Assembly (NCBI GenBank): GCA_964035545.1
Contig: OZ037772.1
Span: forward strand, 5,212,233 to 5,276,232
DNA: 64,000 nt
Source of the DNA: Bugula neritina
Lineage: Eukaryota; Animalia; Bryozoa
Reading direction: 5' to 3'
How positions within the stretch are numbered: the first letter of the stretch is position 1; every line of letters starts with the position of its first letter. Shown in pieces: positions 1 to 64,000 of this stretch. The position numbers and the translations under genes are program-made. A model generated the notes under the pieces. That model did no database searches, was not told the origin of the DNA, and saw only the letters and a list, made by a program, of their open reading frames with translations.

Positions 1-778
1 TTTATTATCTATATTATGTTGATATTATCTATACTATGTGGATATTATCTATATTATGTAGATGTTATCCATGTTATAAAGATGTTAAATTACACTATTG
101 CAATATTAAATATTTTATTATTATATTATATTATACAATTAGTATTATACTATCTTGAACTAAAATAAGCATCACCCCTGTCTGTAAATTAAAATTCAAT
201 TGTTAACAGAACGTTGTGTTATTGCTATTCACTATTGAACTAGATTTGCATAACAATATTTTTACAAGCTTTGCGTCATCATTGTTTAGAAAATTTCTCT
301 AAATGACATTTCCTTTGATAAATAATTTTTTAATTAAATAAAATGTTGTATAATGCACTACACACGTGGTTTTATGTTGGTTTCTCTTGTGCTCATACAC
401 CATAGTGAGTCTAATTCAACATCAATCTGTAAGTCTCATCATATGTAGTATATATAATATATAGCCATGGTAAACCATATTATTTGCCTTTTTAATTTAA
501 CTCTTCAGTTTTTCTGCAATTTACTAAACGGAAATGTATATATTATAGATGTTGCATGTGCACTTTAAATGAGTGGCACACATATTGATAAGCTAGTCCA
601 CTAGTTAAATTGTCACTATATTATACAGCAGTACTACTAAAGATAAAGATGAAAGTAACCTTTTGATTATAGTGATTATAGATTCAGTGAGTATGGATAG
701 TGGGTGGTTTGATTTTGCATCCACAATTCTGAACTGCAGTGTTAGGTATAATATTTATTAACCTCACAGTTTTGTTAT

Positions 779-881
779 TGTAAAATAATTGCCCCTATCG
801 GGATTCGAACCACAGACCTCCGGCTTGCAAGCAGGCGCGCTAACCAATTACGCTACAGGGGCTTCGGGATTCCAACCAACA
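779..881 (-). mobile_element. tRNA-like TG...CA cassette, B-type unit (103 bp)
   Basis: Reverse complement TGTTGG...GCCCCTGTAGCGTAATTGGTTAGCGCGCCTGCTTGCAAGCCGGAGGTCTGTGGTTCGAATCCCGATAGGGGC-AATTATTTTACA has A and B boxes, an acceptor-like stem and TG/CA ends. Flanks GTTAT/GGCAT match only 3 of 5. Confidence 0.7.
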
Positions 882-1868
882 GGCATTGACCTTAAATGCT
901 ATTTTTAATTATTTTCATTTTTGACGAGTTTATTATAGCTTTGGCCAAGTCAAAAACTATGACCATGTTTATTAGTCACATTTGGTTTAGAATTCAAGGT
1001 CTTAGCACACTTATAGGTTTCTATTTTTATGTCAAATAGGCTGTGGTTTTACTTTATATAAGAATCTCACCGCATTATTGTATGAGAGAATTTCTTGTGT
1101 GCATGATATTTGCTGCCTATCTTGCATTAGATGTACTTCCAAAGATGCAAAATGTAATGTTGCGCCTGGTAGTCTTGACGTAATGACTTGGTAACATTTA
1201 CAATTTCCAACTCAATAAAAGCATAATTTGTCTTATCTTATTTTTTTCAAAGTTTTATCTGAGCAAAGTAAATTTTCATTCATGTTCAGCATTTCATTAA
1301 TTCATTGACTCAATAGAGAACGAAAATTTCAAGAATGCAACAGGCATAATCACTGTTTACTATAAATTTTGTAACAATTTGGAAAAGAATATTAATAAAT
1401 AATTATCATCCAATAATCCTGTCCAATAAATTTTCTGTCATATGGGCTGTGATTTTATTCTATTAATAGTAGCTGTCCTCATGCATTAAAGAAAAAGTCC
1501 ATGCAGTATAATGTAAAGTATGAATCTACGCTATGTACTCATTATTCTCTTTTCTTGATATGATATGGTAGTACTGTGATGTTCTTTATGCTTCATTTGC
1601 TATGCTATCAATTACCACAGGTTGTAGGTTGGCTTCATTAGATTTGAGAGTGTACTGGTTTCAAAAAGCGTGTGTATTGTTGACCACTGAAGACATTAGT
1701 GACGTAAACCGTTGGGTTTATATAAAATAGTTTTAAAGTTGGTTTTGGAAAATAGCTGCCCGAGTAAGAGCTGCGCCATGCAAAATACAGAAAAGCATTA
1801 AATGGCTAAATTAGCTATAAAACTTCAATTAAAGTTGTAATGGTGTGTCTTTGCTGTTTATATATTAC

Positions 1869-1973
1869 TGTAGTGTTGAGTTTACCCAGTGGCCTCTGTG
1901 GTGTAATGGTAGCACACTTGCTTGCAAGCCAGAAGACTTGGGTTCGATTCCCAGTGGGGGCAATTATTTTACA
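1869..1973 (+). mobile_element. tRNA-like TG...CA cassette, A-type unit (105 bp), solo-LTR-like
   Basis: Starts TGTAGTG and ends TTTTACA; perfect 5-bp TSD ATTAC (1864-1868 / 1974-1978); internal A box TGGTGTAATGG and B box GGTTCGATTCC. Confidence 0.85.
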
Positions 1974-2422
1974 ATTACTCTATGTAACAAAAGCTTTAGG
2001 TGCTCTTAGAATTTCCCAAAATTTACTCTGCTAAATTCTAGCCAATAATAAATCAAAAAAATAGCAATAAATTTGCATTAAGCAATGGCTAATGATCTAT
2101 GTAGCTATATATAATAGATAAATGACAATCAACGCAATCAACTTTTTCTTTCTTTATGATGTTATAACTATAATATTATAGCTACTGGAGAAATTTTAAT
2201 CTAAATTAAGCTGTTTATACTTTAAAATACTTAATTGAACGAGAATTATTATTTATTGCTTAGAATTTAGATATTGTAACTTACTGGCTGACTTGCTCCT
2301 ATAAATTTGGAATTTTTAGACTCTCAAATTTGAAATTTGGGATGCATAATGAGCTATGGAACTTTATAATACATGTATATATAGATATGAATAACAAAAA
2401 CATATAAGCATATTATTACTAA

Positions 2423-2766
2423 GCCTAGGGCCACACGGTGCGTATTTTCGCATGCAAAAATTGAAATCACAAGTAGCAAAGGTGTCCACTGTAACATCAG
2501 TGGTGCGTGATAAATAAAGCTTTCATTTTTAAATCGCACTCGCTTTCAATAAAATGCAATTTACTGGAATGTAGCACTAAAATAAAGAAATTGGGCTCGC
2601 TGAATAACTAACAGCCAATTAGGTGACGACGACAGAGACGATTCGCACTTGCGTTGAAAGTGCTGAGCGACAAATGCGAATGTTTTCTCAATGCGCACAG
2701 TGAACACCTTTGCCACTTGTGATTTCAATTTTCGCATGCAAAAATACGCACCGTGTGGCCCTAGGC
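2423..2766. mobile_element. PIF/Harbinger (Tourist-like) MITE, 344 bp
   Basis: ~70-bp TIRs beginning GCCTAGGGCCACACGGTGCG; TAA on both sides; four copies in the window. Confidence 0.85.
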
Positions 2767-3869
2767 TAATGTAATTACATCCTGGATTTTTAGTAGCTAA
2801 AATATACTCATAAAATCGGATCTATATTTACCACTGTTTATATTTTATAATACTCAAGAGGAGAACTTTCATAGCTTAAAATAGTGTAACTTACTGGCTG
2901 AACATAAGTTGGTCGTGATGCTTCTGAAATTTTTTCGAAACGTTCTATTGGCAACTCTGAGTTGGGTGTGAATGAGTGCAGCAGTTTAAGTGTCTCACAT
3001 TTGGAGTTGAGGAAGTAAGTTCAGAACTCTTATTTACTACACTGAATAACCCCCAACTGGGAGCTGCTTATATGAATTTGAGAACTTCAAATCAGCATAA
3101 CCAGGGATCCAACCAAATAGCTATCCAACTGTGCAAATGAGCTAATCAAGCCCCTCCCGCCAACCAACACAGATTGGTTCCTAGTATAGTACTAGTATAG
3201 CTTTATGTGTGTATATTATCTTCTATCTTTCAGACACATCATTATAAGTATATGGTGTACTTTATTTAGGCATGCTTCTTTATACCGCGTCAAATTCTGA
3301 ATTATTTGTTGATGAGTTTCAATGAAACCTAAACATTAACTTTGAAAGCCAAAATAGGCCAAGAAGCTGGTAAATTGTACTATATGGCTTCAAAATAGTA
3401 TAATTTAGGAGGTAAATACTTGCATTTGACCTAAAAGCTATACACTGCGTTTCCATTACTCCAAATTACGAGGATGAATGCTAGCTCCACATTGAATATG
3501 TAGTTGGAATTTACATTCTTATGGCTGGGGTTTTATTCATGCAACTGTTCCCTAACAGCGATTAAAAACTCCATTTGCTTAATGGAAGCTTGGAAACGCA
3601 GCGATAAAGTACTATTTGCAGCTTCATAATAGTAGCATGCATGTTTAGATAAAAAGCAATGGAACTTGGCTTATGGTACATCAACCTGGAGTAGTAAGGG
3701 ATCCGGGGATGTGGGAGCTGTAGATGGTGACTTGCTTACCGCTAGCAGGATTGGACCTGACTCCAAGTCCAGGAGGTGGTGGGGAATATCACTTGGAGAG
3801 AGGGCCTTTGTCTACAGAGTTAAAATATTTGTCTCGGAACAAAGTTTGTATTCTTAGCCCTCTCTCTCT

Positions 3870-4043
<174 letters not shown>

Positions 4044-4349
4044 CAAGTTTTTTTGAGTGATTTGCATCTATATATACATTTCAATTGTATGTTTGATCAG
4101 GAAGCAACTTTATAATAATAACATAAAACTAAATTGTTCTGCCAGAACAAATGATGAAGATTGGATACAGTTTGAGCTTTTCTATCCTCTATCTTTTAGA
4201 TCATATGCTTTCAGAGCTTTTACACTACTCTCTTGGTAACATAATAGCATGTTTCAGAATATAGTAATTAGAATATAAAACTGGTTTTCAACAGTCAAAT
4301 CAATTTAACAAGTTCAGTATGTTACCATGATGTGCGATTTGATTTCCAG

Positions 4350-7300
4350 CTGACGTTTTCAATGGCATAGAACTGTCCTTTGGTTTGAGCATCTTCGTCG
4401 TGTTCGCTGATGCCTACGCCACATTCACTTACAAATTTGAAGACGAGGAAACAAAGGAAATGTCAGTCACCACCACTCCTCATGACTGCAGAGCTATCGC
4501 CATAAGATTTACATCTTCCACTAACCCAGACCTAACTGAAGTAATAGTTGAGGGAATAGGTATGTCTATTGTATAGTGTTTAGTTTACCTAGTACGGCCC
4601 TGTGGTGTAATGGATCTCGGCCCTGTGGTGTACTGAATCTTGAGCAGGTTCACAAGCCAGGAGTCTAGCGACTACAACCCACTTAAATGGAAAAGTGCTG
4701 GTGTTTTGGTGAACCACATTGTTATTTAACGTTATTCGACTTGCTGTCTTGAAGTCATTTGCTCTTAATCATTTTGCAGCTTATATTTTCTTATACTTTT
4801 TGAAAAACACAGCCAGTTCCCCTTCAACAGATTTGATAACAAAGAAAACCCCTATAGTCATTAAAAGTGGGACCAATTGTTGATAATCAAAGAGCATTCA
4901 AGCCATTTTTCTCACTTTTTGTTTGAAACGGAGGACAAAGCCTATAGCTACTTAAGCATTAGTTAGCAAATATAAGAACAGCAAAAATAAGGATGCGACG
5001 ATGAAGCTATGCTCAGTCAGTTTGCAAAACACTTTTACTGTTTAGTAATACCTGTAGTTTGAACATCGCATTATAATAAGGTCTATGCCATCAGATATTC
5101 TGCCTTTAAGACTACCAATTATCACATCTTGCAGTACCAAGATTTAGCCATGACTTTGGATATGGAAGACATCTGGAGCAGTTTACCAGTGGTTCGTCGG
5201 CCTGGTGGATCTTGAAATTGGGAAAAACTTGCTTTTTTGAAAGTTATGCAGCTTTGTTCAAACGTAAGTGTTGCTTTTGCAAGGAAATATATCTTTTGTT
5301 TACTGAGAGTTTATAGGCCTAAATAAAGACGACAAATTATAAACTGAGAGATTGCTTAAAATGTAAATAAAATTGAGATTACTCAGCTCAAATCTATTCC
5401 ACAACCCTCTATATATTACTGCTACTGCTGCTGCAACTGCTGCGCTGCTACCTCTGCACTGCTACTGCTGCTGCTACTGCTGCTGCCGCCGCTGCTGCTG
5501 CAGCTAGCGCTACTTTACCTACCAGTCTGTTCTCTCTATATCCCTGAACACTTAAAATATATTATTACTAAGTTTATCGTTGTCGTATATATGTTTTGCA
5601 TTTGCAAAGTTTTAATTTTTTTCGCTTCTTCTAATCGCTGGTATAAAATAAATATGACAATTTTAAACCTTTACACGAGAGCTGCACTAATTTTATACTC
5701 GCATTGCACAACCAACTATTGCCAAAAGATTTTGAGCTTGAATTAACTAATCTAAACCTGCTTCACTATGATATGACAAACAACTGCACTGAAAACATGA
5801 TGTTGCTTCTTACTTAACGAAGAAGTAAATATCTTGCTCGTTATAAAATGTTTTATTGTTATTTTGAGTTCAGCTGTAAGTGGTGAAGCCAACTTCAGAT
5901 ATAGCATCTTGAGTTCACGGAATTCAACCTCTCAACACACTGCGAGCTGGGCGACGTGCTTCAGTAACCTAGACAGCATTAGTAATATATACGTACCAAC
6001 TTCGAAACTGATATTCAATGTTTGTCTCCAGAGATTGCCAACCAATTTACTGAACATTACAATAACCACCCTAAATCTCTACACTGAATATATTGCTATT
6101 TATGGATCAGGTGGGAACATGCATTGTATTCAATACATAAAAGTTTAGTCTTTTATAGAGAGTCATGAATATGACCCCATTAATATTTTACTGGATATAT
6201 GTAATCAATAACCTAATACTGGATTATACATGATAATATAAGTTAAAGAGTTGGTTTAATAGAGCAAAATGCAAAAATTTATGTTTTAGATAAAAGCAAA
6301 CTAACATTACAGTGATAGTTATGTGAATAGCTACAAAATCTAGCGTGTTTTAAGCATATTATAATAACAATAATTGTTTATGTCATTAGAAATACAGTAG
6401 CAAGTTTGGTTTTAACATGTCGATAACTTCAATTTCACATCATGTTTCCATTCATAGGATTTCAATTCTACAATTATTTACATTCATAAAAGCAGCAATG
6501 CAAATCGGAAAAAACAGTTACCGAAATCCTTTTTCTACTAATATGGATATTATGAATATTTGTGTAATATTTGTAGGATTACAAAAAGAAAAATTATTAA
6601 ACTTGAAAGCATAAAAACAGTTTTGTTTAATGTTGATTAACATTGCAATTTTAAATCATTCAACAAATTTTGCAGTGGCGGAAAACTGGGCAGCAAATCA
6701 GTCGTACTTTCTCTCTGAAGACGAATGTCCTTCAGGACAGGAGTTTTGTCACAACCCGGTAGACGGCCTTTACACAGGACCTCCTTCACCAACACTGGGC
6801 TACCATTGGCTGAACGTTGCTCTACCATTAATATATATTACAGAGCTGCTCATATACACAGGTTCTTATGCTCATTGTGATCAGAGCTCATCTCTCTGCA
6901 GCTTAGGTGAGTTGGTATGCTCTGCTTTGTCTGAAATTTGAAACCAATTCTTATTTTGAAGTGACCACCATTTAGGAGATAGGCAAATCTATTATTGAAA
7001 ACAATTATTATTAGCTAGAAGCTAATGTAGCTAAAAGATTGAACTAATCATTCTACGGTAGACAGTTATTGAATGAAGAACTTAAAATATTGCTGTTGAC
7101 TGAAATTTTCTTTGAGCCGGTTCATGAAAGTTGTGTTATTGCTCTGTTTTGTAAGTAATATGGCAAATGATTGATTTTTATTATGTTTTGTTTCTTGCAA
7201 GCATTAAGCTGTATTGAAGTAGCCATTAGGTTTGCTTCCTTCTTGTGAATAGCGTCAAGTCTTTCAATCTGTAGATTACGGTTTACTACCAGAAGAAGAT

Positions 7301-10300
7301 CTACAGAAAGATGCTTTTATTTACTCTAAGTACTATAATAGTTCTTGGTTGCTGTGTACCTCAAGAGGTCACATGGCAGAGGTTATGGTGCACATAACGT
7401 GTGATAATGACAGCATACCTCTCGCAGACGAACTTTTCATTCTCTCATGGTTCAACATTTCAGTACTAGAGCTGGAAGTTTACGGCATTGGTGAGTTCTT
7501 AAATATTTGATCACTTTTAGTATCATGTTAGCATTGTAATACTCACACTCGGTTGTGAAGAAAGAGAAAGTAAGTAAGGTGAATATTATTGATATGTAAA
7601 AATGTTTGCCCTCACGAGTAATTCAATCTCAGGTGTGAAATAATTTCCCCCACCGGGATTCGAACCACAGACCTCCAGCTTGCAAGCAGGCGCGCTAACC
7701 AATTACACTACAGGAGCTTCAGTCTTCCAAACAACATCCCACCCAGTTCTTTAGAACTGCGTTTGTCCCCACGTACTCTGTCAGCTTTTTGGGCTCCACT
7801 CGCCACTCAACTTTCTGAGAGTACTTCCATAAGACATAGCTTATAAAACAATTGCCCCTACTGGAAATCGAACCTGAGACCTCCGGCTTGCGAGCAAGTG
7901 TGCTAACCATTACACCACGGGGACCACTAAGTGAACTCATCACTACATCAGGCATGCAAACCAGCATGCTAGCTTTTGCAGTATTATAGGGGCTACTAGG
8001 GAATTCCGGCACAGTAGTTTATTCAATTCATTAGAACTCCACTGACCTTGATAATTTCTTGAGCATCGCCAGCTCCTAAAACTTCTAGGACTATTACTAT
8101 ACGCCACTGCGGCTGAAATGGCATGAAGAGCTTGTGCCTCCCCCCTCCATTGGAAATTAGACCATAATATGTCCTTTAACCTTTAAGATAGGGTGCTAAC
8201 TATCATACTATAGAGACTACCACTACACCACACAGCTGTTGCTTTATTGGAATTTGTTATTGCTGCTCCGCAAAAATAATTATTCGCTGACAGTACCAAT
8301 CAACATTTAATGTACATAAAACTATTAGCCACAATGTAATATGCATTATAATACAAACATAAGCATTTGCTGTTTTAAGAATTAATAAACATTCCAAATA
8401 GATTTATATAAAAACCCTTGTGAACAGTTTTAATTTGAAATACTCAACATGGCAATTTTTAAGAAACTTTTACAAAAGTATACATCTTTTGGTTTACAGA
8501 TTAATGATCTGCCTAGTGGGTGTTAGATGACAAAACATTCAACTGTTCAAATTGAAAACTACTTATTATAAATCTGTTATGTTTTTCTCATCAACCTTTT
8601 AGTCTTCAGTTTTACCATTTTCTTGACAGAGTTTAAAGAGGAAGTTGTCATCACCGGCTACGAAGTGAGCTCTGTCGCCATGAATGAGATGCTAGACAGA
8701 ATTCTCAATCGGGAGTATACCCAGGCTAACAACTTGGGTCCTACCAAGCAACCAGACACATCTGCACCTATTCCTAGCATGCTAGACCCGTATATATTAC
8801 TTGAACTGTTGTGTGACGAGAAAATTGAACTTTTAACCATACAGACAAAAGACTCTGATTATGGTAAAACTGAAAAGTATCTCTTTTCTAGTAATTCTTA
8901 CAACATAATTATGTAAATACTAGTTGCCAGCTTTGTTTAAAGATCTGCTCACTATAATATATATTTGCAGATGAACTAAATGGGTTATATTTGGCTGGCT
9001 CAAATAATTACTCAGATGTAAAAAGCTACCAGGTCTTTTATGTTCAAGAAAATTTCTGGTCAAATTACACCATCATTATGCTACCAAATCCAGTTAAATA
9101 CTCCTTTTTAAGACTGTATTTGAAAGGAGATCGACGCCTAGAAATATTAAACATACGTGTATTCCAAGAGACGGGTACAGTATAACAACTATTTATTTTT
9201 AGAGGCGTTTATTTATACTAAATAGGGAGCAGCCATGGTCTAGGGAGTTAAAGCGTTTGCTTTGTGAACACGAAGTCATGGGTTCGAACCCCGCCAAAGG
9301 CCATTGGTGATGTTAGGAAGAGCATCCAGTCATAATTGCTCCGGTGCCTTATTTGAACAAGTCCTTAGCCCGTTCTAATAAAAACTCTTTCCAACAGGGG
9401 TTTCTCACAAGGATAGCGACTATAAACTTGCGTGAGTTTATTTATACTAAATGTCTCGCAAAAATAATAATACAATAATGCAAATTGTAACTGCTATTGA
9501 AAGCATAACTTTGTTCATTGATAAAATTTGCAAGTGATTATTGTAGAGCAAAATAAATTTTACGTGATACTTATTGTTCTCTTGCTTTGTGGAAAATAAT
9601 GGTCCCCCCCCTGGGATTCTAACCCGAGACCTCTGGCTTGCAAGCAAGTATGCAAACCATTACACCACAGGGATCACTGGGTAAACTCATCACTACACTT
9701 TGAAACATAATTTTATGCCTGATTTAGAATAATGGCAAGCAACACATGTCCTTTTCTTTTTTAGGTAAATTTAGACAAACCACAGCTAAAACACTACTAG
9801 AGGCTGCAAGCACAACCTATACTGATCAAACCACTGAAAAAACAGATCAAACAGCTACAACATCGTCAAATCAGTTGACTAACTCAACTAATGAGACATT
9901 TGTTTCAACAGAGACTATAGCTAATACAGGATCTCAGCAGAACAGCACAGAACAGATTAGTTTTACTGAAACTGTTAGAGTGACACCAGAGTTCACAGAG
10001 GCAAAACATTCAACAACAAAACCACCAACAACAACTAACTCTTTCACCTCTACTATTTCTGGAGCTATCGAAGTGACACGAGAACCATTTTTAAAAAGTA
10101 AAACAAGTTATTGGAATCAAGCAGATAGAAGTACAGCTTTTGATGCTTCTACCAGATCTAGCACGTCAAAAGAGACTCCCATTGAAAAATTTACTTCTCC
10201 AGAAAATGTATCAACTTACCAGGATTTAGCGCTCTCAACAGCTTTAAACTCCACAACAAATTCAAAAGATTTGATCACCAACCAACCGACAACCACTGAG

Positions 10301-13300
10301 TTTTTTACCTCTTATAACTCTGGATGGACCGAAGCGACACCAGGGCCATCAACAACTTTGTTTAATTTGACAGAAAGAAGCACTGAAGTAAATGTGTCTA
10401 CTAAAACTGATACTTCAACGACAGATGGTGAAGAAATCACATCTACTAAAAGCTTGTCAACTCACCAAGATCTTAGATCTTCAACAATGATAAACAAATT
10501 GACTAATAAATGGACCTTAAGCACAAATCAACTCACAACGACTGATTCTTTAATTACTTCTAATTTTGAATCTACTAAAACAACAAAAGAACCATCAACA
10601 ATTTTGTGGAATGAACAAGGAGTGAGTGTGTCTCCTGAAACTGATACCTCAACTACAGATGGTGAAAAACTCACATCTACGAGAAGCTTGTCAACTCACC
10701 AAGATCTTAAATCTTCAACAATGATAAACAAATTGACTGATGAATGGACTTTAAGCACAAACCAGCTCACAACGACTGATTCGTTTATTACTTCTAATTC
10801 TGAATTTACTAAAACAACAACAGAATCATCAACAACTTTGTGGAATGAACAAGGAGTGAGTGTGTCTACTAAAACTGATACCTCAACTACAGATGGTGAA
10901 AAAATCACATCTACGAGAAGCTTGTCAACTCAGCAAGATCTAGGATTTTCAACAGCAATAAACAAATTGACTGATGAATGGACTTTGAACACAAACCAAT
11001 TCACAACAAATGATTCTCTCCCTTCTTCTAATTTCGGCTCTTTTAAAACAACCTTAGAATTATTATCAACTTTTAAGAATCGAGCAACAAGAAGCACTGG
11101 ACTTGATGTTTCTACTAAACTAAGTACTGTAAAAGAGACTTCAGTTAAAGATGATGAAAAACTCACATCCATGAAAAGCTTGTCTACTGAGCAAGATCAT
11201 AGATCCTCAACAACAACAAACACATTAACTAGTGAATGGAATTTAAATACAAACCAACTTACAACAACCGATTCCTTTACTTTTTTTAGTTCTGAATCTA
11301 CAACATCAGAACCATCAACAACTTCTTGGCATCAAACAAAAGAAAACACTGAATTTGGTGTTTTTACTAAGACTGATGCTGTAAAAGAAACTTCAATCAC
11401 AGATGGTGAAGACATAACTTCTACAGAAAATTTGTCAACTCAGCAAGCTGTAACATCTTCAACAATATTAAACACAGAAACTGATGCAAGATCGTTAAGC
11501 ACAAACCAACTCACCACAACCAATTCTCTTATTTCTTCCAGAATTACCAGAACAACTTCAAATTTGGCATCAAAAGGTTTATCAAGCTTTTGGAATCTTA
11601 CAGCTAAGAGCACTGGTTTTGACCTTTCTCACACTCCTTATAGTTCTGAGCAGGATAATATGCAAACAAGTACATCACCTAGAACGCTGCTATTTGCCAC
11701 AAGTAACATTGGTTCTTCTGCTCACAGCAAAACTCGGCCAACTGCTGACATAAAGTCAACCACTTCATTTATACAGACAAAAATTAAAAGCTCTTTAACT
11801 TCTAGTAGTTTAAAGTCTGATTACTCTACGTCTTCAACAGAATTAAGCCAACCAACCTATGTTTCTAGCACCAATATTGACACATCACCCTTTAAGCGTT
11901 CTTCATCAATCATGACTCTTGAAGAAGGTCTTTCTAGCTCTACTGAAAGGATAGAAACAACAGCTTATGATTATGTAAAATCAACCACTAACAATCTTAT
12001 AACTGCACCTAGCACCAAAAACCTTGCTACTTCAGATGACCTTTCTATACCCTCTTCAAGTAACTCAGTAATAAGAGAACTATTTACAGATACTTCCGTG
12101 GAAACGCACACCACGACACAATTATCGTCACAAAATTCAGAAGAGACATCTTCACCTACAACAAGCTTGATAACAAACACACTACAAGAATCAACAACAG
12201 TTGGTGCTAATACCACACCAAGCATTCACCTCGACAACTCTAAAACCACAATGTCTGGTCAACTAACTTCTACGAAGAAGGGGTCAATGTCTACTAAAAT
12301 CAAGTCTTGGCTGGCCAAGTCTTCTCCATTGTATTCAACTTTTAGCTCTACAGCTCAAGGCGCAACATCGACTCAGACATCATCCAGCAAAACGTATTCC
12401 AGTTTTCATAACACTATTACCACGAGCGCTAAAAACAAAAGTTCTTATAGCAGTTCATTGTCGACAAAAAATCTGTTTTCAAGCACCACTTCCAAACATT
12501 CTCTCACTACTGAAAACCTGAGTAAAAATAGCACAGCTGTTCAGATTATTAGCACCTGGAAACAATCCTCAACCACGCCGTGTTCAGATAATAACTGCAA
12601 TAGCACTGCTTCCACTGAACCACCAAACACACTAGACTATAAAAGCTCTTTCATGTCTACTCACCAAACAGCTATAGTACTGAAACGGGATTTTAATTTC
12701 CATGATGATGCCCTTTTTTTAAGTAAGGAGAAACTTACGTTAGAAGATGGAATCAACACACTGTGTAGGTGTGCTTAACTAATTATATTTATTTCTTTCA
12801 AACTCCATAAACTGCAATTATTTCTAGAATTAAACATTAGAATGTAGTTCAGGTTAATCTTATTAAAGTTTCAGTGTATATTACCTCTAGAAAACTTTGT
12901 AAATCTTTTCTATTTTCTTGCTTAACACTTCAGGACTTTTGTTTTTAAAGAAAATATTTTAAAGGTTCCGTAAATTATTGGTTGAGTTTTAAAGGTTTTC
13001 TTTAGAAACCTTAAAACTTCATCGGTAGGAAAATTGAATATCTATTTGTTCCAATGTTGATTAAGTGGTTATTTGGCATTTATATTATAGTTGACCATGC
13101 CGTGTGTTCGTTCCACCAACAATACAACACAGAGAACGGCACCTGCGACTGCCAGTCAGGCTATTATGGGGAGGACTGCTTATTACTAAGAGATCCGTGT
13201 GGGGTTGTCCCTACATGTCTCAATGGCGGAATGTGCTTGGAAAACAAATGCTTTTGTTTGCAAGGTTTTAGTGGTGTTGATTGCGGCGTGACAGGTTAGT

Positions 13301-16300
13301 TCTTTTAAAAGTTTTGGGCTAAAGTGAAAAGTACCGCCTTTTTACAAAAGTGTAAAATAAAATTAGTAAATTATGTTATTACTGAAGATACCTGCATCAG
13401 TGTATACTGCGTCGCCCTAGCTAGAAGGGGAATGCAACTGACGAAAATGGGTAATATTATGGTGGGTAGTCATTGGGCAATAGTCATACAGTAAGCGCTA
13501 GTTGATCGGTAATAACTGAACACAGGAATGTCTTGTTCAGTCTGTGTGGGAAATACAGTCCTAGCTCTTTTTGTGGTAGTCTTTGATAGACAAAACTGTT
13601 CAAGTACTTGTTATTGTTATCCCCATTGTGTGAGGGTGTCTTGCTTGTTTGAGAGTGAGTCCTAAAGTTGGCTTGCTTGGCAGAGTCAAGAGCTACATGT
13701 TGCTCTTATTTTATCAAAATCTTTAGAATTAGAAGTCTGTCTTTTCCATCTGGTCTGTAGGCAGAGTTTCACGGTGACACGACATTTCACAAATGTCAAT
13801 TCAAAAACACCTATTTCGAAAAAGACAATTCCCAAATTGACAATTTCCAAATTGACAATAATTATTAATAAATTGACTTTTAGAAAAAAGACATTTCTAA
13901 AAATGACATTTCACAAATGATACGGCCCAGTCGGGTGTGAGCTCGACCGGGTCGAGAATAAGTTCATATAAACGTGGGCAATTGCAGATCGGGACTGTTT
14001 GGTAGCTAACACTACTTCCGTGATAGCCTAACTCATACGGGGTTTATATTTGTTGCTGAAAGCTTTAAATCTTGTCAAGTTTAAGTTGAAATAATTACTA
14101 CTTATTTACTTTTACTTTTATACTTGTATTATTGCGTGATGTTACTATGTACATTATATGTAATTTAATTTTATTAACCGTATTTCATAAGTTAAAACTG
14201 AAAAGTAAGAAGAAAATGAAACACGGTTAATAAAATTAAATTACATATAATGTACATAGTAACATCACGCAATAATACAAGTATAAAAGTAAAAGTAAAT
14301 AAGTAGTAATTATTTCAACTTAAACTTGACAAGATTTAAAGCTTTCAGCAACAAATATAAACCCCGTATGAGTTAGGCTATCACGGAAGTAGTGTTAGCT
14401 ACCAAACAGTCCCGATCTGCAATTGCCCACGTTTATATGAACTTATTCTCGACCCGGTCGAGCTCACACCCGACTGGGCCGTATCATTTGTGAAATGTCA
14501 TTTTTAGAAATGTCTTTTTTCTAAAAGTCAATTTATTAATTGTCAATTTGGAAATTGTCAATTTGGGAATTGTCTTTTTCGAAATAGGTGATTTTGAATT
14601 GTCATTTGTGAAATGTCGCGGATTCGAGTTTCACAGCTATGACACTCTCAACATCTTCGCCCTATCTGACACCCTTGGTGATATTCTAGCATATTCCTAT
14701 TTGTAGATGTATGTATGCCTAATCCGTGCCCACAACCCACTTATCAAACCTGTTTTCCTATAAACAATGAAGGTCATGAATGCAGGGGTAAATAAATTTT
14801 TACTCTAGTAATAGCTGAAGTGATATAACCAGATAGATTAACTATATTGATGGATTGGGATAATTAGGCCTGTATTGTAAAAACTTATTTTGAACAGCCT
14901 ATGTAAAAATAACAACTTTAATATTTTCAAGCCAATACAAAGAGAGATTCTATCAAAATTTCAGAGTTTGGCTTCAATGTTCTTTGAATATTGAATGTTG
15001 GTGTGAAACATATATTAACATTTTCTGATTGATGATTGGGTGTTTAGAAAACATACTGATGAAGATCCAAAGGTCAACAGGAAATGCTTGTAGAAATAAT
15101 GATGACTGTAATGGAATCTCTCTCTCCGAATGCACAAATGGAGAATGTGTCTGTATTGCGGGGGCCACGGTTACTGACATGAGTGGTCAAAACTGTGAGC
15201 TAAACGCCGGTAAGTTTAAAATAAGTTTCACTGCCGAGATTTGAAGCTTTAAAATATTATTTGCTTCTGGAAAATAATTTTACCCCCACTGGAAATCGAA
15301 CTCGAGACCGAGATCACTTTACTGGAGCCTCTGCATGTCTCAGACATTATTGGCTAAAATATTGAGCCAATCAATAACTTGCAAAAGAAGGATCTAAATG
15401 CCTTAAAGGATTGCTCTATCTTAGTTTATTACAATCACATTATAATTATGAACTATAATCTAATGTGTATGCAAACAATTGTGACTTTGCAAAAGGATAT
15501 ATGCCTAGAAAACAGCTTTTCAAAATTCCAATTTTGAGGGAGGTAAAATTTTCAGCCATGAAAAAGAATAGCCTAATACGTGACGTGTGAACGCCAGTAA
15601 CTATGCTGCACGTGCTAACTATAACGCTAGTATTCAAGGTTGCTGAGCGCAACATCAACCAATAACGCTCAAGCAGTTACAGTGCGCTATATAGGTCAGC
15701 TTTGGTGTGCCCGTAATATTGCACAATCTGACCTAGTTTAGATCGATCGCAGGCATTCATCCTTAAGAATGCATGTTTTTGCAATGCTTTTTTCTATGTT
15801 TACAAGCAAAGTATGGCCTAATGTTATCACATACATGTTATTTAACATGTCAAAAAACTATAGATTGAGATAATTCACATTTGCACTTCTATAAATATAC
15901 AAATTACGAGCTGAAAGATCACATCTCACAGTCATATTTCTATAGTTATTCATTTGTATAGTCACGTGACCAGCAGGAATGCTGGCGCTGTTACGTCACA
16001 TTTCCCAGCTCATTTCAAAATCGGCGTTTTGGCTGTTATCAATCTACACCCTCAACTTCAACTAACTTTTTCTACCTTTGGTCAAATGCTTTTTGTCAAT
16101 GCATGCTTAGAAAAACACAATATTATGTGTGTTTGACCTAAATGGCCATTTATTAGACAAGATAGAGCAATCCTTTAAAGGTCACTTAACAAAAACCTCA
16201 TTCACTTAGAGAAAGCCAATCCCAGTATGAGCTGCCCATTACTCTTTTGTGGGTCTACATTTCAGCTGCCTGTTTGATGCAGAGTGATTGTGAGTTAATC

Positions 16301-16628
16301 GCCAATGACATACTATGTCAGTCGGAGATTGAGTTTGGGGAGCGACAGTCGCACTGCCGGTGTGCTAACAGCAGCATAGCCAACTACACCACTGGACTGT
16401 GTATATCTTCAGCTAAACTCCAAGCTATGATGATTCAGAAAGAAAATGAAGGCAAGCCAAAAGTTTTTATAACTGCGAAAAAAATGTACAGTGTTCCCTC
16501 CGTAGCTCATGGTTTCCTCTAACACGAAAGGCTATAGGTTACAAGAAGGATTTGGACCCTAGCTTTTTAGCTTGTGTGTGCAGGTGTGTGCAGGTGTGTG
16601 CAGGTGTGTGCAGGTGTGTGCGTGTGTG

Positions 16629-16696
<68 letters not shown>

Positions 16697-19312
16697 TGTG
16701 TGAGTGTAGAGGGGAAATGATCATGTAACGGATTTGTGATTTAAGTCTAGTATTCTACTGAATTGAGGTTCCGGATCCCATAACTTAGTGAGATACGGAG
16801 GGAGCACTTCAAGATAAATTAGATTTGATATGAGTTACTGTAAGTACTCTTACCTAGCCTATATATGTATGTTCATCAGAGTGAAGTCGTAGGACTTGAA
16901 GTATTGATATGTAGAATCGGTATTCATCGATATAAAAGTGTGAAAGAATCAAACACATGCAGGAGAAAAGCACTTCATTTAAGTTTGGCTAAACTTAAAT
17001 GAACATATACAAACTTTTTTGGTTAAAATAGTGTGTACAAAATAAGGATTAATTGTAAAAGAGAAAAGAGAATAAATAAGGTTAAGAAATATTGTTTAAT
17101 TTGCTTCTTTGGCAGCTTTAGCAAGCACCATCAGGTTAGAGGTCCATTCTTTTCATTGATTTGTATGATAACTTTGTCCTTCTGTACTCTAAACCTAATA
17201 AAGTTAGTGTAATCAAGACAAATCAAATTTTCTGCTAATTGAAGAAAACGTTCTCTCTCGCACTCATTATAATACTTATATAAAAACTTTTTTCTTAGCA
17301 GGCTATTCTGAATATTTAGTTTAATAAAAATAATTTTCATTTGCCAGACTATCAAGCATTACTGAAGAATTTTGCACCTCTGATAGCTGGTGTGGCTCTG
17401 GTCATGGTTACGTTGTTTGTCTTTTTGGTGTATCAGGGTGTCACGTATTTCCGTAGTGAAGAGAAGTTACGCAATGAGTAAGTGTTAAGGCTTTTATAAA
17501 TCAAATAGCCAAGTTATACTCAACACATAACTAAGTAATACTCAACATATAACTAAGTAATACTCAACATATAACTAAGTAATACTCAACACATAACTAA
17601 GTAATACTCATGTACACTGTCCAAGCTCTAAGTACCTTTAAAGCACCAACTACTTTTGGCAGATTAGACTTAACCAGTCAGGTCTGGGCGACGGATTTGG
17701 AAAACCCGGAGGAAGTTGAAAAGTTGTCCCCAAAAGAAATGTTTGAAGGGCCCTATGAGTGAGTTCTTTATAATACTAGTGTACCTATGGTGACAACTCA
17801 ACTCTAGATCTTCAAATAAAAAGGTGTAAATTCTATAACTTATATTCTATACCAGGGTGGGAAGCTTCTTCTTCATGAGTTCAAAAGTCAGCCATAACTA
17901 GGAGCCGTATGATAACACACATTTTATATTTTACTATGATGAAGTAATTTGTCACCAAACCTAAACTATGGTTATTAGAATGCATAAACAGTTTTATCTT
18001 AAGCATTAAAAGGCTGCTGAAAATGGGCTAAAGGCCACAGGTGGCCCTCAGTTGCCACCCCTGATGTAGATAATTTGCCTAACATGGTGTTATTTTACAA
18101 GTCTAAATGTGTGTGCATGCACTGGCAGGTTTGTTTGCACATTAAGCCTAGGGCCACACGGTGCGTATTTTCGCATGCGAAAATTGAAATCACGAGTAGC
18201 AAAGGTGTCCACTGTAGCGTCAGTGATGCGTGAAAAATAAAGCATTCATTTTTAAATCGCACTCGCTTTCAATAAAACGCAATTTACTGGAATGTAGCAC
18301 TAAAATAAAGAAATTGGGCTCGCTGAATAACTACCAGCCAATTAGGTGACGACGACAGAGATGATTCGCACTTGCGTTGAAAATGCAGAGCGACAAGTGC
18401 GAATGTTTTCTCAACGCGCACAGTGGACACCTTTGCTACTTGTGATTTCAATTTTCGCATGCGAAAATTCGCACCGTGTGGCCCTAGGCTAACTGACATA
18501 GTTGGAAATATATTGCATCATAAACTTTTAGTGTAGGGATTATGACATAGTATAGTTTCAGAAGCAGGGACACTGAAATGTTATTCAGTGATACCAAGGT
18601 CTACCAACATACTCCAGCAAATTATTCCATTGCTATCTGTTTTATAAACTACAAATTTACCTCAATATTCTCGTAGTATATAGCTAAGTTTATTTTTAGG
18701 GAAACGAAATACACAGAACTTTATTTTAATGAGAGGAATGGAGGCAATCCAACTGATTATGTGAAAGAAGGTGCCATCAACTCTGACAAACTCAGTGAAG
18801 AAGAAACCAACAACGGACAAGCTTTAACCAAACTGAGCTACGAGTCTGAAGAGAAGGATAACAGTGAGAGCCAACAGTTACCAGACTCTGAACAGATGGA
18901 GCCTTCAACGTCCCAGAACAATGAACCCAATATTGAGAGGACAACTCCAAGGCGACACACAGAGCCAGCGATTCCTACTTATAATAATCCGACCACCTTA
19001 GAAGATGTGATAGAGATTGCAGAAGCGTCTGAAAATAAAACCAGTGAAGAGCCAAAGGAGCGATGGGCCAGGGCATTGGATTACGCAAGGCTAAACAGAA
19101 CTCCTAATGAAAGCAAGGATAATGAAGATGCGACGATTCAGGGACATGACAATTCAGGGCCTATGGCAGGAGCGCAAGGGTTCAACACATCCAAACTGTC
19201 GCGAATCATGAATAGCACACGATCCAGAAAAATTTGGAGAGAAAAGATAAAGCAGATAAGAGATATGGAGAAGCTGCAGAGTTTAATGCGCGCCCATAGA
19301 GGGTCCATATGA
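4350..19312 (+). CDS. Multi-exon type-I membrane mucin-like protein (discoidin/F-lectin-like N-terminal exons, PTS domain, EGF and EB-like Cys modules, TM, cytoplasmic tail); 5' end unresolved
   Basis: GT-AG exons, mostly phase 1, at approximately 4350-4559, 5135-5263, 5873-6110, 6676-6906, 7275-7490, 8629-8862, 8971-9174, 9765-12764, 13091-13294, 14708-14788, ~15073-15209, ~16266-16450, 17349-17477, 17663-17758 and 18700-19312. EGF pattern CDCQSGYYGEDC / CLNGGMC..CFCLQGFSGVDC; hydrophobic FAPLIAGVALVMVTLFVFLVYQGV; LELEVYG-type exon ends suggest the galactose-binding-like fold (inference). Confidence 0.75.
7634..7947 (-). mobile_element. TRIM-like element: tRNA-like unit A (7842-7947), 105-bp spacer, tRNA-like unit B (7634-7736)
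   Basis: Overall TG...CA ends; perfect 5-bp TSD TCAGG (7629-7633 / 7948-7952); purine-rich GAACTGGGTGGGA directly precedes the TG of the second unit on the - strand. Confidence 0.8.
9224..9436 (+). mobile_element. tRNA-headed SINE, full-length
   Basis: A-box TGGTCTAGGG and B-box GGTTCGAACC; flanking direct repeat TTTATTTATACTAAAT (~16 bp); homologous to the copies at 41557, 47325, 58115 and 61596. Confidence 0.85.
9590..9697 (-). mobile_element. tRNA-like TG...CA cassette, A-type unit (108 bp)
   Basis: TG/CA ends; 5-bp TSD CTTTG (9585-9589 / 9698-9702); homologous to 1869-1973. Confidence 0.85.
10170..11540 (+). repeat. Coding tandem repeat in the mucin exon, 234-bp / 78-aa period, ~5 degenerate units
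   Basis: ACTGATACyTCAACnACAGATGGTGAA recurs at 10406, 10640 and 10874; the peptide TNQLTTTDS and spaced Trp residues recur. Confidence 0.9.
13773..14625. mobile_element. Mutator/Foldback-like non-autonomous element (853-bp near-perfect palindrome)
   Basis: ~410-bp inverted arms around a 27-nt loop (14189-14215); 9-bp TSD GAGTTTCAC (13764-13772 / 14626-14634); subterminal GACATTTC/GACAATT repeats. Confidence 0.88.
15268..15310 (-). mobile_element. Truncated fragment of the tRNA-like TG...CA cassette
   Basis: TGGAAAATAATTTTACCCCCACTGGAAATCGAACTCGAGACC matches the family end. Confidence 0.6.
15407..16174. mobile_element. TTAA-target non-autonomous DNA transposon (Kolobok-like)
   Basis: 16-bp perfect TIR AGGATTGCTCTATCTT / AAGATAGAGCAATCCT flanked by TTAA on both sides; AG...CT termini fit Kolobok better than piggyBac. 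Confidence 0.75.
16574..16702. repeat. (GTGTGCAGGT)n + (GTGC)n microsatellite
   Basis: Direct reading. Confidence 0.95.
18146..18489. mobile_element. PIF/Harbinger MITE, 344 bp
   Basis: Same TIR, TAA TSD and length as 2423-2766. Confidence 0.88.
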
Positions 19313-20353
19313 GACCAGCAGTCCCTGCTTCGACAGTCGATTGGAGGAAACATTTTGGCTACTTCTGACTTTGGATACCATCGCGAAACTCATACACAAC
19401 TTCTCTTTTAATTAATAGCCAGTAACTCAAACCATAAAATATGCATTGTACATTGTCGCATAAGATTTGCTTGCAAATACAATAAGAGTTGTGTGCAAAT
19501 ATTTGATGTTGACCAGTAATAATAGTAACAACTAGAACTTGTTGGTGGGAAGAAACAACTCCAATATTGATATAAATTTCATGGTTTGTTATATTTCAAC
19601 GTTCTACTGTACAAGATGTAAAATGCATTCAATACAATGATGATAACTTGGAAATCTCTACAAATTTGTTTTTCTCACTCTGTGAGATATTTTGAGAGAT
19701 TTAAACCAGTTAAACTACAAAAGTATAACTAAACAGTAAAGCGTACACGAAGCATAATTATAAATGAAAACAATAATTTTATAACAAGAGAAAAGAGAGG
19801 CACAAAAAGTGTCTGCCACGACAAGGATTTACAAGAGTTACGTTACGGTGTCGCACTCACGCTGTGGCACATTCACACCATGATGCAGTTTCATCGGCAC
19901 TCAAAAACTAGGTCACGCTCGAGTGCGCAAATAGGTCAACGTAGCACCAGCTACGTAGAGGAAGCTAGTGCTGATCTAAACTATTTACAGATAAAAATTT
20001 GACAAGCAAGACAGGTGCCTGTATGTGTGTGTTGTATGCACACTAGTTGAGCTTTGCTGGCAGAGCAGATACATGTCAGTATCTCTACACTGATTGGCCA
20101 AAGTTATATGACAAAAACAAACACTAATAACATAATAATAGAGGATGTAGATAAAACCAAGGGAGATAATAAGAGTCACACTAAGCGGGTCAGGTGGCAG
20201 TCTACAGCCATACTGACGAGTGGGGCAGGTGTTGGCAGGTGTCACAAGTGCTTGACAAGCCTGCATTCACAGTGTTTACAGCATAACGTCACATTGCTCA
20301 TTATTGTTAGCATCACCATCCAGTGCAGGTGATGAAAGGAGGCAGGTGATTGG

Positions 20354-43225
<22,872 letters not shown>

Positions 43226-45854
43226 GGTGGGCGGACTTCATAGGTTAGCTGTGGTAAACCCCTTGGAACGGCACCTGACTAAAATAAAACAGGGTAATGA
43301 GCTGTGAGAAAACCAGGCTATGAGCTGTGAGCACTGGTCTAGGATCCTATGACCACTTAGTATGACTAGACCTTAAATTAAAAAACGCAATGCTCCCTCC
43401 ATATCTCACGGATTCATTGGACACACTATTCCACAGGTCACGAGAAAAGCTTGAACACCCAATTTGGGGTTTGTGCATGTGTGTTTAGAGACCAAATTGC
43501 CATATTTAACGGATTCGTTCGTTAAATCTGGTATTCCAATGTCACAAATTGAGGGTTCAGGAGCACTGAAGTGTACCACAAAAGAACTGTAAAGTTGGCT
43601 GAACAATGAAGTTAATGCTCAAGGTGAATAATTGTTCATTCTAAAAATTCTTAGAACAAGAAAAGTGACTTTAGAGTGACTTTGTTGGAAAAAAACTCGA
43701 CTGAAAAGCATCAAAAACTAAAATTACAAGAAGATTCTAACTTGAATCTGAAACTATGCATTAACAGTGTAACTAGTTTACTATTATTTTATTACTTTTT
43801 TCACTAATAATTGCTAGCAATTAAAGTTAATGATGACTGGGTATAAAATTCGATTTTGTCACAAGCCTAGATTTCCGAATTTGCATTAGTTACAATTTTA
43901 GTGAGATATGTTACATCAGCAACACTTTAACTAAAAAAAGCACAAAAGAAGTAACCAACAATGTTGGGTTTTGGGTTTGCTAACTATCAAACTATCTAAC
44001 TATTGAAGCTATCTGTCTAGTTTCAATATTAAGTAAAAATACCAGTAAACCAGTAATACAGACAACACTAACATTTGAATTTAGAATTCAGAGGTTTACT
44101 TTATAATTAACAGAAGTCATGAGTAATTCAAAACAGCATTACTGTGATTTAATTTTAACTCAAACATCAACAAATAAGGATGTTGGTAACTGTAATTACA
44201 ATGTAATGGCGACATCCCAAAACAATTACAAAAATAAATAAAACCACAAACTCTAAATCCCAACTTCAACAAGAAGTTGCAATAGTATTTACTGCTTGGT
44301 CTAGTCAAAAAACGACCACATTTATTAAAAGATAGTTCCTATGATTGCTAAATTTGGTACAGATGAATAGTAGAATATGACAATATCACCACTTTTTTCA
44401 GCTCTTACACCCACATTGGTTCATATTCGTAGAATATTAATATCAAATTCAATATCAATATGACTAAAAATAAGATATTAAAAGTAAAAATAATAGTAAT
44501 AGTAATACTAATACAACACTACAAGTACATCACTGTCAAAATAATTATAATAATCATGATGGAAATGAAATCCTGATTTTAAAATGTAATATTGATATAT
44601 TCATTTCGTATGAGCGCCACTCACACTAAAATAAAAATTCATAATGACTGTGAGTGTAGTTCACTACTTCAAGTTGAGTTGTACAACCCAAAGTCAAACG
44701 TCTGAACTTGAAGTTATGAGTAAAACTACCACTACTACTAGTACTAGTACTAACTGTTGATGCAAATAATCTCAATACCATAACCACAACAGACTACATG
44801 TAATGCTAAAGCTTAACACTTGAATAAATTCAAATTGGAATAAGTTGAAACTGAAAGTGCAAAGTTAGTACAACTAAATCAATATTAAATATGGCAAGCC
44901 GTAATTTTGCAAGTTAAATAGAAAAAGGTGAATATTCATGGTACTTACATCGGACCGTTCTATGGGCTAGAGAGCCTACAAAAATGTGATGTGCGTCAAG
45001 GGGTATATTCTTTCTCAGAAGAGAAAGATGGATGATGATAAATTTTAGTATTGAGAAAATTCGCTGGTTAGACAAAAGCGACAAACCTAGAACTGACACC
45101 CACAATTCCTTGCAATTTCCTCATAGCAGCCTAATTATCAAGCTCTAACGAGGTGGTCAACGCTATACATTCAAAAGACTAAATGAAAATTTATCTAGTT
45201 TGTTAGCGAGTCAAAGTATTTTATTTCTCATCGAAACGCTGAAAATAAAAATTCAATCACACTGATACATTATGATTATGATTATCATTATGATTAAGTT
45301 TAACATCCTGACATTTAAATATTATCTTTAAGTTTATGGGCTAGCAATTTTATTAAAAGTAGGTAAACGCCAAGCATTTTATTTTTATTTTTTTATTAAA
45401 TAAAGTTAACTGATATTTCAGACACTACTAGTACTAGTAGTAGTACTACTAGTACTTTCACTTTGTGATTGTCCATCCTGATCCTGAGAGTGAGAGTTGT
45501 ACATTCTCATTGTGATTGTCATTGTGACAATCAGTATCAGTGATTGTGATTAACATTTAGTGATTACATTTACAATTACTTATTACTTATAGTTTAAGTT
45601 ATAGTTATACTTAATAAGTTATAGTTATGGTGTCATCCCAGATAGACTCTTCCCAGCTAGACGCTAGACTAAATTTCCCACTTACTCTTAGACGCTTCCC
45701 ACATAGACGCTTCCCAGTTCGACGCTATTTATTTATTTTGGTGCAATATATATTCTACTTGCAATTTCTTTGCATCTTTTTGAAATATTTTTAAATACTT
45801 CAACATATTTCAACAAATCCTTTTATTCACCACACAGTTAACAGTGTCAGCATT

Positions 45855-46010
45855 ATCCTATGCTGCTGCCGGTTTCACTAAAGATTCACATCTCTTCAAT
45901 TCCTCGAAATAAAAGTTAACTCTGTAAAAAATGGGTTAACCAGGGCAGGTTTCAAGCTTTCTACAGATAGTCATTTGTGCTACGAGCATTTCAAAGAAGA
46001 TGACATTGCT
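45855..46010 (+). pseudogene. Degenerate THAP zinc-finger fragment
   Basis: Frame-broken translation IPRNKS*LCKKWV / GFKLSTDSHLCYEHFKEDDI shows the THAP P..W..LCxxHF signature. Confidence 0.55.
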
Positions 46011-47324
46011 AACTCTTGCCAAAGTCGACACAGGCGCAGCTCTTGTTGCAAATTTAATGATGTTTTTATTTACAATTACATTTTTACTACTGATTTATCA
46101 GATTTAGTGTAAATAATATCCTATACTTCTATACTGAGATTTTAGCCCTAAGTGACCCAAATACATGCAACTAGTTGTATTTTAACTGAAATCATTTTAA
46201 CTACCGAGTTTATAAGGATATAGCTGAGGGATGTTATCTCACACTTGTGCACATCAAAGGAGCACCAGATGCTTTGCTATATTGAGCTAAGAAATGTTGC
46301 CAACATCTGATGTTAAACCACACTGGTTCATGATACTCAGTTCCATCTAGCTTATAACCACCTGGAGTGCCTAATAAACATATCAAAAGTGTATCAAAAA
46401 GAATTACTGTCGATCAGAAATATGTTTGCCTCTCCATAAACTGAATTAATTACTGTACTATATTGTTTCATTTGGAGTTTTCTTTTATTTATTCTAGCAT
46501 GGTTCTTGAGAGAAATGTAGCGGTGGTTCCTATCTCGCAACAGTATGTTGCTACATTGAGCTCTCATACACTTTCTCATGAGTTTCCTGATTTAGCAGAC
46601 AGGGTATTGGCAATAAGGAAAGAGCTGCTATTTAAATAGAGGTATGCCCCAACTAGCTATGCAGTGCTCCCTCCATATTGCACAGTTTCCTTTTTCACGA
46701 AATGCAATAGTAATAGTGATTGCTATACTTTGCAGTAACTATAAAGCTTTTGGCATGCTATCACACAAGTGAATAATTCGAACCGACTTAATGTTTAGCT
46801 GCTGATAATAATGCCTTTTTTTCTAACATAGAGAAATACAACTGTTTCACCTACAGGTCTAGAGGCGGAGGTGAAATAGGGAGTTCAAGGTGTGATAACT
46901 TCCAATCTTGTGAAATTTACTCTTCTACCACTACCAAAGGTAAAAACTCGCTAATAGTCATCTTATTACATGCATATTTTTCATCACTGATATTGTTACT
47001 AATATAACTCTTTACCACTGACACTATTACTAAATTTCACCCTTCATCACTGATACTAAATTATACTAATATAACTCTTCATCACTGATACTAAATTATA
47101 CTAATATAACTCTTCATCACTGATACTAAATTACTAAATACTCTTTACTTTTTATCACTCTACCTCTTACTAAATATAGGTTTTCATCAAATATAACTCT
47201 ATGTTATATTTGATTTGACTTTAAGTAAGAAGCATGTGTTTGTACCTCTTTAAGAACTCCTGAGAGTGAGGGTTTTATACTAGTCTAAGAATACCGCCAG
47301 GCTTTGATGACTTTGGCAAACAGA

Positions 47325-47406
47325 AGTCCTCCCGACATCACCAATAATCAGGATTTGAACCTATGATTAGTCTAGTTATCTAACCACTAGACCACGTCTG
47401 CTCCCT
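47325..47406 (-). mobile_element. Degenerate 5' fragment of the tRNA-headed SINE
   Basis: CATCACCAAT...TTGAACC...TAGACCACG.CTGCTCCCT matches the family head. Confidence 0.6.
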
Positions 47407-48240
47407 TCCCCTAAATATCGTATTAGAATATGCTTATCTTTTATTAAAGCAGTTACTAGCATTGTTAGTCTGTTTTGCTCTTACTTTTTGATCACAATGT
47501 TGTGTTGCACAGGGATGCAGCCGTGTGAAGGGAAGATTTCAGCTATGGATGTCTACAATGGAGTACACAGTGACTCACGTAGCAGAGGGGCTCTGCGAAG
47601 GTTGTGGGACTGGGGAAGGCATCTCTTGGCTCACTCACTGTCGAAGCAGCCTGGGAAATTCTAAGGCTATTGAATAAACAGAAAGTTAGGCTAAAGGCTA
47701 ACCTGACTCACGAGTTAAAAGGTCACAGAGAGTGAAGTTGTAAGAGTTTTCTTAGCCTAACACCATGTATTGGAGAGAGGGCAATTCCCTAATGCACAAC
47801 TTGAACGGCCTCTTTCTTTGGTGTACTATATGTGTAATTTGTATTTATTATTATTATTCATTCATATCTGTATATGTGATATACAATCTGTATTATGCAA
47901 ACTTTTGTGAAACATGATCAGTATACACTATTTCGAAATGAGACAATAAATTTAATTGTGAACCTAGAATAAAACACAACACTATATTATATTGCTTTAA
48001 TACAGCACTATATAGTACTTTAATACAGCACGTCTCGTCTCCTGCTTTGCATGTGTCGAGTCTATTAGAAAGACAACTCTCACATTTATTCAGGTCCCAG
48101 CAATATACATAATATATAAGAATATAATTAAGTCAATCACACTACTCAGTGCTATTAGAAGCTGACTTCAAATAGAATATTATCCAGTGCAACAACTCTA
48201 AGGGAATTATCTGCTCTACAAGTTGGCTTCAAAATCTCCA

Positions 48241-48490
48241 CAATGTCATACAGTATTACACAACGTCATTCAGTATTACACAACACCGTACAGTATCACG
48301 CAGTGTTATACAGTATTACAATGTCATACAGTATTACACAGCGTAATACAGTATCACACAATGTCATACAGTATTACAGTGCCTTACAGTATTACATATA
48401 ATATCATACAGTATAACACAATGTCATACCGTATTACACAATCTCATACAATATTACAATATCATACAGTATTACAGGGTCATATAGTAT
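48241..48490. repeat. (CAATGTCATACAGTATTACA)-type satellite
   Basis: Direct reading; reverse-complement copy at ~58800-58975. Confidence 0.88.
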
Positions 48491-49305
48491 AGCTAATGCA
48501 CTTGGTGTTTGGGTCTACAGCACAAGTTAATATTATTACATAAATTGCACGTTGAAAGCCTGCACATGAAAAATTAATATAATTTTATTGTAACTGTATT
48601 GCAATCGAAAAACAACTTTCATATAGAAACGCTACAGAGCTTGTATGTGGTTTACTGTTATTATGTATATAAAATTAAATTACCACGCAGCTATGATGTA
48701 TGAAATTATATGTGATAGTATATAATCTATCTATGCGCTGTTCTCTTAGGAGACATAAGCTATCACTACTCTTATTGTATGAACCATTGATGGTCTTTTT
48801 TCCTTCTTACGTTTGTTTTCATATATAGCTGTTCAGGTGATCAATAAACATCTTAGTATTGTGAAAAATTGATTATATACATTTTTGAAGCTATTGTTTA
48901 TAACTTCTACCATTGTCTACTAGGTAACTGTTGGACTGTGTTTACTCACTCATCTATATTTGTCTTTTTCAGTCCCTCCCTCTCCTCAGTAGTTTGTACT
49001 GTGTGAGCTCACGATGTTGTAATGTGTAGTCACCATGCAATTTATATTCCAGTATTTGCTATCAATTAGACTCAGCAATCTGGGAAGCTAAAGAGCCCAG
49101 GTTCTTTGATTTACCTACTTTTGTTTCTTCTCATAAGAAAATAACAAGTTTTGGTGCCGTTTTTCAACTAGTTTCTTCATTACTTTATTTTCTTTCTGTA
49201 AAGAAGTTGTTGAAGACCTTTTTCGTCAGATGATGTATTATAGTACTCCATAAACAGATAAGAGTGTCGACTGTTCACGTAAAGTTCAACCAATCCAAGT
49301 CAGTT

Positions 49306-49409
49306 TGTAAAGTTTTTTCGCTTCGATGGGATTCTAACCTGAAACCTTCAGCTTGCAAGCAGGCATGCTAACCATTACTATAGGACCACTGGGTGATTTC
49401 AATGCTATA
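49306..49409 (-). mobile_element. tRNA-like TG...CA cassette, degenerate A-type unit
   Basis: TGTAAA...GCTTGCAAGC...CTATA; 5-bp TSD CAGTT (49301-49305 / 49410-49414). Confidence 0.75.
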
Positions 49410-50178
49410 CAGTTTTAAGGTTTCACCATTTTCCAGCTGTTAGCAAAGATTTTCTCTGTCGTTTTATAAACCACAAGTTGCTGGGTATATGCTATGCAAT
49501 AACAGAAGCTGTTGATAGGGGTGAAACTTGGCTGGGGCATATTTGTAGATATATATAATTTTCAAGTGCAATTCAATAAAAATTCTGAAAAAAGATTGCC
49601 TAAATTTTTGATATAAAAAGTAATACAAATTTTTTCCGGTACATGCATATCGCAGTTGAACTTGCAGAATTTTATATAAGTTATAGTGGTGAGATAACAA
49701 TAAAGTGGGTGCACAGCTCTGATTGGTTGATTGTGTTTGTTATTTATGTTGATGCACACAGAAATTGAGTCATATCAAGCTCAATGGCTCTGACCAATAA
49801 GTTTGTAAGTATGCCTTTAGCACTTGCACATACAGTTACACTCAACTCTCTGAGTTATACAAATTTCTACCATATCTTTAAGCAAAATGTTTAGATATTG
49901 TTGTAATAGTGCAACTATTATGAACCCTTTTTTATTCATGAGTGCTTTAGAGTAGGCATGCCAAGGTGATGCTACCAAACAGCTTGCTGACAATTACATT
50001 AATATTATGTAGTCATGTAACTTTCCGATTTAACTGTATTCATGAAGCCATTATTACTATTATTATTGTAGTGGTGTGTCTACCTTGGTGCCTATATTAG
50101 ACGTGTGTCACAGTCACGGTATTAGTAGATGTAGGCGTGTGAAATGGAGTAAATTATATTGGCATAAATGCTTACATC

Positions 50179-50585
50179 TCAGTATTTAGTCAGTCAGTAT
50201 TTAGTACTTAGTCAGTATTTAGTCAGTCAGTATTTAGTACATAGTCAGTATTTAGTACTTAATCAGTATTTAGTACATAGTCAGTATTTAGTACATAGTC
50301 AGTATATTTAATCAGTCAGTATTTAGTGCTTAATCAGTATTTAATCAGTCAGTATTTAGTACATAGTCAGTATTTAGTACATAGTCAGTATTTAGTACAT
50401 AGTCAGTATTTAGTACATAGTCAGTATATTTAATCAGTCAGTATTTAGTACATAGTCAGTATTTAGTACTTAATCAGTATTTAAACAGTCAGTATTTAGT
50501 GCTTAATCAGTATTTAATCAGTTAGTATTTAGTACATAGTCAGTATTTAGTACATAGGCAGTATTTAGTACATAGTCAGTCAGTA
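50179..50585. repeat. (AGTCAGTATTTAGTACAT)n minisatellite
   Basis: Direct reading. Confidence 0.92.
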
Positions 50586-51298
50586 AAATTATGTAGTCGA
50601 TTATTGTGCTAAACTAAAAGGTTCAGTTTTCCTCTGTTTTAAGTTTTATCATTTCTCCCTCACTTTCTCTGTTATCATCTACTTCTCTTCCTTCTCTCCT
50701 TTTGAATGAGTACTCAAAATTTACACTCGAGAGTGGACAACTCCTTGTTACTCACTTCAATGGTCAACTTTGCTGTATCACCATCTTTCGCTAGTGCAAT
50801 TTGCGATTTGGTCTTAGTTTCACAAGGTTTTGGAAATAATATAACTTTTTTGGGGTGTGGCCTGATCCTACCTTCAGTTATTTTATTCAGATCCTGGTTT
50901 TAGCCGCCATCCTCTTCAATTTCAATTCTTTTACCCAATGTTTATACCAAATGACAACATATCAGAATTACAAGCTTTGATTACTTTGCCAGGGTACGCC
51001 GAGCTTTAAAAAATTTTCATATTGACCCTGTCTGATTTTGCTTGAGATTGAACCAATTGGTGCTTCTCTGAAGTAGGTAGATTTCACATGAGGTGCAAGG
51101 AATAACATATTCAATATAAATCTGCGTTATAATTAAAAATATGTTGCTCACGCATCAACACCTCATAACAGGCTTAGAAATAAAAAACAGTGACAGCAGT
51201 TCCATTTGGTTGCCATTAGTGATGGAAAAGGGGCACCGTGATAAGCATTATAATTACTATGTCTATCTGGCAGTTGGTTGTGTGTTAATAATTCTATT

Positions 51299-53343
51299 AT
51301 GTTGCAGAAATTAACATTGACTATCCTAAGCATTGGAATGGGAATTTACTTCCTTGGTTCTACTACAATTACTTGGAAGCAAATCTTTGAATCTACAGAG
51401 CGTTATCAGAGAATCAAAGATATGGTTGACCTTAAATTGAAGCCTCAGGCTTTTGCCTCCCTGAGTCCAACCTCTTCTGGTAACGAAAATAATATACCGA
51501 CAGCCAAACCTGAATCCGATAACACACCAACATCACAAGTGTCAGACAAACAAGTAATAGGAGATATACAGGAAATTCGAAACATTGAGATGATCAACAT
51601 TTTAATAGATGAGTGGAAGAAAATGCCTAAGAAGTTAAAGTGTGGCACGTTGCACTGTAGGTTCGCAAACTCTAACAGCTGGGCTCCAAATTCCCAGGCT
51701 AGTTTAGCGGTGTTTCTAGTGACGAGGCTTCCTGAGACTATCCCTCCAAAACCATCTGACCAGCTCTGGGCACTGCAGACAGGAGAGTCTCAAAGTCGAA
51801 TAGAAATAGACTTAGCCAAGTGGAATGGGTATTTCAATTATTCCTTCACATTCAAACAAGATTCAGACTGGAGATACAGATGGGCATCTAGTTTAGAACG
51901 AGAAAGTCCTGATCATGTTATTGAATGGCAAGGTGTTAGCCAATTAGTGAAAGCCCTTTGGCTTGTGTCCAACTGTAATGAAGAAGGGGAATATAAAGTC
52001 ACTAGCAGACGCGTTGAATATGCGGTGGAGCTAGCTAAATACATACAACTCTCCATATACACTCATCAAAAACTCTGTGAGACAAATATCAATAAGCATG
52101 GCCGGAAGTTGGTTGTTAATGTCCCTATGGAAGAACAACCTCCTTTATCAGACTTTCATTTCTATCTGGCATTTGAAAACAGTTTATGTGAAGATTATAT
52201 AACAGAAAAGTTTTGGAAGATTCTGGAAGGACCAGACCTAGTCATACCTATTGTAATGGGAGGTCTGAGAATGGAAGAATACGAACATATCGCTCCTCCA
52301 AACAGTTATATACATGTTAAGAATTTTACTTCACCAAAACATTTAGCTGAACATCTACATTATGTTATTAGTAATGAGAAGGCATTCAACTATTACTTGG
52401 AGTGGAGAAATCAGTATAGACTACAAAAGAAAGGTAATCATATAAGCAGAATATCTTAATTATAAAAATATCTCATTAGCGTAATGTTCAGGCTTTAGAT
52501 AAACTAAAAAGGTTTGCTGTCAATTGACGCCCAACAAATCTTTGAACTGCTGATCATCAACTCAATTTTCCAAAGCTCATAGTATGTCTTACACAGATGT
52601 CACAGGAACATGACAGCTTTTCAAAATGTTATTTTTGTCCCGATTTTTGTGATCATCATTATGCAGCTCATTCATTTGTTCAACTTGGAATTGACTTTTT
52701 GATAGAGAAAAAGCCTTATACAGTTAATCACAAGCACAAGTGGTTTTTTATTTGATGTAATTAGAAAAATTCATTCGTTTAATGCCACTTGAACAAAAGA
52801 TTATTTAAACTCCAAATTTTTGTTTCATGTTTCATTGATTTGCAATTGAAAAAATCAAAGTGAGTTACAAAACCATTTAACGCTAAACTAATGCAGCATA
52901 TAATAGCTGCTTCCTCATTTATTTATGGATCATCACAAAACGAGATGCTTGCTCTGTAACACTTCTCACCTCCACATTAGAAAGTTTATGTTGCATAACT
53001 TTCAAACAGTGTTATTAACAACTTTGAAAAGACTTAAATTTTTAAAAAAATATAGCATTATTGGTGTTGGCTCTCAAAAGTTTTTTGGTTTCTTTGTTCT
53101 CGTATTGCATAATAGAGGCATTATATAAATAGTGACTAGCTTACCGTTGTGTAACATGTAACTATTGATATTATGTGTATTATTTTAGAGTCCATCTACT
53201 GCGCCTACTGCAGATTTGCCCATACTAGACCTCCAAAGATTTGGACTAAAATAAGTGACCACTACAATAGCAGTCAATGTATAGATTTCACAAGGAACAA
53301 AAAATATTGTAACTATTATGGTATGAGCTGTATTACTGTATAA
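51299..53343 (+). CDS. Alpha-1,3/1,4-fucosyltransferase (GT10), paralogue A; exons ~51299/51308-52433 and 53189-53343
   Basis: FYLAFENSLCEDYITEKFW motif, N-terminal TM anchor, WLVSNC, YLEWR; a phase-1 intron joins the terminal exon ESIYCAYCRF...SCITV*. Start uncertain: ATG 51299, or an unlocated upstream exon spliced to the acceptor at 51307. Confidence 0.9.
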
Positions 53344-53538
53344 TCAATTTAACTTAGCTTATATTTTGACAACTTTTGTTATTTTTTTAGAATAAAAGTA
53401 AAATGAAAATGCGCACCTTGTCAGCAGGTGGTTTTGTCAATCTTGATATATTATCAAGTATGTTTTTGTCAACAAAATTTGTATGTCATAAGAATACATA
53501 TTAAATTGAAATGCCAAAAAAATAAATACATACACTAT

Positions 53539-53581
<43 letters not shown>

Positions 53582-56088
53582 CATTTGAATGGGTTGTTTA
53601 AAATGACCAACAGGAGCATATGTGGCGCATGCAACCTGTGGGTAGATGTGTAGTATGTATTTAGGTTTTGCTGAAGTCATGAAACCAAGCAGTATGTATT
53701 AAAGAAACTTTTCACATGACTATAAGTAATTATAGGTCGCATATTCCAAACTAGTTATGACTTTATCGCAAAAAAGCTATGTTGGGGACTACAACCAGTT
53801 TTGGAGTAACACTTGTGTAACGTTATCAGATTTAATTTAAAATAGCTGTCTACAGAATAGTACAAAAAATAGTTTAACATATTATGTTTTATTGTGAAGA
53901 TTGATTATGGAGCCAAATGTTGCAGCTTTTCACCGCAATAAGTCATTTCCATTACATGAGGACAATTATAAGGTAAGCAAAAAATATAGTACTTTCCAGA
54001 TTACAGTTTTCTATATAATAGGGGCCAAAAATTAACTATGAATACTATTTGAAAACAGAACTGTGGATGCGCTTAAAAGCATTCAACCAGTGTATTATAG
54101 TGTTAGATTAAATTGTCAATCAATATTTGCCTTTTATTGACTTATGCTGGATCAGTGAGTTATACCTGTATAGTATACTAAAACTCTCATTCTTATATAC
54201 CTGTAGTATATTACAGGTATATAAGAATAAGAGCTCTTCTGAACGACAAGAAGGAAATGTTACTAAAAAGTTTAGTTAGTCTACCAATAAATTTTTATTT
54301 ATGCTCAAATTTAAGAAAACCTATATGTATTTCAAGCATGAGTTTTGTGTTGTTTTGTGTTATTATTTCAGCTATCGTGAAAGAGAAGAACCGTGCTCAT
54401 GTTAGTTGCTTAACTGAAGAGGCCGAAGCCGTGATTTATTACTACAATATATATACAAGATAATACTAAAATTATTACAATAAGTGAGACAATTGATCAT
54501 TAAGATTGTGCACAAAAATAGTAAAATAATAAAATAACAAATTACAAATGAATGTTTACATAAACACCGAACATCATGGATATATTAAGGCATTTAGTTG
54601 CTAATGATTGAGCTATTAGTGACGTTATTGCAGAGGTATTCAATGGCAGGTTAATGAGTTGATGATAATATAGCCTGCTTACATATACCATGGCATTAAA
54701 ACTATCACTGTGATTAGCTAAAGTGGACAGAAATGTTCAATATGATGAAATTTCCAGTAACTGGAAAGCCATTTATTGTAAGTAACACATACTTATTCTT
54801 AATTGCTTAGTTTTATCATCAGTCACATCAATTCATATACTATTTCCCTCTTATTTCCTGCTGAACTAATTTTGGTTTTATTGCTTACTTTATAAATTTT
54901 TATTATAATTATTTGTAGCCTAATATCTGATCTCATCCACACAATTTTAGACTACAACAAAATGGCTTCATAACTTGCATGACCCTAGCTGTTGATGTGG
55001 TGAATATGAAACTAACATAATTTCATAGACGGAGTATGTGGCATTGCAGTTTCATCTCTAGCATTCTACATTTTATCCTTTTTGCTGCTTTGATTTTTCA
55101 TAATAGTTACTGTTCTGATTCTTTTCATGAAGCATTTTAGTCTAAGCAGCTATTTAACAGCAGTGTTTCTGGAATAATTAGTTATTCCTGTTTCAATTAT
55201 TGTTTAATTTTACCAAAATCCAGTTTTTGTTTGTTTTAGGTCAACATTTTTATACTTTTGTAGAAGTCAACACTGGCAATTTTAAGCATAGGATTGGCAT
55301 TTGTTGTCTTTCTTGCTGTCACAACTATACAATGCTGTACTTTATTGGCCCATTAGAACATTCACAAAGAATGTGACGTATAATTAGCTGGGAAATTCAA
55401 CCTTCACGGGTTGCAGCATCATATTAATGCAGAATAGAAAGAAATGTCTCACAAAAACATAAAGTGAGGACTGTTTGCAATGCTTATTACCATTACTCTC
55501 ATTGCTGTCTTAAAACTGACAAAACTACAAATGCCTATGATGGAATCGAGCTGATTTCCGTATTTGAGATTCAGTATGCTAATAGCAATTCTATTCTAGA
55601 AAGGATTCAGATTACAATAGATGTTTTTACACTGTATATACAATGATAAAAATACAGAATGTCTTGTGAATCTATGAGAAACTGCTTGTCTGTCAAAGCA
55701 AACATGGAATTTAATTTAGAATTAAAATTTAAGCTACTAGTTTATATCCAGCATTCTAAAAAGACTGAGTCTTCAAAGGTGAACTGTTATGTAGACCAAA
55801 ACTATAGTATATAAATGTGTACAGGGCTAAAGTTTCATTAATCACTTGTTTGAACCTATAAAGTCTAGACAAATCGCAAACATGTGAAGTCTCTAAAAAC
55901 TTTACCATTAGAAAACCTAAAAGAGAGTTTAAATAAAAGAGAGTTTAAATAACATTTGAGATAATTCTGAGATAATATCATAAAACGCAGATATTCATGT
56001 CATGCATTTAATTTATGACAACTTTATTCTCCATACAAAAGCAAAGTAACACAAAACACTCGACTTAAAGTTTAAACACATCATGTAG

Positions 56089-58472
56089 TTAGTGTCCAGT
56101 GGAACAGCTCATGCCATAATAATTACAATATTCTTTGTTTCGAGCGACATCTATACATTGACTGCTATTGTAGTGGTCACTTAACTTAGTCCATATCTTT
56201 GGAGGTTTAGTATGAGCAAATCTGCAGTAGGCACAGTGTTTGGACTCTACAATTAAATACAGAATTACAGCCTGAATGTTTTTGCTACAAGGCTAAGACA
56301 CTTTCATTCAGAAAAAACTAAATGATTTTTGAAATAATCCCCATTGACTATTTTCATAAGTTTTATTGCTTTTTGGCAGATATTCGTAATGTCACAATTT
56401 AAGGATATAATCTAGTCAAATGATTACCATTCTTATGTAGTCTATATTTATTTCTCCACTCCAAGTAATAGTTGAATGCCTTCTCATTACTAACAACATA
56501 ACGTAAATGTTCAGCTGAATGTTTTGGTGAAGTGAAATTCTTAACATGTATATAGCTGTTTGGAGGAGCGATATGTTCGTATTCTTCCATTCTCAGACCT
56601 CCCATTACAATAGGTATGACTAGGTCTGGTCCTTCTAGAATCTTCCAAAACTTTTCTGTTATATAATCCTCACATAAACTGTTTTCAAATGCCAGATAGA
56701 AATGAAAGTCTGATAAAGGAGGTTGTTCTTTCATAGGAACATTAGCAACCAACTTTGGAGCATATCTACTAATATACTTCTCACAGAGTGTCTGATAAGT
56801 GTATATAGAAAGTTGTATGTATTTAGCTAGCTCCACCGCATATTCAACGCGCCCACTAGTAACTTTGTATTCACCTTTCTCATCACAGTTTGATACAAAC
56901 CAAAGAGCTTTCACTTTTTGGCTAACACCTTGCCATTTAATGATATGATCAGAACTTCGTAGTTCAACGGCATATGCCCACATGTATCTCCAATCAGAGT
57001 CTTGTTTCAATACCATAGTGTAGTTAAAATATTCATTCCACTTGCGCATGTCTGTTGTTAGTCGACTTTGAGATTCTCCAGAATACAGTACCCAGAGCTG
57101 ATCAAATGGCTTTAAAGGAATGCGTTGGGGAAGCGCCCGTGCTACAAACACGGCTAAGTGGGTTTTGGGGTTCGGAGAAACCCAGTTGCTACCCAAGAAT
57201 CTACAGTGAAACGGGCCACACTGCAACTTCTTCGGCAAGACCACTCTCTCTTCATCCGAAATGTCGATATATTCAATATTTCGGACTTCATGTATGTCTT
57301 CTACAACATGTTTGTGTGAATTTCTTTCCAATATTGTGTCCTTGGACTTGGACGTAACATTCAATATCTTCTTTGTGGCGTGTTCAGATTCGAAAGCATG
57401 GCTCAACCATGTATTGGCTTGTAAAGGATCATATTCAAGGCTAATTATTCGCCAAGTTTTCGAATTATGCTCTGATGACCCAACAAAATACTTCAGCGTA
57501 GGTGTGACAGCAAGAAAAACAACGACTCCAAATCCAATGCCTAAAGCGGCTAATGGTGATTTCTACAATAAACAATATAGTAAATATAGTTGACCTGGAA
57601 CTAATATAAGCTTTCCTTTATTCAAATAGAATGAGAACTGAGACAAGACCAATTGCTATTCATCACTTTATACTTTAAAGTTTTTTTAACTATATGCGAT
57701 AACCACTGCAGTGCACTTTTGAAAAAATAATAAACTGGAAAATTTTACAGTATATCCCCAAATAGTAACATTGAAGTCTGAACACTGTAACATTGCGCTT
57801 TTTTGCACTTTTTGCCTATGCAATGCAATAGGTTGTCAATAACAATATAATATACAATACTTTGATGCTTGAAAAAAGGTTTTTTGTCACATCTCTGACA
57901 ACTTTAGCAGCTGATAAATAAAAACTCCAACTCAAAAGTGTTACTACCTCTATGGATCAAAATAATAAAACACAATGCTAACATCATATAGCCAAAACAA
58001 GCAAACACACTCATAGTACAAAATACCCAGCTGCTGAAAAAATGCTGTTACTAAGCAAAAGTTAACTCATAGTAAATCTCTGTACCGGTCATAGTCACTA
58101 GCAATTGCAAATAAATATCACGCAAGTTTATAGTCGCTATCCTGATAGAAAGGGCTTTTGTTAGAACAGGTTAAAGATTTATTTAGATGAGGTACAGGAG
58201 CAATTATGACTGGATGCTTTTCTTAACATAACCATAGCCTTTGTCTGGTTCAAACCCATGACTTTGTGTTCGTGTAAAAACTCATTTGCTATTGGCTATT
58301 TTGTCGCGTCCAGATCTGTGCCCAGAAAAGGTTTGTATAATATCACAGTCTAGTAATCAGTGTAAATTAATGATACAAGAAACCATTTAAAGTATTTTTC
58401 AATACAGAAAATGTAGATCTATCTTTCTAAACTCACCTGCCTTTGAAAAATACCAGTAAAAGTTCTCCCCAT
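56089..58472 (-). CDS. Alpha-1,3/1,4-fucosyltransferase (GT10), paralogue B; exons 58437-58472, 56428-57562, 56089-56246
   Basis: Same GT10 motif; in-phase splicing gives MGRTFTGIFQRQ-KSPLAALGIGFGVVVFLAV (TM)...ESKHCAYCRF...SCSTGH*; intron positions match paralogue A. Confidence 0.9.
58115..58275 (-). mobile_element. 5'-truncated SINE copy
   Basis: TCACGCAAGTTTATAGTCGCTATCC...CAAACCCATGAC is the reverse complement of the family body. Confidence 0.75.
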
Positions 58473-58799
58473 AATGAGTGAAGGTATTTTTTAAACAGCA
58501 AATGAGACAAGACAACTGCCTGAGTGAACAGAGTTGCATGGTTAATATCTAAAAGACAATAAGATGAATAAACAACAGTGACAAAAGGTATCTTGTTGGC
58601 AATTCAAAAAACATATTTACAAATGTTTGTGTGTGTATAGAAGGGAATTGATTTTTCATAATAATGATACATTGTCTTCGTAGCTGATCAATTACTGAAC
58701 TCATGTAAACAAAGTGCTATAAGATCACTTTGTAACTGAAATATAGTAAAAGAGTCGCGGCATTAGCAGTCAGAGTGCTTAATTAGTGTAAAACCACGT

Positions 58800-58975
58800 G
58801 TAACGCTGCAATACTGTATGACACTGTGATTCTGTATAACACTGCAGTACTGTATTATATTGTGTAATGCTGTATGATACTGTAATACTGTATGACATTG
58901 CGTAATACTGTATGATACTGTAATACTGTATGACATTGTAATACTGTATGACATTGTGTAATACTGTATGATACT
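58800..58975. repeat. (TGTAATACTGTATGACATTG)-type satellite
   Basis: Inverse of 48241-48490. Confidence 0.85.
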
Positions 58976-59146
58976 TATGTTAATGAAATTTAACTTTTTT
59001 ACCGAAACCATTCAGCAGATTGTCTCTCTTTTAAATGTATACATTGTAACAAAGTGAAGCAATACATAACAGTACATGTACAGTAACATATACACATGTA
59101 TGTGTGCATACATGTATGTATGTATGTATCTGTGTCAGTATATACA

Positions 59147-59282
59147 AACACACACACGCACACGCACACACACACACGCACACTCGCACACCCACACACT
59201 CGCACACCTGCACACAAGCACACACGCACATACACACACGCACATACACACACGCAAACACACACACACACACACACACACA
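59147..59282. repeat. Imperfect (CA)n microsatellite
   Basis: Direct reading. Confidence 0.93.
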
Positions 59283-59629
59283 GAGTTATAATTCTCAATT
59301 AAAATTGCATTTGAAAACTACTGAAGCATAGAGAAAGCAACTCTCAACACAAAATCAATTTCATCAACACTATAGTACTTCATGTCATACACTCTAAGTT
59401 TCAATTGAAGCTGCAATCAAAGTAAAATTTTATAGCCCGAGTTTTTGTTGACGTCAAAAAATAATTCATGAAAATCATCAAGACACTTCAACATGAATTT
59501 AATTTGAGTCTGCTTTTTGTACTAATACTTTTAAAGGAAATTTTTGAAAACTGGGAGTTATCATCCCATATAACCATGCAAGTTCCTCACAATTTTTAGA
59601 TATTCTATAGCTATAATTGTTATAACACA

Positions 59630-60093
59630 GTGTAATATAATATATTATAATATAACACAATTTAATAGAACATAATGCAGCATTATATAATATAACATAA
59701 TATTACATAATATAATATAGCATAATATAATGTAACATAACATAATATTACATAACATATTATAATATAACATGATATAACATATTACAATATAACATAA
59801 CATACTATTACATAATATAAAATAATTTAATATAATTTAACATAACATAATATTACATAATAAATTATAATATAATATAATATAATATAACATAATATGT
59901 TATAACATAACATAATATTACATAATAAATTATAATATAATATAATATAATATAATATAACATAATATGTTATAACATAACATAATATTACATAATAAAT
60001 TATAATATAATATAATATAATATAACATAATATGTTATAACATAACATAATATTACATAATAAATTATAATATAATATAACATAATATAATAC
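59630..60093. repeat. (TATAA/CATAA)n pentamer satellite with higher-order repeats
   Basis: Direct reading. Confidence 0.93.
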
Positions 60094-61595
60094 TAGACTA
60101 CTCAATAACATCTGCTGCGTTAGTCCCATCGTGGAAATGTATATAGTTCGTGATAGTCTTGGGTGACACATTCTGCAGGTGCTTTCATTCTTACAAGAGT
60201 CATAATTAACAATAGAAAAAGTGCAGGTTATTCATAATGGTCCGTGAGCTATTTCGAAAATCTCATGGTATAAGCTGGGCCAAGTCTACAAAATACAAAT
60301 ATCAGACTATACCATTGAGATATGTGGCAGTTAGCACATTCTTTCCTATTTAGTCCTGATTTGGTTTATGACAGATATGTACAGGTGAGTGCATATGCGT
60401 GACACAGTGAGATAGTTGGCAGGTATGTTTTATAGGTCATTGGCATGTCTGTATTGTTCCACCTGTCATAGCATTCATTGTCATCTTAACCTGCCTGTAT
60501 TAGCTGTCACTGCACCTTTCATCTATATGTGTGCTATATCAATCTCTATCTGTCTGTATATCTATATTCATATTATGCTATAAGAGACACCCATATAGGA
60601 AAAGTCTGGAAAACATAGAATAAACTTGGTAAGTTGCTATAATTACCTGAACATTTTATCAAACACAATTTTTCCTGTTAAACATGCAACACTTATGTCA
60701 ATATATGTCAATGTAGCTTTGCACTGCAGCCTTCTCGCACAGAAAGATGTTGAATGTTTGGCTTTGGCTCTCAATCATTACCTAAAATATTTCGAATATA
60801 AATCATCAATTGTCCTAATCATAATCTAATATTACATATAAAGTCAAAAGTTTCTGTTACGGTTAGTTCATGAAAGCGATTGCATTTAAACTTAAAATCG
60901 TAAAATGTAAAAATAAGTTATTAATACATTTTTTTCAAAACACATTTCAAACTCATCAAAATTGCAAAACTAAAATTAGCGCATTATGTATTGAAGATCA
61001 TTAAGCGTCTTTACTTTTCATTAGCAATTTATTGTTCTTTCAATTGAAGTGTTCTACATGGGAAAAATTATTTAATAGCCAACACAAAATATACAATATA
61101 ATTAAAGTTTCACAGTCTATATTAGTGGCTATAATATGATCAACATCTTAATTTATATAATATAAGAAAACAATAGATATTTAGAAATTAAAATAACATA
61201 AGAATGTATCTCAGTTTTAGCAATATATTCATATCTGAAAATAAACTATACAACATTTTGTTATATTACTAAAACTTACTCAATTGTTATACCATCTTAT
61301 TGTTGTGTAACATGCTATAGTGTTTTACATTCTTGTATGAAAGTATCCCATATATGATAATACATTAATTTTGCAATTTATAAGCATTGTGTGGAAATAA
61401 TAATGTTTTATAATAACTGCATTATAAAATGCTACATCAAGTAATATAACAGTATGTATTATATTGTACATTATAATGTGTGTAGCATATTATATGGTAT
61501 TGTACTAGTGTATACTAATATACTCTATCATACTACGTTGTGATATACTAGGCTGTATAATTCAACATTTCTTAATAATATAATGCATTATAGTG

Positions 61596-61816
61596 AGGGA
61601 GCAGCCGTGGTCTAGGGGTTAGAGCGTTTGCCTAGTAAGCACGAAGGTCATGGGTTCGAGCCCTGCCAGAGGCCATTGGTGATGTTAGGAAGAGCATTCA
61701 ATCATAATTGCTTCTTTGCCTCATTTAAATATGTCCTTAGCCCGATTTAACAAAAACCCTTTCTATCAGGTGTTTTCTCACAGGGATAGCGACTGTAAAC
61801 TTGCGTGAGTTTTTTT
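61596..61816 (+). mobile_element. tRNA-headed SINE, full-length, oligo-T tail
   Basis: 17-bp TSD TATAATGCATTATAGTG (61579-61595 / 61817-61833); A and B boxes. Confidence 0.9.
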
Positions 61817-62640
61817 TATAATGCATTATAGTGCATTGTAATACTAAATTTTAATGTATCATTGCTTAATACTGAAATTCAATATACAAGTTTATTGCAA
61901 CGGCGTATTATTGTATTATAGTGAATTGTAATGCATAGTATACTGTTATATACTACATGTTATTCTGTGGTGTTATATTATAAAGCTCATATACACTTTT
62001 TTCTTCTAATATGGAAGTACATAGAAAGCAGCACTCACTAGGCAAAACATAGTTTTCCAAGTACACGTTTGCTATGGATGAGCTATTCAATATACATGTT
62101 AAGATGTACTGAATAGAAAAGAAAGAAGTCAAATAACACATTAGCCATTGTTAAGAGATGGTAGCAGTGTTAATATCTATTCATTAGCTTAACTTCAGTA
62201 TGTTTGGAATTATCTCTTTGATCTGGCTTTTGTTTCAAGTGCATAGAGTTTAAGTCAACTCTATGACCAATGTCTAGTATTTGCGTGACTGAAGTTTTGA
62301 GCTTATAGCTATCCTTCATTTCAGTGTGAAAAACTTGGAGTGGAATCAATTTATTTAGCAATGTTTTTGCAATGTAACTTCTACAGAAGATAGTTACAAA
62401 TTTTATCTTAACTAAACACACCTTCAGATTAGGATGAAAGTATATTTAGGATGCACTTATTAGAAATTGACTTCTTTACTTTTAAACTTTTAAGTTTTGT
62501 TTGAAATATTTAAAAAATATGCTTTAATTTTTTGCAATTTAGCAAACTCACTCTTGCTAATATTATTAGCTTTTAAAAACAGTTTAATTTGTTATATGTA
62601 AAATTTGCTGATTGACCAAGTAATATCTACTGAATGCAAA

Positions 62641-62899
62641 CAGTAGTAGCAGCAGTATAAGTAGCAGTAACACTTATAGTAGCAGTAGTAGTAGTAATAG
62701 CAGCAATAGCAGTAGTAGTAGTAGTAGTAGCAGTAGCAGTAGCAGTAGCAGTAGCAGTAGCAGTAGCAGTAGCAGTATAGCAGTAGCAGTAGCAGTAGCA
62801 GTAGCAGTAGCAGTAGCAGTAGCAGTAGCAGTAGCAGTAGCAGTAGCAGTAGCAGTAGCAGTAGCAGTAGCAGTAGCAGTAGCAGTAGCAGTAGCAGTA
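62641..62899. repeat. (AGTAGC)n microsatellite
   Basis: Direct reading. Confidence 0.96.
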
Positions 62900-63006
62900 T
62901 TAGTAGAAAACTGGTCAAATTTTACACTTGTAGTATATGTTACCAAAAGTTACAAAGCAAAGACTAAATTATTTTTGAAGTTTAAAGTTAAATTACCCAC
63001 GCCTTA

Positions 63007-63378
63007 GCCTAGGGCCACACTGTGCGTATTTTCGCATGCGAACATTGAAATCACAAGTAGCAAAGGTGTCCACTGTAGCGTCAGTGAGATTGGAAAACTA
63101 CTAGCTAATAATATTTGCGCTTAACTTTACTGCTCGCCTTGTTGCTATGGCTATAAGTGCCGGATAAATGAAGTTTTCATTTTTAAATCGCACTCGCTTT
63201 CAATAAAACGCAATTTACTGGAATGTAGCACTAAAACAAAAAAATTGGGCTCGCTAAATAATTACCAGCCAATTAGGTGACGACGACAAAGACGATTCGC
63301 ACTTGCGTTCAGAATGCTGAGTGACAAGTGCGATTGCGAATTTTTGCATGCGAAAATACGCACAGCGTGGCCCTAGGC
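63007..63378. mobile_element. PIF/Harbinger MITE with shortened right TIR and inverted flanks
   Basis: Family TIR ends; flanked by TTA / TAA and 68-bp inverted flanking sequence. Confidence 0.85.
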
Positions 63379-64000
63379 TAAGGTGTGGGTAATTTAACTT
63401 TAAAATTCAAAAATAATTTAGTCTTTGCTATGTAACTTTTGGTAACTATGAACCAGCTTCTTATAGATCATTAATGTTTAAGATAAAATCAGCATTTCAT
63501 TAGCTGCAGCAGATGTGGCCAGGTAGGCGAAATCCTAACAAGTGTTGCAATTATAATAAATTGAATTGTCTCATTCTTTGCACATGCAATACAATTAAGA
63601 AATTAATTGACTTTGTTATCGATTCTGTTGAAGTCATGTGAAGATAATTCCTGATTTTTATCATTAATATGTTTCTTTTAGTGGAGACTTCCACAAAGAG
63701 TATTACTTTTATAAATAGCAAGTAACTTTTTGTCAACACTAAATGTGTGAATCATGTATTGTTAACTCTCCACATGCAGCTGTAGCATTGTGAAAATTCA
63801 GGCTATATTTGGATTAACTATATTGGCTCATCTTTAACTATCTAATGTATAAGTAAAAGGAAGTAAACCTCATCACTAATACCTTCCATAGCAAAGCATG
63901 AGTATTCTCAGGAAATTATTTTAGTAAAATGAGCTCTACAGGAATTTATTTGCTGACTTTTCAGTATGATGTCATTTCCTGTATCAATTACTTACCATGA

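What the first reader, a model, noticed from the sequence alone, without database searches (positions are those of the whole stretch)
7634..7947. 314-bp TRIM-like element with two non-identical tRNA-derived 'LTRs' under a single TSD
Seen: unit A (106 bp), a 105-bp spacer and unit B (103 bp) in the same orientation, flanked by one TCAGG duplication. A G-rich tract (GAACTGGGTGGGA) abuts the TG of the downstream unit like a PPT. No canonical TGG primer-binding site follows the upstream unit. The two units have different leaders, and each type also occurs alone (A at 1869/9590/49306, B at 779). Known: reverse transcription normally makes both LTRs identical. Inference: this is the full-length form from which solo units arise by recombination. 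The asymmetry implies either inter-subfamily recombination or a non-standard replication route, such as Pol III transcription or priming by the element's own tRNA-like end.
Basis: partly seen in the sequence, partly recalled or inferred. Interest (0 to 1): 0.8.

Follow-up and report, generated by a model that had tools for sequence, protein, structure and literature searches.

The report
Hybrid Helenus-type miniature LTR retrotransposon
The 314-bp stretch is an old, dead copy of a tiny non-coding LTR retrotransposon whose end repeats derive from a tRNA (a "Helenus" TRIM, described in 2024). Its two unlike ends show that two sister subfamilies recombined at their shared primer site before it inserted.

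Summary
Window 7634-7947 is one insertion flanked by a perfect 5-bp duplication (TCAGG). It has two ~105-bp tRNA-like direct repeats with TG..CA-type ends around a 105-bp core. The core is not single-copy: at least 24 copies in this genome, and it always lies between such repeats. 23 of 36 complete elements have exact 5-bp duplications.

This is a Helenus-type TRIM (tRNA-derived LTRs; Kojima 2024), so the kind is known. There are two subfamilies, A-iA-A and B-iB-B. They share a polypurine tract and a 12-nt primer site placed directly after the 5' LTR. That site is the exact complement of nt 1-12 of the host tRNA-Phe(GAA), not of a tRNA 3' end.

The window copy is a B-iA-A hybrid that has also lost 9 nt of the primer site. 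Six loci carry the B-iA-A arrangement and they do not form a lineage. In five, the switch lies at or beside the primer site. An unrelated 260-bp LTR family with the same primer site is joined to iB exactly within those 12 nt. The best reading is an intermolecular plus-strand transfer between co-packaged RNAs. Self-priming by the element's own tRNA-like end is not supported.

First-stage notes of this scan had already flagged the tRNA-Phe 5'-end primer site on other DNA of this genome.

The parts
7629..7633 (.). Left copy of the 5-bp target-site duplication (TCAGG on +, CCTGA in element sense)
   Evidence: 5/5 match with 7948-7952.
7634..7736 (-). 3' LTR, type A (103 bp). Leader TGTTGTTTGG.., then a tRNA-like body, ending ..TTTCACA.
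   Evidence: 92% to a natural type A LTR. All 27 A/B diagnostic columns read A, apart from two undetermined and one B.
7645..7717 (-). tRNA-like domain of the 3' LTR, including a B-box-like GGTTCGAATCC
   Evidence: Rfam RF00005, 30.1 bits against a gathering score of 29. Exact T-arm motif match.
7737..7752 (-). Polypurine tract next to the 3' LTR (sense AAAGAACTGGGTGGGA)
   Evidence: Conserved next to the 3' LTR in both subfamilies.
7737..7841 (-). Internal region, type iA (105 bp; other copies ~115 bp)
   Evidence: 85% to a natural iA. At least 24 genomic copies. Two hairpins are ~92% paired across 28 copies.
7837..7841 (-). Remnant of the primer-binding site (AGCTA). The next 9 nt (TTTCGGCCT in other copies) are deleted.
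   Evidence: Alignment. The intact PBS AGCTATTTCGGC is the complement of nt 1-12 of host tRNA-Phe(GAA).
7842..7947 (-). 5' LTR, type B (106 bp). Leader TGTAGTGATGAG.., then a tRNA-like body with TTTT before the end.
   Evidence: 88% to a natural type B LTR. Diagnostic columns read B through to the last one, 19 nt from the LTR end.
7948..7952 (.). Right copy of the 5-bp target-site duplication (TCAGG)
779..881 (-). Solo LTR, type A
   Evidence: 97% to the type A LTR. Rfam tRNA 42 bits at 790-862. TSD only 3/5.
1869..1973 (+). Solo LTR, type B, with exact 5-bp TSD ATTAC
   Evidence: 96% to the type B LTR. Rfam tRNA 47.9 bits. TSD.
9590..9697 (-). Solo LTR, type B, with exact 5-bp TSD CAAAG
49306..49407 (-). 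Old solo LTR, type B (70% identity), with TSD AACTG

Best explanation
Window 7634-7947 is one old integration of a Helenus-type TRIM: a non-coding miniature LTR retrotransposon of about 320 bp.

Anatomy. Each ~105-bp LTR has three parts: a ~22-nt leader, a tRNA-derived body with A- and B-box-like motifs, and a short tail with a T-run that ends in ACA. In sense (the window's minus strand) the order is 5' LTR, a 12-nt primer site, a ~100-nt core with two hairpins, a polypurine tract, then the 3' LTR.

How it moves. A retrotransposon integrase supplied in trans inserts it, which gives TG..CA ends and a fixed 5-bp duplication. This part is shown. By position and complementarity, reverse transcription starts from the 5'-terminal 12 nt of host tRNA-Phe(GAA). 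This part is inferred.

Why the LTRs differ. The genome holds two subfamilies, A-iA-A and B-iB-B, which share the primer site and the polypurine tract. The window copy has the 5' LTR of B joined to the core and 3' LTR of A. The hybrid most likely formed before integration. In a particle holding one A RNA and one B RNA, the plus-strand strong-stop DNA made on B (LTR plus a copy of the primer) annealed through the shared primer site to the minus-strand DNA of A. That yields B-LTR/PBS/iA/A-LTR. I put about 0.55 on this step; the remainder lies mostly with other pre-integration recombination.

Fate. The copy later lost 9 nt of its primer site and decayed. It is also present in runs whose flanking DNA is about 8.5% diverged.
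For: Identity as an LTR-type element:
- The spacer is multi-copy and always lies between LTR units.
- TSDs are exact 5/5 in 23 of 36 complete elements and 4/5 in 10 more. 7 of 19 solo LTRs are exact.
- Ends are TG..CA.
- In B-iB-B elements (n=30), a 5' LTR is more like its own 3' LTR than like shuffled partners (0 of 2000 permutations). Its own 3' LTR is the single best match in 10 of 30.
- The published Helenus definition and features match.

Primer site:
- AGCTATTTCGGC directly follows the LTR end in all 49 element loci recovered with the exact 13-mer, out of 50 fetched; the 50th is a tRNA-Phe gene.
- The 12-mer occurs 122 times in the genome, against 3 for the reversed control. Nearly all occurrences are preceded by CA or TA (an LTR end), or by TG at the tRNA-Phe genes.
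- The five host tRNA-Phe(GAA) genes begin GCCGAAATAGCT.

Hybrid:
- The 5' LTR is type B and the 3' LTR type A by 27 diagnostic columns.
- B-iA-A recurs at six loci: four simple elements and two arrays. TSDs are 5/5 (window, L023) or 4/5 (L014, L010).
- Hybrids share no more rare alleles with each other (0.80) than with non-hybrids (0.87), and the tree is a star. So they arose repeatedly.
- In 5 of 6, the switch falls in a ~35-nt window: the last 19 nt of the LTR, the PBS and 3 nt after it.
- No LTR with an A leader and a B body was seen, which is the product expected if a hybrid replicated further.
- L092/L093 join an unrelated 260-bp LTR (LTR-X) to iB. The switch lies inside the 12-nt PBS: regular LTR-X elements have A at position 13, the chimera has the TRIM's C.
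Against: - No RNA or cDNA data. No listed holder of the stretch is on record as RNA, and the runs laid were contigs only. Transcription, primer identity and strand transfer are therefore all inferred.
- The tract where A and B are most alike (about 50 nt from the T-arm through the PBS) is also where ordinary homologous recombination would be favoured.
- In L033 the switch lies inside the LTR, not at the PBS.
- In retroviruses, plus-strand transfer is usually intramolecular (my own knowledge).
- For the older A-iA-A set, LTR concordance within an element is not significant (211 of 2000).
- The mobilising element is not identified.
Confidence: 0.8

Rival explanations
1. It is the same Helenus-type element, but the unlike LTRs came from ordinary homologous recombination. 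This could be between two finished cDNAs, or as gene conversion of the 5' LTR after integration. No PBS-guided strand transfer is involved.
For: A and B are nearly identical over about 50 nt from the T-arm to just past the PBS. Homology-driven exchange would also cluster there. In L033 the switch lies inside the LTR. Mixed arrays such as B-iA-A-iB-B under one 4/5 TSD (L010) are easier to build by recombination between cDNAs.
Against: Conversion after integration would have to replace the whole 5' LTR, including its leader. That leader cannot be aligned between A and B and borders unique flank DNA, so there is no homology on that side. The LTR-X/iB chimera shares only the 12-14 nt of the PBS with its partner. 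That is too little for ordinary homologous recombination but exactly what strand transfer uses.
Confidence: 0.2
2. B-iA-A is a lineage that copies itself with two different LTRs by a non-standard route. Examples would be a read-through or Pol III transcript covering both complete LTRs, or priming by its own tRNA-like end.
For: Six B-iA-A loci exist at different sites, and those with both ends intact have their own TSDs. The LTRs carry Pol III-type boxes and a T-run.
Against: Hybrids share no private mutations and do not cluster. The PBS complement finds at most 7 of 12 matches in the LTRs. The same tRNA-Phe-type PBS serves an unrelated LTR family, which points to a host primer. Regular B-iB-B elements show the LTR concordance expected of standard replication.
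Confidence: 0.05
3. It is a dimeric tRNA-derived SINE moved by a LINE, or 1.5 units of a ~210-bp tandem repeat.
For: There are two tRNA-like heads in tandem, spaced 208 bp apart. Longer arrays of LTR-core-LTR-core-LTR exist (L005/L007, L010, L033, L057).
Against: The TSD is a fixed 5 bp and the ends are TG..CA. There is no A-rich or simple-repeat tail. A PBS and a PPT sit at the expected junctions. Left and right units of one element co-vary instead of forming separate left and right clades.
Confidence: 0.02
4. Two independent solo units landed side by side, and the TCAGG match is chance.
For: Both unit types do occur alone, four times in this window.
Against: The spacer has at least 24 copies and always lies between units. 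The chance of a 5/5 TSD is about 1 in 1000, yet 23 of 36 elements have one. The same B-iA-A layout recurs elsewhere.
Confidence: 0.01

Closest known systems
Helenus (TRIM with tRNA-derived LTRs; 'TRIMp3'), Kojima 2024, Biology 13:119 (PMC10886601)
   Same: Two short LTRs, each holding a tRNA-like sequence with A/B boxes; TG..CA ends; PBS and PPT between them; no coding capacity. Total length ~320 bp, within the published 311-1263 bp. Many solo LTRs carry TSDs. Several families coexist in one genome, and tandem arrays occur.
   Different: - The paper reports 4-bp TSDs, 3'-end tRNA primers and Gypsy partners for animal Helenus. It reports 5-bp TSDs for fungal and plant ones.
- This family sits in what appears to be an animal genome, yet makes 5-bp TSDs.
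- Its PBS matches nt 1-12 of tRNA-Phe, a type not listed in the paper. 'Phe' does not occur in its text.
- None of six signature k-mers of this family occurs in the paper's sequence supplement.
- Elements with two different LTRs are not described there.
Cassandra (plant TRIM with 5S rRNA-derived LTRs) and Ajax (nemertean TRIM with a 5S promoter)
   Same: A small Pol III gene fragment is embedded in each LTR of a non-autonomous miniature LTR element. Ajax makes 5-bp TSDs.
   Different: The captured gene is 5S rRNA rather than a tRNA. [quoted passage not shown]
Half-tRNA priming in the Copia superfamily (Drosophila copia, yeast Ty5, most fungal Helenus), and Tf1 self-priming
   Same: The PBS lacks TGG and pairs with a 5' portion of an RNA rather than a CCA end. 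The paired stretch is short: 11 nt in Tf1 (my own knowledge), 12 nt here.
   Different: Copia, Ty5 and fungal Helenus pair with the anticodon stem-loop of the tRNA. Here the pairing is with the very first 12 nt, ending in the D stem. Tf1 uses its own transcript's 5' end; here the LTRs hold no such complement.
tRNA-derived SINEs (SINE2), including dimeric ones
   Same: A tRNA-like head with Pol III boxes, small size, high copy number.
   Different: SINEs are moved by LINEs, with variable TSDs, a LINE-like or A-rich tail, and no PBS, PPT or terminal direct repeats. None of that fits here.
Recombinant retroviruses and LTR elements formed by strand transfer between co-packaged RNAs
   Same: A chimera whose junction sits at a strand-transfer homology, here the PBS.
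   Different: Textbook reverse transcription makes both LTRs alike. A product with two parental LTRs needs an intermolecular plus-strand transfer, which is rare in retroviruses (my own knowledge). Here it would account for about 6 of 20 iA elements sampled.

Membership tests
Helenus / TRIMp3 (Kojima 2024) | Two direct terminal repeats (LTRs) with TG..CA ends bounding a short non-coding element | tested here: met
   LTRs are 103-106 bp and whole elements ~320-330 bp. In the window copy the 5' LTR ends TA (mutated).
Helenus / TRIMp3 (Kojima 2024) | A tRNA-derived sequence with box A/box B motifs inside each LTR | tested here: met
   Rfam tRNA hits at 7645-7717, 790-862 and 1892-1962. GGTTCGAnnCC motif. 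ARAGORN calls pseudo-tRNAs. The window's type B LTR itself falls below Rfam's threshold.
Helenus / TRIMp3 (Kojima 2024) | Primer-binding site just downstream of the 5' LTR | tested here: met
   At family level, AGCTATTTCGGC abuts the LTR end and is complementary to nt 1-12 of host tRNA-Phe. In the window copy 9 nt of it are deleted. Actual use as a primer site is not testable here.
Helenus / TRIMp3 (Kojima 2024) | Polypurine tract just upstream of the 3' LTR | tested here: met
   AGAGAACTGGGTGGGA is conserved in iA and iB. In the window it lies at 7737-7752.
Helenus / TRIMp3 (Kojima 2024) | Fixed short TSD (4 or 5 bp) typical of integrase-mediated insertion | tested here: met
   5 bp: 23 of 36 exact and 10 of 36 at 4/5. 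Window copy TCAGG/TCAGG.
Helenus / TRIMp3 (Kojima 2024) | Transcription from the Pol III promoter in the LTR | not testable with these tools
   No listed holder of the stretch is on record as RNA, and only contigs could be laid. Indirect hint only: 'C' LTRs switch from a B-type leader to an A-like body exactly at the leader/tRNA boundary.
Helenus / TRIMp3 (Kojima 2024) | Mobilised in trans by an autonomous LTR retrotransposon | tested here: inconclusive
   A 260-bp-LTR family (LTR-X, ~4.3-kb elements) shares the PBS and has recombined with iB at it. The intact Copia ORFs found do not lie next to this PBS.
tRNA-derived SINE (SINE2) | LINE-type insertion: variable-length TSD and an A-rich or LINE-derived 3' tail | tested here: not met
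   Fixed 5-bp TSD; the element ends in ACA right after the tRNA-like unit.
Standard LTR retrotransposon replication product | 5' and 3' LTR of one insertion derive from one template and are alike | tested here: not met
   For the window copy, the LTRs are of different subfamilies: 80% identical over the core and 66% overall. The feature is met for regular B-iB-B elements.

The most novel reading that the evidence does not exclude
This genome's LTR retroelements, both these TRIMs and at least one unrelated LTR family, start reverse transcription from a 12-nt 5'-terminal fragment of tRNA-Phe. I could not find this priming mode described. The elements with two unlike LTRs would then be natural records of intermolecular plus-strand strong-stop transfer at that 12-nt site. 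That would show that TRIM RNA and RNA of the LTR-X family are packaged together, which would point to the LTR-X lineage or an RT-bearing relative as the TRIM's helper.
Probability: 0.4. Interest if true: 0.7.

Novelty: new variant of a known kind. Interest (0 to 1): 0.5.

Why it matters
The kind (Helenus/TRIMp3) was named only in 2024 and rests on sequence analysis alone. This family adds three things.

1. An apparently animal Helenus with 5-bp TSDs, against the published split of animals with 4 bp and fungi/plants with 5 bp.

2. A primer site matched to the first 12 nt of tRNA-Phe and shared with an unrelated LTR family in the same genome. If that site is used, the range of known retroelement primers widens. 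It would also link tRNA 5' fragments to priming of reverse transcription.

3. A set of elements whose two LTRs come from different parents, with junctions at the primer site. Such products are rarely preserved. They offer a purely genomic way to see which RNAs share a particle, and so to find the long-sought helpers of TRIMs.

On the practical side, these LTRs are scored as tRNA genes by tRNA finders. They would inflate tRNA counts in the annotation of this genome.

Tried and rejected
- Chance adjacency of two solo units: rejected.
- DNA transposon or MITE: the terminal inverted repeat is only 3-4 nt (TGT/ACA), read. Rejected.
- A canonical PBS further inside. TGGCGAGTGGAGCCC in the core looks like the complement of a tRNA 3' end. 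It lies 44 nt from the LTR, differs between iA and iB, and I did not look for a matching tRNA. Dropped in favour of the abutting 12-mer.
- Self-priming: the best complement in the LTRs is 6-7 of 12.
- A third degenerate unit at ~8130-8240, suggested. Its local alignment score of 13 is no better than shuffles (maximum 15). Not supported.
- Tree of iA plus 3' LTR: an unresolved star.
- Consensus RNA fold of the core: only the 3' hairpin is predicted, with a covariation term of -0.11. A hand-drawn two-hairpin structure is 92% paired, against 14-50% when slid, with one pair changed on both sides between subfamilies. That is weak support only.
- Position-wise conservation of the LTRs is flat, with no sign that the promoter boxes are spared.
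- Autonomous partner. RVT_2 hits (46, several with intact 1320-1404-aa frames) are not next to the PBS. The rve search scored only 150 of 1304 candidates. One (C6:10323234) lies 5.3 kb downstream of a PBS hit at C6:10317895. This was not followed up.
- Metagenome scan with LTR-X end plus PBS. Of two hits, L107 is a bacterial contig (BamD-like gene, no LTR-X homology). L108 also lacks LTR-X homology and was not examined further. Both are taken as chance 22-mers.
- Reads: contigs only. They give no transcript ends and no RNA evidence.
- Literature: no paper in the held library combines a PBS with the 5' end of a tRNA. That is not proof of novelty.
The census therefore rests on loci L001-L106.
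Full report
WHAT IS THERE

Window 7634-7947 lies between two copies of TCAGG, at 7629-7633 and 7948-7952. It holds two same-strand units that are 80% identical over their 64-nt core. Both units read as tRNA-like on the minus strand. Rfam's tRNA model passes threshold at 7645-7717(-), and at the solo units 790-862(-) and 1892-1962(+). The element's sense strand is therefore the window's minus strand. From here on, 5' and 3' refer to that strand.

The host is a 216-Mb eukaryote. I take it for an animal on three grounds. Its tRNA-Phe(GAA) is, as far as I recall, identical to the vertebrate sequence (my own knowledge). A box C/D snoRNA SNORD36 lies in the window. An earlier follow-up note of this scan calls it an animal genome.

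IS IT MORE THAN CHANCE?

- The 102-nt spacer has at least 24 copies in the genome at 75-88% identity.
- The unit has at least 538 candidate copies.
- In all 20 loci fetched with the spacer, it adjoins a unit on at least one side, and on both sides in 18.
- Aligning the copies fixes the ends: every unit starts TG and ends (A)CA.
- Of 36 complete elements in my sample, 23 have an exact 5-bp duplication and 10 more match 4 of 5. Of 19 solo units, 7 are exact.

The composite therefore inserts as one piece, by an integrase-type reaction.

Refined coordinates: 3' LTR 7634-7736, internal region 7737-7841, 5' LTR 7842-7947.

779-881 is type A. 1869-1973, 9590-9697 and 49306-49407 are type B.

THE FAMILY

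There are two regular subfamilies.
- A-iA-A: leader TGTTGTTTGGAAT.., a body with TAATTGGTTAGCGCGCC, and a ~115-bp core iA.
- B-iB-B: leader TGTAGTGTTGAG.., a body with TAATGGTAGCACAC, and a ~120-bp core iB.

Some B-iB-B copies have identical or near-identical LTRs, so B has been active recently.

A third LTR type, 'C', has a B-type leader and an A-like body and goes with iB.

In B-iB-B elements the two LTRs of one insertion are more alike than shuffled partners (0 of 2000 permutations). A 5' LTR's own 3' LTR is its best match in 10 of 30 cases. That is the signature of LTR-type replication. For the older A set the test is not significant (211 of 2000).

Both cores end in the same purine-rich tract, AGAGAACTGGGTGGGA, next to the 3' LTR. 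Both begin with the same 12-mer, AGCTATTTCGGC, directly after the LTR's ..ACA.

THE PRIMER SITE

That 12-mer is the exact complement of nt 1-12 of the host's tRNA-Phe(GAA). Five genes carry it, all starting GCCGAAATAGCT. It occurs 122 times in the genome, against 3 for a reversed control. Nearly all listed occurrences fall into two groups: those preceded by CA or TA (an LTR end), and those preceded by TG, which are the tRNA-Phe genes read backwards.

Complementarity stops at nt 12 on one side. On the other side, the base before the tRNA is A in four of the five genes, while position 13 of the site varies between families.

The LTRs contain no complement of the site; the best match is 6-7 of 12. 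Self-priming is therefore not supported.

I infer that a 5' fragment of tRNA-Phe ending in the D stem serves as primer. This is not shown.

The window copy has lost 9 nt of this site, so it could not be copied again.

WHAT KIND IT IS

This is the published Helenus group: TRIMs whose LTRs carry a tRNA-derived sequence, placed with Cassandra and Ajax under 'TRIMp3' (Kojima 2024, PMC10886601).

All structural criteria are met at family level (see Membership tests).

Differences from the paper:
- Animal Helenus there have 4-bp TSDs, PBSs matching tRNA 3' ends, and Gypsy partners.
- 5-bp TSDs belong there to fungal and plant families, whose PBSs mostly match anticodon loops.
- tRNA-Phe is not mentioned.
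- Six signature k-mers of this family are absent from the paper's sequence supplement.

I therefore file it as an undescribed Helenus family with an unusual primer site.

WHY THE TWO LTRs DIFFER

By 27 columns that separate A from B, the window's 5' LTR is B up to the last diagnostic column, 19 nt from its end. Its core is iA from the first diagnostic site, 3 nt after the PBS. Its 3' LTR is A.

The same B-iA-A layout occurs at six loci: window, L002/L023, L014 and L019 as simple elements, and inside the arrays L010 and L033. TSDs are 5/5 (window, L023) or 4/5 (L014, L010).

The hybrids share no more rare alleles with each other (mean 0.80) than with regular A elements (0.87). The tree is an unresolved star. 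They look like repeated independent products, not a lineage.

In five of the six, the switch falls in the ~35 nt made up of the LTR's last 19 nt, the PBS and 3 nt after it. In L033 it lies further inside the LTR.

Reciprocal forms exist but are rarer (C-iB-B in L086). That fits B RNA being the more abundant partner.

No LTR with an A leader and a B body was seen. That is what a B-iA-A parent would produce by standard replication, so hybrids seem to be dead ends.

Conversion of the LTR after integration is unlikely. The A and B leaders cannot be aligned and the leader borders unique flank DNA, so there is no homology on that side.

THE MOST TELLING CASE

L092/L093 are one event, later duplicated. 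They carry an unrelated 260-bp LTR ('LTR-X', TGTAATG...CAACA; at least 313 candidate copies). It is followed by the 12-mer and then by iB positions 13-87.

Regular LTR-X elements are ~4.3 kb, for example C7:3181578-3185884. They share only the 12-mer with the TRIMs and have A at position 13. The chimera has the TRIM's C.

A switch inside a 12-nt homology that is exactly the primer copy is what an intermolecular plus-strand strong-stop transfer predicts. The donor gives the LTR plus the primer-templated PBS. The acceptor gives everything after it.

The same step explains B-iA-A. It implies that the two RNAs shared a particle.

I put about 0.55 on this step, about 0.2 on cDNA-level or other homologous recombination, and little on the remaining rivals.

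AGE AND STATE OF THE WINDOW COPY

Its LTRs are 88-92% identical to the natural copies used as references, which are young in the case of B.

Contigs of three other public runs cover the left junction (7186-7691), and contigs of two of them (X2, X6) the right junction (from 7921). They differ from the window's flanks by about 8.5% (43-44 of 506 positions). The insertion therefore predates that divergence.

No listed holder of the stretch is on record as RNA.

LIMITS

Counts are lower bounds from three biased samples, chosen by spacer similarity, by type A LTR similarity, and by exact PBS.
- The helper element is unidentified. RVT_2-bearing Copia elements with intact frames exist but do not adjoin this PBS.
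- Earlier unchecked notes of this scan call the C8:~162,440 element a Gypsy primed from the tRNA-Phe 5' end, and mention ~4.37-kb RT-less Gypsy-like elements. I confirmed only the LTR pair and the PBS at that place.
Natural copies served as references throughout.

Noticed in passing
L092:541-813 (G000:C5:8190218-8190490) and L093; regular copies at G000:C7:3181578-3185884, C8:158401-162707, C2:20503672-20507978: An unrelated LTR family ('LTR-X': 260-bp LTR TGTAATG..CAACA, at least 313 candidate copies, LTR pairs ~4.02 kb apart) uses the same 12-nt tRNA-Phe 5'-end primer site. L092/L093 are a chimera of an LTR-X LTR with the TRIM core iB, joined inside that site. Its coding content could not be read.
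   Followed up: partly
L010:1382-1940; L033:1499-1997; L005:919-1704 (=L007); L057:1054-1620: Arrays of LTR-core-LTR-core-LTR with shared middle LTRs, some mixing subfamilies. L010 is B-iA-A-iB-B under one 4/5 TSD (TAAGA/TTAGA). How such mixed arrays form is not explained.
   Followed up: partly
L055, L050, L057, L079, L086, L090, L091 (LTR positions): A third LTR type ('C') has a B-type leader joined to an A-like tRNA body and always goes with core iB. The switch sits exactly at the leader/tRNA-like boundary. That is where a Pol III start, and so a U3/R border, would be expected. It could be a replicated recombinant or an ancestral intermediate.
   Followed up: partly
G000, e.g. C1:29405466-29406191, C4:15496821-15497546, C7:4965004-4965744: Copia-type RT (RVT_2) hits inside uninterrupted frames of 1320-1404 aa. 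So apparently intact Copia elements are present, but none lies beside the tRNA-Phe-type primer site.
   Followed up: partly
window 9007-9083 (-): An Rfam hit to the box C/D snoRNA SNORD36, right at threshold (30.1 bits against 30). It lies about 500 bp from the solo LTR at 9590-9697.
   Followed up: no
window 7186-7691 and 7921-8030: Public runs X2 (labelled 'symbiont metagenome', 2016), X6 and X7 hold this locus. All three cover the left TRIM junction and X2 and X6 the right one, but the flanks are ~8.5% diverged. This points to a sister lineage or a very divergent haplotype of the host.
   Followed up: partly
window 20000-44000: G+C rises from ~34% to 44-47% across this stretch. It is probably gene-dense; I did not examine it.
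   Followed up: no
L081:690-1030 (G000:C3:29093575-29093915): A degenerate tRNA-like LTR plus primer site is followed by a ~230-bp minisatellite of GTGTAGT/GTATT-type units in place of the normal core.
   Followed up: no
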